The position numbers were made by a program, and so were the translations under genes. A stretch of 64,000 bases of DNA from Escherichia phage UPEC03. The stretch lies in sequence record MW250785; one strand, given 5' to 3'. Numbering within the stretch: the stretch's first letter is position 1; each line of letters begins with the position of its first letter. Under the pieces are notes generated by a model. That model saw only the letters and a list, made by a program, of their open reading frames with translations. It did not search any database and had not been told where the DNA came from. Shown piece by piece: positions 1 to 64,000 of this stretch.

Positions 1-1218
1 AAGGATAAAGACGAGAAGAAATTCAGCAAGAAAGTATTGTCTTTGCTGGGTGCAATCAAGGATAATACATCCGGTCTTCTGGCTCGCTTTATCGGTTATT
101 CTCTCGAAGCGCTGGCGAAGTTTGCAAAATGGACTCTGATTATCGGTAGTATCGTATTTGCGATCGACGTACTGAGTAAGGTTGTTCAGAAGTGGTTCCA
201 GGATATTCTTGCAGAGGGTGAAGCCTCGAAAGATTTGTTTGGTTCATACTTCGGGAATATCAAAACCCTTGCTGAGAAAATCAACGAAGGTCTGCAAAAC
301 TTTGATATGAGTAATTTGGGCGAATCGCTGAAAAACTTGTTCCTTGAACCGTTTAAGGTTCTGGGCGATACCATCAAAACCGCAATCACGGAAGGTATCG
401 GTAATCTGATTTACGCTCTGGGTGAATATACCGGATCTGAAACAATTACCAACGCCGGACGCGGAATGAAAGTATCAGCACTGCGCGACAAACAAAAATA
501 CGGTCTTGAAATTGATCCCGATGACCTGATTCTGCTGAAACAGCAGGAGATCCAGGATCAGAATGATAAAGTGGTTGAGGCACGTTCTAAGGTTGTCGAA
601 CAGGTTAAGGCTACCCAGGGCGCATTCTCATATAGTTTCGGACAGCAAACAGACGCACAGAAAGCATTGTCTAAGCAATTGGAACAGATGCGCGATCGTG
701 TGGCTATTGAAGAAAAGATCACCGAAGAGAAGAAGAAAGAACTGAAAGCATTGCAGGAAAACCCCGCACTGTTACAGGCTGAGGTTGATAAAGAGAATAC
801 CGCTAATCGTAAGCGCGTGGACGAAACCAAACAGATCGAAGCCGCGCAAGCGAAAGCGAAACCTAAAGCGGATAATGAATTCGATCAGGGCGATGAAATC
901 CTGAACAAAGACAATCTGACGGGCAACGATAAAAAGGTAATGGAAAAACTCATAGAATCGCTTGAAGAGAAAAACAACTCCAAGAAACTTGACGAAGACG
1001 ATAGCGAACGATTCCGCTCAATGCTTGACCAGTGGCAGAACAAGATCGCCGCAGTACCGGAAAGCAGTGCAAGTATTGACAAGCAACCGGAAGCAGTGAA
1101 AGCCCCTGTTCAGCCTACAACGCCTAACAGCGTTCAGGTCAACAACAAAACAGTAAACAACACGGTTCAGCATTCAGTACAACGAACTGACCGTAAATCA
1201 TTGATTGCATTAGCTTAA
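1..1218 (+). CDS. Baseplate hub / tail-associated protein, T4 gp29-like, 5'-partial (continues upstream of window)
   Basis: Frame is open from nt 1 (listed start at 37 is only a TTG); K/E/Q-rich coiled-coil-like sequence; sits directly upstream of gp48- and gp54-like genes as in T4 order 29-48-54. Confidence 0.5.
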   Translation, partial: KDKDEKKFSKKVLSLLGAIKDNTSGLLARFIGYSLEALAKFAKWTLIIGSIVFAIDVLSKVVQKWFQDILAEGEASKDLFGSYFGNIKTLAEKINEGLQNFDMSNLGESLKNLFLEPFKVLGDTIKTAITEGIGNLIYALGEYTGSETITNAGRGMKVSALRDKQKYGLEIDPDDLILLKQQEIQDQNDKVVEARSKVVEQVKATQGAFSYSFGQQTDAQKALSKQLEQMRDRVAIEEKITEEKKKELKALQENPALLQAEVDKENTANRKRVDETKQIEAAQAKAKPKADNEFDQGDEILNKDNLTGNDKKVMEKLIESLEEKNNSKKLDEDDSERFRSMLDQWQNKIAAVPESSASIDKQPEAVKAPVQPTTPNSVQVNNKTVNNTVQHSVQRTDRKSLIALA

Positions 1219-1229
1219 AGGAAATTTAA

Positions 1230-2315
1230 ATGAAAATTACAGTATTGCAAGACACTGTACAATCATTTGCTGAAATCAAAAATGCTGGCATCCCCTCTGG
1301 GGGTGCTGCAACAACTAAAAACGCGTTGACTCAACCGATCGTAACAGCGGAATTTCCTTCCCAACGTGCAGCAGGTATTGATAACGCTTATAATGCATCA
1401 AGCCTGTATAATAACGGCTTGCTGTTCACAGCATATGATTTCACGGGTGGACTTGCACCAGGCAGTAAAGACAACTACCGCTCATTACGTCAGGCAGCAC
1501 AGAACGCGCAACAGATCCTTAGTGCCAACACTGGGAACGTTCGATACAAACAGGTTTTGAATACCCGTACTATGGGTACACTTAACCCCATTTGTCAAAT
1601 ACTTTTACCGCGAAGCCTGAACGATAACGAAGTGAACTCACACCGTTATCAGGATGCAACCGATAGTATTGTTGCTAAAGGTTTATCCCGTGCGGTATCA
1701 AACGTTATCTGGGGCGCTGTAGAATCCGTTTCTGGTGGTATTCTGGCAGACCGTAGGGAAGCAATCGACATCGGTACGAAAGCAGCGTTTCAAGGCTCTG
1801 ATAAGCGCACAAAGATGTATTACAATACATTCGTTATCGAAAGCCGTTATGACCTGCTGGAACTGATTAAAATCTATTACCTGTTCACGGTGCTGGGTTA
1901 TGGTACTACTTCTGGCGGTACTCCAGCAGAATTAGCCGGACTGGTTAAACAAGCGTATAATTCCAGCGCTTCGAAGGTTGCAAACGTTTTTGCACCATCA
2001 ACAAACCAGACGACAGCAAGCGATTTCAACGGCAGCATCGGGGATCAGATTGTTGACTTCGTATCGAACGTTGAAGTTATTAAATCGCCTCCTGTGTGGT
2101 TTATTCGTGACTTCCAGACAGGTGACAGTTTGCGGTTCCCTCATTCCACGTTCGGGCCAGCAGGTATTACCAGCGTTCGTTTCGGGCGTACAATGGACAA
2201 CATTGTAAATACGTTGAGAGAATCACCGAACACCCCGATCGCAGTTGAAATCGAAATTCAGTTTATGGAACTGATCGATATGCGTCAGGATTCGATTTTT
2301 GATACGCAGTATTAA
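1230..2315 (+). CDS. 48: Baseplate tail tube cap protein (T4 gp48-like)
   Basis: 361 aa (T4 gp48 is of similar size); ATG shortly after previous stop; synteny 29-48-54. Confidence 0.55.
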   Translation: MKITVLQDTVQSFAEIKNAGIPSGGAATTKNALTQPIVTAEFPSQRAAGIDNAYNASSLYNNGLLFTAYDFTGGLAPGSKDNYRSLRQAAQNAQQILSANTGNVRYKQVLNTRTMGTLNPICQILLPRSLNDNEVNSHRYQDATDSIVAKGLSRAVSNVIWGAVESVSGGILADRREAIDIGTKAAFQGSDKRTKMYYNTFVIESRYDLLELIKIYYLFTVLGYGTTSGGTPAELAGLVKQAYNSSASKVANVFAPSTNQTTASDFNGSIGDQIVDFVSNVEVIKSPPVWFIRDFQTGDSLRFPHSTFGPAGITSVRFGRTMDNIVNTLRESPNTPIAVEIEIQFMELIDMRQDSIFDTQY

Positions 2316-2324
2316 GGGGGAACA

Positions 2325-3188
2325 ATGTTCTATAGCGTAGATGAATTTTTGTCAGGAATGGCAAATAGAGACTTTCAGCGAAGCAACCTGTTTAGTGTTG
2401 TATTCGCAACCAGTCCTGCATCACGCATTCTCGACAGCACGATCGGGAGTATCCGCGATACTTTAATAGATGGTACTATGAGTTCCATTAACGCGAATAA
2501 CCCGAACGAGTTCATGAACGCTATTACAGGGGGCGTAAGCAAGCTATTCAGCTATACAGTTGATAAAGCTATTATGTCCCTGAACAAAACAGGTTTCAGT
2601 AAAATCATGGGGGCGTTAAGCCCTCGTTTAATTACTTCCCTGTTTGGTGATAGTGTTTACGGACAGATGCTAACAGAATTCCGTGACAAAATGATGTATA
2701 ATATGGGGTTGAGCATCGTTGGTGTTCAGTTGCCTGGCAAAACGCTGGGTTATGAATACGTGTATAATGGCGGTGTACCCCAGATCCGATTCACCCGACC
2801 GGAGAATGGAGAATTATCACTAACGTTCCGTGTGGATTCAGAAGCGCGTAACCTGAAAGTATTCAACGAATGGTTATCGGCTATTCGCGATGATATTACA
2901 GGCCAGTTCGCATTCATTGATGAAGTATCAAGCGCGATCCAGGTAAACTTACACAATCGCGATGGTGTCCCGCACAGCACGTATGTATTCCAGAAGTGTT
3001 TGCCTGTTAAAGTCAGCAACCCAGAACTGAGTTATGAAAGCAATAACGAAATCTGGACATTCACTGTTGACTTTGCATATAAAACAGGCTGGCTTGTCGA
3101 AGCAGATAAAGAAGGTTGGGACGGATTCAAACAATCACTTATCGAAGGGGCAGCAATTGCCGTTCGTGGTGTGGTTACAGGACAATAA
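2325..3188 (+). CDS. 54: Baseplate tail tube initiator (T4 gp54-like)
   Basis: 287 aa, tightly coupled downstream of gp48-like gene; assignment by synteny and size only. Confidence 0.5.
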   Translation: MFYSVDEFLSGMANRDFQRSNLFSVVFATSPASRILDSTIGSIRDTLIDGTMSSINANNPNEFMNAITGGVSKLFSYTVDKAIMSLNKTGFSKIMGALSPRLITSLFGDSVYGQMLTEFRDKMMYNMGLSIVGVQLPGKTLGYEYVYNGGVPQIRFTRPENGELSLTFRVDSEARNLKVFNEWLSAIRDDITGQFAFIDEVSSAIQVNLHNRDGVPHSTYVFQKCLPVKVSNPELSYESNNEIWTFTVDFAYKTGWLVEADKEGWDGFKQSLIEGAAIAVRGVVTGQ

Positions 3189-3206
3189 GGGGCGAAAGCC
3201 CCTTTT
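3187..3206 (+). terminator. GC-rich hairpin with GAAA loop and short T-run, directly followed by SD GAGG
   Basis: AAGGGGC-GAAA-GCCCCTTTT; the identical ~25-nt element recurs at 61439-61463 upstream of gp13. Confidence 0.4.
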
Positions 3207-3215
3207 GAGGTTAAA

Positions 3216-3959
3216 ATGATTGACATAATCCGCGTAAAACTCCCAGGTGGAGTGAAGCGATTCCCTATGTTTACCGTGCGCGATCAATTGAGTTTCTTAC
3301 TCACAAGCGCGGACATGGAAGGGAAGACGCTCACAGAACAGCAAGAAATGCTGGATGAAATTTTAGATATTCTGTATCCGGGTTATTCCCGCACCGAACA
3401 GGAAAACATTTTCACTAAGGTGTATTGTGTATCGTTCGGTAAGAACGCAATCAAGATCCGAATCAAAGGCAGCAGCGGACAATCAGAAGCATTCATGCAT
3501 GTAACTGATTACGTTTTGCAAAATGAATATGCCCTTGATGATTCGCTTACTCTGGGATTCAAATTCCCGAAACATCGTAACAACAGTGAACAATTATTCC
3601 TTGAATGTATCCAGTATGTCAAGCAGGACGGCGAAAGATACGAATGGAATGCATTAGACGAGGATACAAAGAACGCGATCCTGGATCTGGTGTCTATTGA
3701 AGATATGGAAAATATCGTTAAACTGTTACGCAAGTCCTGTCATGTTACCGTGCGTGATATTGAGTTCAGCGACTTATTGACACTGTACAAAATCCTGTTC
3801 AACAAATCAGAACTGAATGAGTTCTTCAAAACCAACTATTTGTTAAATAAGAATACCGTACAGATTGAACCTATAATGAATGGAAGCCCGATGGAACGTT
3901 CAATTTACGTTGCATTGCTGGCAGAAGACTTGAAACGAAAAGAGAATGCAAATGCGTAA
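3216..3959 (+). CDS. Putative baseplate hub assembly protein (T4 gp51-like by size and position)
   Basis: 247 aa; ATG at 3216 preceded by GAGG; lies between gp54-like and gp25; no motif recognised, synteny and size only. Confidence 0.35.
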   Translation: MIDIIRVKLPGGVKRFPMFTVRDQLSFLLTSADMEGKTLTEQQEMLDEILDILYPGYSRTEQENIFTKVYCVSFGKNAIKIRIKGSSGQSEAFMHVTDYVLQNEYALDDSLTLGFKFPKHRNNSEQLFLECIQYVKQDGERYEWNALDEDTKNAILDLVSIEDMENIVKLLRKSCHVTVRDIEFSDLLTLYKILFNKSELNEFFKTNYLLNKNTVQIEPIMNGSPMERSIYVALLAEDLKRKENANA

Positions 3960-4509
3960 ACATACCCCCCGACATATCCCAAAATATAATGTGACTTATC
4001 GCCCGTTAACCATTGGCGATCTTGATGATACGGATAACTTCATCATTGAAGGTGATGTGTTCAGGCATCAGCGCGATTATGTTTACATTATGGCTCTGTT
4101 CGACAGTATCAACAAAGAGACTGTAGATCTCCAAATCAAATGCCCTGAATGCGGGGAACTGATTAAGTTTGTGCTCAACCGTCATCATATCATGGTGGAT
4201 GAATACGAAGAAAAGCTGTATGGCAATGAGATCAAGATTTCAGTTGAACCACGTCGCACCGGAAAGGAAGAGTTACCCGAACTGATTAAGTTTGTTGTCA
4301 TCGACGGTGAACAAATCTTATGGGATGACTGTAAAGAGTCAGAGAAAGAAGCCGTTCTGGATAGTATCGACTATCCGGTCTTTAAATCAATAAATAGCGC
4401 CCTGGATAAGCCAGCAATCGTTGCAAACATTCCGGTAAGGTGTTCGTGTGGCTACGAGCATATCGTTGCACTGAGAGGCTTAGAGGCGTTTCTAAAGGTG
4501 GTTGGATAA
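3946..4509 (+). CDS. Putative baseplate hub subunit (T4 gp26-like by size and position); Cys-rich
   Basis: 187 aa, overlaps upstream gene by 14 nt and gp25 start region; CPECG...CSCG cysteine pairs; assignment by synteny only. Confidence 0.35.
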   Translation: MQMRKHTPRHIPKYNVTYRPLTIGDLDDTDNFIIEGDVFRHQRDYVYIMALFDSINKETVDLQIKCPECGELIKFVLNRHHIMVDEYEEKLYGNEIKISVEPRRTGKEELPELIKFVVIDGEQILWDDCKESEKEAVLDSIDYPVFKSINSALDKPAIVANIPVRCSCGYEHIVALRGLEAFLKVVG

Positions 4510-4510
4510 A

Positions 4511-4903
4511 ATGGGTGTTAACCTTCGCTTACTGTATAGCGATATCGATCCCAACTTAACAAAAGACTGGAACAATGACGTAACCGCCTCGAAAGGGGCG
4601 GCAGCGGTAAAGAATAGTCTGATCGGTATCGTAACAACACAAAAAGGCACACGGCCTTTCGATAGCAACTTTGGTTGTGAGATCGGGGAACAGATTTTCG
4701 AGAACATGAACCCGCTAACAGCGGAAGCAGTAAGGACTTCGATTGTCTCCGCGATCCGCACATACGAACCCCGTGTTTACAATCTGGATGTTGAAGTGAT
4801 TCCGCAGTATGACGAAAACGCAATCACCGTGACGATTTACTACAGCATCATTGATGAACCGGAAGAAGTAGAAAGAATCAAACTCCAGCTATCATCCTCA
4901 TAA
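4511..4903 (+). CDS. 25: Baseplate wedge subunit gp25 (GPW/gp25 family)
   Basis: 130 aa from ATG at 4511 (SD AGGTGG upstream; the listed 4502 start is TTG); size and sequence character typical of T4 gp25. Confidence 0.75.
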   Translation: MGVNLRLLYSDIDPNLTKDWNNDVTASKGAAAVKNSLIGIVTTQKGTRPFDSNFGCEIGEQIFENMNPLTAEAVRTSIVSAIRTYEPRVYNLDVEVIPQYDENAITVTIYYSIIDEPEEVERIKLQLSSS

Positions 4904-4905
4904 CA

Positions 4906-4930
4906 AAAAGCCCCTTTCGGGGCTTTTCTT
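4906..4930. terminator. Bidirectional intrinsic terminator between convergent gp25 (+) and minus-strand block
   Basis: AAAAGCCCC-TTTC-GGGGCTTTTCTT; A-run before and T-run after the stem. Confidence 0.55.
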
Positions 4931-5426
4931 ATTCCATCACGATCCAGCCCATTAGCTGTTGATATCGCAATTCGAACGGGGTGATGAAAGAGCGGTTATT
5001 GATAACCTTCGTCCCGTTGTAGGACTTAATCACTTCTTCACCACGAAGTACATATTCGTATACTTCGTCCATAGTGTCGTAACGCACTTCTTCGACTTCG
5101 AAGCAGAAGTTGGAATATTCAATCATCCCGATCTTGTTCGCGTAACGACGTTCGATACAACCCTGTTTTTCAATCTGAGTAATCGCAGTATCAATGAACT
5201 GCGCAAGTGCTTGCATGAAATTACCACATTCGACTTCACGGCCCCCGCTTGAGATAGCCAGGTAAACGCGGTTCAATCCATCATTACCGATGTAGCCGAT
5301 GCAATCGCCACCGATATTAACAGCCCACACTTTACCCATTGGCCCCATACCCATTCTGTTCTCACTACGAGAAACACCTTTCAGTAACAGTGCCATGATA
5401 CCGCCGCGAACGTAATTCATTTTCAT
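4929..5426 (-). CDS. Hypothetical protein (165 aa)
   Basis: ORF with ATG start, last gene of the minus-strand block; Gly-rich motifs but no family recognised. Confidence 0.5.
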   Translation of the reverse strand: MKMNYVRGGIMALLLKGVSRSENRMGMGPMGKVWAVNIGGDCIGYIGNDGLNRVYLAISSGGREVECGNFMQALAQFIDTAITQIEKQGCIERRYANKIGMIEYSNFCFEVEEVRYDTMDEVYEYVLRGEEVIKSYNGTKVINNRSFITPFELRYQQLMGWIVME

Positions 5427-5436
5427 GATAAGCCCC

Positions 5437-5667
5437 TTATTTTTTCAGGTTGATTAACCAAGATGGTTGGGTTTCTAAACTAACCGCTTTCCAAGCATAT
5501 GCAACACTATAACCGGAATACGTCTGACATACAACAGCATTTTCATTTAAATATTTCACTTTGTGATTTGCCTCTTGTTCATCCAGGGCAGCACACACGA
5601 TATTCTTTTCATACACCCCGCCGTTTGGCTGGATAATGGTTTCTTCAATCAGATAAACGCTGTTCAT
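5437..5667 (-). CDS. Hypothetical protein (76 aa)
   Basis: ORF coupled (4-nt overlap) to upstream gene. Confidence 0.45.
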   Translation of the reverse strand: MNSVYLIEETIIQPNGGVYEKNIVCAALDEQEANHKVKYLNENAVVCQTYSGYSVAYAWKAVSLETQPSWLINLKK

Positions 5668-5879
5668 GCTAATTCCTTCTCGATTGCTTCGATGATGTGG
5701 AGAACGTAACCGTTCAGTTCTTTTGCTTTATCAGCGGCTTCAACCATACCGTAACGAGGAACTTCTAAAACGTTCGCACCTTCGAGCAGGTTGCTTTCGA
5801 TGTCTACGATTACGTAGCTCTCACCGATTACTGCGCCTTTTCTCCAGTCTTTTACGAACTTCATCATTTTAGCTTTCAT
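5664..5879 (-). CDS. Hypothetical protein (71 aa)
   Basis: Listed ORF starts with GTG inside the upstream hairpin; ATG at 5879 with AAGGA SD is the likely start. Confidence 0.5.
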   Translation of the reverse strand: MKAKMMKFVKDWRKGAVIGESYVIVDIESNLLEGANVLEVPRYGMVEAADKAKELNGYVLHIIEAIEKELA

Positions 5880-5958
5880 GTTCTCGTTCCTTTTGGCTGT
5901 TCCGTTTCGATATGTGTAATATAACAAAGCCCTCACCGAGAGGCAAGGGCTTTTTTGA
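5880..5958 (-). promoter_or_regulatory. Terminator-promoter-leader module (copy 1 of 6)
   Basis: Minus strand reads AAAAAAGCCC-TTGCCT-N17-TATATTA-CACATATCGAAAC: hairpin with embedded -35-like TTGCNN, extended -10-like TGTTATATT, conserved leader. Confidence 0.45.
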
Positions 5959-5959
5959 T

Positions 5960-6250
5960 TTAATGCATAAAAGATTTGACGTACTTCACGATTTCTTCAC
6001 GACACATATCGACCGGAGTATCCTCTGCAATAGCAGCATGACAGAAGATTTCACCATCCAGCCAGAACGATAGCATGTACTGAATATCCCGACCTTCGTT
6101 TTCTTTCTGGTGTTTCTTGATGCGATCAAATGCATCATCCATACTTTCGGTAGCTGTAAGCATTTCAGATTCACCCGCTACAGCAGCCATTTCCCCAGCT
6201 TCATCACTGAATTCGCTTTCCAGTTCTTCCCAGTATACTATCGTTATCAT
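5960..6250 (-). CDS. Hypothetical acidic protein (96 aa)
   Basis: ATG start; E/D-rich. Confidence 0.5.
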   Translation of the reverse strand: MITIVYWEELESEFSDEAGEMAAVAGESEMLTATESMDDAFDRIKKHQKENEGRDIQYMLSFWLDGEIFCHAAIAEDTPVDMCREEIVKYVKSFMH

Positions 6251-6383
6251 GGATTACCCCAAACAGATTTTACATTTACAGAGAGGACATTCCGCCTCTT
6301 TAACGCGCAAGCGCTTTGTTGCTGTTCGCTTCGCTGTGTTGTGATCATACACATGCAAACAGCGATAACAGATCACCAATCGT

Positions 6384-6857
6384 TTAGCCGTCATAACCAC
6401 CACCGCAACGAACATCACCTTCAATGAACAGTTCGCGGTTATCTCTCAGGAGATTGTATTTCTTTTCGAGTTCCGGCCCGAATGCGTCCGCGTCGTCATA
6501 CCAGTCATAGTTATAACTTCCGGTTTCCTCGTCGTATTCCGGTTCGTCGCCGCACTCATTGAAGTGAACGATTTTAACATCATCCAGATTCAGTTCTTTC
6601 AGCTTGTCCCAGATGCGGGTTATTTCGACGCTATTACATCCGAACGCTTCCAGTGTGATTGTACCGTCATCATGTACTTGAGGAACACCCCAGCGCGGAC
6701 GATGATGAATTTCGGTGATCATATCCATCAGCGATTCAACGTTTGACTCACCGTAAATCTTTGCAACTTCCTGTTCTTTACCAGGGCGGACAAGTCCTAT
6801 CCCGATAATGAAACTACTGCTTGAGCTATTGCTCACGAACCCAGAACGGATCTTCAT
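6384..6857 (-). CDS. Hypothetical protein, conserved-N-terminus family (MKIRSGFVSNSSSSSFI...), acidic/aromatic C-terminus
   Basis: N-terminal 17 aa identical to ORF 10292-10804 with only synonymous codon differences; C-terminus D/E/Y/W-rich. Confidence 0.55.
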   Translation of the reverse strand: MKIRSGFVSNSSSSSFIIGIGLVRPGKEQEVAKIYGESNVESLMDMITEIHHRPRWGVPQVHDDGTITLEAFGCNSVEITRIWDKLKELNLDDVKIVHFNECGDEPEYDEETGSYNYDWYDDADAFGPELEKKYNLLRDNRELFIEGDVRCGGGYDG

Positions 6858-7045
6858 CGCCTTGCCTCGTATTTCGCGTTATCTGCGATTTTCTCATGAT
6901 ACAGGTTGTATGACAACACCAGCGGGATACAAGCTACTATAAGCCCGATGATAGCCAGTTGATATTCGCGTTTATCGAACGCCATGAATGTAATCGTAGC
7001 GCCCAGAATAAACACACCTAACGCAATGATGAAGAATAATGTCAT
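6854..7045 (-). CDS. Small membrane protein (two predicted TM helices)
   Basis: 63 aa, two hydrophobic stretches; 4-nt overlaps with both neighbours. Confidence 0.45.
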   Translation of the reverse strand: MTLFFIIALGVFILGATITFMAFDKREYQLAIIGLIVACIPLVLSYNLYHEKIADNAKYEARR

Positions 7046-7668
7046 TTTGGCAGGGTATCCATTTCACGAGATTTTGCTTTCAGGATGTCAATCACAGTAG
7101 TCATCGCCTGTTCTACATCACCATCATAGTGAACCAGGAATGTTTTGTGAAGTCCCATGATCAGACGATTGATGATATAAGCCATTTCTGACGGTAACAG
7201 TTTACCATTCTGGCGATCGTACTTTCCAAACAAGCGGTAGAGTTCTGCGCTGTTGCCTGGCTTCTCAATGCTGAAATTATGCATCCCAGACAGAATACCA
7301 TCCAGATACAGAACAGTTTTGTTATCACTACGCAGGTGTCCGCCGACCTTGTAGTAGTTGCTGAATACATACGGTTTTTCGCGGATATCTTCGATATCGA
7401 AATCACCATGATCTTCGATGTTGCCAACATGGGCGAAGAAATGATGATCTTCCAGTTCGAGAAGGATTGCACCCTTTTTGTATGGGAATCCGACTAAATC
7501 GATCTGCCAGCCATTTTCACCGACAAAGACATCATCGACAACCACGAAATCCGGCAGCATAGGCGCGTATGCGTGGTTCTTTTCGTTGTTTTCACGATAG
7601 GCTTGTGGTTCGGACAGATACAGGATATCGCCTTTTACAACTTCACCCCAGAATACGTTACGTGACAT
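7042..7668 (-). CDS. Hypothetical protein (208 aa)
   Basis: ATG at 7668 preceded by GAGGA; the listed start at 7707 lies within the upstream terminator hairpin. Confidence 0.5.
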   Translation of the reverse strand: MSRNVFWGEVVKGDILYLSEPQAYRENNEKNHAYAPMLPDFVVVDDVFVGENGWQIDLVGFPYKKGAILLELEDHHFFAHVGNIEDHGDFDIEDIREKPYVFSNYYKVGGHLRSDNKTVLYLDGILSGMHNFSIEKPGNSAELYRLFGKYDRQNGKLLPSEMAYIINRLIMGLHKTFLVHYDGDVEQAMTTVIDILKAKSREMDTLPK

Positions 7669-7709
7669 ATTATTTTCCTCAATATGCCCCCTTTCGGGGG
7701 CGGTCATTG

Positions 7710-9956
7710 TTAGATTTTGACTTCTTTTTCTTCCAGGACGATTTCACATTCGAATGATGTGGTTTCCCAGACTTTCCAGAAATCGGATGGAATATTATCT
7801 TCTTTCGGAAGAATATCTTTTGCAGCGATAGAAACTTTGGTTTCTTCGAAGTCCAGATCCGCGAACCATGCATGGGCTACTACAACACCGTACATTACGC
7901 GACTTAAACGGGCATTCAGTTTACGGACTTCCTGAATCGTTGCCTTTGTCTGCTTATCAAGATACTCGACTACCTGATCTTTGTCAAGCGCATCCAGTTC
8001 AGATTTCACCTGATCGTAAGCCCACAGGATAATCAGGTCGCCGTTGTTCAGTTTCTTCTTACCTTCGTCACGTTTCGCGACGGTAGCCGCTACAGCAGGA
8101 AGGGAGGAAACACCCTTGACTTTCACGTTCAGTTCTTTCGACATGTAAACATCAGTCGATTCTGTGCGCTCAACCTTCGGAGAGAACCCGTAATCACGAA
8201 TATCCTGTTCAGACAGCCATTCACCCGCTGCATCACCAAAGCGCTGTTTCAGCCCTTCTGCGTTGCGCAGTCCGATCGCGTTGTCACGGAAGAACTTCAT
8301 AACCTTCTGACGGCCTTTCAGGATTTCCAGACGCACGTTATCAGTCACGAACTCTTTACCGCTTAACCCGCGAGTCATGCCACGGTTAACCAGAGGCAGA
8401 GAGGTAAAGTCTACCAGTACCGACATACGGTCATCACCGATTTTTTCCAGCGGCTTGATAGTCAGGCCAGAAGCGCGAAGGTTTTTCAGTGTCGGAATAT
8501 CAGTTTCCAGCGGCAGAACTTTCACGTTCACGATACCATCTTTAACGATGGTGAAGTTACGCACCTGCTTAGTTTCGATTTTTTCCGGCAGACCGAATTC
8601 TTTCTGTTTGCTTTCTGGGATAGTCACATACCCTTCCAGATCCGTGTTGATGGAAATGTTAGGACGGGAACTGTTACCCACCAGATGTTTAACCGATACT
8701 TTGGTTGTGGTCTGGGTAAATTTCGGTGTCCAGACTTCATGCGCTACCATTTGCGCCGCCAGTGCTTTACGTTCTTCTGGGATTGCAGCGTTTGCGATCT
8801 GTTCGGTCAGTTGATCCAGTGTATCATCTTCTTTCTGTACAGTCTGACGGCCTGTGCGGTTATACGCCCAGTGCTCAGAAGACAGGTCGATCACTGTGTC
8901 AGTTTGTGCCAGCAGTTCGAGCGCATCAACCAGAGTGAACGCGTTTTCGTCTGGAACCATGTTGTAATCAATACCATCAACGAAACGCTGTGATGGATCT
9001 ACAACAGCCTGTGCAATCAGGTCTTTCGCGTTGGAGTAGTCCTGTTTGGTAAAGCAGTTGTCATACGCCTTGATCAGACGGACATCACCCAGCTTTTGAA
9101 GCACTTTCCATGCCAGATCAGGGTTCATTGTGTGCAGTGCATGATAAAGCACGACATACAGAACTTGCTGTTCGCTGGCGATGTTCGGATCGAATCCGTC
9201 AACATCATTAATCGCGTTTTCACCCAGCGCCCAGATGTTTTTGATGTGTTCTGGAACTAGCACAACACCGTTTGCAGCGTTCAGGACATACACGCACCCT
9301 TCGTCCAGGTAGATCGCATGGGTAGCATCAGCAACTTTGACTTCGATACGCGCGGAAGTCTGCGCGGTGATGATTTCGTTAAATGCTGGTTCGTATGCGT
9401 CGAAACCTTCAACGAATTTGTGCAATGCGTTGGTTGCTTCTGCCATTTTTTCCAGCAGAGGACGGTTTACATAATAACCGTATTCCAGGAACGCGATACT
9501 GTTGAAAGTCAGTGGCAGAACCGCACACGCTTTCAGAATATCATCGGTACGCCAGCAGTTATCATAACCATCAGTCAGGAAGATCAGGCTGTTCAGGTTG
9601 CCGTTTTCAGATTGCAGATCGGTAGCGATTTCCGCAGCCAGATTCAACGGCTCAACAAAGCCAGTACAACCCGTAGGTTTCAGGTAACGGTCGATAGCCG
9701 CGCAGATGTTAGACAGGTCAGAGACATTGCTAACCTTCTCACCACGGAACACCGTGCCGTAATCGCCTTTGCTGGAGAAGTACAGGATCGAAACGGTGTC
9801 ATCCTGTTTAACCAGACTCGCCAGATTTGCTTTCAGGTGTTTACGGATCTTAGGCAGTTCGTTGTACATTGAACCGGATACGTCACACACGAAAACGTGG
9901 TTTGTCGGGGTTGGCTTCGATACAGCGTTTTTGAATTCGATATTTGTGATTGACAT
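7710..9956 (-). CDS. von Willebrand factor A (vWA) domain protein, 748 aa (CobT-like?)
   Basis: N-terminal MIDAS-like motif VFVCDVSGSM (DxSxS) and downstream FLTDGYDN; ATG start; followed by GC hairpin at about 7685-7705. Confidence 0.7.
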   Translation of the reverse strand: MSITNIEFKNAVSKPTPTNHVFVCDVSGSMYNELPKIRKHLKANLASLVKQDDTVSILYFSSKGDYGTVFRGEKVSNVSDLSNICAAIDRYLKPTGCTGFVEPLNLAAEIATDLQSENGNLNSLIFLTDGYDNCWRTDDILKACAVLPLTFNSIAFLEYGYYVNRPLLEKMAEATNALHKFVEGFDAYEPAFNEIITAQTSARIEVKVADATHAIYLDEGCVYVLNAANGVVLVPEHIKNIWALGENAINDVDGFDPNIASEQQVLYVVLYHALHTMNPDLAWKVLQKLGDVRLIKAYDNCFTKQDYSNAKDLIAQAVVDPSQRFVDGIDYNMVPDENAFTLVDALELLAQTDTVIDLSSEHWAYNRTGRQTVQKEDDTLDQLTEQIANAAIPEERKALAAQMVAHEVWTPKFTQTTTKVSVKHLVGNSSRPNISINTDLEGYVTIPESKQKEFGLPEKIETKQVRNFTIVKDGIVNVKVLPLETDIPTLKNLRASGLTIKPLEKIGDDRMSVLVDFTSLPLVNRGMTRGLSGKEFVTDNVRLEILKGRQKVMKFFRDNAIGLRNAEGLKQRFGDAAGEWLSEQDIRDYGFSPKVERTESTDVYMSKELNVKVKGVSSLPAVAATVAKRDEGKKKLNNGDLIILWAYDQVKSELDALDKDQVVEYLDKQTKATIQEVRKLNARLSRVMYGVVVAHAWFADLDFEETKVSIAAKDILPKEDNIPSDFWKVWETTSFECEIVLEEKEVKI

Positions 9957-10292
9957 TTAAATTTTCTCGTATTTGAATTTTTCTAAAATTTCGTTAACTT
10001 TATTGCTTACTGCTTCGACTGTACGATCACACCCGAACTTACGCGCCAGGAGTTCAACGTATTCATCCATCGTAGTGAGTTTGGATTCTGCAACGTCAAA
10101 CGCAAGCGCATACATTACTGGATTCAATACTCGAACGATTTGGAGAGTATACTCGTTCAGTTCAAAACGTTCAAGATATTTTCGCAGAGAAAATACATCA
10201 AACGGTGCGGGGCGATCCTGGCTAAAGGGGATCGACTCCCCTAATGCATAGCGAGGCATAACAACACAGACTTCGGTTTTTAACTTATCCAT
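9957..10292 (-). CDS. Hypothetical protein (111 aa)
   Basis: ORF immediately upstream of the vWA gene, adjacent stop/start. Confidence 0.45.
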   Translation of the reverse strand: MDKLKTEVCVVMPRYALGESIPFSQDRPAPFDVFSLRKYLERFELNEYTLQIVRVLNPVMYALAFDVAESKLTTMDEYVELLARKFGCDRTVEAVSNKVNEILEKFKYEKI

Positions 10293-10804
10293 CAGTGATG
10301 ACTCTTTGATGTGTGTTCAAGGTTACGGAAGATGTTTCCATGTTCCAGTTGAGTTCCGATCGGGCCGCATTCATCGGAGTACGTGAATTCATAGATAAAC
10401 ACGCCGTCCTGATTGCCATACTTCGTGTTGTACTCTTCATACAACCACATTTTGATCAGAGCGTCTTTCTCTTCTGTGTCCAGATCGTACCAGTCTCGCC
10501 CGTCATACGCAAGCGCAATTTGAGGGTTTGAACGGTAGCGGGTTTCTGCGCTTTCTTCGGTTTCCCAGTCATAGCGTTTATCGTCGTAGAACGATTCAAA
10601 GCTATTACCCAGATGACCGCCTAAGTCACGGTGAACATGATTGACCACTTCTTCCGCTGTTAACGGAGGATTGTAGTAACCGCAGTTCGGAACGCAATCA
10701 CCCATCATTTCGCGCAGGTTGTCGATATTAGTCGGATCTTTCGGGAACCGGACGATGAAACTACTTGATGAACTGTTGCTCACAAAACCAGAACGGATTT
10801 TCAT
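10292..10804 (-). CDS. Hypothetical protein, conserved-N-terminus family (MKIRSGFVSNSSSSSFI...)
   Basis: Paralog of 6384-6857 in the first 17 aa; divergent acidic/aromatic C-terminus. Confidence 0.55.
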   Translation of the reverse strand: MKIRSGFVSNSSSSSFIVRFPKDPTNIDNLREMMGDCVPNCGYYNPPLTAEEVVNHVHRDLGGHLGNSFESFYDDKRYDWETEESAETRYRSNPQIALAYDGRDWYDLDTEEKDALIKMWLYEEYNTKYGNQDGVFIYEFTYSDECGPIGTQLEHGNIFRNLEHTSKSHH

Positions 10805-11034
10805 TTTACATCCTCAAATTGTAAGTTTTCTTTGGTTGCGTTCGCAATGGCTTTTTCGTTGCTCAGTGTTACTATGCGCAGACGTTCTCCAGTAAAGCCG
10901 TCGCATTCAGTGATACTTACCCAGTCAAAAGGTTTAGCCATTTCAATCGCACGTTCCAGCGATACGGTAGAACCGACCAAATCACTAAATGTATAGTAAT
11001 CTTCGCTTAAACTTTCAACAGTATAAATTTTCAC
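10801..11034 (-). CDS. Hypothetical protein (77 aa)
   Basis: Coupled small ORF (4-nt overlap). Confidence 0.4.
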   Translation of the reverse strand: MKIYTVESLSEDYYTFSDLVGSTVSLERAIEMAKPFDWVSITECDGFTGERLRIVTLSNEKAIANATKENLQFEDVK

Positions 11035-11273
11035 GATACTTTACCTTTTGTTTCAGATTTCAGGACGATGTTACTGTAAGGATCTTTTGCTACCAGTTCC
11101 CACAGGTCGCCAGGATGTTCCCCGCTACGGTAGACGGATGAACGGATGATTTCGTTAAACTTGCTCAGGGCTTCGTCTATGTCGTCATACCCGCATTTGA
11201 GAGGCTTACGGTTGCAACGAATGAAGAACATTTCGTTGGTATTCTCCCAGCGTTCGGCGTTTTTAACCTTCAT
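11031..11273 (-). CDS. Hypothetical protein (80 aa)
   Basis: Coupled small ORF. Confidence 0.4.
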   Translation of the reverse strand: MKVKNAERWENTNEMFFIRCNRKPLKCGYDDIDEALSKFNEIIRSSVYRSGEHPGDLWELVAKDPYSNIVLKSETKGKVS

Positions 11274-11542
11274 ACCGCCTCCATTTTACCAATGACTTCT
11301 TCGTATGTCACAGGGTTAGGTTCATAGCCGTTAGCGCCTATTGTATCGCCTACTCTGTTTCCTACTAAAGAAGCAACCGCAACTTTCTTGCCGTCTTTCC
11401 ACGCAGTGAAATGCAGATTATCCGCAACATACGGGAAGGTTTCGTGATTGTTCACCGCGTCGATGCAGTCCATAACGGTATCAGACGCGCAGATCAGATT
11501 ACCAGGTTCATAATCAACCAAACATTCAACAGTGTAAATCAT
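11270..11542 (-). CDS. Hypothetical protein (90 aa)
   Basis: ATG preceded by GAGGA and an upstream hairpin (11553-11575). Confidence 0.45.
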   Translation of the reverse strand: MIYTVECLVDYEPGNLICASDTVMDCIDAVNNHETFPYVADNLHFTAWKDGKKVAVASLVGNRVGDTIGANGYEPNPVTYEEVIGKMEAV

Positions 11543-11584
11543 AATAATTTCCTCACGAAAAAGCCCCTTTCGGGGCTTGATTAA

Positions 11585-11863
11585 TCAGTGTCCGAACACA
11601 CCACGAATAGACTCTGCGAACGCGTACAGTTCAGGGTTTTTCGCTTTCACTGTTTCGATTTGTTCCAGGATGTAATCTGGTTTGTATTTCGCACCGAACC
11701 AGCAGTAAGAGAAAGAACGATCCCACATGAACACGTTGTAGTATTCACCGTTACGCACTTCAACCATCACGTAACCTGGATTAGAACCCAGCGGGTAATC
11801 TTTCAGTAGATTAAATTTCGCACCAGCGCCAGTACATCCGTTAAACAGGTCATTAAAAGTCAT
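11585..11863 (-). CDS. Hypothetical protein (92 aa)
   Basis: ORF with ATG start. Confidence 0.45.
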   Translation of the reverse strand: MTFNDLFNGCTGAGAKFNLLKDYPLGSNPGYVMVEVRNGEYYNVFMWDRSFSYCWFGAKYKPDYILEQIETVKAKNPELYAFAESIRGVFGH

Positions 11864-11916
11864 GGTATGTTCCTTTTCAGTTTCGTTTCGGTAAAGCTAA
11901 TGTATCACTATCCTGG

Positions 11917-12453
11917 TCAGTATGCAATGTTTAATTTTGCAAATTTACCAAAATGTTTTATCGCTTCCCGATCGTATGCTTTTGCAGCCTCGTATTCGTC
12001 ACGATAGGAACCGATATGTTTAACCTTGCCGTCAATCTTTATCTGTGCAATGTAACGTATTCCAGTAGGTTGATCACGTACACATACACCCTTGAATCGA
12101 CTGGTTGCTACTCTTCGTTTAGTCCGGTTCTGACAGTTTCGGGATTGATCCGCTTCACGCAAGTTATCAATCCCGTCGCCAGCCTCAACACCATTTTTAT
12201 GATCAATCACATCAGGCAGTTTTCCGGTTGCAACGTAGTAGATGATTCGATGACGTAGATATCCTTTGCTTTTGAAATAAACGCGGGTATATCCTCCTTT
12301 AATCTTCGAACCTACTTCCTTTCCGATCAAGTCAGAACGTTTGTGTGACGTTCGTATAATTGTCCCCGTTTGTATATCAACAGAAACAGTTTTAAGGAAT
12401 TCGTCAATTCCTTTCTGTTCTTCTTCGATTGTTCTTAGTCCGTTGTGTGACAT
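11917..12453 (-). CDS. HNH endonuclease with C-terminal AP2-like DNA-binding domain (homing-endonuclease-like)
   Basis: HNH-type motif ...VIDHKNGVEAGDGIDNLREA...; AP2-like FKGVCVRDQPTGIRYIAQIKIDGKVKHIGSYRDEYEAAKAYD; paralog at 26069-26593; overlaps Dcm stop by 19 nt. Confidence 0.75.
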   Translation of the reverse strand: MSHNGLRTIEEEQKGIDEFLKTVSVDIQTGTIIRTSHKRSDLIGKEVGSKIKGGYTRVYFKSKGYLRHRIIYYVATGKLPDVIDHKNGVEAGDGIDNLREADQSRNCQNRTKRRVATSRFKGVCVRDQPTGIRYIAQIKIDGKVKHIGSYRDEYEAAKAYDREAIKHFGKFAKLNIAY

Positions 12454-13358
12454 AACACCTTCTTGATTTGTTTTGCTATAGCCTCGATTACTGGTATTGA
12501 AACAGAATTACCTGCTTGTTTATACGCTTGCATCTTGCTTTTGTTGATAATAAACGAATCTGGGAAACCCTGCAAACGAAAACACTCACGGGGAGTAAGT
12601 CTTCGGGGGTTCTTTCCTTCCTGCAATACCAGACATTGAACACCATCTTTATAGTAATTTGCAGTGATAGTCCCAGTGTGCGTAGAATCGCTTGTGACGG
12701 CCTGATAACCGAAACCCTTACCGTTTGCCTTATTTCGTTCCTTACGCTCTCTAAAGCCCTTCCATGCGTTATCTGACAGGGTGAACGAATCATCAGCATC
12801 TTCGAGGATGTCGCCTACGCGTGTAGGGGTACGCGGGGGAACCGGAAACGAAAAGAATACATCATCCAGGAAGCAGACAATAAACACGCGTTCCCGTCTT
12901 TGGGGTAGTCCGAAATCCTTTGTGTTCAGGCGTTGATAGAATACGTTATATCCTTCGGCCTCCAGAAGCCCGTAAATCGTTTTAAACGTCTTCCCCTTGT
13001 CATGGGTTAGCAGTTCAGGCACGTTCTCAAAGAACAACACACGGGGCTTTTTAGCGCGTATAATGCGGAGGATTTCGAAGAACACCGTACCGCGTACATC
13101 ATCAAAGCCCAGTTTCAATCCGGCTTTACTGAACGCCTGACACGGGAACCCCGCGAGCAGGATATCATGATCAGGTACTTTGTTTTCATCAATGGCGAAT
13201 AGATCACCCTGTAGGTTATCATCGCCCCAGTTTTCGATATATGTTTGCTGTGCGAACTTGTCGATTTCAGACGTTAAAAGGCATTCGACACCGCCGAACG
13301 CCTTATCAAATCCTAATCGAACCCCGCCCACACCAGCGCAGAGGTCAATTATTTTCAT
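12435..13358 (-). CDS. DNA (cytosine-5)-methyltransferase, Dcm-type
   Basis: Motif I DLCAGVGG, motif IV GFPCQAFS, ENV motif FFENVPEL; 307 aa. Confidence 0.85.
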   Translation of the reverse strand: MKIIDLCAGVGGVRLGFDKAFGGVECLLTSEIDKFAQQTYIENWGDDNLQGDLFAIDENKVPDHDILLAGFPCQAFSKAGLKLGFDDVRGTVFFEILRIIRAKKPRVLFFENVPELLTHDKGKTFKTIYGLLEAEGYNVFYQRLNTKDFGLPQRRERVFIVCFLDDVFFSFPVPPRTPTRVGDILEDADDSFTLSDNAWKGFRERKERNKANGKGFGYQAVTSDSTHTGTITANYYKDGVQCLVLQEGKNPRRLTPRECFRLQGFPDSFIINKSKMQAYKQAGNSVSIPVIEAIAKQIKKVLCHTTD

Positions 13359-13624
13359 ACGTCAAAATCAATCTCGTCGATTTTGTATGAGTTTTCGTCA
13401 ATGTCCGCCCATAGGGTTACATTAACGTGTTTGCTATCTTCGTACAACTGGCGACCATCAATCCCGCCCGTGTAATTGCTTTCGGTACGTTCAGTAACTT
13501 CCAGTCGGAGGCTATCGCGCATGATCTGAACAACAGCCTGTTCCAGTGTAACTGCGTCTGGGTTTTTGGTATCGCCCAGTACAACATCTTTAACGTTCAA
13601 AATAATATCAGTCATTAGTGCCAC
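13355..13624 (-). CDS. Hypothetical protein (89 aa)
   Basis: Coupled ORF between nucleotidyltransferase and Dcm genes. Confidence 0.4.
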   Translation of the reverse strand: MALMTDIILNVKDVVLGDTKNPDAVTLEQAVVQIMRDSLRLEVTERTESNYTGGIDGRQLYEDSKHVNVTLWADIDENSYKIDEIDFDV

Positions 13625-13857
13625 TCCGTTTTAATACCATGTCGGTATGCGTCAATCCCCAGCGGGGTAATCAGCAACCATGCTTTCGAATTATCGTGAT
13701 AGCCCGTTACCCTTCGAGCGTAACCTTTTTGAATCAGGGCATCACGCCCTGATTTGCTGGGTACGTCATCGAAATCTAAGTCTAGCACCTTAGTTGCATA
13801 TCCGTAAAGTTTATACAGAACATCAATTTCAGCGCCGGACAATTTAGGATACATCAT
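13615..13857 (-). CDS. Hypothetical protein (80 aa)
   Basis: Coupled ORF, overlaps both neighbours by a few nt. Confidence 0.4.
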   Translation of the reverse strand: MMYPKLSGAEIDVLYKLYGYATKVLDLDFDDVPSKSGRDALIQKGYARRVTGYHDNSKAWLLITPLGIDAYRHGIKTEWH

Positions 13858-14855
13858 TTGTAATACCCCACAACATGATCGCGGTATACGCGTTCGATGA
13901 AATCGTTCCAGAATTCGCGGTCAACTTCTTTCGGATATGTTGAAATCGCTGCAAGCCGTTCGACTTCGCCCATGACTTCTTCCAGCTTTTCCTGTACGGT
14001 TGCGAACGGTACGCCGCCAGCTTTAACCAGTTTCAGGAATGCGCTATCAGGCAGAGGATAAACGATATCACCATCTTTGTAAATCTGGATCAACTGCATA
14101 CCACCGCGCAACGCGTGACTTAAAGCCTTCCAGTCGATGCCGTTGTTGGCTTCTGCTTGTCGTGCGCGTTCTCCGTATTCATCCCAGAGTTTGTACACTG
14201 ACTTACGCATTTCATCGGCTTTGATCGTGAACTGGAATTTACGCCCCAGCACTTCATAGAAGTCCTGACAACCAGATTTCATTGTCGTGTCGGTAACGAA
14301 TCGGCAGAACTCGTTTGTAGGGAAACGATTCTTGATGTCAGACACTTTCACTTCACGCGTATAGCGTTTCATATCTGGTGTGAATTCCTGAATACCACCG
14401 ATCGTTTCGGTTTCTTTCAGTACATCGACAACTTCGCGCAGTGCAGCCAGTCGGGAACCTTTCACACCATATTTTGCGGCTTGCTTGCGAACATAACCGA
14501 ACAGGCCAGTTAGTTCAGTGGTGTAAAAACGCCAGCGGTTAGCGCGGATATACTGCCAGATTTCAGAGTTAGCGATCAGCTTGTCATCCGAAGCGTGAAG
14601 CATATCGAGCGCTACGGTATCACCATCACACGCAAGGCTGATAAACTTAGTCAGACTATACAACTGACGATCAACGTCGTCTACGGTGTTTTTAGAGCTT
14701 TTATCGCCCGTGCTGGTGTCGATAGACTTCTTCGCAGTGCCTAACAGGATTTCGCGAGGATGAGGGAGATAGATCCCTTTGTAGTCTTTATCGCTTGTTG
14801 GTGTTTCCAGTCCGTAAAGATGGGATCCAAAAATCATTTCAGTAATCATTTTCAT
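13854..14855 (-). CDS. Pol-beta superfamily nucleotidyltransferase-domain protein, function unknown
   Basis: N-terminal GSHLYGLETPTSDKDYKGIY matches the G[GS]x9-13Dx[DE] NTase signature; ATG at 14855 (listed 14870 start is TTG) overlaps HNH stop as TAATG. Confidence 0.6.
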   Translation of the reverse strand: MKMITEMIFGSHLYGLETPTSDKDYKGIYLPHPREILLGTAKKSIDTSTGDKSSKNTVDDVDRQLYSLTKFISLACDGDTVALDMLHASDDKLIANSEIWQYIRANRWRFYTTELTGLFGYVRKQAAKYGVKGSRLAALREVVDVLKETETIGGIQEFTPDMKRYTREVKVSDIKNRFPTNEFCRFVTDTTMKSGCQDFYEVLGRKFQFTIKADEMRKSVYKLWDEYGERARQAEANNGIDWKALSHALRGGMQLIQIYKDGDIVYPLPDSAFLKLVKAGGVPFATVQEKLEEVMGEVERLAAISTYPKEVDREFWNDFIERVYRDHVVGYYK

Positions 14856-15613
14856 TATACAAATCTCCAATAAAACCCTTTATGAGTTTTTCTTTTACCG
14901 TTACAGCATGAACTTACATGCCCTTTGTTATACCCCATTTCAACGGCTTCCACAATACCACCATTTAAAATAGTTTCTCTTTCTGTTTTGATACATTTCA
15001 TAATCAAAGGTTTTATCAATTCCGTCTTCTTTTGTGAAATATTAGCTAATGCAATTACATTTCTGATATCAGATTCACTCATTAAATCAGAAATCTTCTT
15101 TCTTAACCATACATAGCCTTGACTTTTGGCAAGTTTGCCGGAGCAACATTCATGAATATGACTAGGGTTAAATCCACGCAATTTCATTTCTTGCCGACCG
15201 CCTAATATGATAATCTCGTCTCCTGTTTCAAGGTTGAATCCGACAACTGGAATTATTTGCCGTTCCGACATTTTCTTTCTCGCTTCTTTCGTGAATATTG
15301 TAAGAGATTTTAATTTTCTCGCGTCGCTCATTTGCGAAGATGTCGTTTTGTATTTCTTAGTATTATGAGACATACGGAAAAAAGCATATCTCATTTTATC
15401 ACCAGCATACTTAGCAAGTAGATGATGAGCAAGATAATGCTCTTTATATGTTAAATATACTAAATTTTCGGGTTCATCAGTACCACCTAATGACTTAGCA
15501 ACGATATGGTGTATATCATAACCGCGCTTTCTATACTTTTTCGAGTAACCTTTAGGTATATCTCTTCTTTTTGCCAATGTAATTAGTTGGTCGTAAATAC
15601 GCTTATAGTTCAT
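14855..15613 (-). CDS. HNH homing endonuclease-like protein
   Basis: GYDIHHIVAKSLGGTDEPENLVYLTYKEHYLAHH HNH motif; ATG at 15613 with AAAGGAGAG SD (listed start is GTG). Confidence 0.75.
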   Translation of the reverse strand: MNYKRIYDQLITLAKRRDIPKGYSKKYRKRGYDIHHIVAKSLGGTDEPENLVYLTYKEHYLAHHLLAKYAGDKMRYAFFRMSHNTKKYKTTSSQMSDARKLKSLTIFTKEARKKMSERQIIPVVGFNLETGDEIIILGGRQEMKLRGFNPSHIHECCSGKLAKSQGYVWLRKKISDLMSESDIRNVIALANISQKKTELIKPLIMKCIKTERETILNGGIVEAVEMGYNKGHVSSCCNGKRKTHKGFYWRFV

Positions 15614-15743
15614 ACACTCTCCTTTAGGCGTATTTATCACTTAAAATCCGAACACGGTTTCCATAATCATTTTCATCAGAATTCAACCTTTAATGTTTTT
15701 GCGATCCCGCGCAATTCCGCGGTAGTAATAACAGGGATCATAA

Positions 15744-16016
15744 TCATTTCCTCACAGTTTCAAATTCTTCGTCAGATTTCCAGTACACGTTAAAGTTACG
15801 GCAATCGTGGTCGGAAGTCAACGTATATTTTTCTTTTGTTTTCTCGTCGGTGATCACCATCGTTTCATTCTCGATCGAGTCCACACCATAGACGAATACT
15901 TTATCACCGCGTTTATTCAGGAACGCTTCACCTGTTTCAACCAACTGCCAGCAGTTGACGGGTAAACCACCCGCACAGATCGGACGGTTTACGAGGCAGT
16001 AAGGACGTTTAATCAT
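15744..16016 (-). CDS. Hypothetical protein (90 aa)
   Basis: ORF with ATG start. Confidence 0.4.
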   Translation of the reverse strand: MIKRPYCLVNRPICAGGLPVNCWQLVETGEAFLNKRGDKVFVYGVDSIENETMVITDEKTKEKYTLTSDHDCRNFNVYWKSDEEFETVRK

Positions 16017-16207
16017 TTAAATTCTTCCATTGCATAGGAAGTAAGATCTTTGAAATACCTTGCGGTGTTGCCTTCTGGGTTGTTTGTAATCTCCATCAGG
16101 ATAACAGCACCATCAACTCCTGCTTTCTTAGCCATGAATGAAATGGCTTCGGTAGCAATAATCGTTGCTTTCATAACATCAGCTTTAGAAACGTTGATCG
16201 TATTCAT
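16013..16207 (-). CDS. Hypothetical protein (64 aa)
   Basis: First gene downstream of module copy 2. Confidence 0.4.
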   Translation of the reverse strand: MNTINVSKADVMKATIIATEAISFMAKKAGVDGAVILMEITNNPEGNTARYFKDLTSYAMEEFK

Positions 16208-16285
16208 TTTTCTTCCTTTTCATTATTCATGCGGTATGTGTATATAATACAAAAGCCCTCACGCGAACGCAAGGGCTTTTTTAAT
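16208..16285 (-). promoter_or_regulatory. Terminator-promoter-leader module (copy 2 of 6)
   Basis: Minus strand AAAAAAGCCC-TTGCGT-N17-TATTAT after NatV stop; hairpin 16251-16282. Confidence 0.45.
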
Positions 16286-16291
16286 CTTTTA

Positions 16292-17348
16292 TCAGAGTCC
16301 CGTGAAAGCTACAACGATTTGATAGTGGTCATCGAAGAATTCCCCTTGTCGTTGTACGACCTCATGTAAGGGCATCCAGAACGCCTCTAACGCATCGTCA
16401 GAACCGCCCATAATGCGGGGCAGACTACCATCATTGTTAGGCTCTAACTTGATGTACTGCGCCACAGTCGGTTTTGAGAAGTGTACGGAACGCTTCGGAT
16501 GATCGAACAACATCGAATTGCGGATTGAACCACGGATAACCTTTTCAGGAACCTTGATCCGTACCTCTTCGAGCAGTTCGCGGATCGCACAATCCAGGAA
16601 CGTTTCATTTGCGTTTTTGTGTCCGCCGGGAAGGGCTAACGCGTCTTTACCTGGGGCGAACTTACGACGAATTACCAGCAGGTGATTGTTGCACACAACC
16701 ACACTATCACCCGTGCAACAGTTTAGCGCGTCGGGGTATGGGTAGTTTTTGAATTTCTCCAATTCGCTTTCCCATTTCTCGTATTCGTAGAATAAACGCC
16801 AGAACGTGTCTTCCATCATCCATTTGTCGATATAATCAACGGTTGCTTGAGGAACAAAGCGCAACAGTTTCTTATCCCACCCGTTTTTATGGTTAAAGAT
16901 AATCGGACGCAGATCGGTTGCTGATAGATCCTTGCCGTTAATCTGGACAGGTGGAACTGGTACGTGTGTCCATCCGAACGCTTTAAGCCAGTATGAACCT
17001 GCATCTTTTTCGTAACCGTAGATAGCGATTTTGTCGCCTTTGGTTTCCCTGATAGCAGTACGAACAGAGGTTTTCCATTTCTCTTCGTTGTAAAGATAAT
17101 CTGGAATGTGCTCAAACTGAACACGAACAACATCTTCGATCGGGAAGTTAGCGTTTAACCATGAGAAGATCATGGTTTGACGCTCACGCGCCGTCAGCGG
17201 GTTTAAAACGTTAGGGTAAGCATATGCTGAACCCAGAAGGATGTAAACGATCTTTGCTTCTCCGAGTGCTTTACGCACCATTGCTGCATGACCATTATGG
17301 AAGGGTTGGAATCTGCCAATTACGACAGCTTTATCAAATTGTTTCATA
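16292..17348 (-). CDS. natV: Bifunctional NMN adenylyltransferase / Nudix hydrolase (NatV-like)
   Basis: N-terminal cytidylyltransferase motif GRFQPFHNGH; C-terminal Nudix box GGHKNANETFLDCAIRELLEEV; ATG at 17348 with GGAG SD (listed start is GTG). Confidence 0.8.
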
Positions 17349-17520
17349 ACGTGCTCCACGTTTAAAGGTTAATCATAAAACAGACGCAATCACCAATACA
17401 CCAAGAAAACCGCCAATAAAGCCGAAGAATAGCGAAATGAAGATAGTAAGGATGATCTGTTTTATGTTCATTGTAGTATTCTCGTTCGGAGAAAGCCCCC
17501 GCTCTGGGGGCTTTAAACCC

Positions 17521-18447
17521 TTATTTACGAGAATCGAAAATCACTTTACCAGCGTAATCAGAACCCATGACAGTTTGAGGTACACCGCCCTGATATTTTT
17601 CCGCGATGGTCTGCTGAACATCAAGTTCTTTCCAGCGAATCATTTCTGGTGTAATGGTACGCTGCAACACGGCGTTCGCTTCGGCTTCTTTCTTAGCCGC
17701 ATACAGACGGGCATCAGCATCACGCTCGTTAGCCTGTGCAGCATTGCTACGGGCTTCTTTATCGGCAATTGCCTGAACAACTGCCTGTTGAGCGATTTGC
17801 TCTTTACGTGCCAGTTCTGCTTTCTCTGCGTTCACCTGTTCTTCACGAATTTTCGTGTTTTCAACCTGCTTCTTGATCGCTTCCGGCAGGTCGATATCCT
17901 GCAAGAATACCTGTTTCACGGTGTAACCGTAAGGGCGGGCATACTCTTCAACTTCCTGCTGGATCGCGATCTGTAGCTGGCTTTGAACTTCTGCATTATA
18001 CAGATCCTGTGCTTTCGGTACAGATTTACCGAACTCACGGACAGTTGACAGAAGTTTTTCAGTCACATATTTATCCAGCGCCTGATCCTGACTACCCGCA
18101 TTGATACGGTTGATCGGGGCTTTGCTACCATCGAACTGTAACATCACGGTCATATCCACAGTGGATTTGAATTTATCCTGGGACGGAACCTGCAATTTGT
18201 CAAACTTCATTGCGATGTCTTTGGTGTTGAACACCTCGAAATCAGCCAGTGGATTTACCAGGTGGAAACCAGGCAGAACAGGCTTCGGTGAAACTTTACC
18301 CATGAAGGTTTGAGTTTTTACCGTACCATCCTGAACGATAGTGTACGAGTTCGGAACCAGCCACAGAGCGGCGATTACGCCCAGAGCGATCAGTGTGGTT
18401 TTCTTCGGGTTGTTTACGATAGTGTTTAAGTTCATCATTATTTCCAT
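17521..18447 (-). CDS. SPFH / Band 7 (prohibitin, HflC/K-like) membrane protein
   Basis: N-terminal TM segment LIALGVIAALWLV, SPFH-like core, A/E/K/Q-rich coiled-coil C-terminus. Confidence 0.7.
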   Translation of the reverse strand: MEIMMNLNTIVNNPKKTTLIALGVIAALWLVPNSYTIVQDGTVKTQTFMGKVSPKPVLPGFHLVNPLADFEVFNTKDIAMKFDKLQVPSQDKFKSTVDMTVMLQFDGSKAPINRINAGSQDQALDKYVTEKLLSTVREFGKSVPKAQDLYNAEVQSQLQIAIQQEVEEYARPYGYTVKQVFLQDIDLPEAIKKQVENTKIREEQVNAEKAELARKEQIAQQAVVQAIADKEARSNAAQANERDADARLYAAKKEAEANAVLQRTITPEMIRWKELDVQQTIAEKYQGGVPQTVMGSDYAGKVIFDSRK

Positions 18448-18508
18448 TGGGTTTATGTTTCAATTCGATAGTTATTCTATCATCACTTTTTCGCTTGTCA
18501 AACTCTTT

Positions 18509-18898
18509 TTAAGAAAGTTTTGTCAGCTTGTAAATCGTTTGATAGCACAAGCCTTTGATCTCGTCCAGGACGTTCTTCAATGAACTATCTACTGAATCAT
18601 AGATTTCGTTGGCTTCATCGGCTATTTTACGGAGATACGCGACCGTGTCAAGCACATTTTCTGTTTTTAATACGGGTTTGTATCGACCAGTAATGCCTAT
18701 ATGGATTTCGGTGAATTTATCAACCAAATCCTGCATATCTTCGTAAAACCCTTCAAATGCTTTATGCTGTGAATATGAACCAGTCGCAAAATGTGCGCTG
18801 TGCATATAGGTTACAGACATTAAGCAAGTGCCAATAAAGGCATCAATTTTACTCGCGGTATCGCGTTCTGTTACTTCGTTAAACGTCTGCATCTTCAT
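18509..18898 (-). CDS. Ferritin/Dps-like protein (tentative)
   Basis: HSAHFATGSYSQHKAFEGFYEDMQD resembles the Dps ferroxidase-site helix (two His 12 residues apart, then FE..YE..D); shorter than typical Dps. Confidence 0.4.
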   Translation of the reverse strand: MKMQTFNEVTERDTASKIDAFIGTCLMSVTYMHSAHFATGSYSQHKAFEGFYEDMQDLVDKFTEIHIGITGRYKPVLKTENVLDTVAYLRKIADEANEIYDSVDSSLKNVLDEIKGLCYQTIYKLTKLS

Positions 18899-18901
18899 CC
18901 C

Positions 18902-19186
18902 TTATGAACGATGAATAGCGGCGAATTCACTTGCAACCCGTAGCCCTAAACGTTTACATTCGGGTTCGGATTTACATTGCTTCTGCTGCCATTTTCGTTC
19001 CATGTAATTATAGAATAGTTCACTGATATTTACGCTGGGAGGGATGGTGTCAAGATATACCTGTAGCGCCGCATTGATATAGTAATCGAACTCTTTGGCG
19101 ACTACTGACCTATCATCAGCATGTGATGACGGAGACAAGATTAACAAACCAAACATCAGCGCTTTAGATATGCGTTTAATGTTCAT
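18902..19186 (-). CDS. Periplasmic lysis-inhibition protein, rI-like antiholin (tentative)
   Basis: 94 aa from ATG at 19186; signal/SAR-like N-terminus LLILSPSSHA; C-terminal two-Cys region; resemblance to T4 RI is from memory; located near tk. Confidence 0.45.
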   Translation of the reverse strand: MNIKRISKALMFGLLILSPSSHADDRSVVAKEFDYYINAALQVYLDTIPPSVNISELFYNYMERKWQQKQCKSEPECKRLGLRVASEFAAIHRS

Positions 19187-19236
19187 AAGCAATTCTCTAC
19201 GTGCTTACGGATCAACAATAGATCCGTTCCTGTATA

Positions 19237-19244
19237 TATTTATA
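19237..19244 (-). promoter_or_regulatory. Candidate T4-type late promoter (TATAAATA on minus strand)
   Basis: Exact TATAAATA about 50 nt upstream of the rI-like ATG, just downstream of a terminator. Confidence 0.35.
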
Positions 19245-19272
19245 GCAAAAAAGGGGCGATTCGCCCCTTATG
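19245..19272 (-). terminator. Intrinsic terminator (minus-strand orientation)
   Basis: GGGGCGAATCGCCCC followed by a T-run on the minus strand, after the stop of gene 19294-19686. Confidence 0.5.
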
Positions 19273-19293
19273 TAAAATTAGTCTAAAAATACA

Positions 19294-19686
19294 TCAAGTT
19301 ATCTCATACCAGCATAAGCTACGCTCAAAAGCGCGGATCTTATTTGCGTTCTCGATATTTTCATCCCATCCAATCACGCCAGCTTTCATCCGGCGTAACT
19401 CCTGACGCATTTTAGCGCGTACTTTCGAATCAATCTTTTTGACTGCGATTGAAAGCATCGCGGAGATATCACGATGAGCTTTGTTACCGTCGCGATTCAG
19501 GTTTTTATCGAACCGGATATATGCACAACCTGATTTGTGTTTCCAGTTGGTTGAGTACCAACGAATACCATCAGGGCTTTCTCCGTGCTGTGCATAATAC
19601 TGTGAAAATGCTTTTGTCTCTTCGATTTGTTCGATAGAGGACTTATCACGGACTGGAACATATTTCTTACGGTAAGTACGGCTCAT
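19294..19686 (-). CDS. Hypothetical basic protein (130 aa)
   Basis: ORF with ATG start between tk and rI-like gene. Confidence 0.45.
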   Translation of the reverse strand: MSRTYRKKYVPVRDKSSIEQIEETKAFSQYYAQHGESPDGIRWYSTNWKHKSGCAYIRFDKNLNRDGNKAHRDISAMLSIAVKKIDSKVRAKMRQELRRMKAGVIGWDENIENANKIRAFERSLCWYEIT

Positions 19687-19716
19687 AGTGTTCTCCTTTG
19701 TTTGTCTGAATACACC

Positions 19717-20301
19717 TTAACAGTTCAGACCAACATTATCAAGAAGTTTTTCGTGATAATGTTTGCGACAGAGCGAAACGTATTTGTCTTCGGCTCCGAT
19801 CTCAACCTGCGCCCCTTCGGTTACGAAGTTGCCTTGTGCGTCGATACGTGCAACCGTAGTTGCTTTACGCCCACAGTGACACATTCCGCGCAGTTCTCGG
19901 ATCTCGTCTGCCCAGGCCAGCAACCAGTAAGAACCCTCGAACAGATTCAACTGAAAATCAGTACGCAGACCGTAAGCCATTACAGGGATTTCGAGTTCAT
20001 CAACAACGCGACATAGATCGAAAACGTTTTTCTTCGAAAGGAATTGCGCCTCGTCAACGAAGATGCAAGCAATTTTATTCCGGCGCTGAATGTCCCAGAA
20101 CAGATCCATATCAGGCGCAATCAATTCACACTTTTCGTTCAGCCCGATACGCGAACTCACTGTGTTTGATGTGCGGGTGTCGATTGCTGGCTTATAGATT
20201 ACAACTCGCATACCGCGCTCTTTGTAATTGTGCGCGTCCGTCAATAGTCGCGCACTTTTGCCAGCGTTCATGGATGCATAGTGATAATACAATTTAGCCA
20301 T
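19717..20301 (-). CDS. tk: Thymidine kinase
   Basis: MAKLYYHYASMNAGKSARLL (P-loop), VDEAQFL, C-terminal zinc ribbon CHCGRKAT...CRKHY; ATG at 20301 with GGAG SD; the listed ORF carries a 39-codon upstream extension. Confidence 0.9.
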   Translation of the reverse strand: MAKLYYHYASMNAGKSARLLTDAHNYKERGMRVVIYKPAIDTRTSNTVSSRIGLNEKCELIAPDMDLFWDIQRRNKIACIFVDEAQFLSKKNVFDLCRVVDELEIPVMAYGLRTDFQLNLFEGSYWLLAWADEIRELRGMCHCGRKATTVARIDAQGNFVTEGAQVEIGAEDKYVSLCRKHYHEKLLDNVGLNC

Positions 20302-20575
20302 TGACACGCTCCACAAACTTAATATGATTCTGGAATTTGCCCTCACCTTCATGGTTTTTGCATGTTTTGTTTGAACAGTATATCCACCAATCCCACTCGT
20401 CGTAAGGGGGTTTGTCAATGTTCATGACGCAAATCAAAGGAAAATGACAATCCCGACAACGAACTTTTTCTATAATGTGTGCGTTAGCCAATTGAAAACC
20501 ATCCTTTACCCATGAGTTTTTCATTATGTCGCGCAAGATGCTCTTTGATTTCCGGTATCTGGATAGCAATATCAT
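20294..20575 (-). CDS. Hypothetical Cys-rich protein (start uncertain)
   Basis: Overlaps tk start by 8 nt and the upstream ORF by about 90 nt; CRDCHF...CSNKTC cysteines. Confidence 0.35.
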   Translation of the reverse strand: MILLSRYRKSKSILRDIMKNSWVKDGFQLANAHIIEKVRCRDCHFPLICVMNIDKPPYDEWDWWIYCSNKTCKNHEGEGKFQNHIKFVERVNG

Positions 20576-20699
20576 ACTCTTCTTTCGTCATAGTATGATT
20601 TGCGCAACCCATACACCCGCACACCTGCGCGTTACACCAACGGAGTGTTCCGTATGTCGCAATCACCTTCATTGCTTTAGCTTTGATTTTGTCAGTCAT
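20484..20699 (-). CDS. Hypothetical Cys-rich protein (71 aa)
   Basis: CNAQVCGCMGCANH cluster; overlaps downstream ORF in another frame. Confidence 0.35.
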   Translation of the reverse strand: MTDKIKAKAMKVIATYGTLRWCNAQVCGCMGCANHTMTKEEYDIAIQIPEIKEHLARHNEKLMGKGWFSIG

Positions 20700-20904
20700 G
20701 ATTAGCTCGCTCCACCGCTACCGCATCACGAACAGCATCGGTGATTTCATTTTCAACGAAATCCAGGATATCCGCTGTAATATCGTCGATACAGGATTGA
20801 TTGTAGTTACGTGAATCAGGATCATCATCTTCGGCATAATCCTGATACGCTTCGCCCAGTTGTTTCAGCTTGTGTTTTAACAGCTTTTGTTCTTGCGGTC
20901 TCAT
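20692..20904 (-). CDS. Hypothetical acidic protein (70 aa)
   Basis: Coupled ORF downstream of macrodomain gene. Confidence 0.4.
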   Translation of the reverse strand: MRPQEQKLLKHKLKQLGEAYQDYAEDDDPDSRNYNQSCIDDITADILDFVENEITDAVRDAVAVERANHD

Positions 20905-21398
20905 GATAAATCCGCCTTATGTGGATCAACCGATGGATCGAAGTGAACAACGATGATTGGATAATCACCCGTACACTCGTCGATAATGGCGCTAATACGC
21001 AACCAATCGCCACCAGCAAGCCCCGCACCGATAAGAGGGGTAATGATAGGCAATTTTTCAGGAAACGCACTGGCGCGTTCTACGGCGCTCACAAAGCATG
21101 ATCGGATTGCGTCATAATCCACTTGCGGGCCAGTACCCCAGAATTTAAACTGAGTGTAGGCATTGAAGACAATCTGACCTTCTTCCGTCATGTAGATGGA
21201 GTTAGTGCCTAACTTACGCTGGTCTCCTTTCATCGTCAATGCATCAATTTTGAACGCACCAGGGATTTTGTGCTTCACTTCTTTAGCAATACCCGCACCC
21301 ATGTTGCAATAACAGTTACACCCATGAATCAAGTGTACTTTTCGTTTCAGGAACAACTCTACAGCGTTCCCTTTGATTTCTTTAATAATCATTTTCAT
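20901..21398 (-). CDS. Macrodomain protein, TARG1/DarG-like (putative ADP-ribosyl hydrolase)
   Basis: HLIHGCNCYCNMGAGIA and PLIGAGLAGGDW resemble the TARG1 (C6orf130)/DarG macrodomain motifs; ATG at 21398. Confidence 0.65.
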   Translation of the reverse strand: MKMIIKEIKGNAVELFLKRKVHLIHGCNCYCNMGAGIAKEVKHKIPGAFKIDALTMKGDQRKLGTNSIYMTEEGQIVFNAYTQFKFWGTGPQVDYDAIRSCFVSAVERASAFPEKLPIITPLIGAGLAGGDWLRISAIIDECTGDYPIIVVHFDPSVDPHKADLS

Positions 21399-21622
21399 CA
21401 CCTGTATAGTGGCGGTAAGCCAGCACAGCCAGCCCCGCGATCACAACAATAACACACATTAAGATATAACCTGTGTTCATTTAAATTGGTCATCCCATCT
21501 TTGCCACGCTTCCAACTCGTCATCATATACAGGGAACGAGCTTTCGTTTGGCTTTTTAACGTAATACCAGATAATGATTGCAGCAGCAATCACACACCCA
21601 TAAAAGATCACTAATCCCAACA

Positions 21623-21943
21623 TCAGTATAATCCTATACCAGCGTTATATTCTTCAACCAGGTAAGTACGGAGTTTTTCACAACGTTCCTTATTTGGCGC
21701 TTTGGTGCAGAGGTTCATCATCGGTTCAGACTGCAAAAACTCACGCTGTTTAACCAGCTTCTGACGCTTGAAGAGGTGCGCATTTTCTTCGCCCCATACA
21801 TAAGCCGCGTCCAGTTGTTCAGCGATTACCTGTTCACATACCGCAACGTCTTTAATGTCACGATTATTGCAGAGTTCAGCCAGTCGATCATCAGCATGAG
21901 CAAAGCCAGCAAACAGAGTGAGTAACAGCGCAAGTTTTTTCAT
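21623..21943 (-). CDS. Secreted/periplasmic Cys-containing protein (106 aa)
   Basis: Signal peptide MKKLALLLTLFAGFAHA; four Cys in the mature part. Confidence 0.5.
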   Translation of the reverse strand: MKKLALLLTLFAGFAHADDRLAELCNNRDIKDVAVCEQVIAEQLDAAYVWGEENAHLFKRQKLVKQREFLQSEPMMNLCTKAPNKERCEKLRTYLVEEYNAGIGLY

Positions 21944-21952
21944 CGTTTTACC

Positions 21953-22564
21953 TTAGTATGAATCGTTTTCGATAGGGGTATAATAATGGGTTTCGCAGAC
22001 ATAAGCAAGCACTGATCGCAAACTATCGCTTTCAAATTCTGGCTTTTGATTGAGTTCCAGACTCCAGCCAGTGAAGCACATCCAGCGTTCTTCTGCAACG
22101 TCAAAGGCTAACCAATACATGTTGAACTGTGAACATGTATGTTCGAAGATGTCGAATAGTAGTTTACCGCCGATCGGTTTCACATATGGTTTCACGCGTT
22201 GAAGCGATTTCAGGACTGTTTCGAGGTTACTGCGATCCTCATTCATCGCGATACGAAGAATATGCTGATTGGTTTCTGGGTTGTATCCATCAATCCCCAA
22301 CCCCATATCCTGGAAGAACTTAGTCGCATCATGGAAAATCTCTCGTCCGCTGTTCGGGGAATTGATGTAAAACTTAATGCGTTGTTTTGGAGTCATCGCG
22401 CGGACACGGGAAGCGGTTTTGTGATCGATCTCTTCTTTGATGTCTTTGCGAGCGTTCAGAAGTTTATTCAGCTTTTCCTGGTAAGGTTTCATTACCGCCC
22501 TGATCTCGTCGATACGTTCATCAACGATCGCTAACTGCTGTTCCGGTGTCAGTTTAGTTTCCAT
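21953..22564 (-). CDS. Hypothetical protein (203 aa)
   Basis: ORF with ATG start. Confidence 0.5.
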   Translation of the reverse strand: METKLTPEQQLAIVDERIDEIRAVMKPYQEKLNKLLNARKDIKEEIDHKTASRVRAMTPKQRIKFYINSPNSGREIFHDATKFFQDMGLGIDGYNPETNQHILRIAMNEDRSNLETVLKSLQRVKPYVKPIGGKLLFDIFEHTCSQFNMYWLAFDVAEERWMCFTGWSLELNQKPEFESDSLRSVLAYVCETHYYTPIENDSY

Positions 22565-22565
22565 G

Positions 22566-22970
22566 TTAAGCCCCTACGCACACAAAGCGATCTTCAATTG
22601 CATCATTAACACATTCGTAAATGCTAACGTCATTCGGGACGTGCTTACGAATACCCACTTTCACGATATCCATGATCTCTTTGTTGCTGCCCCACACGTT
22701 CAGGTTGAAGTAAACACCGCCGCTATGAATTGTGCTGTTGCCAACATCAAGATACGTATCTTGACTTTCGCAGATAAACAGTTTGCGTTTTTCTTCTCCG
22801 TATGCGAAGTAGATACTGAACGATTCCATACGATGACGATCGACCGTGATGGTTTCCACTTTAACCTTTGGATCTTTGTTCAGTTCATCTAACACACCCT
22901 GAATGATGTGCAGCATGTTCGGCTTGATGATAGTCGGATGACTGGTGATAACTCGATGTGATGTGCTCAT
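22566..22970 (-). CDS. Hypothetical protein (134 aa)
   Basis: First gene after module copy 3. Confidence 0.5.
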   Translation of the reverse strand: MSTSHRVITSHPTIIKPNMLHIIQGVLDELNKDPKVKVETITVDRHRMESFSIYFAYGEEKRKLFICESQDTYLDVGNSTIHSGGVYFNLNVWGSNKEIMDIVKVGIRKHVPNDVSIYECVNDAIEDRFVCVGA

Positions 22971-23037
22971 AATTTAATCCTCAATAGTTGGTACACACAT
23001 AATAAAAAAGCCCCTGCGAAAATGCAAGGGCTTTTTA
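22971..23037 (-). promoter_or_regulatory. Terminator-promoter module (copy 3 of 6, variant -10)
   Basis: Minus strand AAAAAGCCC-TTGCAT-N17-TATTAT; hairpin 23005-23036. Confidence 0.4.
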
Positions 23038-23685
23038 TCAGATAATGCGTTTTTCTTCTAACAGCTTCGCGGTATGGTTAACCATGCGAGCATAATCACG
23101 GGCTTCTTTCTTTGAATACTTGAACCCCGCGTTGTAACTCGCCAGCGCCTTTTTCAAGTCGCCTTTGTGGTAATCAAGCCAGTATTCCAGTTCGTGAAGT
23201 GCGTACTTGGAACCACCCCGAAGGGTTTCGAGCTTATTGATTACTACGCGTTTGGAATATGATTTATCCATTCGTGCGGACGCGCTACGGGCTGTTACTT
23301 GAAAACAACCATAAGCATGATGATTCTTTTTGCCTTTCCCTACGTTCTCACATGCGCGAGACTCGATCCAGGCAATAGCCGCTAAATGATATCCCAAACG
23401 TTTCGATGTTTCCGATTCAACTGGCTTTGCAGTTTTGAGATCGTATTCGTTACCGATCCTGAAAGCGTACTCCAAAACCTTTTTCTGCTTTGGTGTAATA
23501 TCATCCAATTCCTTAACATAGCTGAGGGCATTGGCTGGCGCTTTCTTCATTACTGTTGCTTGTTGTAGCGGTAAAGTTGACTTCACAGAAGGGAGTGTTT
23601 GGATAAACTCTCCTAACGGATCAGTCGCCGCGTTGCCAGAAAAAGAGCATAAGAAAATGCTGGCAGCAAAGATAATTTTCTTCAT
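23038..23685 (-). CDS. Lytic transglycosylase (SLT domain) with signal peptide
   Basis: MKKIIFAASIFLCSFSGNA signal; SLT motifs AIAWIESR, YGCFQV, YNAG; ATG at 23685 (listed start is TTG). Confidence 0.75.
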   Translation of the reverse strand: MKKIIFAASIFLCSFSGNAATDPLGEFIQTLPSVKSTLPLQQATVMKKAPANALSYVKELDDITPKQKKVLEYAFRIGNEYDLKTAKPVESETSKRLGYHLAAIAWIESRACENVGKGKKNHHAYGCFQVTARSASARMDKSYSKRVVINKLETLRGGSKYALHELEYWLDYHKGDLKKALASYNAGFKYSKKEARDYARMVNHTAKLLEEKRII

Positions 23686-23736
23686 TGTAATACCTATTTG
23701 TAACAAGAGAGGGCTATGATACCCTCGTCTTATTAT

Positions 23737-24306
23737 TTATGCAACGATTTTACGCTGTTTTGCTTCGGTCAGCTTTTTCTCGATGAATTCAGCAATGTTA
23801 TAGTTTGAAATTGACGCAATCGGATCGTACAGCGCTATGATTTCATCAAACGATACCCGAACCACATGTTTAAAGTAAACGCTCCAGCTTGTCGTAAAGA
23901 TTTCGCTGTGATCAAATCCACAATTAGGACTGAACAAGGCGCGGTATTGGTATCCGCTGTATTTGGTCAGACGGCTTGTGCTGTGCGCGTTACTGGTGAT
24001 GAGGAATTTCCCTGTGTGAGTCTCAACCACGAAGAAATAACCCAGACGTTCTTTGTTGTCCAGCATCGTTTCAAACTTACGATTGTTTTCTTCGCGCTCA
24101 ACACGGGTTTCGATCATCTTCCAGACCTGTTCATATTCAGGCCAATCATGCTCGACAACAACCCCTTTTATGGGTTCTTTGCCTTGCTCTTTACGATAGC
24201 GATCAATTTTATTCACTACCGCAGAGAGAAGCAGTTTGTCGCTATCACTTAACGCCGCATCAATATCCGCATATTTAAGCACTGCATAACGTTCTTCGCG
24301 TTTCAT
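23737..24306 (-). CDS. Hypothetical protein (189 aa)
   Basis: ORF with ATG start. Confidence 0.5.
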   Translation of the reverse strand: MKREERYAVLKYADIDAALSDSDKLLLSAVVNKIDRYRKEQGKEPIKGVVVEHDWPEYEQVWKMIETRVEREENNRKFETMLDNKERLGYFFVVETHTGKFLITSNAHSTSRLTKYSGYQYRALFSPNCGFDHSEIFTTSWSVYFKHVVRVSFDEIIALYDPIASISNYNIAEFIEKKLTEAKQRKIVA

Positions 24307-24473
24307 ACTACTACATCCTTATCACAGACTGGACACCGGATCACACGATACACATCACGACCGCCAGTGTAATCAGTAGATACCTTTTCTTTGACATCCT
24401 GCGCAGTGTATGACAGAACAGCACCACAACGACAGGCAGTTTGTTTTGGGGTAATGCTTACAACTTGAACCAT
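24303..24473 (-). CDS. Small zinc-ribbon protein (56 aa, not in ORF track)
   Basis: MVQVVSITPKQTACRCG...CPVCDK; ATGA overlap with downstream gene start at 24306. Confidence 0.35.
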   Translation of the reverse strand: MVQVVSITPKQTACRCGAVLSYTAQDVKEKVSTDYTGGRDVYRVIRCPVCDKDVVV

Positions 24474-24480
24474 AATAACC

Positions 24481-24675
24481 TCACAAAAATAGTTTCACTT
24501 CGCTACCGCATTTCGGGCAGACGATATGTTTTTTCACGATGTAATCAGCAGCACGGAAGAAACCGTTGTAGAACACTTCGTTTTTCTTCTGTACATCAGA
24601 CAATTCATACTCTAACCCACTTTTGCAGTTAGCGCAAACGGTAATTAGCTTTGGACTAACAATAACGCTGATCAT
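24481..24675 (-). CDS. Small zinc-ribbon protein (64 aa)
   Basis: CANCKSG...CPKCGSE; ATG at 24675 with GAGGT SD just after a hairpin. Confidence 0.4.
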   Translation of the reverse strand: MISVIVSPKLITVCANCKSGLEYELSDVQKKNEVFYNGFFRAADYIVKKHIVCPKCGSEVKLFL

Positions 24676-24677
24676 GT

Positions 24678-24706
24678 ATACCTCACGAAAAAGGGGGCCG
24701 AAGCCC
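24678..24706 (-). terminator. GC-rich hairpin after PhoH
   Basis: AAGGGGGC-CGAA-GCCCCCTT, T-run on minus strand. Confidence 0.45.
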
Positions 24707-24712
24707 CCTTGA

Positions 24713-26059
24713 TTAAAAGTTCTCTTCGACGAATGCAGCCAGTCGCCCACGATATACGGTATCCAGGATCACATGACTTGAATGACCGTACTCTTTAAGT
24801 TTTTCAACCGCATACACAAAGCCGTTGTTAACAGCAGTGTTGCGCGGGTTGTCAATCTGTTTAATGTTCCCGCATAGTATCAGAAGGGTGTTCTCACCGC
24901 AACGGGAAATGATGGATTTGATTTCGTGATTGCTCAAGTTTTGACATTCATCAACAATCAGAACCGAACCTTTACCCGGATCAGGATGCCCGATTGAGCG
25001 CCCACGGAAGTAATACAGGCTAGGGAACTGGACAACGTTTTTCTCCAGCAGCCCTTCTACGTATTTGTCAACTTCCGGTTGATCCTTAAACAGAATGTTC
25101 AGGCTCGTAATACATGGTTCTACAGCAGGACGCAGTTTTTCGCCAAGAGTACCAGGTAAGAACCCGATTTCGCCCGACAGAGGGCTATCTGCCTTGACAT
25201 ACATCAGGTTTGCGAAGTGTCCCGCGTTTACCATGTGCATTGCACCAGCAACAGCCAGCATGGTTTTACCTGAACCCGCCGCGCCCATGATGGTCACAAC
25301 GTCATTGTTTTTGTCCAGAATAGCATCAACGAATGACGCTTGCAGAGCATCGCGAGGCTGAATTGTTTTCATCAGCTTACGCTTTAACGCCTGTTCGTGC
25401 TTAATAGGCAACACTTCAAGCTGAAACTCTCCAGCATTCACCACACGCCCTACAATCTCACCACACGATAGAATGTATTGGTTAGGGTAGAAATCCGCGT
25501 CAGGAAGCGATGAATACGTTATAACGGCAACAGGCCCGACATACTCCAGGACTTCAACAGTTTCCCAGAACAGAGGCAGGTCGATATAACCTGAATACAA
25601 CACATCACTATCTTTCAGCGAGTCATCGCCAGTGTATTGAAGAACCGAACAACCTTTAGACATCGCGATCAACAGCATGTTAATGTCACGAGTCACCAGA
25701 GTTGCGCCCTGCTGAATACAAGTTGCAATGATCCGCGCATCCTGTTTATCCAGAGGGAATTCTTCGGTGCCGTCATAATCGACGATTTTCAGTGTTACGC
25801 TTTCCGGTACTGCTGGGTTCGATAAGTTTAACGAAACCCCTGTTTGGGTAATTGCTTCATAATTTTGTCCCAGGATTGCTTTGGACAAAAGCCGGATCGC
25901 CAGTCGTGCTTCATGAGCGGTTCGCTCTTTGCTTTTCAGGTGATCCAGTTCTTCCATCGTTGCAGCGGTGATAATGATTTCGCTGTCAGGTTCGATGTAA
26001 GAATAGATTGAATATGGGTTACTAATCAAAACATTGGTGTCTAATACGTATTTTGACAT
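24713..26059 (-). CDS. phoH: PhoH-like ATPase with N-terminal PIN domain
   Basis: N-terminal YVLDTNVLI (PIN-like); Walker A GAAGSGKT; Walker B LIVDEC. Confidence 0.8.
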   Translation of the reverse strand: MSKYVLDTNVLISNPYSIYSYIEPDSEIIITAATMEELDHLKSKERTAHEARLAIRLLSKAILGQNYEAITQTGVSLNLSNPAVPESVTLKIVDYDGTEEFPLDKQDARIIATCIQQGATLVTRDINMLLIAMSKGCSVLQYTGDDSLKDSDVLYSGYIDLPLFWETVEVLEYVGPVAVITYSSLPDADFYPNQYILSCGEIVGRVVNAGEFQLEVLPIKHEQALKRKLMKTIQPRDALQASFVDAILDKNNDVVTIMGAAGSGKTMLAVAGAMHMVNAGHFANLMYVKADSPLSGEIGFLPGTLGEKLRPAVEPCITSLNILFKDQPEVDKYVEGLLEKNVVQFPSLYYFRGRSIGHPDPGKGSVLIVDECQNLSNHEIKSIISRCGENTLLILCGNIKQIDNPRNTAVNNGFVYAVEKLKEYGHSSHVILDTVYRGRLAAFVEENF

Positions 26060-26068
26060 ACATTAACC

Positions 26069-26593
26069 TTATGTGGTTTCGTTAAAAAATGTGCCGAAAA
26101 CCTCTTTCGCTTTCCGGTCATAAACGGCTTTTGCTTCTTCTGGAGTGGTATAATACCCCAAAAATTTTCTTTTTCCATCTATGTTTATCTGCGCTTTATA
26201 CTTCCCATTTGCTTTGTGATAAGAAACACCTTTCAACCCCGTACTGCTGTTTGAATTACATTTCTTTTTCATCGCGTTTTGTTGGTTCGTCGCTTTCTGT
26301 AGATTTCTTGCTGTATCTCCATTTTCAACACCATACACATGATCTACGATAGGAGGAAGATAACCATTCTCAACGTAAAACACTATTCGGTGTCGCAAAT
26401 ACATAGAACCTTTAAAATGAATTTGGGAATACTCGTTCTTGCTTCCGGCTTCACTTCCAGGAGACATAGGGCCGCGCTGAATTTTCCAATACACTTTTCC
26501 CGTAGATGTATCAACATCTACATAACTCAGAAGAGACTCAATCCCTTGAATCTCTTCCTGTATGGTTCTTGATGAATAACCATGACTTTTCAT
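26069..26593 (-). CDS. HNH endonuclease with AP2-like domain (paralog of 11917-12453)
   Basis: MKSHGYSSRTIQEEIQGIESLL... parallels the other HNH-AP2 protein; AP2-like LKGVSYHKANGKYKAQINIDGKRKFLGYY; ATG at 26593 overlaps upstream stop by 1 nt. Confidence 0.7.
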   Translation of the reverse strand: MKSHGYSSRTIQEEIQGIESLLSYVDVDTSTGKVYWKIQRGPMSPGSEAGSKNEYSQIHFKGSMYLRHRIVFYVENGYLPPIVDHVYGVENGDTARNLQKATNQQNAMKKKCNSNSSTGLKGVSYHKANGKYKAQINIDGKRKFLGYYTTPEEAKAVYDRKAKEVFGTFFNETT

Positions 26594-27063
26594 TACATAC
26601 CCAAACGGATAATATGGATATATGGGAACGGGTGAAGATGACTTGAACGCATACACAAGGTCAGTGTTTTTGCCAGTTCAAACCGTTCGTCGATCGTCAT
26701 GTCGCATTCATCGAAAATCAGGTTGATTGCCTGATACTTGATCGTTTGTCCACGGAAAATGGTATTCAGATCTTGACGTTTCGACAGAATGAAAGACGAA
26801 TCAGCGCCCTTATCCATTCCATGTTCTGCCGCAGCACAAATACCCATTTGCTTTGTCGGCGCAACGTAGATATTCAGTGTCCCTTTCGACTGCTTGATGA
26901 TATCGAAAGCCGCTTTGGTTTTACCCGACATCCGGCCCATATCCAGCGCAGTTTCGAAAATAGACACACCGCCGCATTCTTGCCCCCAACGCCCATCAAT
27001 GATTCGCGCAAGGTGCAGGTTACGTGACTGCTTTACAGCGTCAACATAGAATTGTGAAATCAT
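26593..27063 (-). CDS. Hypothetical P-loop-like protein (156 aa)
   Basis: Deviant Walker A-like GRMSGKT and Walker B-like LIFDECD; directly upstream of the HNH gene. Confidence 0.4.
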   Translation of the reverse strand: MISQFYVDAVKQSRNLHLARIIDGRWGQECGGVSIFETALDMGRMSGKTKAAFDIIKQSKGTLNIYVAPTKQMGICAAAEHGMDKGADSSFILSKRQDLNTIFRGQTIKYQAINLIFDECDMTIDERFELAKTLTLCMRSSHLHPFPYIHIIRLGM

Positions 27064-27072
27064 GTTGTCGCC

Positions 27073-27468
27073 TTATGCAAGTTCAACGTGTGGTGCGTCG
27101 ATAAATTTCGTTTCAATAGGAAGATTTGGATCGTTCTTCCAGTTGATACCGTAACGCAGTTTTACACCCTGTTCACCAGCGGCTTGTTTCACTGCATTCA
27201 GGACAGGCAACCACACTTTCGGGTTAGTCTGCCAGCCAGCAGGGAGAACGCTAGGATACAGATCCACAGCATCACCAGTGATGTGTTTTGAGTTCATGGT
27301 CTGGGAAACACCCTTGCGGACGTTCTCGCGCTGTTGCTCTACGGTGCGCAGACCTTCGCGTACACCAAAATCAACAGGCGAGAGTTCCAAAGCACGTTTT
27401 ACCACCTTAACCAGTTCCGGCTTCACGCCTTGCAGGTTGTTCAGGCTTTTCTGACTAAATTTAAACAT
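27073..27468 (-). CDS. Endolysin, L-alanyl-D-glutamate peptidase (M15 family, T5 Lys-like)
   Basis: SKHITGDAVDL (SxHxxGxAxD) and C-terminal DAPHVELA; overall pattern resembles T5 endolysin; AGAGG SD. Confidence 0.8.
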   Translation of the reverse strand: MFKFSQKSLNNLQGVKPELVKVVKRALELSPVDFGVREGLRTVEQQRENVRKGVSQTMNSKHITGDAVDLYPSVLPAGWQTNPKVWLPVLNAVKQAAGEQGVKLRYGINWKNDPNLPIETKFIDAPHVELA

Positions 27469-27535
27469 ACATACCTCTTTATGAAAATACCCTATGGGCT
27501 ACACAGGGTATTTACGGTTTAAGAGGCGCAACGTT

Positions 27536-27961
27536 TTACATGTAACCCCAAATTGCATCTTCCGCGCGATCGCGTTTCCAGCGAATCGTCATTTCAACAC
27601 TCTCCTGTTTGTCATCAGGAGGAAGTTTATCATTATTGATTTGTTCAATATATGCTTGCGCATCTGCTTCGCTACGGAACAACGCATGGAAATTATAATG
27701 GTTGCGCCCAGTTACGTTACGATCATCCAGAGAGAATTGACCTTTATTTTCCCAATCATCATACACAGTGATTCCGTTAACAAACAGCCCCAGCCCACGA
27801 TGTTCACGCGGGAAGCCAGTGATGATATGTTTTCGACCCATCTGTGCCTTTTCACCAGTGATACTGATTACTTCGTACAGGATTGCGCCAGGTTTGATAT
27901 CTTTCAGGACAGCACGTTTTTCAAAAGCGTTCATAATGTATTCCTCACAATTAGTTTTCAT
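27536..27961 (-). CDS. Hypothetical protein (141 aa; start may be internal ATG)
   Basis: ORF with ATG start. Confidence 0.45.
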   Translation of the reverse strand: MKTNCEEYIMNAFEKRAVLKDIKPGAILYEVISITGEKAQMGRKHIITGFPREHRGLGLFVNGITVYDDWENKGQFSLDDRNVTGRNHYNFHALFRSEADAQAYIEQINNDKLPPDDKQESVEMTIRWKRDRAEDAIWGYM

Positions 27962-27989
27962 ATACAGATTACCACAATCTGTTTTGATG

Positions 27990-28310
27990 TCAACAAGGTC
28001 TATCGTTTTTATTTGGGAAAGTTAACTGGAACAGGCGATCGTGTAATCCCTCGATCCGCTCATACGCTTGTTTCAGGATCGTCTTATCTTCTGGGTTCGT
28101 TGTCTCGATACAGATCAGTTCGTCCGAGTCGATAGCGATCACATCATCCATCAGTGAAGCGAATACGTTCACGTCAGGGTGAGTCAATTCCTTTATCTCC
28201 GCTTCCATCCCGTCATGCTGGGATAACAGTTCGATGATATCGCGCTGTAGATCTCCCTGGTACGGGAATCCGGTTTGAAGATGGTTAATAATTCTTTCTG
28301 CTTTGGTCAT
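27990..28310 (-). CDS. Hypothetical acidic protein (106 aa)
   Basis: ATG preceded by AGGTG and a hairpin (28325-28345). Confidence 0.45.
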   Translation of the reverse strand: MTKAERIINHLQTGFPYQGDLQRDIIELLSQHDGMEAEIKELTHPDVNVFASLMDDVIAIDSDELICIETTNPEDKTILKQAYERIEGLHDRLFQLTFPNKNDRPC

Positions 28311-28347
28311 ATTTCACCTACAAAAAAAGCCCCTTTCGGGGCTGGGA

Positions 28348-28611
28348 TTAAATGTCTTTGCACTGGCAAACACCGTATTTGGTGAAAGGCTTGTCACCGC
28401 TCAGGTAAGACCAGAAATCGCAAGCCTGTTCAGCGGTTTCGAAGATTACAGCATCATAGAAGCCGTGTTCTTCGTTACCATCTTTATTGAGGAACACAGG
28501 AAGCCAGCTTTGCGGTTTGAAGCAGTCAGTAACAACTACCCAACCTTCTTTCGCTTTCATTGCTTCTTTGTTCGCTTCAACCATTTCCAGCATTTCGTTC
28601 AGTAAGTTCAT
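28348..28611 (-). CDS. Hypothetical protein (87 aa)
   Basis: ORF with ATG start. Confidence 0.45.
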   Translation of the reverse strand: MNLLNEMLEMVEANKEAMKAKEGWVVVTDCFKPQSWLPVFLNKDGNEEHGFYDAVIFETAEQACDFWSYLSGDKPFTKYGVCQCKDI

Positions 28612-28683
28612 TTCAATCCCCTTGTTTATCTGTTTCGTTGTCTACGAGAGAGATATTATCACAACGGGGATTAGTGTCAACAG

Positions 28684-28947
28684 TTATTCGAAACGAATTG
28701 TGCTATTTTTGAAAAACATTCCAGAGCACACAGATCCTTTGATCTGCTTGCCGTTCACACCAGTTGCTTCGAATCCGGTTGAGTATGTGTCTTTTTCAGA
28801 ACATGCAAACCACTTGTAACCCGTGAACTGGATGTTCGTATAACCCTGTGCTTCCAGGATACGCTGTGCCTCTTTCTCGTCAGTACAGCTTGACTGCAAG
28901 AACACAACAACGACAACCATCAAAATACACACAACAATTTTCCACAT
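28684..28947 (-). CDS. Small secreted/lipoprotein-like protein (87 aa)
   Basis: Hydrophobic N-terminus IVVCILMVVVVVFLQSSC with a lipobox-like Cys. Confidence 0.45.
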   Translation of the reverse strand: MWKIVVCILMVVVVVFLQSSCTDEKEAQRILEAQGYTNIQFTGYKWFACSEKDTYSTGFEATGVNGKQIKGSVCSGMFFKNSTIRFE

Positions 28948-28950
28948 AAT

Positions 28951-29379
28951 TTATACTCTTTTAAGGTTAGTTTTGCTGGCTTCGATCCAGCTTACTTGGT
29001 TAGATCCAATATCACCCAGACATACAGTTGTATGACTAAATGTGTTCGGTAAAGAAACACCATCAGGAGATAACAACAAATCATGTACACTTACGCTGGT
29101 TGCATACAAATAACCACCGGACGTATACAGTGTTTTTATGAAATCATATGAATCGTTGGGCCACTTGAAACGGTATTTCTGGTTCCAGAGTTCAACTTCA
29201 TGCACATCATATTCATCGAACAGGGGATCGTTGCCCTTTGTCGCTTCGTAAAGCGCACCGCGCCATTCAACTAAATCCGCTTCGATATCACTTACACAAA
29301 ACTCTTCTTTTGCGCTCAGTTTATCAAGCATCATTTCAATAGTGCGGATAGCCATGCTTAATTCACGATCGAGTTTCAT
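28951..29379 (-). CDS. Hypothetical protein (142 aa)
   Basis: Internal ATG at 29379 gives an ATGA overlap with the upstream gene. Confidence 0.45.
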   Translation of the reverse strand: MKLDRELSMAIRTIEMMLDKLSAKEEFCVSDIEADLVEWRGALYEATKGNDPLFDEYDVHEVELWNQKYRFKWPNDSYDFIKTLYTSGGYLYATSVSVHDLLLSPDGVSLPNTFSHTTVCLGDIGSNQVSWIEASKTNLKRV

Positions 29380-29738
29380 ACAATACCCTCTTCTTCGAGC
29401 ACTTCCCAGATCAGGCGATCCAGGTGCATCAGGTTCCACATAACGGAGTCATACGAACCCAGCGAGCGGGAGTAAATCACTCCCCATGAACGATAAGCCT
29501 TTTGGAATGATTCAGCACTGTTTTCATCGTGCGGCATATCGTCACCCGAAGCGATCAGCAGTTTCAGAACCATCAGGCTATTGAGTGCCTTTGGTGTGAA
29601 TTCCTGTTCGCTTAACTTCATCGCGTAGCGTTCGATGATCGCGATTGACTTCGGATCTTTAATACGCCCATCTGTACGGCGCGTTTTAAACGCTCTCATT
29701 AATTCATCAACTACGGCGGTACACTTCATATGCTTCAT
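29376..29738 (-). CDS. Hypothetical protein (about 120 aa)
   Basis: Start placed at internal ATG (29738 or 29729); still overlaps upstream gene by 23-32 nt. Confidence 0.4.
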   Translation of the reverse strand: MKHMKCTAVVDELMRAFKTRRTDGRIKDPKSIAIIERYAMKLSEQEFTPKALNSLMVLKLLIASGDDMPHDENSAESFQKAYRSWGVIYSRSLGSYDSVMWNLMHLDRLIWEVLEEEGIV

Positions 29739-30084
29739 CCTTTTCCTGTACAGACATCCGATTATAGCGGATCTCTTCGCGCTGTTCAACTTCTCTCACT
29801 GCTTCGGCTTTCTTTTCAGCGGTGAGTATGTGATGTACTACAGCGTTTCGGATTTCCCAGAGATATTCAATCATCTGCATATCTTCAACGGTGTGGTAGC
29901 CTTTCATATCACATTCAAATACAATTTCATCGCGTTCTGCCATTGCCACCTGTGCGGTAGAAGGACAAATAACCATTCCAGAGTATTTTTCAATCAACGA
30001 TTCCAGTGTACGCGGTTTTGCTGGAATGTCAATAGATACCGGAACCATTCGCATCGTTGAATCATTATGGGATTGGTAAATCAT
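29707..30084 (-). CDS. Hypothetical protein (125 aa)
   Basis: ORF coupled to upstream gene. Confidence 0.45.
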   Translation of the reverse strand: MIYQSHNDSTMRMVPVSIDIPAKPRTLESLIEKYSGMVICPSTAQVAMAERDEIVFECDMKGYHTVEDMQMIEYLWEIRNAVVHHILTAEKKAEAVREVEQREEIRYNRMSVQEKDEAYEVYRRS

Positions 30085-30377
30085 CAGAATGTGATCTCCG
30101 CAAACTGCATTCTACGCTCAATCGCATGGATAGCGTTATCACGCTGTTCTTTGTTTTCATATCCAGCCCAGGTAATCGGAGTTGAACAGATCAGGTGAAA
30201 AGTGATTGCTGGGTGTCTCTTCCCTTCAACAACGATTGTTGCATCATCTTCGATCCAGGTTACGTGATCCAGATTCACCGGATAGTTTCTTACGGTAACA
30301 GTTTCACCAACCATAGGCGACACGTCCAGAATATCACGATCACGAACGTATGATTTAATACGAGATACGATTAACAT
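30084..30377 (-). CDS. Hypothetical protein (97 aa)
   Basis: 1-nt overlap with the upstream large gene. Confidence 0.45.
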   Translation of the reverse strand: MLIVSRIKSYVRDRDILDVSPMVGETVTVRNYPVNLDHVTWIEDDATIVVEGKRHPAITFHLICSTPITWAGYENKEQRDNAIHAIERRMQFAEITF

Positions 30378-31531
30378 TATTTCAACTCCACTGCATATAC
30401 ATCGGTTTCAGGGGCTTTGTGTACGCGCATATCTTTACCACATACCGCATAAGCCGGACAGTTACGGCAACCGTTATGATCCTTGTTGCCCGTCAGTTCT
30501 TTACGGAACTGTTTTGTTTTCGGGTGTTCCCAGATATCCTTCACAAAATCTTCGGCTTCCAGAACATCCAGACCTTCTTCCCAGCCACCTTCAACCCAAC
30601 GTTCGGTAAACGAGCAAGGGAAGAACTGACCACGTTCATTAATGTAAGAGCTAAACATCGTCGCTTCACAGTCTTCGGCGTATTGCTTGTACTGTTCGAA
30701 GTTCGGGTGTCCCTCCATCGCTTCAACGAAAGCGGGGGCTGAACAGCTATCGAATCCAAATCCTACACCAGAATCGAGGCAATATTCAACAAGTTTTTTA
30801 TATTGTTCGCGGGTAACGGTGTCCCAGTTCTTACCGCGTCCTTTTTGTTTCAGTCCCAGGAACACGATCGCGTTGACTTGTTTCAGGCGCGGATCATTCT
30901 TCACGGCATCAACCACGTTAAACGCATCATCATAGGTTTTCGAGCTAACCATGAAGTGAAGGTTGATTTGCTGTTGTCCGGCTTCTGTCAGGTTCGCTAC
31001 TGAGTCGAAAGCGACATCAAAACCAGCGTGTTTATAAACCGATACCGCAACAGCCCCAGCAACCGCCGCTAAACGCGCTGCAACGTCTTTTGATACGTCA
31101 GCAATGGTAAGGTTCGGTACAATGCCTTTAGAACGCGCATACGCCATCATATCGAACATATCAGGGTTTGTTTGCCCCTGTGCATCAGCACCGAGTGCGC
31201 ATTGAGTCAGCCAGGGCATTTTGTCGATGATTTTTTTGAAGTTGGCAAGATCCATGTTGAACCCGTTAGGGTTATTGGACTTGTAGCAGAACCCGCAGAG
31301 TTTACCAGCGGGACCATTACATTTGGTAGTGATCTCAACATCCAAGATTTCTGGGAATGGGGCATAGGTAGGATCAGTTTCGAACGATGTTCCCCAGCGA
31401 GCAAACTCACCAGTTTTAACGTTGAAATTGTAGTTGTACCAATTAGAGCGAGCGAAGCGCATATTACCCTGCTGGTAAATCATTAGCGAAGGGGCTTTCA
31501 TTACAGTCTGTGCGCGGTCAATAATATCCAT
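30377..31531 (-). CDS. Cys-rich protein, radical-SAM/SPASM-like (tentative; non-canonical Cx7CxFC)
   Basis: N-terminal CNGPAGKLCGFCY (aromatic residue before the third Cys); C-terminal CRNCPAYAVCG cluster; 384 aa. Confidence 0.4.
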   Translation of the reverse strand: MDIIDRAQTVMKAPSLMIYQQGNMRFARSNWYNYNFNVKTGEFARWGTSFETDPTYAPFPEILDVEITTKCNGPAGKLCGFCYKSNNPNGFNMDLANFKKIIDKMPWLTQCALGADAQGQTNPDMFDMMAYARSKGIVPNLTIADVSKDVAARLAAVAGAVAVSVYKHAGFDVAFDSVANLTEAGQQQINLHFMVSSKTYDDAFNVVDAVKNDPRLKQVNAIVFLGLKQKGRGKNWDTVTREQYKKLVEYCLDSGVGFGFDSCSAPAFVEAMEGHPNFEQYKQYAEDCEATMFSSYINERGQFFPCSFTERWVEGGWEEGLDVLEAEDFVKDIWEHPKTKQFRKELTGNKDHNGCRNCPAYAVCGKDMRVHKAPETDVYAVELK

Positions 31532-31542
31532 GTATATAGTTC

Positions 31543-31749
31543 TCAGAATTTAATGTGGGATTGGAAAACAGCACGAGCAAGTGTTTCGCTATCGAACGGG
31601 ATTGATGTTCCCTGGTCTTTGCTGTCAATGTTAACGCGCCAGAACTCACTAGACCCGTTTTTGGTGGAGTAATGCATCAGCGTTACCGTCTTATTCTTTT
31701 CCAGGAAGGTGCGTTTATCAATCTCTGTTTTTATTTCGTGCTGCATCAT
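31543..31749 (-). CDS. Hypothetical protein (68 aa)
   Basis: Coupled small ORF; weak similarity to ORF 32073-32273. Confidence 0.4.
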   Translation of the reverse strand: MMQHEIKTEIDKRTFLEKNKTVTLMHYSTKNGSSEFWRVNIDSKDQGTSIPFDSETLARAVFQSHIKF

Positions 31750-32006
31750 TTTACACTCCGTTTCAGTTTACGTTCGTCAGCCAGTTCTTTTTTGTACGTT
31801 TTGATGTACTTCCCGTTAAGGATGCGAAGCTGTTGGAAAACTTTGTTGCACAAAGCACGTTTTGCTTTGTATTCCTGCGTATTACGGATTGATTCGACCG
31901 TCATACCCATTTCGTTTTTAGGGTACGCGCTCAACTCCCTGCCGATCTCTCTGTGCCAGTTGCTTAACTGATCACGCTGTGCTTTGTACTCTTCAAAAGT
32001 TAACAT
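31746..32006 (-). CDS. Hypothetical basic protein (86 aa)
   Basis: Coupled small ORF. Confidence 0.4.
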   Translation of the reverse strand: MLTFEEYKAQRDQLSNWHREIGRELSAYPKNEMGMTVESIRNTQEYKAKRALCNKVFQQLRILNGKYIKTYKKELADERKLKRSVK

Positions 32007-32072
32007 AACAATCTCCGGTTTCGTTTCTATGTGTGTAAGGTATCATTACCCTACACACAACGCAAGCGATTT

Positions 32073-32273
32073 TTATTTTCCGTAAAGAACACAATATTCT
32101 TTATATTTTTCACGGGCTTTTTCTTCATTACTAAAGGAAACTCCCATTCCAAAATCAGAACCTTCGAACGTAACATCCCACGATTCATACCCATCTTCCG
32201 AATAATAGGAAAGTGTTATTTTACGATCTTCAAGAACAAGTTGTTCAACAACAATATCAATTTCAGTAGTCAT
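32073..32273 (-). CDS. Hypothetical protein (66 aa)
   Basis: ATG overlaps upstream small ORF stop (ATGA). Confidence 0.4.
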   Translation of the reverse strand: MTTEIDIVVEQLVLEDRKITLSYYSEDGYESWDVTFEGSDFGMGVSFSNEEKAREKYKEYCVLYGK

Positions 32274-32416
32274 AGTTCATTTCCATAATCTTTTGCTGCA
32301 TCTTCGGGGGTTGCGTCCAGTCGGTAAAGCTCAACGGCTAACGGACTGGGTTTGATTTCGCGGTTCAGGATCTCACTGATACCGCGAAGGAATTCGATAT
32401 AAGGACGGAATCTCAT
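32270..32416 (-). CDS. Small ORF (48 aa, not in ORF track)
   Basis: MRFRPYIEFLRGISEILNREIK...; ATGA overlaps at both ends link it into the coupled chain. Confidence 0.35.
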   Translation of the reverse strand: MRFRPYIEFLRGISEILNREIKPSPLAVELYRLDATPEDAAKDYGNEL

Positions 32417-32664
32417 TTGATACGTACCGCGTTAAAAGCCTGGTTGCGCAGTTCATAAGCCTGTTCAAGCTGTTCTGTAGTGAACAGAGGACTATCGGTG
32501 TTAGTGGTGAAACTGCAAATGGTTTTGTTGTCGGCGTTAACTTCTTCAACAACGATTTCATAACCCCAGATCCCGCTGTACTCACATTTCACGTTACGGT
32601 ACTTGATGTAAACCGCAGCAACATCTTCTTTTTTGTAGTTCCGGCTTTTGTAGATGATTTCCAT
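32413..32664 (-). CDS. Hypothetical protein (84 aa)
   Basis: ATG at 32664 with AAGGAGGA SD; the listed ORF extends upstream through the conserved leader. Confidence 0.5.
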   Translation of the reverse strand: MEIIYKSRNYKKEDVAAVYIKYRNVKCEYSGIWGYEIVVEEVNADNKTICSFTTNTDSPLFTTEQLEQAYELRNQAFNAVRIK

Positions 32665-32730
32665 GATATCCTCCTTCGTTTCGATGTGTGTAATATAACA
32701 AAACCCCTCACCATAGACAAGGGGTTTCTT
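32665..32730 (-). promoter_or_regulatory. Terminator-promoter-leader module (copy 4 of 6)
   Basis: Minus strand AAACCCC-TTGTCT-N17-TATATTA-CACACATCGAAACGAAGGAGG-ATG. Confidence 0.5.
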
Positions 32731-32746
32731 TAACAAAAAGTGCTAT

Positions 32747-33349
32747 TTAATAGTATCCAGGATCTTTGAAGTGTGCTTTCATATATCGCAGAATTTCACG
32801 CAACATCTGGGTTTGCTCATGTCCACACTGTGAAGCCATATCGATCATGACGCGAGTCATTTCGACGTTCTCCAAGCTGGTTATACGCTGTTTTAAGGCT
32901 TTGTTTTCCTCTTCCAACTCAACCATACGGTCATATGCTTTGATGCGCTCCAAAGGCATATCAGGGCGCTGTTTGAGGACACGGGCGCGTGACACTTCGC
33001 ATTCGTGATTTGCTTTCCAGTGATCACGTTCACCAGCAATTTTATCATTCTCCTGGTGTAGACGTACAATCTCTTTAAGGAGGCGTTCAGTGGTATCGGG
33101 ATCAAACGAAACCATGTATTGCATCAGGGATTGCAACCACAGATCCTCTTGTACCGCCTGTAACGCTTTAGGCCCAATAATGGTAAACTCGCGTTTCTTC
33201 ATGTTGCTACCGCAACCGTAGTTAACGTTACCCGCAATCGAACCTGGTTGATTAGTACCATCCCATTTGTCACCGATAACAGGTTTTACTTGCTGAATAG
33301 CACGATTCAGCATTTCGAATTCTTCATCTAAAATCATTTCATATCCCAT
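32747..33349 (-). CDS. Hypothetical protein with coiled-coil region (200 aa)
   Basis: ORF with ATG start. Confidence 0.5.
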   Translation of the reverse strand: MGYEMILDEEFEMLNRAIQQVKPVIGDKWDGTNQPGSIAGNVNYGCGSNMKKREFTIIGPKALQAVQEDLWLQSLMQYMVSFDPDTTERLLKEIVRLHQENDKIAGERDHWKANHECEVSRARVLKQRPDMPLERIKAYDRMVELEEENKALKQRITSLENVEMTRVMIDMASQCGHEQTQMLREILRYMKAHFKDPGYY

Positions 33350-33738
33350 AATTCATATTGTGAGCGAAGGATAGCGTAAAGGCTACCGATATGGATTGTG
33401 TCTACCGGACACTGGAAAAGATCCCCGCGCATCATGTTAAACTCGATATCGTTACGTTCAACATAGTTACCGATCATTGATGTCCAACCCATCACCAGGT
33501 TATAACCATCTTCTGATAACCCATAAGCCAGCCTAACCATGATACAACGCTTATCAGCCAGTTCTACGCGCATATGGGTACTGGTATGAGTGACCTTGTT
33601 CGGGAATCTGCGAAACATTTTAGTAAGGAGTTTGGCGGTTTCAATATTGAACGCCAGTTCTTGATCCTTACTGGTCTGGTTGTCATGACGGCGATTCAGA
33701 TACTTTTCCATTTTTGGGTTGAGATTCACATGTTGCAT
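33334..33738 (-). CDS. Hypothetical protein (134 aa)
   Basis: ORF with ATG start. Confidence 0.45.
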   Translation of the reverse strand: MQHVNLNPKMEKYLNRRHDNQTSKDQELAFNIETAKLLTKMFRRFPNKVTHTSTHMRVELADKRCIMVRLAYGLSEDGYNLVMGWTSMIGNYVERNDIEFNMMRGDLFQCPVDTIHIGSLYAILRSQYELWDMK

Positions 33739-33944
33739 AATATATTCCTCACAGGTTTAAAGCGTTCTTTTCCGGTTCCATTACATGAACTGCATTTCGG
33801 AGATCGGTCGCTATCATATCGCCCAGATCCATTACATGCAACACATTTCCGTAATTTCCAGCCATACACGAACCGCATATAATCGGTTCGTGCGGCCTTG
33901 CGTTCGTGGAAGTTCATACTTTGTTGTAAACCTGAACAACCCAC
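33726..33944 (-). CDS. Small DnaJ-type zinc-finger protein (CxxCxGxG x2)
   Basis: CVACNGSG and CSSCNGTG repeats. Confidence 0.45.
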   Translation of the reverse strand: MGCSGLQQSMNFHERKAARTDYMRFVYGWKLRKCVACNGSGRYDSDRSPKCSSCNGTGKERFKPVRNILCNM

Positions 33945-34117
33945 ATTTCGATGTTCGGTGAGTAAGTAACGTTCACCATCGGCATAGTGCGGTATTTGTA
34001 TGCGGCTTTGTACGCATCGAGTTCAGTCGGAACACAGAAAGAGAAACCGTTGTCATAACGTTCTGCGTTAGAAACTTCACAACCAACTACAGAAGCAATG
34101 TTTTTGTTCATGTTCAT
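33914..34117 (-). CDS. Hypothetical protein (67 aa)
   Basis: ATG at 34117 downstream of module copy 5; the listed ORF extends through the leader. Confidence 0.45.
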   Translation of the reverse strand: MNMNKNIASVVGCEVSNAERYDNGFSFCVPTELDAYKAAYKYRTMPMVNVTYSPNIEMWVVQVYNKV

Positions 34118-34119
34118 GA

Positions 34120-34195
34120 TGTTTTCCTTTCTCTGTTTCGTTTCGATGTGTGTAATATAACAAAGCCCCTGCATTGCTGCAAGGGCTTTTTTCAC
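34120..34195 (-). promoter_or_regulatory. Terminator-promoter-leader module (copy 5 of 6)
   Basis: Minus strand AAAAAAGCCC-TTGCAG-N17-TATATTA-CACACATCGAAAC. Confidence 0.5.
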
Positions 34196-34196
34196 T

Positions 34197-34505
34197 TTAA
34201 TCGAATTTTTCTGGCAACTGGTCTACAAGTGCTTGAGTTTGATGAAGTTCTTCACTCAATTTATCACGATAATGAACCAATTCGCGGGTTCTTGATGCGG
34301 AATAGCTAATGAGTTTATCAGCGGTAGCGGTGTAACCGTAACCAGCACACGCGATTTCCAGTTTTGCGTTATCGCCGTTAGGTACGCGGATATGAGCATA
34401 CGCCAGCAAGTTTTTAACCGCTTGCAACAGTTCATGATCTTCTTTGCCGATGATAAACTGGTTTGGTTCTGCTGAATCCATATACAGTTCTTCGTCTTTG
34501 TTCAT
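34197..34505 (-). CDS. Hypothetical protein (102 aa)
   Basis: ORF with ATG start. Confidence 0.45.
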   Translation of the reverse strand: MNKDEELYMDSAEPNQFIIGKEDHELLQAVKNLLAYAHIRVPNGDNAKLEIACAGYGYTATADKLISYSASRTRELVHYRDKLSEELHQTQALVDQLPEKFD

Positions 34506-35035
34506 TTTGCAGCCTTATACATTTCCAGGACGCGGTTCATGTGATCTTGAGATTGAGGCACACCCGCGAAGTTCAGTTTGATGAAGAATTCCAGACGATC
34601 CTTTTTGGTGCATTCATCCAGCCCCAGGGCAGGTAATGAAATGTTTTCAAAGGCTCGTTGTTCGTGTCGTGGTATTTCGTCCCAGAACAAACGGGAACCG
34701 TCCGGCATAGGAATCCCAATTTCACCTTCGTAGACTTTGATAATCGTCGTCAGGCGTTGTTTGCCGTCGATCACTTCTACCCAATGGGTTTCGTTGAACT
34801 GACTATCAACCGCGATCGCAATGATACCGCAAGGGAAACCACTGATCAGGGTAGTCAGAAACGCATCTTGCTCTTTCTGCGTCCACACATAGGGGCGCTG
34901 GTAAGATGGATTCAGATCCAGATCTTTATTCTTCCACCAATGCAGATAACTCCCAACCATGATCGCGTGATCGCGACTGCGAAAAGTTAACTGATCGCGG
35001 ATACGGTTATGAACCGGAATATCATCTTTAGACAT
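34502..35035 (-). CDS. DUF262 / ParB-like (GmrSD N-terminal-type) domain protein
   Basis: YQRPYVWTQKEQDAFLTTLISGFPCGIIAI and VIDGKQRLTTI (DGQQR-like) signatures; 177 aa, no nuclease domain attached. Confidence 0.65.
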   Translation of the reverse strand: MSKDDIPVHNRIRDQLTFRSRDHAIMVGSYLHWWKNKDLDLNPSYQRPYVWTQKEQDAFLTTLISGFPCGIIAIAVDSQFNETHWVEVIDGKQRLTTIIKVYEGEIGIPMPDGSRLFWDEIPRHEQRAFENISLPALGLDECTKKDRLEFFIKLNFAGVPQSQDHMNRVLEMYKAAK

Positions 35036-35357
35036 GATTCACCACCCAGCCCAACAAACCAGTATTGATAGCCGCAACGGTAAGGCAAATCACCGCCAAC
35101 ACCCGCGCGTTATGAACTTTGGTTTTCAGTTCTGCGATCTCCTGATCATTTTCACTTTCGAACTCTTCACGGGTTCCATAGTAACCAGGATCAGCAGCGG
35201 TTGCCGGACGAACTGCATCTTTTTCAACGATGGTTGCATAACCGCTCGTTACTTTCGTTGCTCCGTACCAGTCACCGCGATCGTTATTGATGATCAGGTG
35301 ATCACCCTTCGCGTTATGCTTCGACTTACCAATGACAACTACACGTTCACCATTCAT
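35028..35357 (-). CDS. Hypothetical protein with C-terminal TM helix (109 aa)
   Basis: C-terminal LAVICLTVAAINTGLLGWVV. Confidence 0.45.
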   Translation of the reverse strand: MNGERVVVIGKSKHNAKGDHLIINNDRGDWYGATKVTSGYATIVEKDAVRPATAADPGYYGTREEFESENDQEIAELKTKVHNARVLAVICLTVAAINTGLLGWVVNHV

Positions 35358-35364
35358 AATATAA

Positions 35365-35625
35365 TCACTCTTTCACGTTTTGTTGTAAGAACTCTAACAG
35401 CTTTCCTTCGGCCTGTAAAGCATAAAGTTTATTCAGCTTTGCGATATTTTCAAAGTCTGATTTTTCGCTGAACGACCAGACCCCATCATCGGAAACCAGC
35501 GCACCGATTGATACGCCAGTTTCAGGATCACGCGTCAACGCCAGCCCCAGGGGATGCAGGATATCTTTATTGATTTTCCAAATCAGCCCCAATTGAGATA
35601 AGGTGTTGAAATCAACGTGACTCAT
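35365..35625 (-). CDS. Hypothetical protein (86 aa)
   Basis: ORF with ATG start. Confidence 0.4.
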   Translation of the reverse strand: MSHVDFNTLSQLGLIWKINKDILHPLGLALTRDPETGVSIGALVSDDGVWSFSEKSDFENIAKLNKLYALQAEGKLLEFLQQNVKE

Positions 35626-36008
35626 TTAGGCAATGCCCCGAAAGACAGCAGCCCCATACGATGATCGTTATCTGATTCACCAGTGCTGAATTCAAATTCT
35701 TCACCGCTGATACTGATAGCGCGGAAACCGTCTTTCAGGTATGGCAACAGATACAGAGGGATCAGCATCATGTTTGAATCGTCGCTCCACTTACGGAAGC
35801 CCAGATTTTTCATTTCTTCCAGCGTCAAATCATTCGGATCGACGGGTTCGAAATCAGGGGAAGCGTAAAGGCGTCCAGGCAGATCGCGAATATTTTTCAC
35901 GGTGAATGAATCACCCCAGGACTGATACACGGTAGGTTCAGCGGCGCGGGTTGCGGTAGCCAGGAGGATCATTTGACAGATTTGAAAAGTTGTTGCTTTT
36001 GGTTTCAT
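35622..36008 (-). CDS. Secreted protein (128 aa)
   Basis: Signal-peptide-like N-terminus ICQMILLATATRAA. Confidence 0.45.
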   Translation of the reverse strand: MKPKATTFQICQMILLATATRAAEPTVYQSWGDSFTVKNIRDLPGRLYASPDFEPVDPNDLTLEEMKNLGFRKWSDDSNMMLIPLYLLPYLKDGFRAISISGEEFEFSTGESDNDHRMGLLSFGALPK

Positions 36009-36418
36009 GATGTATATCCCACAAGTTTAGTCAGTAAATTCCCCATAGTCTTACGCGCATGATCGCGGATCTGGCTATACGGAACATATTTGAAGTCATC
36101 CATTTCAGTAATGGTTCGACCATTTTTAACGAAGGTTGAAGCACAAACACATTTTTCTGCTTCGGGGTAATTATTACCCACATATACGAATAACACAAGC
36201 TCTTTTTTACTCGTATAATCAATCAGACCCAGGCTCAACAGTTCGTGTTGTTCAACTACAACGCCCGTTTCCTCGAAGCATTCACGGATAGCAGCATTGA
36301 TCGGGGATTCGCCTTTTTCGATATGCCCCTTTGGGATGTCCCAATGAGGCGTTTCGGTTGCGTGGCCCATTAAAACGCTGCCGTTATTCAGGAAGAGAAT
36401 ACCAGCAGACCGTTCCAT
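36005..36418 (-). CDS. Nudix hydrolase
   Basis: Nudix box GHIEKGESPINAAIRECFEETGV. Confidence 0.75.
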   Translation of the reverse strand: MERSAGILFLNNGSVLMGHATETPHWDIPKGHIEKGESPINAAIRECFEETGVVVEQHELLSLGLIDYTSKKELVLFVYVGNNYPEAEKCVCASTFVKNGRTITEMDDFKYVPYSQIRDHARKTMGNLLTKLVGYTS

Positions 36419-36663
36419 TACTGTGCTCCGAACTTACGATCGTATGCTGCCAGCGCTTTATCTGCTGCATCAACTGCCTGAGTGTGTTTGTTAGCGGATT
36501 TCTCGCTGAACACTTCGCGGTAAATGGCAACCCAGAGGGATCGGCGGGTCTGTTCGCTTTCTTCATTGACGCGAGAAGCCGCAAAAGCGTTATGTTCTTT
36601 GATCAGTTGTGCGAATTCAGCATCATGATCAATGGTTTGTTGTTGAATAGCTGTAGAAGTCAT
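36418..36663 (-). CDS. Hypothetical protein (81 aa)
   Basis: Coupled ORF. Confidence 0.4.
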   Translation of the reverse strand: MTSTAIQQQTIDHDAEFAQLIKEHNAFAASRVNEESEQTRRSLWVAIYREVFSEKSANKHTQAVDAADKALAAYDRKFGAQ

Positions 36664-36938
36664 AATTCACCTATTTCTTTCAGTTCAGTTTTGAGTTTTT
36701 CGAGAGTCGATTGGTACTGAATGCCGTTTTCTGGATTTGGCAGACGGGCATAATACAGCGTACCAGTTTTGTTGATGTCTGACAACACCTCTTGATCGAG
36801 GGTAGCCGGATCGATGCCAAAAGCCATTTTAAACATGGTTTCCGCGTCTGGGGCGAATCCGTGAGAGAATGCAAACCCCAGCTTTTTATCAAACTGCATC
36901 AGGGATACTTTGTTACCCATTGATATCTTATTCCCCAT
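36660..36938 (-). CDS. Hypothetical protein (about 90 aa; start uncertain)
   Basis: Internal ATG chosen to limit overlap with the upstream gene. Confidence 0.4.
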   Translation of the reverse strand: MGNKISMGNKVSLMQFDKKLGFAFSHGFAPDAETMFKMAFGIDPATLDQEVLSDINKTGTLYYARLPNPENGIQYQSTLEKLKTELKEIGEL

Positions 36939-37224
36939 AATGTTCTTCGTAATCCTCGCATTCTGGGAGATAGGTTTCGCAGAACATACACAGCGTGAAG
37001 AATGTAGGCTGGCGAATTCCGATATTATCGGGTAAGTACATCCAGAACGTGTTAGCAAACACGATGAACGTTTTCAGGTTTTCAACGGTTACGGTACTGA
37101 CACCATCATAACCGGATTGAGCAATTGCGCGTTCCAGGGGAACAGGGTATTGCTCGCAGTAATCGACGTAATGATCGCTTGTTACAAGCGCATTAGCCGC
37201 TTTTACGAGATCGGTAATTTTCAT
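36928..37224 (-). CDS. Hypothetical protein (98 aa)
   Basis: ORF with ATG start. Confidence 0.4.
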   Translation of the reverse strand: MKITDLVKAANALVTSDHYVDYCEQYPVPLERAIAQSGYDGVSTVTVENLKTFIVFANTFWMYLPDNIGIRQPTFFTLCMFCETYLPECEDYEEHYGE

Positions 37225-37487
37225 TCAATATATCCCCAACGAATTTTTACGTTATCTTCTGACGCCGGACTTGTAGGAGTTGGGTATGGATAACTTTGCG
37301 CTTCCCACAGATAAACAATGGCGTGTTTTGTCAATTCTTCGATAACTTCATCGAAAGTACCGACACTGGTTTGTAAAGGCAACGAGAAAGGTTTATCGTT
37401 GGTTTCTACTTGAGCGATTGGCCCATCTACCAAGATAACACGAACCGTTGTGTGCTCAGACATATGAGCATAGATTTTGTTTTTCAT
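37221..37487 (-). CDS. Hypothetical protein (88 aa)
   Basis: Coupled ORF. Confidence 0.4.
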   Translation of the reverse strand: MKNKIYAHMSEHTTVRVILVDGPIAQVETNDKPFSLPLQTSVGTFDEVIEELTKHAIVYLWEAQSYPYPTPTSPASEDNVKIRWGYIE

Positions 37488-37822
37488 GCGGGTACATATT
37501 CCACTTTGACAGGTTTTGCAATAAGGCGTTCTTTGGTGAAGCCTTGCCCGTTACAGATATCACAAGTAACGTTGAAGTCTTCCATCTGATCAACCCAGCC
37601 AGAATCCGGTAAGCCAGAAGGATACGTGTTAACACGCACAACTTCGAACCCTTTACCATCGCATTTCGGGCATTTGTGCGGGTACTGGGATTTAACCATA
37701 CTCAGCAGTTGCCCCAGCGTTGTTGAACGATCGAAGCGTTCGACCAGTGCCATTACATCAGCAATACGAATCGAACCAGCATCAATAACGGTATACAGGT
37801 TTTTCGGTACATTTGAGCGCAT
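37484..37822 (-). CDS. Small DnaJ-type zinc-finger protein (CxxCxGxG x2)
   Basis: CPKCDGKG and CDICNGQG; ATG at 37822 (listed ORF has an implausible Cys/Ser-rich extension). Confidence 0.45.
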   Translation of the reverse strand: MRSNVPKNLYTVIDAGSIRIADVMALVERFDRSTTLGQLLSMVKSQYPHKCPKCDGKGFEVVRVNTYPSGLPDSGWVDQMEDFNVTCDICNGQGFTKERLIAKPVKVEYVPA

Positions 37823-38062
37823 AGTATATTTCTCACTTAAAAATTTTTTTGATGAAAGAGAGGAACAATCCACCACCGAACATGATCCAGTATCCCGCGC
37901 CGTCACCGTTAAACAGGACATACACAGCGACACCATAGCAAAAGATTTCCGCGATATTCAGTAAGTTTCTCATAACTCCCTCCTTTGTCTACACCAGGTA
38001 TTTTACCAGAAAGTAGATTACTGTCAACAACAAAGTTTTATCAACCCACTTATCACCAGTCA

Positions 38063-38203
38063 TTAGTAATCCCCTACAGGTTGAGAAGATGCAACGCTCA
38101 GTATACGGAAAGAGCATTCATTCCATTTGCAATAAGTTTTCGCACAGTGAACAGTGCCTTTCATTACAAACCCGTTTGAGAACACCAGCCAGTAAAGTTT
38201 CAT
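38063..38203 (-). CDS. Small hypothetical protein (46 aa)
   Basis: ATG at 38203 with AAAGGAGG SD downstream of module copy 6. Confidence 0.35.
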   Translation of the reverse strand: MKLYWLVFSNGFVMKGTVHCAKTYCKWNECSFRILSVASSQPVGDY

Positions 38204-38268
38204 GATTGCCTCCTTTGTTTCGACACCCCTAATATAACAAAAGCCCCTGCACGAATGCAAGGGCTTTT
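38204..38268 (-). promoter_or_regulatory. Terminator-promoter-leader module (copy 6 of 6)
   Basis: Minus strand AAAAAAGCCC-TTGCAT-N17/18-TATATTA-GGGGTGTCGAAAC. Confidence 0.45.
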
Positions 38269-38269
38269 T

Positions 38270-38827
38270 TCAAATATTTTTCAACATGTGTAGTTGAGGC
38301 GGACAATCTTTTGAAGCAATCAGGCGATCCAGGCGTGACATAACGCGTCTGTAGCCGTCATACTCGAACTTGATTTTAGGTGCGATGTAATTAACATGGA
38401 TCGCGTTTCGCGTGTTCAGGCTCAATGTATACTCAGGGATAACGGTTCGGAATCGTACAGCAATCACTGGCTTTTCGTGAGCAATAGAATCATCCATGTT
38501 TTCAAACATCTGGACGGTGAACGCACAGGCAAACACTTTGCCATTGATCCGGCGATATGCAATGACTTCCTGCATACCTTCGTTTTTCGCTTTCACCGCG
38601 TAATGCAGAACGTTACACGAATAATGTTTAGCGAGACTATTAAGAATTTCACTGTAGATCGCAAAGTCTTTTTTGACTGACGCGGAACGATCCAGGAATC
38701 GGTCTGCGATGTGATCTGTAGTCATTGAAACCTTTGTCACATACCAATCACTTAACGCTTTACTGAAATTTTGGTTAACTTCTCTGCGTAAGTTATTGAT
38801 AACATACATCAATCGTGCTCTGTTCAT
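38270..38827 (-). CDS. Hypothetical protein (185 aa)
   Basis: ORF with ATG start. Confidence 0.5.
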   Translation of the reverse strand: MNRARLMYVINNLRREVNQNFSKALSDWYVTKVSMTTDHIADRFLDRSASVKKDFAIYSEILNSLAKHYSCNVLHYAVKAKNEGMQEVIAYRRINGKVFACAFTVQMFENMDDSIAHEKPVIAVRFRTVIPEYTLSLNTRNAIHVNYIAPKIKFEYDGYRRVMSRLDRLIASKDCPPQLHMLKNI

Positions 38828-38830
38828 AAA

Positions 38831-39454
38831 TCACCCATTATGTTTGAAGTATTCGATCTGACGCAGACGTTTTTCTGCTGCCTCTTTCGAATCATATTCA
38901 CCAAGTTCTTTCGTGCGATCATGGTTCAGCACAACCCACTTATCGCCGCGATGTTCGATGTGCTCCGTGATGTCTTCAACTTTCTTATCAAGATCCAGCG
39001 GTTCAGCATCTTCCTCGATAATAGTCAAATCTACGGGCAGTGTCAACAGTCTTTTAACTCCGCTGATATCTTCGATGCGGGAATCATATGCGAGCGTTAC
39101 GTGTGGTTTGTAATCGTCATAATCGTATGTTGCTCCAGCATCCATTGCATCTTTGAAGCGGCTATGGAGATAATCAGATTCCAGAACGCCCACGATCGTA
39201 TTACCGTATTTCGTTTCCCACTTCTCCACGTCAACCAGTCGGGCAGGTTCAGAGATACCGGAGGCAGGGAACAGATCAACCGTCTTACGGCTATACACAA
39301 TCGTTGTATGCAGTTTTGCAGCGGAAACAGGATTCTCTACACCCAGAAGTTTTTGCACCTTCGCGAGCGCTTCACAGGAAGCCTGATCGAACTTCGCACA
39401 CATATAGATCCCCGGATCAACTACGGGTTTCGCTACTTCAATAAAACTTTTCAT
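38831..39454 (-). CDS. 2H phosphoesterase-like protein, candidate Acb1 (anti-CBASS) homolog with C-terminal extension
   Basis: Two H-x-T motifs (LHTTIVYS, PHVTLAYD) typical of the 2H/LigT fold; next to gp57A-like and gp1 genes, as 57B is next to gene 1 in T4. Confidence 0.5.
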   Translation of the reverse strand: MKSFIEVAKPVVDPGIYMCAKFDQASCEALAKVQKLLGVENPVSAAKLHTTIVYSRKTVDLFPASGISEPARLVDVEKWETKYGNTIVGVLESDYLHSRFKDAMDAGATYDYDDYKPHVTLAYDSRIEDISGVKRLLTLPVDLTIIEEDAEPLDLDKKVEDITEHIEHRGDKWVVLNHDRTKELGEYDSKEAAEKRLRQIEYFKHNG

Positions 39455-39512
39455 GTGTACTCCAAATGAAAAAGGGGCTTTCGCCCCCAGTGGTTAAACG
39501 CCTAAGCGTTAA

Positions 39513-39779
39513 TTATGCTTTTGATGCATCAATCGCTTCATTATCACCAGCGATTTCTACTGTTGCTGGCAGAAGTGCTTTGATCGCGCCGATCAGGGCA
39601 TCAGGGGATACACCCTGCGAACCGTCGATTTCCAGAAGACCGCAAATCTGGCCTACGAGTTGACGGTGATTTGCCAGTTCTTGTTCTTTACCCTGAATGA
39701 TTTCGTTCAGGTCGAATACACGGGCTTTCAGGATCAGGACATCGTTTTGAAGCTGTTGGGTTTGGTTTTGTTCAGTCAT
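39513..39779 (-). CDS. Tail fibre assembly chaperone gp57A-like
   Basis: 88-aa coiled-coil protein (...DVLILKARVFDL...IGAIKALL...); resemblance to T4 gp57A is from memory; adjacent to gene 1. Confidence 0.45.
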   Translation of the reverse strand: MTEQNQTQQLQNDVLILKARVFDLNEIIQGKEQELANHRQLVGQICGLLEIDGSQGVSPDALIGAIKALLPATVEIAGDNEAIDASKA

Positions 39780-39782
39780 TGT

Positions 39783-40451
39783 TTACACTCTTAAAAGATT
39801 GAATACATTAAGCACGTTGCGTTTCAAATCGTCTAACGTACCATTATTTAGGATTGTATAATCACTCAAGCCAGGTGTCAAACCTTTCTCCGTTGAATGA
39901 TTATCTTCAATACCAGTTTCACGTTCAAGGAACACAAAGCGAGTCCCGAACTTGCTCAGGTATTTATATTCGTGCGGTTGACGCACATCGGTAATGATAA
40001 AGTGATCCGCGTAGGATTTCAACATTTTTTGAAGCGCAATTGAAGTCCAGATAGACGGATCTACTTTACAAACAATATCAGTCCCGAACACCTGCATCAA
40101 ACGGCGAATCGTCCAGGGCTGGGTGTTTTCTTCGCAAATTTTATGAGCGATAACATCTGCGTTACTCATGAAGAACCCGCGAGAACTTAATTTTTTGATA
40201 CCGCTAGAAAACAGCGTGTATGCATCGTTATTGGACATCACCAGCGGGGCTTCACGATCACCCTCATAGAATGGGTTCTTCGCTGCCAGCGCTCGCAATT
40301 GCGTGTTATCGTGATGTTCCATAGAACGTTTCAGGATAGCTTTGATTTCGTCGGCTAACGCGATAACTTCAACATTGCGGAAGTTATGCACAACCATTTG
40401 AGCAACGGTATCTTTACCCGTTCGCTTTTTACCACAAATACCATAAATCAT
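39783..40451 (-). CDS. 1: Deoxynucleoside monophosphate kinase
   Basis: P-loop GICGKKRTGKDT; IRRLMQVFGTD, TDVRQPHE and HSTEKGL parallel T4 gp1 motifs. Confidence 0.85.
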   Translation of the reverse strand: MIYGICGKKRTGKDTVAQMVVHNFRNVEVIALADEIKAILKRSMEHHDNTQLRALAAKNPFYEGDREAPLVMSNNDAYTLFSSGIKKLSSRGFFMSNADVIAHKICEENTQPWTIRRLMQVFGTDIVCKVDPSIWTSIALQKMLKSYADHFIITDVRQPHEYKYLSKFGTRFVFLERETGIEDNHSTEKGLTPGLSDYTILNNGTLDDLKRNVLNVFNLLRV

Positions 40452-40999
40452 TTTTGCGTTTTCCGTGGAGTAGGCACGATCACCCGTCCGTCGATCTCAA
40501 TTTCCATGTGAGCGAAGTTGAACATCGTCATACAGGATACGGCTTCATCCGAATCATTGGTATACATAAGCTCAAGCTCTCCGAGGTTGGAGGGCCAAGC
40601 GCCATAGAAGCGAAATGTCGCTACAGTTTTTGACTGCGAGTTATCCAGGATATGCAAAGCCATTGCCTGTTGTGGTTCACTCCAACGCACGGAATCGAAG
40701 GTGTTAAAATCGACAGTACCGAGCATCCAAAGGTAAACCCCAAGATACGATCGCAGTTCTTCATCAACAGCAAAACGAATAGTCAGTGGATCGAACTCCA
40801 TTGCAGATCCTGGGATCTTCCCTCGAATCATTGGGTTCAGTGGGACATCCGTAATTGGAATGTTGATAGAAGGTAGTGTAACACCCTGAACTTGTAGTTT
40901 CAACCCTTTTACATAATCATTGTCAGGAATATCTAACATGAAGTTAGTAGGTGAAATCTGGTTCAGGATCATAGCAGTTGTATTCATGATGATCTCCAT
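40448..40999 (-). CDS. Tail completion / sheath stabiliser protein (gp3-like)
   Basis: 183 aa; 4-nt overlap with gene 1; T4 order 1-3-2-4. Confidence 0.45.
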   Translation of the reverse strand: MEIIMNTTAMILNQISPTNFMLDIPDNDYVKGLKLQVQGVTLPSINIPITDVPLNPMIRGKIPGSAMEFDPLTIRFAVDEELRSYLGVYLWMLGTVDFNTFDSVRWSEPQQAMALHILDNSQSKTVATFRFYGAWPSNLGELELMYTNDSDEAVSCMTMFNFAHMEIEIDGRVIVPTPRKTQK

Positions 41000-41025
41000 T
41001 TTATAGATATTTAGATCAAGACCGT

Positions 41026-41184
41026 GAGCGAAGCGAACACACGAACGAAGTGAGTGTTATGTACGATGTACTGTTTATAATATTTATATTTTATATATAG
41101 AGAAAACAGTACATTTCCGTATACTTTTTATACAATCGTTAACTATCCGTCTTCGCTTCGCTTGACGGAACTCGCTTCGCTCGC
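41026..41184. promoter_or_regulatory. Divergent intergenic region with nested inverted repeats
   Basis: GAGCGAAGCGAAC (41026-41038) vs TCGCTTCGC (41153-41161, 41172-41180); inner ATGTACTGTTT (41066-41076) vs AAACAGTACAT (41104-41114) around an AT-rich core holding minus-strand TATAAATA (41081-41088). Confidence 0.4.
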
Positions 41185-41210
41185 GATCTAATTTTTAGTT
41201 GATCTATTCA

Positions 41211-41217
41211 ATAAATA
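41211..41217 (+). promoter_or_regulatory. Candidate late promoter (ATAAATA) for gene 41256-42041
   Basis: caATAAATAgg about 39 nt upstream of the ATG; an overlapping sigma70-like TTGATC-N17-TATCAT is also present. Confidence 0.35.
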
Positions 41218-41255
41218 GGTATATCATACCTATACTTTCAAAAGAGATTGAAAAC

Positions 41256-42041
41256 ATGAAATCATTCAAAGAACTACTTTCTGAATCTGTTCAGAACAAA
41301 AAATTTGCTAAGACCGTTGATCTGGTTGACCGTGGTAACGCTGCAAAAGGTCAGATCGGTTTCCTGCATTTTGCACATGGTGCTGATTACGATGTGTATG
41401 CGCCGGACTCCCACGATCTCGCTTACTTCGGTAAAGGTGTTGTCCGCCTGAAAGGTAAAACCACTGGTAAGACTCAGGCAGCGTATATTGACTGGGCGAA
41501 AGGCACTGTTTCATTCTACAGCGGTGATCCTGCTGACGATCTGAAATTTGACAAGCCACTGAAATTCAAAGGCGCTTCCCTGTACAAAGAAGCCGAAGAA
41601 AACCTGGATCTGTACAATCAGTTGGCGGAAGATTTCGAGATTGATCTGCCTCTGGATGAAGCATTGGTGAAAGGAAAGGTGTACAAGCTCCCAAGTAACG
41701 ATATGTGCTTGCTGTATACCGGACGTACCAAAACCAAAGAAACAGGTGAATACGCCGTGTTTACGGTTGTAGATGCCTCTGGTAAGCCTCGTCTGGTATC
41801 GGGTAAACGCTTTACCCAGGAATACAAAGGTGATGTTCTGTCTAAACTGGTTCTAGCTGAATCAGAAGATTTGAACGAAGCCGCTAAAGATATTCGCGAA
41901 AAAGTTATTGCGGTGTTGGTGAAACGTGGGTTTAACGAAAAAGACGCAGAAAAGATGGTTGATAAAAACCTGAAAGATGCGATGAAGGTTCGACCTGGCG
42001 CAACCCCTGGCAAACTCGCGGAAATCGTGAGTATCCTGTAA
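41256..42041 (+). CDS. Hypothetical late protein (261 aa)
   Basis: ATG at 41256 (listed start at 41199 is TTG); visibly optimised codons (CGT, CTG, GGT, AAC); own promoter and strong terminator; inserted between gp3-like and gp2-like genes on the opposite strand. Confidence 0.6.
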   Translation: MKSFKELLSESVQNKKFAKTVDLVDRGNAAKGQIGFLHFAHGADYDVYAPDSHDLAYFGKGVVRLKGKTTGKTQAAYIDWAKGTVSFYSGDPADDLKFDKPLKFKGASLYKEAEENLDLYNQLAEDFEIDLPLDEALVKGKVYKLPSNDMCLLYTGRTKTKETGEYAVFTVVDASGKPRLVSGKRFTQEYKGDVLSKLVLAESEDLNEAAKDIREKVIAVLVKRGFNEKDAEKMVDKNLKDAMKVRPGATPGKLAEIVSIL

Positions 42042-42045
42042 AAAT

Positions 42046-42078
42046 AAAGCCCCTTCCTTTCGGTTGGGGCTTTTTTGT
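42046..42078. terminator. Intrinsic terminator between convergent genes
   Basis: AAAGCCCC-TTCCTTTCGGTT-GGGGCTTTTTTGTT. Confidence 0.6.
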
Positions 42079-42932
42079 TAATATCTGTTCCAAACTTTCT
42101 TCGCGCTGTATGGTTTTCCTTTGGACTGGAAAGCCTGTGTAGGCAACCAAACTGCTTTCGCCCAATCTTTTGGGGCGATCTCTGCAAGTGGTGAACGTAG
42201 ATGGGCTGGCAGATAGGCTTTGATCATTTGATCAGCCCCGCGCATTCCCTTCACGTTGTTCCAGTTGATTTTCAGTCTGGTTTTGTTAGAAAGTCGATCT
42301 GTTGATCCGTAGCCACGTTTCAGGAGTTCTTCTAAAAACTCTTGACGTGCTCGCGGTGGCGCATAGTGCAAGTTCAGCCCGTAAAGAACCAAGTTACCCG
42401 CTTTCGAACGTCCTGAACCCAGGAAAATGATCAGCGGGAACCGATCCCAGTATGGCAGGGTGTCTTTGTATTTCGCATCGTAGATGAACGTATACAAACG
42501 ACCCGTTGCTGGTTTCGCAACCCTGTGCGTCTTAATGCTGGTTTTGATGAAATCACCAAACCAATCGGTCGAATCTTTCTGACGTTTCGCAGCGGTTACA
42601 CCAACAGTCATTTTCTTCAAACTGTTGCGGAAATCGTTTACGATATCAACCGCGTGTTTTTTGCGATAATCATTACGTTTGCGTCGGGCTTCGGTTTCTG
42701 CTTTACGGCGTTCGATTTCATCATCAATCTGCTGCTTATAGCGGTGCATAGACTTTGTGAACGTTGCGTATGCAATCCCGTTTTCGTCCGCGAACTTTTT
42801 GGCTGTCATGCCTTTTAATTTTGCGCGTCGGAATTTGATACCAAGTTCAACCCATTCACCCAGCTTTCGCTTCGGTGGTGGTTTTGGCTTGTCTTCTTCT
42901 GCGATGATCTCGAACTCAAAAATAAAACTCAT
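42078..42932 (-). CDS. DNA end protector protein (gp2-like)
   Basis: 284-aa basic protein; strong SD GGAGGG; minus-strand AATAAATA late-promoter-like motif about 20 nt upstream (42951-42957); synteny 4-2-3-1. Confidence 0.45.
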   Translation of the reverse strand: MSFIFEFEIIAEEDKPKPPPKRKLGEWVELGIKFRRAKLKGMTAKKFADENGIAYATFTKSMHRYKQQIDDEIERRKAETEARRKRNDYRKKHAVDIVNDFRNSLKKMTVGVTAAKRQKDSTDWFGDFIKTSIKTHRVAKPATGRLYTFIYDAKYKDTLPYWDRFPLIIFLGSGRSKAGNLVLYGLNLHYAPPRARQEFLEELLKRGYGSTDRLSNKTRLKINWNNVKGMRGADQMIKAYLPAHLRSPLAEIAPKDWAKAVWLPTQAFQSKGKPYSAKKVWNRY

Positions 42933-42953
42933 AATTCCCTCCGTTTAGGGTAT

Positions 42954-43421
42954 TTATTGCCCTTTCCATCCGAACACACGTTTCAATGTGTCCTCTGTGA
43001 TGATCTTGAACTCCCAGCCCTTTTGTTTTGCTGCTGCATTCGCGGCTTTCCATTTGTCAATGTTTACTGCATACGTATACAGTGCATCAACGAATTTCTT
43101 TTTGTTGTGAACGTTGTTGTTCGCTGGCTTAGGTGGGGGCAACGTTTCTTTCATCGGTTTGACTTCCCAAAGGTAGGTCACTCCATTATCCATTTCGACA
43201 TAGAAATCCATGAAGTAACGCCGTCGCTTTCCGTCTGCGTTGCTGAAATAAGGGATCACAACGCATTCTGAATTCCACCTCTTTACGTGGGGATTTCGGT
43301 CTAACCAATTCATTATATATTTTTCCCATGAAGAACGATATGTTATTTTTCTGGGATCTCCTTTATACTTTTCTATCTGTTGTGGCATAAAGGAACCTTT
43401 GTATGTCTGTCTTCCAGTCAT
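42954..43421 (-). CDS. Head completion protein (gp4-like)
   Basis: 155 aa (T4 gp4 about 150 aa); position between gp2-like gene and the 53/5 block. Confidence 0.45.
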   Translation of the reverse strand: MTGRQTYKGSFMPQQIEKYKGDPRKITYRSSWEKYIMNWLDRNPHVKRWNSECVVIPYFSNADGKRRRYFMDFYVEMDNGVTYLWEVKPMKETLPPPKPANNNVHNKKKFVDALYTYAVNIDKWKAANAAAKQKGWEFKIITEDTLKRVFGWKGQ

Positions 43422-44089
43422 TATTTCACCTTACAATTATCAAAATGCCACCTATACATTGCTCTGGGGTTTCCTTCTTTTCCGCAATGTGGACATATTA
43501 CAGGTTTCGTGTTTTTAGCTGAGTCGCGCATCTTTTGTTTTGCTTCTTCGCTAATAATTCTTCCTGTTAACGAAGCGCTAAGGTTATCTCTATGCTCTTT
43601 AGAACGGTTTGACGCAACTCTACTCATTTTTTGTTTGAATTCATCACTTCTCTTTATTCCGGTCATCCCTTCGGAAATACTTTTCTTGTGTGCTTCTGAT
43701 AGCGGTTTCCCTTTTATTGATTCTCGTCTTTTTCGTTTCCAATCATCGCTACGTGGTGGGTGTTTAGTCCCTATAGAATTGATTCGATTTTGTTCGGCTA
43801 CTTTCTCTCTGATCCATCCGTAAGTTCGAGAAGTCATTCTTCCAGAATGAAATCTTGATGCCATTGACATCATCTTACACGCGTATATAAGTTTTCCGTT
43901 TGTTGGGTACATTTTGACGAGTAGTTGATGGGCGAGATAGTGTTCTTCGGCAGTGAGACAAACGATATTTTCGGGTTCGTCCATTCCTCCCATACACCGA
44001 GGGATGATGTGATGGTTTTCTGAATACCCGCTTATAGTTCTTGATTGTGCTCTTTTGATAAGAAGTTCATAGTGTTTGCGGTAATTCAT
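43421..44089 (-). CDS. HNH homing endonuclease-like protein with basic repeats and C-terminal zinc ribbon
   Basis: HHIIPRCMGGMDEPENIVCLTAEEHYLAHQ; C-terminal CPHCG...C; AT-rich; sits between gp4-like and gp53. Confidence 0.75.
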   Translation of the reverse strand: MNYRKHYELLIKRAQSRTISGYSENHHIIPRCMGGMDEPENIVCLTAEEHYLAHQLLVKMYPTNGKLIYACKMMSMASRFHSGRMTSRTYGWIREKVAEQNRINSIGTKHPPRSDDWKRKRRESIKGKPLSEAHKKSISEGMTGIKRSDEFKQKMSRVASNRSKEHRDNLSASLTGRIISEEAKQKMRDSAKNTKPVICPHCGKEGNPRAMYRWHFDNCKVK

Positions 44090-44098
44090 GCGTATTCC

Positions 44099-44105
44099 CT
44101 AAATA
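44099..44105 (+). promoter_or_regulatory. Candidate late promoter (CTAAATA) for gp53-gp5 operon
   Basis: ccCTAAATAgt about 32 nt upstream of the gp53 GTG, with AGGAGA SD between. Confidence 0.4.
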
Positions 44106-44136
44106 GTAGTAATATTCATATTTAGGAGAAGCCATC

Positions 44137-44691
44137 GTGTTGTTCTCATTCTTTCCACCAGTTGATTACAAAGGCACACCAACTACTGATATCTACCGCG
44201 ATTATCGTTTTTACTTTAACCGCGTGATCAGGAATTATAAGCCGCGTACATATCAACTGACAGGTTCATTAAGACCCGAACAATTAGCGGAAACGCTATA
44301 CGGAAACCAGCAATACTACTGGGTTATCCTGATGCTTAACGATAATTACGATCCGTTTTACGGATGGATTACCGATCAGGAAACGGCTTATCAATGCGCT
44401 ATCCAGCGTTATTCAAAAGCAGGTGGTGAACAGGTTCTTTATCATATGGATGGTAAGGGCAACCGTTATTACAATTTGGTTGAAGACCCTACGAATCCCG
44501 GTCATTGGTATGACAAAGGCGATAAGAACATGCGTTATTTGCAGTACCAGGGAACATTAGTCCCTGTAGATATTTATGAAGATGCGGTGCTTCAAAATGA
44601 AGCAAAACGAACCATCAAGATTATTAACCCCTCTGATATTCAATCATTTGTAAGTGATTATATCAAGGAAATGGAAAAGGCAAACCTATGA
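44137..44691 (+). CDS. 53: Baseplate wedge subunit gp53-like
   Basis: 184 aa, GTG start with AGGAGA SD; overlaps gp5 start (ATGA). Confidence 0.6.
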   Translation: MLFSFFPPVDYKGTPTTDIYRDYRFYFNRVIRNYKPRTYQLTGSLRPEQLAETLYGNQQYYWVILMLNDNYDPFYGWITDQETAYQCAIQRYSKAGGEQVLYHMDGKGNRYYNLVEDPTNPGHWYDKGDKNMRYLQYQGTLVPVDIYEDAVLQNEAKRTIKIINPSDIQSFVSDYIKEMEKANL

Positions 44692-46454
44692 AATACGGTG
44701 GAAATAAATACTCCCCTTTCTTTGAGGGGGTGGTCGAAGAAGTCGATGATCCTCGTCTATTGGGGCGTGTTCAGGTGCGTGTATTCGGTGAGCATCCGGC
44801 ACAGAAACAAAAATCTGAAACTATCGGTATTCCGGTTGAGGAATTGCCGTGGATGATGCCTATTCAGGATATTCGCAGCGCCGCTATTTCTGGTGTTGGT
44901 TTTTCCCCGACTGGTATCACGCGCGGTAGTTTCGTTATCGGTTACTGGCGCGATAAATGGCACCAGGACGGCGTTATACTGGGAACCTTTGCGGGTGAGT
45001 ACCGAGAGAAGCCGGACACCCAGAAAGGCTTCTGTGACCCGTTTGGTGAGTATCCTCGTTATGTAGGTAACGATGTCAACGTACTGGCTCGCGGTGGCGC
45101 AGAGGGGCGCGGTTCTTCAAGCGTGATTATTCGTGATGCTAACAGTTCGTTAGCTGTCAATCCAGATGATCGCCCACTTGACGAGATCCCAGAAGATAAC
45201 CGACCTGATACTGGTGGGTTTACGATAGAAAAAATGATCCGTGGTGATGAAGGTATTAGATTGACGTGGTATTATGATGTTAAAGGTTATACCATCGGGA
45301 TCGGGCACTTTTTCTTAACCGCACCACAAGGAACAGACCCAGCAGTTGTTAACGCTGCGTTATCTAAACAAATTGGCAGAACGGTTACTGGTGTTCCTGG
45401 ATCAATCACTGCTGATGAAGCGAGTGTTTTATTTCAGCAGGATTTAGCTAAAGTTCATAACGATATTCAGAATAATAGCAAAGTTCGCGAAGTGTATGTG
45501 ACGTTAAACCGTCCTCGTCAAATGGCTATTGAAAATATGTGCTTCCAGATGGGTGTTGGTGGTGTCGCCAAATTTACGAATGCTCTGGCTGCTATGAAGC
45601 GTCAGGACTGGCAAACCGCTTACAACGAACTGCGAAACTCTACATGGGCTAACCAGACGCCAGGACGTTCTTCACGCGTATCTAAAATCGTTCTGACGGG
45701 CAACCTTGAATCATACGGTGTTCAGGTTCCAGATCCAGAAGGGCGTTCATTGAGTGCTGCTTATAATGCGGTGGTTCTGCAAGCAAGCAACCCAGAAGAT
45801 CCTTTTGTTCCTGGTGATACCCGCGTAATGTTCGAGGAACCTAAATCGGCATACGCTGCTGCATATCCATACAACATGGTATTCGAATCCCGTTCTGGAC
45901 ACATTCAGGAATTCGACGACACCCCAGGCTTTGAGCGTTACAACCGCGTTCACCCAGCAGGATCATACGAAGAAATTCGTCCTGATGGAACCCGTGTTGT
46001 TAAAATCGTTGGTGATGATTATCAAATCGTCATGCAAGGCCGTAAATTAAACGTCAAGGGTAATTTGCAGGTTGTTATCGAGGGTGATGCGTTCATTTAC
46101 AATATGGGTAACGTTCAACAGACCGTTGATGGTAACGTGACCGAGTTCGTGCGCGGTAACGTGAATCAAACCGTTGAAGGTGAATATTTGGGGCTGATTA
46201 AAGGCAACGCAGAATTAACCGTTGAAAAAGATGCAACCGTAAACGTGAATCAGAATTTAATGGCTAACGTTAAACAGAATGCAACCGTTGCCGTAACTGA
46301 GGATGCAACAATTACCGCAAAAAATGCTCTGATTGATATTGAGCAAGATTTGGATATTGGCGCACGTAATATCAACATACGAGCATCGAATAATACTTTC
46401 ATTGATTCCGGCGCACTGACTAAGATCACTGGCGGAACAGTCCAGGTAGGTTAA
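44688..46454 (+). CDS. 5: Baseplate hub subunit and tail lysozyme gp5
   Basis: Central T4-lysozyme-like domain (DEGIRLTWYYDVKGYTIGIGH, MCFQMGVGGVAKFTNAL, WANQTPGRSSRV); C-terminal beta-helix repeats (VxGNxxxxV). Confidence 0.9.
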   Translation: MKYGGNKYSPFFEGVVEEVDDPRLLGRVQVRVFGEHPAQKQKSETIGIPVEELPWMMPIQDIRSAAISGVGFSPTGITRGSFVIGYWRDKWHQDGVILGTFAGEYREKPDTQKGFCDPFGEYPRYVGNDVNVLARGGAEGRGSSSVIIRDANSSLAVNPDDRPLDEIPEDNRPDTGGFTIEKMIRGDEGIRLTWYYDVKGYTIGIGHFFLTAPQGTDPAVVNAALSKQIGRTVTGVPGSITADEASVLFQQDLAKVHNDIQNNSKVREVYVTLNRPRQMAIENMCFQMGVGGVAKFTNALAAMKRQDWQTAYNELRNSTWANQTPGRSSRVSKIVLTGNLESYGVQVPDPEGRSLSAAYNAVVLQASNPEDPFVPGDTRVMFEEPKSAYAAAYPYNMVFESRSGHIQEFDDTPGFERYNRVHPAGSYEEIRPDGTRVVKIVGDDYQIVMQGRKLNVKGNLQVVIEGDAFIYNMGNVQQTVDGNVTEFVRGNVNQTVEGEYLGLIKGNAELTVEKDATVNVNQNLMANVKQNATVAVTEDATITAKNALIDIEQDLDIGARNINIRASNNTFIDSGALTKITGGTVQVG

Positions 46455-46456
46455 TC

Positions 46457-48547
46457 ATGATCATGGATTACGAAACCATCATTGATGGGATTATGCAAAA
46501 TTTTCAGCATCCTTGCGATGCTGAGATCCCCGCTGGATATTACCGACGCGTTATCTGGCAGGGACACACAGAAAATTACCCCGCTGTTGGGGTAGAATGG
46601 GCGACCGAAATCATCCCGATCGGAACTCACCTGTATACGAGTTCCCCTTTCGGGCAGAAAAGCGATCCGCTTCCGGTGGTGAACTCTCCAAACGTACCCA
46701 CAAACCCAGATGGAAGCCCTGGAGTTTCTACTGATATTCTGGTTACGAAGATTGGTTATTATTTCGCCAGTCAAGCGGATATTGATGCCTATATCACATC
46801 GATCGGGGCTACGAAGCTCGCGGGCAATGACTGGTACGGGGCTGATTTGTCAAAAGCGAATCTGTTCAAGAACCCTGGCGAACTCGCAATGTACAAGGCG
46901 GAAAACTCCGGTGGTTACTTGCTAACTTCCGGCCCCCGTTGCGATCAGCGAATCCGACAGGTATACAATCAGACTACAGGCGCATTTACCAGCATTGATT
47001 ATTACTGGAATGGCAATCGTATTGCTTACATGAAACACGACGAATCCCCAGCGCACCAGTGCAAGTATACAGGGATGTCAGTAAACACGAACGCAGATAC
47101 CAGTATTCCTCCGGTTCCTCCGGCTCTCCCGTCAACGTATGGGGCGCTACCGAGTGAGATCTCTTTGTTGCGTTCTGCTCGTTCTGGACTGGGTTGTATT
47201 CCGGCGACCGTAGGCTTTGCATACACTAACATTAGTGATGCTATGTTGTCCGCATGGAACGAGACTCGTAAAACGTTCAAGCTGGCTTTTGATATGCTGA
47301 CGGGTACGATTAAGAACGGTACGGGCATTGCGACGATGTTTGACGGGCTTTCGATCGGGATGGAAGAAATCACAGCGGGTGCTCTGGCATTGTCACAGCA
47401 AGCATGGCAAACCGCAATGAAGGTATTCCGACAGATCATTAGCTCTGCGTTTAACATCGTGGGCGGGGCGTGGGATTTGATCAAGAATTTCCTCCCGACT
47501 GTTGCGATCATGGGTGTTGCGATCAACATTTACGATCTGGTGTTTGGTGATAGTTCGGTTCAATCCCTGAAAGATTCTTTCCAGTCTCTGATTGATTCCG
47601 GCGCACAGACGTATGAAAGCGTCATAAACGCAATATACGGGGCTATAGGCAGTTCTTACAACTACGCCGTTGAATACGTCAAGGCTGGCGCTCGCGACCT
47701 TGTAGACGCGTGTAGCGCGTTATTTGACTGGTGTTTGACTATGTTCCAAAATGGTTGCGTTGCTTTGGTGGATTTGTACGGGCGTATGATGCAGATCTGG
47801 TCAATGCCTCCTGAAACACCAAACCCGCTTTGGTCTGCGGTGTTGGCTATCCGTAACATCATGCGGCAGATTAAACCACTTGATGTGATTCTGGGCGGTA
47901 ACTTCCCAGGGTTTACAGCAATGGATCTGTATCAGCAAGCACAGGTCAAGGTTAAAGCAGTTATCGATGCATCATATGCGCAGATCTCCGCATTGTATGA
48001 ACAGGCGCAAGAAGTTTACAAAACCTTGACTTCTCAGACTCAGGAAAGGGATTCGATTAAACGTAAGTTCGACCAGTACCTTAACTGGATGTGGGAACCT
48101 GTAACTGAAATGGCTACCGCTGCTTATCAGGCTTCACTCGATGCAGCAAACGCGGCTATTGCAGCGACTAAGGCAACATATGAGGGCATCAAGGCGCAGA
48201 TCGCATTGTTGCAGGATGGATTGAAAGACACCTACAGCATGGCGATGGATGAACTCAAGAAACTTCCTGTAATGGCTCAGATTAACCAGTTCTTAGGTTA
48301 CTGTGGGGTTGCATTCGATGACCTGTTAAAAACGTATGACAACGCACTGACGGGCGCTAAATCGCTATACAAAGACTTTGTTGACAGTTCCAGATCGTTT
48401 AAGGATACATGCAAAGTAATATATAACCAGATTTGTACGCTTGCCCTAAGTAAAGTGACTCAATATGTTAACAAGCTATTGTCTCTGATTGGACTTGCGA
48501 TCACTTTCGGTTCGATTAGTGTTTGCGTCCCTATGGTTCAATACTAA
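46457..48547 (+). CDS. Hypothetical 696-aa protein between gp5 and gp6 with hydrophobic helices
   Basis: ATG 2 nt after gp5 stop; hydrophobic segments (NFLPTVAIMGVAINIYDLVF; C-terminal LLSLIGLAITFGSISVCVPMV) and long helical A/Q-rich region; no PAAR motif seen. Confidence 0.6.
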   Translation: MIMDYETIIDGIMQNFQHPCDAEIPAGYYRRVIWQGHTENYPAVGVEWATEIIPIGTHLYTSSPFGQKSDPLPVVNSPNVPTNPDGSPGVSTDILVTKIGYYFASQADIDAYITSIGATKLAGNDWYGADLSKANLFKNPGELAMYKAENSGGYLLTSGPRCDQRIRQVYNQTTGAFTSIDYYWNGNRIAYMKHDESPAHQCKYTGMSVNTNADTSIPPVPPALPSTYGALPSEISLLRSARSGLGCIPATVGFAYTNISDAMLSAWNETRKTFKLAFDMLTGTIKNGTGIATMFDGLSIGMEEITAGALALSQQAWQTAMKVFRQIISSAFNIVGGAWDLIKNFLPTVAIMGVAINIYDLVFGDSSVQSLKDSFQSLIDSGAQTYESVINAIYGAIGSSYNYAVEYVKAGARDLVDACSALFDWCLTMFQNGCVALVDLYGRMMQIWSMPPETPNPLWSAVLAIRNIMRQIKPLDVILGGNFPGFTAMDLYQQAQVKVKAVIDASYAQISALYEQAQEVYKTLTSQTQERDSIKRKFDQYLNWMWEPVTEMATAAYQASLDAANAAIAATKATYEGIKAQIALLQDGLKDTYSMAMDELKKLPVMAQINQFLGYCGVAFDDLLKTYDNALTGAKSLYKDFVDSSRSFKDTCKVIYNQICTLALSKVTQYVNKLLSLIGLAITFGSISVCVPMVQY

Positions 48548-48551
48548 ATAC
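48545..48551 (+). promoter_or_regulatory. Candidate late promoter (CTAAATA) upstream of gp6
   Basis: aCTAAATAcc about 20 nt upstream of the gp6 ATG. Confidence 0.3.
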
Positions 48552-48570
48552 CCGATAAAGAGGGGTAATA

Positions 48571-50481
48571 ATGGCTACTTTAAAGAAACAAATTAATCAG
48601 ATCCCCGATATTTTTGTCGGGGCTACTTTCGAAGAAATCAAAGCGGACTTAATTAACTGGCTCCGTGGACAAGAAGAATTCAAAGACTACGATTTTTCAG
48701 GCTCGCGTATGAACGTGCTTGTGGATCTGCTGGGTTATGCTACTCTGTACATTCAACAGATGGGTAACACTGCACTGTTCGAATCGTTTATTCGTACTGC
48801 GGCGCTTCGTAGCTCTGTTGTGCAACACGCTCAAGATTTGGGCTATATGCCGGATTCCCGTACTGCTGCAAGCACTGCGATCATGGTTACTGCTAAAAAC
48901 CCACTGAACCCGACATCGATCCGTATTCCGCGCGGTACGAAATTCATCGGTACAGTAAAACAGACAAACAGTTTCCCGTTCGTCGTATCTGATGACGTGG
49001 TTATCGTTCGTGACAAAGACAACAACTATGTTTCTATGCTGAACATCGTTCAGGGGCGTTTAGTACGTACCGAAGTCATCTTCGACGGCTCTACTATCCT
49101 GATTCGAGATCCAAACATCGATCGTAGTCAGGTTCGCGTTACTGTTAACGGCGCACAATGGGATGACTGGACGAATGAAAGTATCGTAAACGCCACGGGC
49201 GCATCAACAATTTTCTATATGCGTGAAACTGTGGACGGACACACCGAAGTTTACTTTGGTGAAGGTGAAACAAGCCAACAAGTCGCGGGTGGTGCTCTGA
49301 CTGCTGATTATATCGGTGGTCTGAAACCAGCAAACGGATCAACTATCGTTATTGAATATATTTCGACGAACGGAGAAGATGCTAACGGTGCTGAAAACTT
49401 TGTTTACGTGGATACGCTGACAAACATTAGCATTACCAGCATCACCGAAAACCCTACAGATTCCTCTGATTATGTCGGTGCTGATGGTGGTGGCGAACCG
49501 GAGAATATTGAACGTATTCGTGAACTGGCTCCGATCATGCGTGAGACACAGCGACGTTGCGTTACTGCATCGGATTATGAATCGTTCTTGTCACACCGTT
49601 TCGGTTCTGTTATTCAGGCGGTTCAGTGTTTTACCGATAGCGAGAAACCTGGTTATGCATTCATTTCCGTTAAGCCTAAATCTGGTTTACGGTTGACTTC
49701 TGTACAAAAAGAAGACATGCAAAACTATCTTGCGAAGTATAATCTTGCGACGATCACGCCGTCTATTCTCGACCCGAACTACTTGTATATTGTACAAAGC
49801 ATCAAAGTAACGTATGATATCAGCAAACTCGTTGAGTCGGAAGAATGGTTGCGCGGTCAGGTAATCACAGCGATTGATAATTACTATACTGATAACGTTG
49901 AAATTTTCAACAAATCATTCAGTAAGTCCAAAATGTTAACCTATGTTGATAATGCGGACGTGTCGATCATTGGTTCCTCTGCTACGATTAGCCTGTTGCG
50001 TGAACTGGACAACTACTACAGCGCCCCAATGTCAGGTATTCACTTCCTGAACCAAGTAGCGCCGCGCAGTATTGTTTCGAACGGTTTCAAGTACACAAAC
50101 GCCGCTGGTGATTCGTATAACGTTCGTTATGCGTCAACCGCTGCCAACAGTTCTGGACGGGCAAAAATCGTGATTGGGCCTTTCAAAAACGGCGATATCG
50201 CTATTACTGCGTATACAGGAACCGATTTTAATAAATACCCAGGAGTCACGGATCGTACTAAATATTACGAAGTCGGATATGCGGAACACTACACTGATTT
50301 CATTAGTTTCGATCTGGGTGTGCTTAACGTCCCTGCTGAACGCTTTAGCGCTGCATACATCGAACTGACAGCAACACCGTTAGAAGAAACTATTTTCACC
50401 CGCGATGGTTCCTTGATTGTATTTGAAAACGATCTACGTCCTCAATATACAACGCTGACGATGAACCCGATCAGTCAATAA
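48571..50481 (+). CDS. 6: Baseplate wedge subunit gp6
   Basis: N-terminal IPDIFVGATFEEIKADLINWLRGQEEFKDYDFSGSRMNVLVDLLGYATLYIQQ closely parallels T4 gp6; 636 aa. Confidence 0.85.
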   Translation: MATLKKQINQIPDIFVGATFEEIKADLINWLRGQEEFKDYDFSGSRMNVLVDLLGYATLYIQQMGNTALFESFIRTAALRSSVVQHAQDLGYMPDSRTAASTAIMVTAKNPLNPTSIRIPRGTKFIGTVKQTNSFPFVVSDDVVIVRDKDNNYVSMLNIVQGRLVRTEVIFDGSTILIRDPNIDRSQVRVTVNGAQWDDWTNESIVNATGASTIFYMRETVDGHTEVYFGEGETSQQVAGGALTADYIGGLKPANGSTIVIEYISTNGEDANGAENFVYVDTLTNISITSITENPTDSSDYVGADGGGEPENIERIRELAPIMRETQRRCVTASDYESFLSHRFGSVIQAVQCFTDSEKPGYAFISVKPKSGLRLTSVQKEDMQNYLAKYNLATITPSILDPNYLYIVQSIKVTYDISKLVESEEWLRGQVITAIDNYYTDNVEIFNKSFSKSKMLTYVDNADVSIIGSSATISLLRELDNYYSAPMSGIHFLNQVAPRSIVSNGFKYTNAAGDSYNVRYASTAANSSGRAKIVIGPFKNGDIAITAYTGTDFNKYPGVTDRTKYYEVGYAEHYTDFISFDLGVLNVPAERFSAAYIELTATPLEETIFTRDGSLIVFENDLRPQYTTLTMNPISQ

Positions 50482-50485
50482 TTTC

Positions 50486-50517
50486 AACCCCTGTCATCCG
50501 GCAGGGGTTTTTTGTTT
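50486..50517 (+). terminator. Intrinsic terminator after gp6
   Basis: AACCCCTG-TCATCCGG-CAGGGGTTTTTTGTTT. Confidence 0.6.
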
Positions 50518-50518
50518 G

Positions 50519-50525
50519 CTAAATA
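50519..50525 (+). promoter_or_regulatory. Candidate late promoter (CTAAATA) upstream of gp7
   Basis: gCTAAATAtg about 36 nt upstream of the gp7 ATG, immediately after the terminator. Confidence 0.35.
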
Positions 50526-50561
50526 TGGGATATAAGTAAAACGCAAATTTGGAGAAACATA

Positions 50562-53500
50562 ATGATTAAAGCGCCGTCAATTACCAGTTTGCGCGTTGAT
50601 AAACTGGCTGCTAACTTCGTATATTTGAAGTGGGATAGCGTAGGCATGGATTTCTACTACGTGGTAGAAATGGCTGAAACTCGCGGTGCGGGTGGTGCTG
50701 TGGTTCCAGATGATGAACTTACCTGGTTTCAATTAGGTTACGCATATCAGAACGAATGGTTTTCTTCTGACGTACAGCCCAACAGCTATTACAAATATCG
50801 CGTCATGGTTACGCATAAAGGCTTTGACCCGTCTGACTGGGTTTATACAGAGGAACTCTGGACATTCGATCTCAACGCATACACATATTCGACTATGCGT
50901 GAATTCACACCAAGTGATGCATTCATAAACGAAAAATTTTCAAAGAATAACAGAAACTACGTGAATTTTGATTCTGATGTGGTAATGGCGGCTCTGATGA
51001 AAGAAGACTTTGTGTTTTCTCCATTATACACCGACGTTTCACAAATCAGTGATAAAATCCTTACTCAAGAAAACTATCATGAGATCCAGGATCATATCGA
51101 ACACGTTTGTAACGACATTAACAGAACTTTCCTGGTAGCGTCAAACGGTTTGCTTTATCTGTTTGAACGTTTTCAGAACATGGCGAAGGTATCAAACGAC
51201 AAAGGGCAAACATGGCATTACTACAAGGCGTTTAACGACCGCGTAGGAAACCCTGTATCGCGCTCTGTTGCGTATCAAAGCCGAAACACAACCTATGTAC
51301 TGGGTTACGATCGTATCTTCTACGGGCGCACCTCAACAGATATTCGCTGGTCTGCGGACGATGTGCGATTCTCTGCTGATGATGTTACGTTTGCCAAACT
51401 GGGGAACCAGACGGGCTTAGATTTCGATGTAGACTCATACAACACGTTTGCTAAATTGCCTGGTAACGTGGCGAAATATGCCGAAGCAATGGCCTGTTCT
51501 GATGGCTGGCTCTATGTTGCTGCTAAAAACGTCATGCGTCGTATCGCTCTGAAACAGACACCGATCGATACGAACCCAAGTTCACCAACGTTCGGGGAAA
51601 AGATTTTCGATACTGTTAGCTATACAATCGTACCTGGTAATGATAAGATTGTTGTTAAGAAAATGGATGTTATGGACGGCATTCTGTACGCGCTTGTAAC
51701 GGGTGAGGTGAAAACTGCTCTGTTAGATCCAACAAAACCTGCTAACGTTAAATCGTCTACTGCATCCGGTGTGTATCAGTGGCAAGAAGACACTAAAACT
51801 TTTGTACGCCTGTACGGGAACACGGAAAAAGAACGTTTCTTCATTGAACATCAATACACCAATATGTCAACAAACGGTACAGAAATTTTCATTTCTGTTG
51901 CAAACTACAAGTATCCTGGAACTTTACCAGATCCAGAACTGGTGGTGGAAAACCCAGCGTTGGTTGATGCGGTGAAATATGATCTGCGTCCTGGCTATAC
52001 CTCCAGCCTTGCGATCAACTTCACGACGATTCGCGCACACATCGACGATCCTACTGTGTGGAAATTTGGTGCTCAGGAATACTACAACGAGGCAAACTAT
52101 AGTTGGTTCTTCCGCGATTCTGTTCGCACATGGATTACCAATGATAACCGCCCTCTGGTGGTGTACCCGAAAATAACGTATACGCTAGTTACTGATAGTG
52201 CTGGCACGTCATCATCGCTTCGTGTTAACCGTGAAGTGTGGGATCGTGGTAATGTGAAAATCTATATCAACAACATCAAGTTTACTGGTTTTACCAAGTA
52301 CACTAACGGTGTGTTACTGTATAAGAGTTCAGGCGAAATCATCGGATTTTATGAGTTGAGTTATCGCGCCCGTGACAGTTTAACGATTTTCTGGAAACCA
52401 GACAATACTTTGTTGATTGCTAATCTGATTCAGCAGGAACGAGAAAAACCATATACGCCAGATCTGTCTCCTGGTTTGATTGACCCAGATTTAAGCCATA
52501 TGATTACGCGCTTTGCGCCTCAAAGCTATCTGGAACAGCAATATTTCGAGAAGTTCGGGGAATATTATTTGCAGTTCGTTTCATTGGGTGAAAATACCTA
52601 TTATAACAAACTGTTGAACCTGATCAGGAACAAATATCCTCGCGAACCAAACAGCGTTGAATATCTCTGGTCGGAAGTAAACCGCCGTAATATCTACCTG
52701 GATAAATCGAAACGTGATCAGGTTGTTCGGTTCTTCGAATCCCGTGCGAGTGACTTCTATTCGTCAAAGGGTATCGAAACCAGTTACAAATTCCTGTTCA
52801 AAATGCTGTATAACGAAGATGTTACCGTTGAAATCGAAAGTTCAAACACTCTCGAATATGATATTTTGGTATCGTCAACGAATATCAGCCAGGATATTGT
52901 AGGCCGGACGATTTACACACCAACAGCAAGAGCTAACGTGACGTATATCGAACGCAACTATGAAAACGGACAATTACGCTGGTCAATGACTCTGCATAAC
53001 GTGATAGGAAACTTCCTTGAAGGTCAGGTTGTCAAGTCAGAAAAAACTAACTTTACTGGAATGGTTCTGCGTGGTGTTCGTGGTAAACAAATGGCGAATA
53101 ACTCGATCGACTACTTCAACCGTGGACGTTCGTACTATGTGATGAAAATTCGTTCGAATCTACCAGCATCCCGTTATAAGGATGATGTTCTGCGATTCGT
53201 TCACCCTGTAGGCTTCGGTTTTATTGGAATCACGATGTTGACTGTTTTCATTAACTCTGGTTTGTCTATGACGCATAGCGAAACGATTATTGATATTCTT
53301 CGAAATTATCGCTATGACAGTGGTTATCCGAAGTATTGGCCTGATCGTGTAGCCCGTCTTGATGGTAACGGAAATCAGACATTCGACCTCGTAACAGGAG
53401 AAGCATTATATGATGCACATCCTAAAGCCGGACAGCTTTTTGATGTTCCTCCTGAATATGATGTTGATGAACAACCGCTGAATGGTGTTTTACCTTCTGC

Positions 53501-53645
53501 GCGTCGATTTGATCAAAGTCCACTGTTCGATAGCTCTGCGGTTAAATACTCTCAGTTCCGTAACTTAGTGGAAAAACGATTGAAAGATGACGCTGGTAAT
53601 CCACGCGATCCAAATCCACCGTCACAAAGAAAGGTAGGAAAATAA
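50562..53645 (+). CDS. 7: Baseplate wedge initiator gp7
   Basis: 1027 aa (T4 gp7 is of similar size); position between gp6 and gp8. Confidence 0.7.
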   Translation: MIKAPSITSLRVDKLAANFVYLKWDSVGMDFYYVVEMAETRGAGGAVVPDDELTWFQLGYAYQNEWFSSDVQPNSYYKYRVMVTHKGFDPSDWVYTEELWTFDLNAYTYSTMREFTPSDAFINEKFSKNNRNYVNFDSDVVMAALMKEDFVFSPLYTDVSQISDKILTQENYHEIQDHIEHVCNDINRTFLVASNGLLYLFERFQNMAKVSNDKGQTWHYYKAFNDRVGNPVSRSVAYQSRNTTYVLGYDRIFYGRTSTDIRWSADDVRFSADDVTFAKLGNQTGLDFDVDSYNTFAKLPGNVAKYAEAMACSDGWLYVAAKNVMRRIALKQTPIDTNPSSPTFGEKIFDTVSYTIVPGNDKIVVKKMDVMDGILYALVTGEVKTALLDPTKPANVKSSTASGVYQWQEDTKTFVRLYGNTEKERFFIEHQYTNMSTNGTEIFISVANYKYPGTLPDPELVVENPALVDAVKYDLRPGYTSSLAINFTTIRAHIDDPTVWKFGAQEYYNEANYSWFFRDSVRTWITNDNRPLVVYPKITYTLVTDSAGTSSSLRVNREVWDRGNVKIYINNIKFTGFTKYTNGVLLYKSSGEIIGFYELSYRARDSLTIFWKPDNTLLIANLIQQEREKPYTPDLSPGLIDPDLSHMITRFAPQSYLEQQYFEKFGEYYLQFVSLGENTYYNKLLNLIRNKYPREPNSVEYLWSEVNRRNIYLDKSKRDQVVRFFESRASDFYSSKGIETSYKFLFKMLYNEDVTVEIESSNTLEYDILVSSTNISQDIVGRTIYTPTARANVTYIERNYENGQLRWSMTLHNVIGNFLEGQVVKSEKTNFTGMVLRGVRGKQMANNSIDYFNRGRSYYVMKIRSNLPASRYKDDVLRFVHPVGFGFIGITMLTVFINSGLSMTHSETIIDILRNYRYDSGYPKYWPDRVARLDGNGNQTFDLVTGEALYDAHPKAGQLFDVPPEYDVDEQPLNGVLPSARRFDQSPLFDSSAVKYSQFRNLVEKRLKDDAGNPRDPNPPSQRKVGK

Positions 53646-54638
53646 ATGGCTCAACAAAACATTTACCGTGCGGTTGTAACTGGTAAGTTCCGCACGGAAA
53701 ACATGATGAACTTTCGCGAAATGATCGGGGATGCCTCCGATCATAACTCGATTTATATGTCGATCGGGAGAACTGAACAATGGGCGGATAATGAATCCGA
53801 CCCAGAATTCGCGCCCCCTTATCCTAACGATGATACAGATGGTATTGTCGATATGTGGACGCATATGATCGGGATGACTAAAGTTCCTGGCGAAATGATT
53901 GATGCGATCGTTCCCCGTAAAGACTGGGGCGATACACGATATCCGAACCCTAAAATCTTTTACGTTAATGATATTGTGGTTGTCAACTCCGCTCCTTATA
54001 ACCGTACTGACTACGGTAAAGGATGGATGGTATATCGCGTTGCTGACGTTCCTGATATCGGTTCTTGCTCTATCTCCAGCATCACGGGGAAAGTTGAATG
54101 TGTGCGTATTGGTGGCGTTTGGACACCTACACACGAATCGATCGAACCTCCACGCGGAGAAGCGAACGGTATTGATATGGGCGACGGTTATATCTGGGAA
54201 TATCTCTACACGATTCCACCAGATGTTGTGATCAACCGTTGCACAAACGAACATATCGTTGTTCCGTTCCCGAATGAACTCGAAGAAGATCCGGTTCGCT
54301 GGGGTTACGACAACGTAATCAAATGGTATCCAGATATGTATGATTTGGTTTACCGAATGAAGGTTCACTCAATGCGATTCCGTGCGTATATGGATTCGTT
54401 GTTCTTCCCGCAAGCCTCTTTACCTGGGAACCGTGGATTCCGTCAAGTAAGCGTTATTGTAAACCCGCTACTTAAAAAGGCGCAACCCTCAGACCCAGAA
54501 GTAAAAGCAACAGGCCAGTATTACACACGGAATCAACTTGAACTGGATTCAGGACAAATGATCTATATGGAAAACCGTCAACCGATTATTCGTTCTCCTG
54601 ATCAGACCGAAGAAGTCAGTATTATTTTCGAATTCTAA
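53646..54638 (+). CDS. 8: Baseplate wedge subunit gp8
   Basis: IYRAVVTGKFRTENMMNF...FAPPYPNDDTDGIVDMWTHMIGMTKV parallels T4 gp8; 330 aa. Confidence 0.8.
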   Translation: MAQQNIYRAVVTGKFRTENMMNFREMIGDASDHNSIYMSIGRTEQWADNESDPEFAPPYPNDDTDGIVDMWTHMIGMTKVPGEMIDAIVPRKDWGDTRYPNPKIFYVNDIVVVNSAPYNRTDYGKGWMVYRVADVPDIGSCSISSITGKVECVRIGGVWTPTHESIEPPRGEANGIDMGDGYIWEYLYTIPPDVVINRCTNEHIVVPFPNELEEDPVRWGYDNVIKWYPDMYDLVYRMKVHSMRFRAYMDSLFFPQASLPGNRGFRQVSVIVNPLLKKAQPSDPEVKATGQYYTRNQLELDSGQMIYMENRQPIIRSPDQTEEVSIIFEF

Positions 54639-54648
54639 GGAAACCATA

Positions 54649-55512
54649 ATGGCATATCAAACAGGTAAAAAATTGATTGACGTGGGGCAGATCGGCAACC
54701 CGTCAACTGGTGATCCGCTGTATGACGGCGGTGTTAAATTAAACGAAATGGTAACGAACATATACAACGCATTTGGTGATGTTCGTCTGCTTAGTGCTAA
54801 TAATGGCGTTGGTACAATGTTGCTTCACGCGACTGGTTATTATCAAAAGCTGCCTCGCACATATTATTCAGGGAACCCGATCGAATTGGGTTCTTTGCAT
54901 GATATGGATACTTCTACAGGGCCGATTACAGTTGTTCTCCCTACGGGTAAGTTAGGTGAAGGATGCTATTTCATAAATAGTAACGGTAGCGTTTCTGTTG
55001 ATCGCCCTATTGTTTTCCGTCCTCAAGTTGGCGATGGAATTACGGGAGTACAGGATCAGCTTTACGTGACCTCCCCGTATACCCGCGTTATGCTGTGGTG
55101 TACGAAGAAAGAGGGTTCAGTAACTACATGGGATTATTCAGTAGAATCAATGTTCGGTTCTAAAACAATGCCCGTTGACGCTACCAAACTAATTTTGAAA
55201 GCATCATCTACCGCAATACCGTTATTTGGTTACAGTGAGTTCAGCGGCGCGAAACTTCTCGTGTATGCTGAAAATATGAGAGGTACAGTCACTAAAATGG
55301 CTGAAATTCTGTTAGGCGTGGATCGTGTCGCTCGAAATGTGTATTCAACTGAATATGCAGTATTGAAAAACAGCGACGATGATATGTACACGCTAAACTT
55401 CACTGTTGGCGCTGGTGATGTGGTATATGCTAACGTTCAATCCAAACTCGAAGATCGTATTAAGTTTACGATTAAAGCGATTGACACCATTAAATCAGGG
55501 ATCGCAGCATGA
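54649..55512 (+). CDS. 9: Baseplate wedge / long tail fibre attachment protein gp9
   Basis: KKLIDVGQIGNPSTGDPLYDGGVKLNEMVTNIYNAFGD...HATGYYQK parallels T4 gp9; 287 aa. Confidence 0.8.
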   Translation: MAYQTGKKLIDVGQIGNPSTGDPLYDGGVKLNEMVTNIYNAFGDVRLLSANNGVGTMLLHATGYYQKLPRTYYSGNPIELGSLHDMDTSTGPITVVLPTGKLGEGCYFINSNGSVSVDRPIVFRPQVGDGITGVQDQLYVTSPYTRVMLWCTKKEGSVTTWDYSVESMFGSKTMPVDATKLILKASSTAIPLFGYSEFSGAKLLVYAENMRGTVTKMAEILLGVDRVARNVYSTEYAVLKNSDDDMYTLNFTVGAGDVVYANVQSKLEDRIKFTIKAIDTIKSGIAA

Positions 55513-57326
55513 AACAAGAAATTATTATTGGTAACGTGGTTGATGACGGCGCTGGCGATTACTTACGCCGTGGTGGTCAAAAGACAAACGCGAACTTTAC
55601 CGAACTTTACAACAAGCTGGGTGATGGGGAAATCCCTCACCCAGCGGGTGCATGGAAAACGCATTCAGCCCCTACGCTATCCCCTATTTTCGGTGATTCG
55701 TGGGCGCTGAATACAAGTAACAACCGTATTACTGTAAACCTCCCTAAAGGCGGCGTAAGCGATTATAACAAGGTTATTCGTCTACGTGACGTATGGAGTA
55801 AATGGGCTACCAACAACGTGCGTCTGATTCCTGCAAGCGGAGACACCATTAAAGGTTCCCCGACTTACAAAGAATTGTACAAAGATTTCATGGATGTTGA
55901 ATTGGTTTATTGTTCTCCTGGTCGCTGGGAATATGTCGAAAACAAACAGATCGACAAAATCACTACTTCGGATCTTGCAACCGTATCAAAAGAAACGTAT
56001 ATCGCTACACAGGGACAGACAGACTTTCCTAACGTATTTGGCCCTAATAACTCGTATAACGTCCGTGCTTTGGAAGTTTACTATCGCGGTAACTTGCTGT
56101 ACATCGACGACAAAAACGGCTTTGTAGAGGCAAACAGTGATTACGGTTCGCCTGGTGCTAGCGCCGGACAACTGGTAGATCTGGATGGGGTGAATATTCG
56201 CCTCAAACGTCCGTGTAACGCTGGTGACACGCTTCAATTCGTTACCTATCTGGATGGTATTGCCGCATGGCGTTCGACGTATGAGGCGCATACTATGCGC
56301 GTATACAACACAGGCGACACCGAACAGGTTAGTGTTCCTGGCGAAATCTGGGTTGGTGACTTGTCAACCAAACGCGAATTCACCAATGCCGAGTTCGGGA
56401 TCAGTCCTCGTATTCTGGTAAACCCTAACTCGTTTGAACTGCTGCTTAACGGTCGTCAACTGGTTAAAGCTGGTGATGCGGATCTCCCGACCTTTACGTG
56501 CGAAGGGGCACAAGGTTACGATGAATCAAGCTGTTTGGCTAACTCCGGTGCGTGGGTTCCCTCTGGACAGGACTACAGCCTAATTTTCGTTGATTCTATT
56601 GTAACTGGTATCAAATTCGCTCAACCTCTGGAAACTCGCGATGTCGTAACAATTCGTTGGTTCAACAATGATATCGGTACGGTGATGGAATGGGACGGTG
56701 TAGGCGGTATTAAAGAACATACTGATAAGATTTATCTGAACAACGAAGAAGAAGTTGTTCTGGTGAATCAGATTGAATATACCGATTACAACAACCCGAC
56801 ACAGAAAACCGCTCGAAAAGTAGCCGATACCTTTACTGGTCGTCTGCTGGATCTGCAAGCGTTCTTTGATGTGATTCACCCGATTGGGACAATCTACGAA
56901 AACGCACACAACGACGCGAACCCAGGCGATTATATGGGCTTTGGTATCTGGACACGTTATGCCGAAGGAATGTTCCTTGCTGGCTGGACTACCGATGAAG
57001 CCGATAGTGATTTTGGTCTGAATAATAACGATCTGGATGGTTCCGGTCAACCAACTCATACTTCTGGTGGCACTGGTGGCGAACGTGGTTACGAAATCAA
57101 ACCGATCAACGTTCCTCAAATTCAGTCAACCGATAAGGTTCTGATTAAAGACGCGAACGGGATCATTATTATCGGGGGCTGTCAGGTTGATCCTGATGCG
57201 AAGGGGCCAGGTTACACTAAATACCGCGAGGATGTAATTAAAGTAAATCAGGGTAACACTACCCCCGATAAACTTAGAACGCTCCCGCCATATATTACTG
57301 TTCATCGCTGGATAAGGGTAGCATAA
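55509..57326 (+). CDS. 10: Baseplate wedge / short tail fibre attachment protein gp10
   Basis: MKQEIIIGNVVDDGAGDYLRRGG...ELVYCSPGRWEYVENKQIDKIT...YITVHRWIRVA closely parallels T4 gp10; 605 aa. Confidence 0.9.
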   Translation: MKQEIIIGNVVDDGAGDYLRRGGQKTNANFTELYNKLGDGEIPHPAGAWKTHSAPTLSPIFGDSWALNTSNNRITVNLPKGGVSDYNKVIRLRDVWSKWATNNVRLIPASGDTIKGSPTYKELYKDFMDVELVYCSPGRWEYVENKQIDKITTSDLATVSKETYIATQGQTDFPNVFGPNNSYNVRALEVYYRGNLLYIDDKNGFVEANSDYGSPGASAGQLVDLDGVNIRLKRPCNAGDTLQFVTYLDGIAAWRSTYEAHTMRVYNTGDTEQVSVPGEIWVGDLSTKREFTNAEFGISPRILVNPNSFELLLNGRQLVKAGDADLPTFTCEGAQGYDESSCLANSGAWVPSGQDYSLIFVDSIVTGIKFAQPLETRDVVTIRWFNNDIGTVMEWDGVGGIKEHTDKIYLNNEEEVVLVNQIEYTDYNNPTQKTARKVADTFTGRLLDLQAFFDVIHPIGTIYENAHNDANPGDYMGFGIWTRYAEGMFLAGWTTDEADSDFGLNNNDLDGSGQPTHTSGGTGGERGYEIKPINVPQIQSTDKVLIKDANGIIIIGGCQVDPDAKGPGYTKYREDVIKVNQGNTTPDKLRTLPPYITVHRWIRVA

Positions 57327-57991
57327 TGAAACAACAATTTATTTCCAAAACAAGGGAGGGGGCGAAAGTCCCTTCCCGCGAAGCAGATTTTTTACAATAT
57401 GAAATGGGTACGAAAGACCCTTTGATTGGTGGTAAACGTACTATCGGCGGCGCTAACGTCGATCAGCTTCGCAAAGGGGTTGATTATCCTAACGTACAAT
57501 CAGCAATCGACGATCTATATTCTTTATCTCAGCAGATCCCGATTAACGGGGTGATTATGATGACCGAAGATAGTCCGCCGTCTGCTGTTCAGCAAGTAGA
57601 AACAATTAAGTTTGGCGGTGCGGTATTAAACCCAGACCCGGATCAGACAAAAGCAACTATTCACGTATACGGATTCCCATTTGTATTCGATAATACAACT
57701 AACGCATCAAGTGTGTGTGAAGAAGTATATAACACCTTTAACGATTTTGTTACCCATGAAAAATATTTCGATTTGGTGACTCGTAAAGGGCTTAACGGGG
57801 AAATGCTGGAAGTTCGTTTTATTGATGCAGTTCCGCATCCGGTAACTAATAAAACAGAAAACGGTATTTCTATGGTCGGTACGATCGACGTTCAGGCTAA
57901 ATCTGGTTATGGCACATGGTCGAAATTGGGTGAAGTTGATTTGGCAGTCACACCAACAATTCCGATCTACTATTTCCAGCGTATTGCATAA
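57326..57991 (+). CDS. 11: Baseplate wedge subunit gp11
   Basis: 221 aa (T4 gp11 is of similar size); position between gp10 and gp12. Confidence 0.65.
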   Translation: MKQQFISKTREGAKVPSREADFLQYEMGTKDPLIGGKRTIGGANVDQLRKGVDYPNVQSAIDDLYSLSQQIPINGVIMMTEDSPPSAVQQVETIKFGGAVLNPDPDQTKATIHVYGFPFVFDNTTNASSVCEEVYNTFNDFVTHEKYFDLVTRKGLNGEMLEVRFIDAVPHPVTNKTENGISMVGTIDVQAKSGYGTWSKLGEVDLAVTPTIPIYYFQRIA

Positions 57992-58000
57992 GGATAACAA

Positions 58001-59392
58001 ATGAGTAACAACACAATTAACCACGTAAGCGATGCGTCCGTTTACGTGACTTTTGATCCTACGGGTACGCAATGGCCTAGCACGTATAAAAACGTCCAAC
58101 AGGCTCTTTCTGTTATCGGTAGTTGGGCGCGTACTGATGTTGGCTTGCCTGTTGCTGCTCCTGGCTTCCGTGGTATAGCCGCTATCGCGACACAGGCGCA
58201 AATTGACGCTGGTACTGATAACACAACGATTGTTACCCCTGCATTGCTGCAATATCGTTTACAGAACCCTCATGCGTCACAAATCGTATGGGGGTACACT
58301 CGCTATGCAACTGATGCTGAATCGGTAACTGTTTCGAACGATCTGGTAACTATTACCCCTCGTTCGTTGAATTACGTGTTCAATAACAGAAAATCAACAG
58401 AAACCGTGTGGGGTTCTGCTAAACTGTCAACTACTGCTCAGGCAACGTCCGGCACTGATGACACAACCGCAATGACTCCGCTTAAAGTTAAACAGGCGAT
58501 CTCTGCTCTGGTTCCGGTACAATCCAACGCAACAGAAAGTTCGTTTGGTTTGGTTCAGTTGGCTACCGTCGCAGAAGTCCGCGCAGGTACAATCCGTGAT
58601 GGATTTGCGATTTCACCATACACGTTTATTCGTCTGACTGCAAGCGAAAGCGATTTAGGTTTACTCCGCATCGCTACCCAGGCAGAAGTAAACGCGGGTA
58701 CTGATAATACCAAAGTGATCACCCCGCAAAAACTTGCGGCTGTTAAGGGTTCCGGCTCTGCTTTCGGTATGGTTAAATTATCAACAGAAATCAATACTGG
58801 ATTAGCAAACACCGCGTTATCTGCTGGTGCAAACGTTGTTCCGAGTAACCGAAACAGTGCGATCACTGGCGGTGCATTGTATCAGGGTTCAATTACTGCT
58901 GACAATAAATACCAGACAAAGACTGATGTTGACGCAAATATCCCGATCGGATGCATGATGCTTGCTGCATTCAACTCCGATGCAGGAAACCTGTTTATCT
59001 GTAACGGTCGCTCATTAAGCACGACAACTTACGCAGATCTGTTTGCCCGTATCGGGTACACGTATGGTGGTTCAGGCGGTACTTTCAACCTCCCAGATAT
59101 GCGCGGTGTTGCTGCTCGCGGATTTGATGCTGGACGTGGTTTAGACCCAGGTCGCGGGTTTGGTACTTACCAGGAAGATATGTATGAATCTCACGGACAT
59201 GATCTGGAATTGATTTATAACAATGGTGGTAACATTCCAAGAAGTCAAGCGATTTACGAACTGAAAGGCGCAGAAAAGAATGACCAACGAGTTATTCATT
59301 TCGACAACCGCTATACCCGTGCGCTTCCTAATGGCGGCACAGAAACACGAATGAAAAACGTTGCGGTCAACTATGTAATTCGAGTACGATAA
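58001..59392 (+). CDS. 12: Short tail fibre protein gp12
   Basis: 463 aa; repetitive A/T/G-rich shaft; C-terminal NLPDMRGVAARG and HGH motif as in the gp12 receptor-binding domain. Confidence 0.7.
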   Translation: MSNNTINHVSDASVYVTFDPTGTQWPSTYKNVQQALSVIGSWARTDVGLPVAAPGFRGIAAIATQAQIDAGTDNTTIVTPALLQYRLQNPHASQIVWGYTRYATDAESVTVSNDLVTITPRSLNYVFNNRKSTETVWGSAKLSTTAQATSGTDDTTAMTPLKVKQAISALVPVQSNATESSFGLVQLATVAEVRAGTIRDGFAISPYTFIRLTASESDLGLLRIATQAEVNAGTDNTKVITPQKLAAVKGSGSAFGMVKLSTEINTGLANTALSAGANVVPSNRNSAITGGALYQGSITADNKYQTKTDVDANIPIGCMMLAAFNSDAGNLFICNGRSLSTTTYADLFARIGYTYGGSGGTFNLPDMRGVAARGFDAGRGLDPGRGFGTYQEDMYESHGHDLELIYNNGGNIPRSQAIYELKGAEKNDQRVIHFDNRYTRALPNGGTETRMKNVAVNYVIRVR

Positions 59393-59403
59393 AGGGGTTA
59401 TCC

Positions 59404-61434
59404 ATGATTTCAAAACTTAACCCGTTACCTAAGATCCCGTTTGTTGATGGAGTCCCTACGGACTCCACGCAAACAAAGATCCAATGGATTATTAACGGCG
59501 AAACTCTCAATGGTGCAAACACCAAAACCACTAATGAGGGTTCATTAAACAGAAGCGGTGTTATGGTTCAACAGAACGCCGTGCAACTGGAACAAAACAC
59601 AACTACACAGACATCGAAGATCAACGAAGTCATTGATCAGGTTAACCTCATTAGTGAAAACCTTGCCGCAATCTCTGATGAAAGTGTAATTGAAAAACTG
59701 GATCAGGTTGTTTCTGATGTAGCAGTTCTTAAAGTCGATATGACTGGTGTTCAGAGTACCTTAGCAGGTCAAGTGCTCAAAGTACAGGACATTGAAAAAG
59801 AAATTGGTGTATGGGATTCGACAACCGATCCTAAACACCGCACGATCCGTAAAGATATCATTTTCCTGAAAGGTGAAATGGGCGCGTATCCGGGCTTTAA
59901 CGAAAACGGTGATGTAGATCCTTCGTCTACTGGCTCCGGCATGAAATACAAAATCATGACGAACGCACAGGCTATTTCTATTCACGAAGGGCGTATTACC
60001 CGCCTCGAAGATGATTGGGCTAACTCAGACGTAGGACATCTAACCGATGAAGTGACCGATCTGCGTAACGAAATGGGGCCGAAACATTTGGCAACCTTCG
60101 AATCCGTATACGTGCGCTTAAATGGCATTGGGACGCGTTTAACTGGTATCGATAACGAACTGACAAGCATCAACCAGTATATCGGTCGTAGCGGTTCTGG
60201 TGGCACTGGTAGCATCGTTAACCGTATGAGTGTAGCAGAACAGAACATCGTTACTCTACAAACTCAGGTAAACGATCCTGTTGTTGGTGTTCTTCCTCGC
60301 GTGATCCTGCTCGAAAGTTCTGTTGGTAACTCTCAGGTTCCTGGCAGTATCCGTTATGATATCAGTACCATGAAGCGTGACATTGGCGATCTTAGTATGA
60401 TTGTTGGTGAATCAAGCGACGATGGACTGCGCGGAGAAATGGCGCAGGTATTGACGGATATCGGTACTGACGTACAGCCAACGAGCATAAAAGGCCGTAT
60501 TCTGAACCTGGAAAACACCCAGCGTGACGATCATCAATCACTCGTTGATGTTACTGCAATTGTTGGTAATACATCGTCTGGTCTGGTAGCTGCTAATATC
60601 GCGATGGGTAAAGCCGTCTACGGTGATGCAGCAAGTTCCGATCCGTTCCTGAAAGACGGTATTCAGAAAACTGCTCGCGATAGTAAAGCTGCAATCGGCG
60701 TGAACACTACTGGTTCTGAAACTGGTTTGTATAAACTGATTTCCGATCTGACTGCTCGCGTTGCTGCTCTTGAAGGTGGTTCTGGTGGTGATCTCGCGGC
60801 CCGTGTTACCGATCTGGAAAACAACAAAGCATCACATGATGACGTTGCGGCGGCTCTGGTTCCATATATCACAGAAGTTGAAGCAGACGCGAAATATGTT
60901 GCAAAAACTGTTCCTCTGGTGTTCGATCAGAACATTTCTGGAAACAGTAATTACACCGAAGGAAACACAATTTCGTTCAGCGTAGTTGTTTCAGGTGGCG
61001 CTACCCCTTACACTTACCAGTGGAAGAAAGATAACGTCAACGTAGGAACTGATAGCGCAACATTCTCTAAAGCTGGGGCAACCTCTGCTGATGATGGTGT
61101 GTACAAAGTTGTCGTGACTGACGCGGAAAATACTGTAATTACTTCCAACGAAGTGACTGTTACCGTTTATCCGGCGCTGACACTAAGCACTGATATTGCT
61201 GACGTTACTGTAACTACTGGTGATCCATTAACGCTTCATGTTGTGGCAACTGGTGGTAAAGCTCCATACGCGTATCAGTGGAATAAAGACGGTTCTGATT
61301 TGACTGGTGAAACTACAGATACTCTGACAGTAGCAACGGCGGCAAGCGAAAACGCTGGCGTGTACTTTGTTTCTGTTCTGGATGACCTGGGTAATTCCAT
61401 CGAATCAACTCACGCAACCGTTACGGTTCAATAA
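59404..61434 (+). CDS. wac: Fibritin (wac, neck whiskers) with two C-terminal Ig-like domains
   Basis: N-terminus LPKIPFVDGVPTDSTQTKIQWIINGETLNGANT parallels T4 fibritin; long coiled-coil; C-terminal tandem repeats GGATPYTYQWKKDNVNV / GGKAPYAYQWNKDGSDL. Confidence 0.75.
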   Translation: MISKLNPLPKIPFVDGVPTDSTQTKIQWIINGETLNGANTKTTNEGSLNRSGVMVQQNAVQLEQNTTTQTSKINEVIDQVNLISENLAAISDESVIEKLDQVVSDVAVLKVDMTGVQSTLAGQVLKVQDIEKEIGVWDSTTDPKHRTIRKDIIFLKGEMGAYPGFNENGDVDPSSTGSGMKYKIMTNAQAISIHEGRITRLEDDWANSDVGHLTDEVTDLRNEMGPKHLATFESVYVRLNGIGTRLTGIDNELTSINQYIGRSGSGGTGSIVNRMSVAEQNIVTLQTQVNDPVVGVLPRVILLESSVGNSQVPGSIRYDISTMKRDIGDLSMIVGESSDDGLRGEMAQVLTDIGTDVQPTSIKGRILNLENTQRDDHQSLVDVTAIVGNTSSGLVAANIAMGKAVYGDAASSDPFLKDGIQKTARDSKAAIGVNTTGSETGLYKLISDLTARVAALEGGSGGDLAARVTDLENNKASHDDVAAALVPYITEVEADAKYVAKTVPLVFDQNISGNSNYTEGNTISFSVVVSGGATPYTYQWKKDNVNVGTDSATFSKAGATSADDGVYKVVVTDAENTVITSNEVTVTVYPALTLSTDIADVTVTTGDPLTLHVVATGGKAPYAYQWNKDGSDLTGETTDTLTVATAASENAGVYFVSVLDDLGNSIESTHATVTVQ

Positions 61435-61439
61435 TTAAT

Positions 61440-61459
61440 AAGGGGCGAAAGCCCCTTTT
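61440..61459 (+). terminator. GC-rich GAAA-loop hairpin with T-run, followed by SD (repeat of element at 3187-3206)
   Basis: AAGGGGC-GAAA-GCCCCTTTTGAGG identical to 3187-3210. Confidence 0.4.
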
Positions 61460-61468
61460 GAGGATCAT

Positions 61469-62392
61469 ATGATTACTAACAACCCTGAACAACTGAAAGA
61501 TGAAATTCTTCGTCGTCTGGGCGCACCAATCATCAAAATCGAAATCACACAAGACCAGATTTATGACTGTATTCAACGTGCTCTCGATTTATACGCAGAA
61601 TATCATTACAACGGTACGAACAAAAGTTATATTATTCTGACACTGGGCGAAGATAACCCACGTAACGTTTTCGATTTGAGCAAAGAGCATATTTTCGCGA
61701 TCACAAAAGTATTGCGTACAAACATGGGTTCACTGACCACGATGGACGGTACAGCGGTTTATCCGTGGTTTACCGATTTCCTGATGGGGCTTACTGGTGG
61801 TTCTCTGGGCGGTCGCTGTGCATCAAGCGTGTACGGTATGAACGCATACGGGGCTGATATGGGTTACTTTACCCAGATGATGTCTTATCAGCGCTCAATG
61901 CAAGATCTGCTGGCTCCGCTGCCTGATTACTGGTTCAACGATGATACTGGTCAGTTCTGCGCGTGGGGGCAGGTGAACAACGGCGATATTCTTGTTCTCG
62001 AAGCGATGGTTCGTTCCTTCGTTGATGTTCCTAGCTCCGTAGGAAGCATCGCAGGATACGCTACGGCGGGTTCTAACGCAGTGGAAGACCAATCCATAGC
62101 CGACATCTACGATAACCCTTACAACAGCGTTGTGGGCGGTGTACGCGCGGGACAGGGTTCAACTGTTACGGGCGGAACGTCCGCATATAACAACCGCTGG
62201 GTAAAAGACTACTCTACAGCGCTGGTGAAAGAGATCAACGGACAAATTCTGGCTAAATTCCAGGGGATGCAATTGCCTGGCGGTGTTTCTCCAGATGGTA
62301 CGCGATTAATTCAGGAAGCAGAAACCAAACTGCAAAGTCTGCGCGATGAACTGATTTCGATGTCTGACGCAGTACCGATCATTATGGTGTAG
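61469..62392 (+). CDS. 13: Neck protein gp13
   Basis: 307 aa (T4 gp13 is of similar size); follows wac. Confidence 0.6.
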   Translation: MITNNPEQLKDEILRRLGAPIIKIEITQDQIYDCIQRALDLYAEYHYNGTNKSYIILTLGEDNPRNVFDLSKEHIFAITKVLRTNMGSLTTMDGTAVYPWFTDFLMGLTGGSLGGRCASSVYGMNAYGADMGYFTQMMSYQRSMQDLLAPLPDYWFNDDTGQFCAWGQVNNGDILVLEAMVRSFVDVPSSVGSIAGYATAGSNAVEDQSIADIYDNPYNSVVGGVRAGQGSTVTGGTSAYNNRWVKDYSTALVKEINGQILAKFQGMQLPGGVSPDGTRLIQEAETKLQSLRDELISMSDAVPIIMV

Positions 62393-62400
62393 GGGGAATA

Positions 62401-63147
62401 ATGCAAAACTGGGATGAAAGTTTATTCGCTCAGTTGTCTACGGGGGAAGGGGTTGATCGCAACTTAAAGGATCAGGTCACTAACCCGTATGTAAACTGGT
62501 ACAAATACAACCCGACACAACAGCTACACGATTCACTGACAGCAGAATCAATCCAGATGAAATCGCCTGATATGTATTACGTCCGGCGCGACTTCGTGAA
62601 TATTGATAAGATCCTGGGCGAAGACCGAGAATCCAAATTTACGAAGTCATGGAAAATTGCTGCATATATTGAATCGTATGCCAACTATGAAGGACAACGA
62701 GATTTCTTTAGTAAATTTGGTCTGAGTTCAAACGATGAAATGACGCTGGTAATTAACCCTCGTTTGTTCGCACATCAAACTGATGGTGGTATTCCTGTTC
62801 TGGGGGATCTGGTTTATTTCCCTATGGACAATAGCCTGTTTGAAATTACGTGGGTAGAAGCCGATCCGTTCTATCAGTTCGGTGATCGTCCTCAACGCAA
62901 AATCAACCTTGCGAAATTCATCTACACAGGTGAAGAACTGGCTCCTGAATTGCAGCGAAATGAAGGAATCCACATTGAACCTGATGCAGAACTGGATCTC
63001 GAACCGATTCGAAATCTTGACGGGCTGGCTGATATTAACATTGAACAGTACGAAGAAGACAAAGAATTTGAAAGAGAAGGTGATGAATTCATCGAATCTT
63101 TTGATGTTGTCAACGGACGCGGTTCACCGTTTGCAAGTCTGCCATAA
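62401..63147 (+). CDS. 14: Neck protein gp14
   Basis: 248 aa (T4 gp14 about 256 aa); follows gp13. Confidence 0.6.
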   Translation: MQNWDESLFAQLSTGEGVDRNLKDQVTNPYVNWYKYNPTQQLHDSLTAESIQMKSPDMYYVRRDFVNIDKILGEDRESKFTKSWKIAAYIESYANYEGQRDFFSKFGLSSNDEMTLVINPRLFAHQTDGGIPVLGDLVYFPMDNSLFEITWVEADPFYQFGDRPQRKINLAKFIYTGEELAPELQRNEGIHIEPDAELDLEPIRNLDGLADINIEQYEEDKEFEREGDEFIESFDVVNGRGSPFASLP

Positions 63148-63150
63148 ATA
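63144..63150 (+). promoter_or_regulatory. Candidate late promoter (ATAAATA)
   Basis: cATAAATAcg overlapping the gp14 stop, upstream of ORF 63157-63930. Confidence 0.3.
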
Positions 63151-63156
63151 CGTTAT

Positions 63157-63930
63157 ATGGGTATAGGCGGAAGTCTATACCCTCTTCGAAGAGGATTTTA
63201 TGATATGGTTGCAAAAATCTCTATAGAACAAAGAGAACATCAATTAAAAGAACGTTGTGCGGAATTAGAACTATCTTTTGATGGATGGGTAGACCAATCA
63301 GCGATCACAAAATATTCAAAGTTTTATGTTGTTTGCAGTAAAGGACATAGAACAGAAAAACAGATCAAACCATTTGTCAACAAAAGTCGTCCAAACGGAT
63401 GTTATTTGTGTTCCCCTAAGATGAAAATATCAAAGGAAAACAGAATCAAGGAAATCAAAACTCTTACAGATTCAATTGGATATACATTCATAGATTTCGT
63501 TGGGGTGTATAAAGATGCACACACAAAAATATCAATGGTTTGCGATAAAGGCCATAATTGGGATGTAAGTATAGTTGCTTTTCTCAATCAAGGTCATCGC
63601 TGTAAAAAATGCGCAACGTCTGGGTTCAATCCGAACAAACCAGCATACGTATACGTACAATCACTATCTGGAAAATTTCTGAAATTTGGGATAACCAACA
63701 GAACACCAAAGAAAAGAATGTGTGCGCAATCAAATAAATCCGTTTATAAACACGAACTGGTTTATCAAAAATTATTCGATAAAGGTATTGATGCAATGAG
63801 TATTGAACAGAAGATCAAACAATCTCTTATTTGTGGCGTAGTTGATAAATCAGATATGATGGATGGATATACAGAAACAACAGATATATCCAATTACGAT
63901 AAACTGTTGAATATTATAGAAGGAGTATAA
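63157..63930 (+). CDS. AT-rich zinc-finger protein, possible homing endonuclease (GIY-YIG-like motif in C-terminal half)
   Basis: CSKGH...CYLCS and CDKGHNW...CKKCATSG pairs; KPAYVYVQSLSGKFLKFGITNRTPKKR resembles GIY...YIG...R; codon usage unlike flanking neck genes; start may be internal ATG at 63205. Confidence 0.4.
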   Translation: MGIGGSLYPLRRGFYDMVAKISIEQREHQLKERCAELELSFDGWVDQSAITKYSKFYVVCSKGHRTEKQIKPFVNKSRPNGCYLCSPKMKISKENRIKEIKTLTDSIGYTFIDFVGVYKDAHTKISMVCDKGHNWDVSIVAFLNQGHRCKKCATSGFNPNKPAYVYVQSLSGKFLKFGITNRTPKKRMCAQSNKSVYKHELVYQKLFDKGIDAMSIEQKIKQSLICGVVDKSDMMDGYTETTDISNYDKLLNIIEGV

Positions 63931-64000
63931 AATTGTTTGGATACTGGTATAATAGTTCGCTGCGTAACTACATTGTTCTTATGGGACAATTGTTTAACCA

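Follow-up and report, generated by a model that had tools for sequence, protein, structure and literature searches.

The wac gene of Escherichia phage UPEC03 encodes a fibritin of the RB43 type that ends in two tandem Ig-like domains of approximately 87 aa each, as seen in a 64,000-nt stretch of its DNA (hereafter, the window). Specifically, these domains are Hoc-type Ig-like beta-sandwiches of the I-set, Ig_3, and Ig_2 families and stand in place of the foldon of T4 fibritin. Of the roles considered, we favor, with some reservation, an accessory adhesion by the free ends of the whiskers, which would be weak, multivalent, and reversible. Ig-like domains on RB43-type fibritins are already known, from accounts of 2005 and 2013 (PMC3797505), and the observation, while correct, is ordinary because the RB43-group layout was described in both. 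What the present analysis adds is a series of zero to five domain cassettes, in which the window represents the A-B′ state, a clean indel at a TVTV strand, and a divergence hotspot that is under purifying selection.

In the window, wac is flanked by the short-tail-fiber gene gp12 (58001–59392) and the neck-protein gene gp13 (61469–62392), within the open reading frame order gp10-gp11-gp12-wac-gp13-gp14, and the locus has an identical order in EC-W2, Margaery, phi5, L006, and L007. The gene is 97.9% identical at the nucleotide level to CDS ECW2_0273 of Enterobacter phage EC-W2, which lies in the same gp12-wac-gp13 context, while the 762-aa counterparts in phages of Citrobacter, Cronobacter, and Enterobacter are 75–77% identical to its product and have a type A domain 1 in common with it. 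The nearest genomes are classed as Pseudotevenvirus and, judged by these relatives, the window is Pseudotevenvirus (RB43 group) DNA. With this lineage and an Ig-like C-terminal module, the product belongs to the RB43-type fibritins as that family is defined in PMC3797505. The features of the gene and its surroundings are compiled in Table 1.

Table 1. Features of the wac gene and adjacent DNA in the UPEC03 window (nucleotide positions are those of the window).
Feature	Position	Strand	Basis or remark
wac, fibritin (neck whisker/collar fiber), RB43 type, 676 aa	59404..61434	+	Open reading frame list, PHROG 1056, 2bsg
N-terminal neck-attachment region and segmented coiled-coil shaft (aa 9–455)	59428..60768	+	phmmer vs 2bsg_A, 3j2o_A
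Equivalent of T4 helix alpha11 (aa 362–387; T4 aa 361–386)	60487..60564	+	Position from T4 alignment
Linker in place of T4 foldon (aa 456–503)	60769..60912	+	Gly/Ser hinge, short helical stretch, motif YITEVEADAKYVAK
Motif YITEVEADAKYVAK (aa 488–501)	60865..60906	+	Inside linker
Ig-like domain 1, cassette type A (aa 504–590)	60913..61173	+	Pfam Ig_3, I-set, Ig_2, SprB motif; AlphaFold2 beta-sandwich, pLDDT >= 94
Ig-like domain 2, cassette type B′ (aa 591–676)	61174..61431	+	Pfam, 5lxk/8zvi matches, AlphaFold2 pLDDT 95–98
GC-rich hairpin and T run (AAGGGGCGAAAGCCCCTTTT), between wac stop and gp13 ribosome-binding site	61440..61461	+	Pattern scan

The product matched the PHROG 1056 family ("fibritin neck whisker") at 8e-172 and aligned to T4 fibritin (2bsg) without a break from aa 9 to 455 (T4 aa 7–453; phmmer E = 1.1e-46), while Pfam Fibritin_C covered aa 373–488 (70.8 bits, cutoff 21); by these three lines the coiled-coil shaft is homologous to that of T4. 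The neck-attachment domain (ca. 50 aa) has been kept, in that the alignment begins at its PFVDG...ISWIKNGE region, and the N-terminal fragment structures 1ox3 and 2ibl match aa 9–73. By homology to T4, the product would form a trimeric fiber on the virion neck. In T4, the kneecap of the long tail fiber (gp35) is reported to dock on shaft helix alpha11 rather than on the fibritin C-terminus (preprint 10.64898/2026.03.06.709160), and the equivalent segment is retained in the UPEC03 protein, where it may likewise serve as the docking site. A free C-terminal end is backed both by the T4 docking position and by retention of this segment.

The initial annotation, made from the sequence alone, had described wac as approximately 190 aa longer than T4 fibritin and as ending in two repeats, and these points held: the protein has 676 aa against 487 aa for T4 (2bsg_A), an excess of 189 aa, and the two quoted strings (GGATPYTYQWKKDNVNVGTD...VYKVVVTD and GGKAPYAYQWNKDGSDLTGE...VYFVSVLD) occur in its translation. 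The two domains are 42% identical to each other (BLASTP E = 6e-14), far above chance for a repeat. Of the span first proposed, 60900–61434, the end coincides with the stop codon, whereas the start lies 13 nt upstream of domain 1, since the latter begins at nt 60913. A domain search placed Ig_3 (52.1 bits, cutoff 30), I-set (32.8, cutoff 23.7), and Ig_2 (32.9, cutoff 27) above the Pfam thresholds, each in two stretches, of which the strongest were in domain 2 (Ig_3, aa 600–656; I-set, aa 595–673). The Ig-like fold originally proposed was thus borne out, but its attribution to the bacterial (Big) class was not, the domains being of the Hoc-type I-set kind in both Pfam and PHROGs. Pfam listed 13 families at E <= 1, none of them a Big family, and the Big class is ruled out, as the matches were confined to the Ig clan apart from a short SprB motif.

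Structure prediction led to the same fold. AlphaFold2, run on aa 440–676 as a monomer, returned two all-beta domains, both beta-sandwiches, with block pLDDT values of 94–98, and Foldseek matched these with probability 1.00 to tandem Ig structures in the PDB, including the MALT1 Ig domains, Robo, titin, and RB49 Hoc (3shs), so that the beta-sandwich on which the first reading depended is upheld by both methods. The TM-score reached 0.74 (target-normalized) for Robo2 Ig2-3, and rmsd values to contactin and titin tandems were 3.0–3.7 Å. Across the PDB and BFVD, Foldseek matches consisted of tandem Ig domains, phage decoration proteins, and Hoc, while two solved structures named "Decoration protein" (5lxk and 8zvi) matched aa 589–675. 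Inspection of aa 504–676 found no cysteine, and the canonical intradomain disulfide between strands B and F is therefore absent. Such a disulfide is usually missing in phage Ig-like domains, and the fold does not require one. No further Ig-bearing reading frame was found by a six-frame HMM scan of the 64-kb window. A degraded third Ig domain past the wac stop codon was also considered and is ruled out, since only 34 nt separate the gene from gp13, and these hold the conserved AAGGGGCGAAAGCCCCTTTT hairpin. The hairpin is likely a terminator or RNA-stability element; it is conserved in L006, where the wac gene immediately before it is longer, and Citrobacter phage Margaery has an annotated terminator in the corresponding position.

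The greater length of the protein does not reflect a mere addition to a T4-type fibritin, as had first been supposed, because the foldon itself has been replaced. T4 fibritin (gpwac; 2bsg, 3j2o, 1ox3) resembles the UPEC03 protein in the region homologous to aa 9–455, in the gp12-wac-gp13 locus, and in the alpha11 segment, but it ends in a foldon beta-hairpin of ca. 27–30 aa, whereas the UPEC03 protein continues into a 48-aa linker and the two Ig domains. AlphaFold2 assigned short helices to this linker (pLDDT 60–69). Its motif YITEVEADAKYVAK (YITE-EAD-KY) was present in 116 of the 121 homologues and directly precedes domain 1 in the UPEC03 protein. This motif bore a weak resemblance to the T4 foldon, limited to its first half, with a local score of 27 compared with 18.4 on average for shuffles (sd 3.7), 3.5% of which reached that score, and the foldon hairpin (DGEWV; DGxW) was absent from all 121 sequences, that is, the UPEC03 protein and 120 homologues. 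A T4 foldon kept upstream of the Ig domains is ruled out by the end of the alignment at T4 aa 453, together with the weak half-match and the missing DGxW hairpin. Lacking the C-terminal foldon beta-hairpin, the protein falls outside the T4/JS98 (foldon) type.

Among known systems, the RB43-type fibritins share the gene position, the conserved N-terminus and shaft, and Ig-like domains that replace the foldon, and belong to the same clade. In the account given by Letarov and Krisch (2013, PMC3797505), these proteins have one Ig-like domain (KP15) or three (RB43), unlike the two (A-B′) found here, and an accessory-adhesin role is proposed; that review credits the Ig-like layout of the RB43 group to Letarov et al. 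(2005, J Bacteriol 187:1055). The GenBank orthologue in phi5 is already tagged "lg_3; wac". Papers dealing with vB_EcRAM-01, or with Klebsiella phages from related genera, do not discuss whisker Ig domains. The Bas63 whisker system, examined as a potential relative, is unrelated to wac.

Hoc, which decorates the outer capsid of T4-family phages, has Ig domains of the same kind, likewise strung as beads. PHROGs families of "Hoc-like head decoration" proteins covered aa 492–676 (down to 6e-42), and RB49 Hoc (3shs) was matched by sequence (1.1e-06, aa 517–668) as well as by fold (3.4e-11). Full-length T4 Hoc (5vf3) was not among the structure-sequence matches, and only the Ig part of the wac product resembles Hoc. 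Unlike Hoc, a monomer with N-terminal Ig domains and a C-terminal capsid-binding domain (ESRNG motif), the UPEC03 fibritin has its Ig domains at the C-terminus, no capsid-binding domain, and a coiled-coil neck anchor that is presumably trimeric, as in T4. In EC-W2, the nearest relative, the capsid-binding domain is on a separate 167-aa Hoc homologue without a detectable Ig domain. Ig repeat number varies in Hoc-like proteins as well (PMC12609058).

Outside of fibritin, the Ig module had its nearest relatives in sequence among decoration and tail proteins with Ig domains from other phages of enterobacteria, which differ in the carrier protein and in virion position. Those with solved structures were 9ncf_S ("Immunoglobulin-like domain protein", 7e-37), 9c2d_S ("Tail protein"), the T5-type decoration protein 5lxk, and RB49 Hoc, and the module was ca. 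40–45% identical to proteins of T5-like and FelixO1-like phages. Matches to the module occurred in 1661 records of the phage collection, under the labels Hoc-like, tail, or major-tail protein. The closest of these relatives were all surface-exposed, with annotations as decoration, tail, or major-tail proteins, including the C-termini of major tail proteins.

Within the fibritin homologues, the number of Ig domains ranged from zero to five, drawn from recurring cassette types (A, B/B′, C, D, and rarer ones), and the tip architectures found included A-B, A-B′, C alone, and C-D. Domain 1 of the UPEC03 protein clustered with the first domain of all two-, three-, and four-domain relatives, and domain 2 with the second domain of A-B′-C metagenomic relatives; among isolates, the B′ cluster was confined to six Enterobacter cloacae phages. 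Between the UPEC03 protein and an A-B′-C relative, the difference amounted to a single cassette, cleanly inserted or deleted at the TVTV strand, which is conserved. At the other extreme, a 493-aa fibritin in full gp10-gp15 synteny had no Ig domain and stopped right after the conserved linker motif, although this is a single case on one metagenomic contig, and only 58% identical. The surface-display character of the module is backed by the exposed relatives, the copy number of zero to five, the Ig-less homologue, and the clean indel. That the repeat arose by a recent tandem duplication is ruled out, because identity between the domains (38–42%) is below that to the same-position domain in relatives (62–77%), and same-position domains are orthologous across genera. 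More tentatively, and with considerable doubt, the whisker tip may be viewed as a cassette array that is not fixed by clade, in which four recurrent types (A, B/B′, C, D) and rarer ones would be added, dropped, or reordered in register at the conserved first (P-L-x-F-T/D) and last (TVTV) strands, to give zero to five beads per chain. In this view, the lineage has its recognizable Hoc-type arms on the whiskers, while the 167-aa Hoc homologue of EC-W2 has no detectable Ig domain.

The Ig region was the divergence hotspot of wac, with non-synonymous change faster than in the shaft (0.035). Relative to phi5, dN/dS was ca. 0.16 for the Ig part and 0.13–0.19 across the two domains, and relative to EC-W2 there were six synonymous changes and a dN of 0. 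Both Ig domains are therefore under purifying selection, and diversifying selection is unsupported at these values. The reading frame was intact in 119 of 121 sequences (120 homologues and the UPEC03 protein). The same comparisons with phi5 and EC-W2 back a maintained function for the Ig part.

With respect to the favored role, each trimeric whisker/collar fiber would end in three flexible two-bead arms, three being expected because Ig domains are autonomous, monomeric folds, and each would be ca. 8 nm long, as estimated from typical Ig domain size. We infer trimeric display, flexibility, and an adhesion function for these arms, which would constitute an optional whisker add-on, outside of the assembly core. 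They would stick weakly and reversibly to surfaces rich in carbohydrate, for example polysaccharide of the host envelope or polymers of the mucus type, and such adhesion may raise the rate at which the long tail fibers encounter their receptor, as proposed for Hoc and RB43 fibritin. T4 and RB49 Hoc Ig domains have been reported to attach to Escherichia coli surfaces (PMC10385173), and T4 Hoc to bind intestinal mucus (PMC13370021). The likeness of the arms to phage adhesins that bind mucus or glycans (BAM model) is one of analogy to Hoc. Adhesion of whisker Ig domains to glycans or mucus, also suggested in the initial annotation, is a reasonable hypothesis, and one already in the literature (PMC3797505).

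Accessory adhesion has to be weighed against other readings, of which the strongest, which we nevertheless hold to be unlikely, is that the Ig arms handle the tail fibers. Ig domains make protein-protein contacts as often as glycan contacts, which counts against adhesion and would suit arms that bind the long tail fiber near its knee during attachment, and hold it retracted and non-infective in poor conditions, thereby taking over a role ascribed to the T4 C-terminus. Older T4 work does put the contact between fibritin and tail fiber in the C-terminal moiety (PMC3797505), and with the foldon missing the tip is occupied by something else. However, zero to five domains on near-identical shafts are hard to square with a fixed docking geometry, the T4 cryo-EM preprint (10.64898/2026.03.06.709160) maps the kneecap contact to helix alpha11, ca. 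120 residues before the tip, in a segment that is retained here, and Ig domains of the same type occur on the capsids and tail tubes of phages without such fibers.

Less probable still is that the C-terminal module acts mainly in folding, as an element for registration or nucleation, or as a cap conferring solubility or stability, and so enables the coiled coil to trimerize without a foldon. According to Letarov and Krisch (PMC3797505), folding by way of the small foldon is limited to the fibritins of T4 and JS98, while non-T4 fibritins, including that of RB43, need sequences in their expanded C-terminal domain for correct folding and trimerization, which would give the module a structural role, at the expense of adhesion, and the conserved YITE-EAD-KY motif immediately before domain 1 is consistent with this. 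Yet cassette types and numbers are interchangeable, and one homologue lacks any Ig domain and ends just past the motif, so that the linker motif, rather than the Ig domains, is the candidate registration element. Ig domains are, moreover, monomeric, and we know of no trimerizing activity for them. That the domains are promiscuous, easily transferred passengers, tolerated at a free protein end without a specific phage function, fits the spread of the same module over many unrelated structural proteins and the apparent mechanical ease of whole-cassette gain and loss, given that the coding sequence of each domain closes with the same TVTV stretch, but is very improbable in view of the purifying selection, the intact frames, and the cross-genus orthology described above.

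Accessory adhesion by Hoc-type arms thus remains our preferred reading. As a discovery the finding carries little weight, and its practical value is in annotation, as both EC-W2 and vB_EcRAM-01 list the wac gene as "hypothetical protein". With the natural series of zero to five domains, therapeutic phages of Enterobacter, Klebsiella, and Cronobacter could be tested for effects on adsorption kinetics, mucus retention, and host range. In the tentative cassette-array view, and if the cassettes differ in ligand specificity, the whisker tip would represent a second, combinatorial organ of host or habitat recognition beside the tail fibers.

The wac gene lies within the T4-type morphogenesis block, and its product matched the PHROG 'fibritin neck whisker' family at 8e-172 and aligned from aa 9 to aa 455 with T4 fibritin (PDB 2bsg, 487 aa; E = 1.1e-46). 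It was 189 aa longer than the T4 protein, in agreement with the excess of about 190 aa given in the initial annotation. The two C-terminal repeats were 42% identical by BLASTP (E = 6e-14); the repeat strings quoted for them earlier were found in the wac translation, and their coordinates had been right to within four codons of the HMM boundaries.

Features of the wac region (nucleotide positions are those of the window)
Feature	Nucleotides	Residues of wac product	Remarks
gp10	55509-57326		T4-type morphogenesis block
gp11	57326-57991		T4-type morphogenesis block
gp12	58001-59392		T4-type morphogenesis block
Patch in gp12	59134-59313		C-terminal part of gp12
wac ORF, 676 aa	59404-61434		between gp12 and gp13
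Ig-like domain 1	60913-61173	504-590	HMM built from two repeats
Ig-like domain 2	61174-61431	591-676	HMM built from two repeats
Hairpin with T run	61440-61461		between wac stop and gp13 RBS and ATG
gp13	61469-62392		T4-type morphogenesis block
gp14	62401-63147		T4-type morphogenesis block
257-aa ORF	63157-63930 (+)		3' of gp14

Pfam Ig_3 (52.1 bits against a cutoff of 30), I-set (32.8 against 23.7) and Ig_2 (32.9 against 27) each matched two stretches of the wac product, and the motif GGxxPYxYQW gave a short SprB-repeat match; no Big family was among the Pfam matches at E <= 1. PHROGs assigned aa 492-676 to 'Hoc-like head decoration' families, with values as low as 6e-42. Among solved structures, the closest in sequence to the Ig part was 9ncf_S ('Immunoglobulin-like domain protein', 7e-37); also close were 9c2d_S ('Tail protein', 1e-27), two decoration proteins (8zvi and 5lxk), a siphophage 'neck whiskers protein gp24' (9occ), and RB49 Hoc (3shs). 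AlphaFold2, supplied with aa 440-676 and a 57-sequence alignment of fibritin homologues, modelled both repeats as all-beta domains (block pLDDT 94-98; mean over aa 440-676, 88.2) preceded by a linker of short helices (pLDDT 60-69). In Foldseek searches of the PDB, tandem Ig structures such as those of MALT1, LRIG1, titin, Robo, MuSK, and contactin matched with a probability of 1.00, and RB49 Hoc stood at rank 14; in BFVD an identical 676-aa entry came first, followed by phage decoration, tail, and Hoc proteins. The predicted structure and its neighbors therefore place the repeats in the beta-sandwich fold. The 'bacterial Ig-like' assignment made initially thus held as to Ig-like but not as to bacterial, the Big class being ruled out in favor of an I-set/Hoc type. 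No further ORF with the whisker Ig domain was present in the window.

The alignment with T4 fibritin stopped at T4 aa 453, just short of the foldon. The T4-like part was followed by a Gly/Ser hinge, a helical stretch of ~30 aa, and the motif YITEVEADAKYVAK, which bore a weak likeness to the first half only of the foldon (local score 27, versus 18.4 ± 3.7 for shuffles, 3.5% of which reached 27). The YITE-EAD-KY motif was present in 116 of 121 sequences, and the Trp hairpin (DGxW) of the foldon was absent from the window protein and all 120 homologues. Because the alignment ends before the foldon and DGxW is missing, the foldon has been replaced by the Ig domains, not extended; their having been appended to it is ruled out. 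The window protein is a fibritin in which each chain is tipped by two Ig beads of the Hoc type.

Among the best 120 fibritin homologues, length tracked Ig domain number exactly, from none (462 and 493 aa) through one (571-587 aa), two (663-679 aa), three (759-770 aa), and four (851-853 aa) to five (941 aa). Clustering of single domains at 55% identity yielded recurrent cassette types, arranged as A-B-C in RB43-like 762-aa proteins, A-B-C-D (851-852 aa), A-B (676-679 aa; named members from Klebsiella and Cronobacter phages), A-B'-C (759-763 aa, metagenomic), A-B'-C-D (852-853 aa), C alone (571 aa), C-D (675 aa), and A-B' in the window and its closest relatives. This two-domain A-B' form is a further copy-number variant, found in six sequenced Enterobacter phages. 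The window domains were 38-42% identical mutually and 62-77% identical, each, to the same-position domain in relatives, and therefore represent old, position-specific cassettes; a recent duplication is ruled out by the same values. In the DNA alignment with the A-B'-C contig L006 we found a single clean indel, at which the window reads ATVTVQ-stop and L006 runs on (ATVTVPPVLAFTTDL) through a third domain to CTVTVA-stop. All Ig domains open on a P-L-x-F-T/D strand and close with TVTV, which makes cassette gain and loss by in-register recombination at these short repeats plausible. Downstream of the wac stop, both sequences continue with the GC-rich hairpin and T run (AAGGGGCGAAAGCCCCTTTT), an RBS, and the gp13 start, the hairpin being kept at the equivalent position 3' of the longer L006 gene; the site carries a terminator annotation in Citrobacter phage Margaery.

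The homologue P0049 (493 aa; 4001-5482 of a relative's locus, L007) ended right after YYTKVESDAKF without an Ig domain, and its gene lay in full gp10-gp15 synteny. It is a clean natural Ig-less variant, so that fibritins of this broader group can do without the Ig module. A second Ig-less homologue, P0042 (462 aa), broke off in ALESGNRW, perhaps because the allele carries a frameshift or is truncated.

The wac gene was 97.9% identical in DNA to that of Enterobacter phage EC-W2, 97.7% to vB_EcRAM-01, and 93-94% to phi5, EcL22g, EC-F1, and EC-F2; the hosts of all six are Enterobacter cloacae (complex), and EC-W2 and phi5 are classified in Pseudotevenvirus. The orthologue is labelled 'hypothetical protein' in GenBank MN508622.2 (EC-W2) and OL551674.1 (vB_EcRAM-01) and 'tail fibers protein' or 'major tail protein' in other relatives, an annotation inconsistency and no biological difference. 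Megablast similarity to a further 39 records, of phages of Citrobacter, Cronobacter, Klebsiella, Enterobacter, and Escherichia, reached no farther than ~nt 1481-1484 of wac (aa 494), where the Ig module starts. Binned identity to Margaery and Kp_GWPR59 was 70-90% over the shaft, dropped to 53-70% in the Ig region and recovered to 80-95% in gp13, making the Ig module a local hotspot of divergence.

Elsewhere in the region, nucleotide identity to phi5 fell to 61-78% in two 90-nt bins of gp12, with 90-97% in the bins beside them and mostly above 90% in the rest. The drop marks local mosaicism in the distal part of the short tail fibre and may bear on host range. Additionally, the 257-aa ORF (GC 0.34-0.36 versus ~0.46 in its flanks) matched the Pfam CapR homology domain (8e-18) and gave a hint of a treble-clef zinc finger. 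EC-W2 and L007 have no ORF between gp14 and gp15, and L006 has another one there, NUMOD3-like and 204 aa long; the junction looks like a hotspot at which mobile genes of the homing-endonuclease type insert.

In EC-W2, the nearest relative, the Hoc homologue (17207-17707) was only 167 aa long and had no Pfam Ig match; its N-terminus held the capsid-binding domain of T4 Hoc (T4 aa 293-362, ESRNG motif), and tblastn of the EC-W2 genome with the whisker Ig domains returned a single matching place. In this lineage, the recognisable Hoc-type Ig arms are thus carried by the whisker rather than by Hoc.

Judging from T4 homology, the protein would form a trimer on the neck, with three two-bead arms per fibre. 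The most likely predicted role of these arms is to adhere, weakly and multivalently, to glycans of the host envelope or of mucus type. Such a free, optional, surface-display role is favored by the 0-to-5 copy-number variation, by the Ig-less variant in full synteny, by the presence of the module in unrelated phages on proteins exposed at the surface (decoration, tail, and major-tail), and by the reported attachment of Hoc Ig domains to E. coli (PMC10385173) and mucus (PMC13370021). A rival role in folding or registration has some support, in that RB43 fibritin is said to need its expanded C-terminal domain to fold (PMC3797505). The Ig domains might alternatively be a passenger module without function; Nei-Gojobori dN/dS against phi5 was 0.16 in the Ig part and 0.035 in the shaft, and the Ig part differed from that of EC-W2 by six synonymous and no non-synonymous changes, which show it to be under purifying selection. 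A further rival, docking of tail fibres by the Ig arms, is opposed by T4 cryo-EM (2026 preprint 10.64898/2026.03.06.709160), where the long-tail-fibre kneecap (gp35 CBM-like domain) contacts fibritin helix alpha11 (aa 361-386) in the shaft, not the C-terminus, the equivalent by T4 alignment being aa 362-387 of the window protein, ~120 residues ahead of the first Ig domain.

The observation of Ig-like domains on the whisker is confirmed and its interpretation supported, with the domain type and the fate of the foldon corrected. Letarov & Krisch (2013; PMC3797505), citing Letarov et al. (2005), described RB43-type fibritins with one or three Ig-like domains and proposed that they act as accessory adhesins bringing the virion near the host surface, and the phi5 GenBank record names the orthologue 'neck whiskers protein; lg_3; wac'. 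In kind, the finding was thus known before, as was the Ig-tipped fibritin architecture for the RB43 lineage; the cassette series extends this published picture in a modest and testable way.

Follow-up and report, generated by a model that had tools for sequence, protein, structure and literature searches.

What is the AT-rich open reading frame that separates the neck gene gp14 from the next late gene of Escherichia phage UPEC03, and how did it come to lie there? A preliminary description of the 64,000-nucleotide stretch of sequence record MW250785 that is analysed here (the window) had picked out this frame for its composition, its cysteine and histidine motifs and a C-terminal stretch reminiscent of GIY-YIG nucleases. 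The encoded protein begins with a tandem pair of CapR-type zinc modules and ends in a GIY-YIG-fold domain that retains the active-site Tyr, Arg and Glu. We are confident, from sequence comparison, that the frame is best read as a free-standing homing endonuclease gene (HEG) of the T5orf172 branch of GIY-YIG nucleases, inserted between gp14 and gp15 in an RB16-like phage of the T4 type. Genes of this kind have been described before, and several phage genomes already carry an annotation of this one; the ORF is an ordinary member of a described family and not a new kind of thing.

The gene order in this part of UPEC03 is wac, gp13, gp14, the ORF and gp15 (Table 1). The frame is on the plus strand and lies, as the preliminary description had it, between gp14 and the next late gene, which proved to be gp15. 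By megablast this region groups with the RB16/RB43 T4-like phages of the genus Pseudotevenvirus, with identities of 96.5% to Klebsiella phage phi1_146015, 96.1% to Cronobacter phage leE and 91.9% to RB16. The same gene occupies the same gp14-gp15 site in the Pseudotevenvirus phages RB16, Lw1, leE, Cronuts, JC03 and phi1_146010/15, whose proteins are 97.7-99.2% identical over the 257-aa frame (tblastn) and show no substantive difference from that of UPEC03 (RB16p203 and leE gp211 among them). GenBank labels these orthologues 'endonuclease', 'putative GIY-YIG nuclease family protein' or 'hypothetical protein'.

Table 1. Positions, within the window, of the features of the gp14-gp15 region and of a second low-GC gene
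Feature	Position	Strand	Remarks
Second low-GC gene, probable homing endonuclease gene	14855-15640	-	261-aa protein; Pfam HNH E=0.002; I-HmuI NUMOD-like domain E=3e-6
wac (fibritin)	59404-61434		C-terminal Ig-like domains
gp13	61469-62392		
gp14	62401-63147		Pfam T4 neck protein, E=1e-86
gp14 stop codon	63145-63147		TAA
Backbone intergenic sequence	63148..63182	+	After gp14 stop; outside the insert
Long ORF	63157-63930	+	257 aa
5' leader of inserted cassette	63183..63204	+	Short hairpin, Shine-Dalgarno, out-of-frame ATG 63200
Homing-endonuclease-like CDS	63205..63930	+	241 aa plus stop; equivalent to RB16p203, leE gp211
Zinc module 1, CapR/DUF4379-type	63205..63420	+	Residues 1-72; Pfam CapR, internal repeat
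Putative ligands, module 1			C44 (63334), H48 (63346), C66 (63400), C69 (63409)
Zinc module 2, CapR/DUF4379-type	63421..63621	+	Residues 73-139
Putative ligands, module 2			C113 (63541), H117 (63553), C133 (63601), C136 (63610)
T5orf172/GIY-YIG-type nuclease domain	63622..63927	+	Residues 140-241
Key nuclease residues			Y150 (63652), K160 (63682), R171 (63715), E201 (63805), E224 (63874)
Gene 15 (tail sheath stabilizer), 5' end	63933..64000	+	Cut by window end; TTG start

The unusual composition that had drawn attention to the frame is borne out by measurement. Counted from ATG 63205, the ORF has a GC content of 33.5% and a GC3 of 0.26; the window averages 44.4% GC (sd 2.6% over stretches of equal length), and GC3 is 0.49 in gp13 and 0.41 in gp14. 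It falls among the lowest 0.06% of equal-length stretches and is the lowest-GC stretch of the window. The extent of the open frame was given correctly in the preliminary description, but its start was probably placed 48 nt too far upstream, and the gene most likely begins at ATG 63205 and encodes 241 residues. This start is favoured because 241 aa is the length annotated for RB16p203, for leE gp211 and for a metagenomic orthologue of 73% identity, because a Shine-Dalgarno sequence, AAGAGGA, lies at 63189-63195, and because the segment 63157-63204 contains a hairpin that is present also in relatives that lack the gene. A start at 63157 was rejected on the length of the orthologues and on the inclusion of this hairpin.

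The hairpin in question (63159-63182) has a 10-bp stem, GGGTATAGGC-GGAA-GTCTATACCC, lies directly 3' of gp14 and is not followed by a T-run. The sequence 63148..63182 recurs in phage Nando, a relative with an empty site, and in part in vB_EcRAM-01; the hairpin is thus backbone intergenic sequence, since empty-site relatives have it as well. It is kept in empty-site relatives, with variant forms in vB_EcRAM-01 and in the metagenomic relative, and could serve the backbone as a transcript-stability or processing element. The consensus of T4 late promoters is TATAAATA, and the sequence CATAAATA at 63143-63150, which overlaps the gp14 stop codon and is likewise present at empty sites, resembles it; this likeness to the consensus is the basis on which it may be named a candidate late promoter.

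The two paired cysteine and histidine motifs of the preliminary description were both found, in the N-terminal half. C-x3-H...C-x2-C occurs as C44/H48/C66/C69 and as C113/H117/C133/C136 (putative ligands, in the numbering of the 241-aa protein), in two modules of about 70 residues each that are homologous to one another (BLASTP of module against module, E=1e-6). The Pfam CapR homology domain PF21817 matches two stretches of the protein with E=8e-18 and 64.8 bits against a cut-off of 24.2, the best of them being residues 84-137, and the DUF4379 treble-clef zinc finger matches weakly (E=0.007). C113, C133 and C136 are nearly invariant in an alignment of homologues, and in the AF2 model the zinc module has the order helix-strand-strand-strand-helix.

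The C-terminal half is the part for which the preliminary description had offered a tentative nuclease assignment, from a stretch reading YVYV...GKFLKFGIT...R. This stretch is present, and in an alignment of 22 family members Y150, K160, G162, I163, T164, N165, R171, E201, G221, E224 and T225 are invariant; R171, E201, G221 and E224 remain so across 126 homologues. The Tyr of the 'GIY' element on strand beta1 is kept as Y150 (in YVY), which is invariant in alignments of both 22 and 19 sequences. The profile search that had been proposed as a check, with the lack of any nuclease-fold match as the refuting result, did return such a fold. A profile built from the 126 sequences matches the GIY-YIG UPF0213 proteins 1zg2 (E=0.005) and 1ywl (E=0.02), with Y150, R171 and E201 in register with their Tyr, Arg and Glu, Y150 corresponding to the Tyr of YVYIL in 1zg2; the assignment as a GIY-YIG-like nuclease is upheld. 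HMMER profiles of the small alignments found nothing relevant among PDB sequences, and only the 126-sequence profile reached GIY-YIG proteins. The domain is modelled at a pLDDT of 96.5, with the predicted GIY-YIG fold of a three-stranded antiparallel sheet in the order beta1-beta2-alpha1-beta3-alpha2-alpha3. PHROG 681, 'endonuclease', matches the protein with E=4e-62.

In two places the domain departs from the canonical motif. The 'YIG' Tyr on strand beta2 is replaced by Lys160 (LKFGIT against YTGYT in 1zg2), so that only the Gly is retained; K-I/F-G is the usual form in T5orf172-type domains. Helix 1 (TPKKRMCAQS) contains neither His nor Tyr after R171, where I-TevI and UvrC have the residue in the general-base position. 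The UPEC03 protein itself matches none of Pfam T5orf172, MUG113 or GIY-YIG at E<=1, its C-terminal 100 residues have no direct Pfam match, and it has no NCBIfam match. When the 22 family members were scanned singly, however, five matched T5orf172 (best 1.9e-5), six MUG113 and four GIY-YIG, three models which we take to be members of the Pfam GIY-YIG clan. The homologue in phage JSE scores 17.3 bits against the T5orf172 model, below the cut-off of 20, and among homologues of the C-terminal domain there are some with precomputed PF10544 or PF13455 annotations or the NCBI name 'GIY-YIG nuclease family protein'. The protein thus stands at the edge of the Pfam family, below the model cut-off itself; it would function as a member, but its formal membership of T5orf172 (PF10544) rests on transitive homology.

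The C-terminal position of the nuclease motif had been considered atypical, a view that does not hold for this family. T5orf172 HEGs consist of N-terminal CapR, DUF723 or DUF4379 zinc fingers, often repeated, and then a C-terminal T5orf172 domain (PMC8096241, PMC10448857), and the arrangement is atypical only in comparison with T4 Seg proteins and I-TevI. In those enzymes the domain order is reversed, with the nuclease at the N-terminus; their DNA-binding modules are of the NUMOD/HTH kind whereas those of the UPEC03 protein are tandem zinc modules, and their canonical YIG Tyr is a Lys here. Pfam scans of the protein found neither PF01541 nor NUMOD, the marks of the Seg type.

Hundreds of homologues with conserved motifs exist. 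The best match outside the genus is Orf141 of phage T5 (T5.141, YP_006969; 36.6% identity over 94% of the length), whose gene lies between those for the tail assembly chaperone and the tape measure protein; the JSE homologue lies between genes 2 and 3. Netter et al. tied the CapR+T5orf172 HEGs of phage ICP1 to T5 Orf141 (PMC8096241). Like the UPEC03 protein, T5 Orf141 and ICP1 Gp165, Gp130, Gp174, Gp121 and Gp53 have N-terminal zinc modules and a C-terminal T5orf172 domain and are free-standing among essential structural genes. They differ in belonging to other host phages (Demerecviridae, ICP1), and the nuclease domain of the UPEC03 protein, in contrast to theirs, is too divergent to reach Pfam T5orf172 alone. 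In the tally of Petrov et al. (PMC2993671, Table 5), RB16 has one 'other GIY-YIG' HEG, which may be the gp14-gp15 gene.

The comparison of related phages, also proposed at the outset, was made with the RB16 gp14-to-gp15 segment as query, and the 60 relatives listed were sorted by the size of the locus. A locus of 2354 bp contains the T5orf172-type gene (10 records from 7 phages). At 2236-2254 bp the site holds instead a gene for a 204-aa protein annotated as MobE or homing endonuclease (RB43, Miller, YI837, Taquito and others), which has an HNH-like motif with NUMOD3 repeats and is unrelated to the UPEC03 protein. Loci of 1798 and 1860 bp contain internally deleted remnants of the MobE-like gene (Fraggle, phi1_146002), and in about 35 records the locus is 1627-1650 bp long and empty. 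Empty, occupied, swapped and remnant states together make up the textbook pattern of a homing endonuclease. The remnant in Fraggle_ER53 encodes 57 aa, with the N- and C-termini of the MobE-like gene joined in frame; both it and the phi1_146002 remnant retain the gp15 5' allele of occupied sites and offer a snapshot of HEG decay.

Relative to the empty-site phages, the cassette (about 63183-63930) is an insertion. The empty site of Nando reads ...CTATACCC followed directly by ACAACCCATACAGGAAAATAAAAATGTTTGG, which puts the left boundary of the insert after window position 63182 and the right boundary immediately ahead of the gp15 start. The gp13-gp14 flank of the window is 95.5% identical to that of Nando, compared with 96.5% to 91.9% for the HEG carriers; this flank is about equally near to empty-site genomes and to carriers, and the distribution of the gene therefore cuts across the backbone phylogeny.

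Transfer of the gene between diverged phages has also been recent, and the first ~106 bp of gene 15 travelled with it. RB16 and leE differ at 6 positions in the 726 bp of the gene (99.2% identical), while their flanking genes are 86.5% (gp13), 90.9% (gp14), 90.2% (gp15) and 80.4% (gp16) identical. The island of near-identity runs from 8 nt before the start codon to 106 nt into gp15, corresponding to window position 63197 to about 64038. Synonymous divergence (dS) between the window and RB16 amounts to 0.021 for the gene and to 0.67 for neighbouring gp14. Recent lateral transfer in which a short flank is co-converted leaves just this picture.

Within the transferred tract, nucleotides 34-72 of gp15 exist as two haplotypes with about 10 mostly synonymous differences between them. 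The empty type (Nando, GAP161, leB type) reads AATTATATCGTCCTGATGGGGGCGCT(A/T)TTTAATCAC; the occupied-type allele begins at window position 63966. The haplotype carried with the gene was found in 20 records, each of which has the T5orf172-type gene, the MobE-like gene or a remnant of the latter; no empty-site record has it. We infer from this a target of the enzyme within the empty-type allele, near the beginning of gene 15, and resistance of the carried allele. The allele does not identify the enzyme that selected it, since it is common to the MobE-like carriers. It is possible, if rather doubtful, that the T5orf172-type and MobE-like enzymes have one short recognition sequence in common, at the beginning of gene 15, and that the allele is an immunity allele shared by both. 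Should this be so, two HEG families would have converged in nature on one target and exchanged cassettes there, and the E. coli phages RB16 and RB43, which can be crossed, would allow a first direct test of T5orf172 homing.

The start codon of gp15, an essential gene, varies with the occupant of the site. Phages with an empty site (Nando, vB_EcRAM-01) have ATG and those with the endonuclease gene TTG (63933-63935 in the window; RB16, leE), while downstream of the MobE-like gene or a remnant of it the codon is ATT, in which case some annotations begin gp15 16 codons late. The upstream codon is taken as the real start because of the conserved N-terminus MFGYWYNSS... At the locus of the divergent metagenomic orthologue the start remains ATG.

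The upstream end of the cassette is common to both kinds of occupant. The RB43 MobE gene (RB43ORF216w) and its relatives in Miller, YI837 and others share with the UPEC03 gene the gp14-gp15 site and the 22-nt leader, and end just before the gp15 start; MobE differs in being an HNH nuclease with NUMOD3 motifs, unrelated to the UPEC03 protein. The same leader precedes the MobE-like HNH gene in YI837, phi1_146002 and Fraggle, where translation starts at the equivalent of ATG 63200, five nucleotides before the start of the T5orf172-type gene at ATG 63205. Both genes have the left junction, hairpin, Shine-Dalgarno sequence and ATGATAT in common, and similarity between them ceases precisely at the start codon; the MobE start survives in the window as the opening of an out-of-frame mini-ORF of 8 codons. 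To judge from these junctions, it looks as if one HEG ORF replaced another inside a fixed expression cassette. The leader contains a palindrome, CCTCTTCGAAGAGG (63181-63194), the 3' arm of which is the Shine-Dalgarno sequence AAGAGGA. An intrinsic terminator was considered at this place and rejected; with a stem of only 5 bp and a ribosome-binding site within it, the palindrome is more plausibly an element of translation control. Hairpins that occlude the ribosome-binding site are described for T4 mobE and I-TevI.

A model of homing at this locus would run as follows. When a carrier and an insert-free relative infect the same cell, the zinc modules would recognise a particular sequence close to where gp14 meets gp15, most likely in the first ~100 bp of gene 15 in its empty-type allele, and the nuclease domain would then cut the recipient DNA. 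Recombinational repair would copy the carrier's gene and the adjacent gp15 sequence into the recipient. Both the insertion and the gp15 allele that goes with it would shield the carrier. Expression would probably occur on late transcripts through gp13-gp14, and the ribosome-binding site within the small hairpin may limit translation.

The protein is under purifying selection, as the low dN/dS indicates. The 73%-identical orthologue likewise lies between gp14 and gp15, in a metagenomic T4-like phage that is more distantly related (gp14 81% and gp13 76% identical), and against this orthologue dN/dS is about 0.05 for the whole gene and 0.06 for the N-terminal half, values of which only the lowness is meaningful and not the exact figure, because synonymous sites are near saturation (pS 0.745, dS 3.7). 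In the C-terminal half dS is saturated and yields no ratio; pN and pS there are similar to those of the N-terminal half. Such selection fits an active enzyme. A low dN/dS over so long a divergence exceeds what a selfish, decaying gene needs, and some benefit to the phage, such as the exclusion of competitors, is therefore possible.

That the nuclease is kept mainly for such a benefit, through marker exclusion or action against satellites, with homing secondary, is nevertheless improbable. The idea draws on this purifying selection, on the contribution of T4 HEGs to the exclusion of T2 (PMC2993671), and on Odn (ICP1 Gp88), a T5orf172 nuclease that serves its phage and whose activity in vitro depends on a catalytic Glu, the counterpart of E201 (E180A; PMC8263062). 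Odn has the same type of catalytic domain as the UPEC03 protein, with Arg and Glu conserved and a helix 1 devoid of His/Tyr (PMC8263062). It differs in its RepA_N DNA-binding domain, captured from a satellite, and in being an anti-satellite weapon and not a homing element; the UPEC03 protein has the usual zinc fingers of HEGs and no captured replication-initiator domain. Moreover, PADLOC returned no match, and the gene is absent from most relatives. Marker exclusion is in any case compatible with homing, being the same cleavage viewed from the loser's side, and an Odn-like defensive role is possible as an addition to it.

More improbable still is a domesticated DNA-binding regulator whose zinc modules repress or tune structural genes in the manner of CapR, with an inactive or irrelevant nuclease domain. 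CapR of the Vibrio cholerae PLE satellites has the same type of zinc-dependent DNA-binding domain (PF21817), requires its cysteines for DNA binding and is a repressor derived from this very HEG family (PMC8096241). The position of the gene among late structural genes and its low dN/dS across a long divergence at one site would also agree with regulation. However, CapR is a transcriptional repressor that lacks the nuclease domain, and its motif is CxxC...CxC as against C-x3-H...C-x2-C. A CapR-like function is unlikely because the domain is intact and conserved in UPEC03, confidently modelled and with its Arg and Glu invariant in 126 homologues; about 35 close relatives do without the gene, and the sharp island of near-identity records lateral spread of the gene itself. 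An HNH-type endonuclease, suggested by a match of PHROG 559 'HNH endonuclease' to residues 50-189 (3e-13), or a chance ORF in AT-rich DNA can practically be dismissed, for the PHROG 559 match spans only the shared zinc-finger modules, the protein has neither a Pfam HNH match nor an HNH motif, and a chance frame would not have hundreds of homologues, conserved motifs and a confident fold.

A homing endonuclease of the T5orf172/GIY-YIG type with CapR-type zinc fingers, starting at 63205, is thus the correct label for this gene. Several GenBank records still read 'hypothetical protein', and beyond correct annotation the significance of the gene is small. The gp14-gp15 site is of use in that a single genus shows it empty, occupied, swapped and decayed, and in that the transferred tract has sharp limits and gene 15 offers a candidate target region. 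Homing by T5orf172 HEGs had no experimental verification as of PMC10448857, which makes the E. coli phages RB16 and RB43 a convenient test system.

Further observations concern the rest of the window. No paralogue of the protein was found within the 64 kb by tblastn, and the HEG-carrying relatives have one copy of the gene each. The sole other stretch with a GC content below 37% is the minus-strand gene at 14855-15640, which adjoins a gene for an RlaP-type nucleotidyltransferase (13854-14870) and, judged by its domain matches, probably encodes a second, unrelated homing endonuclease. The fibritin homologue encoded by wac has two C-terminal Ig-like domains (Pfam Ig_3, I-set, Ig_2) beyond the Fibritin_C region. 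Between RB16 and leE, wac is the most diverged gene of the region, at 78% nucleotide identity, and in the metagenomic relative the gene at the wac position encodes a pectate-lyase-like domain.
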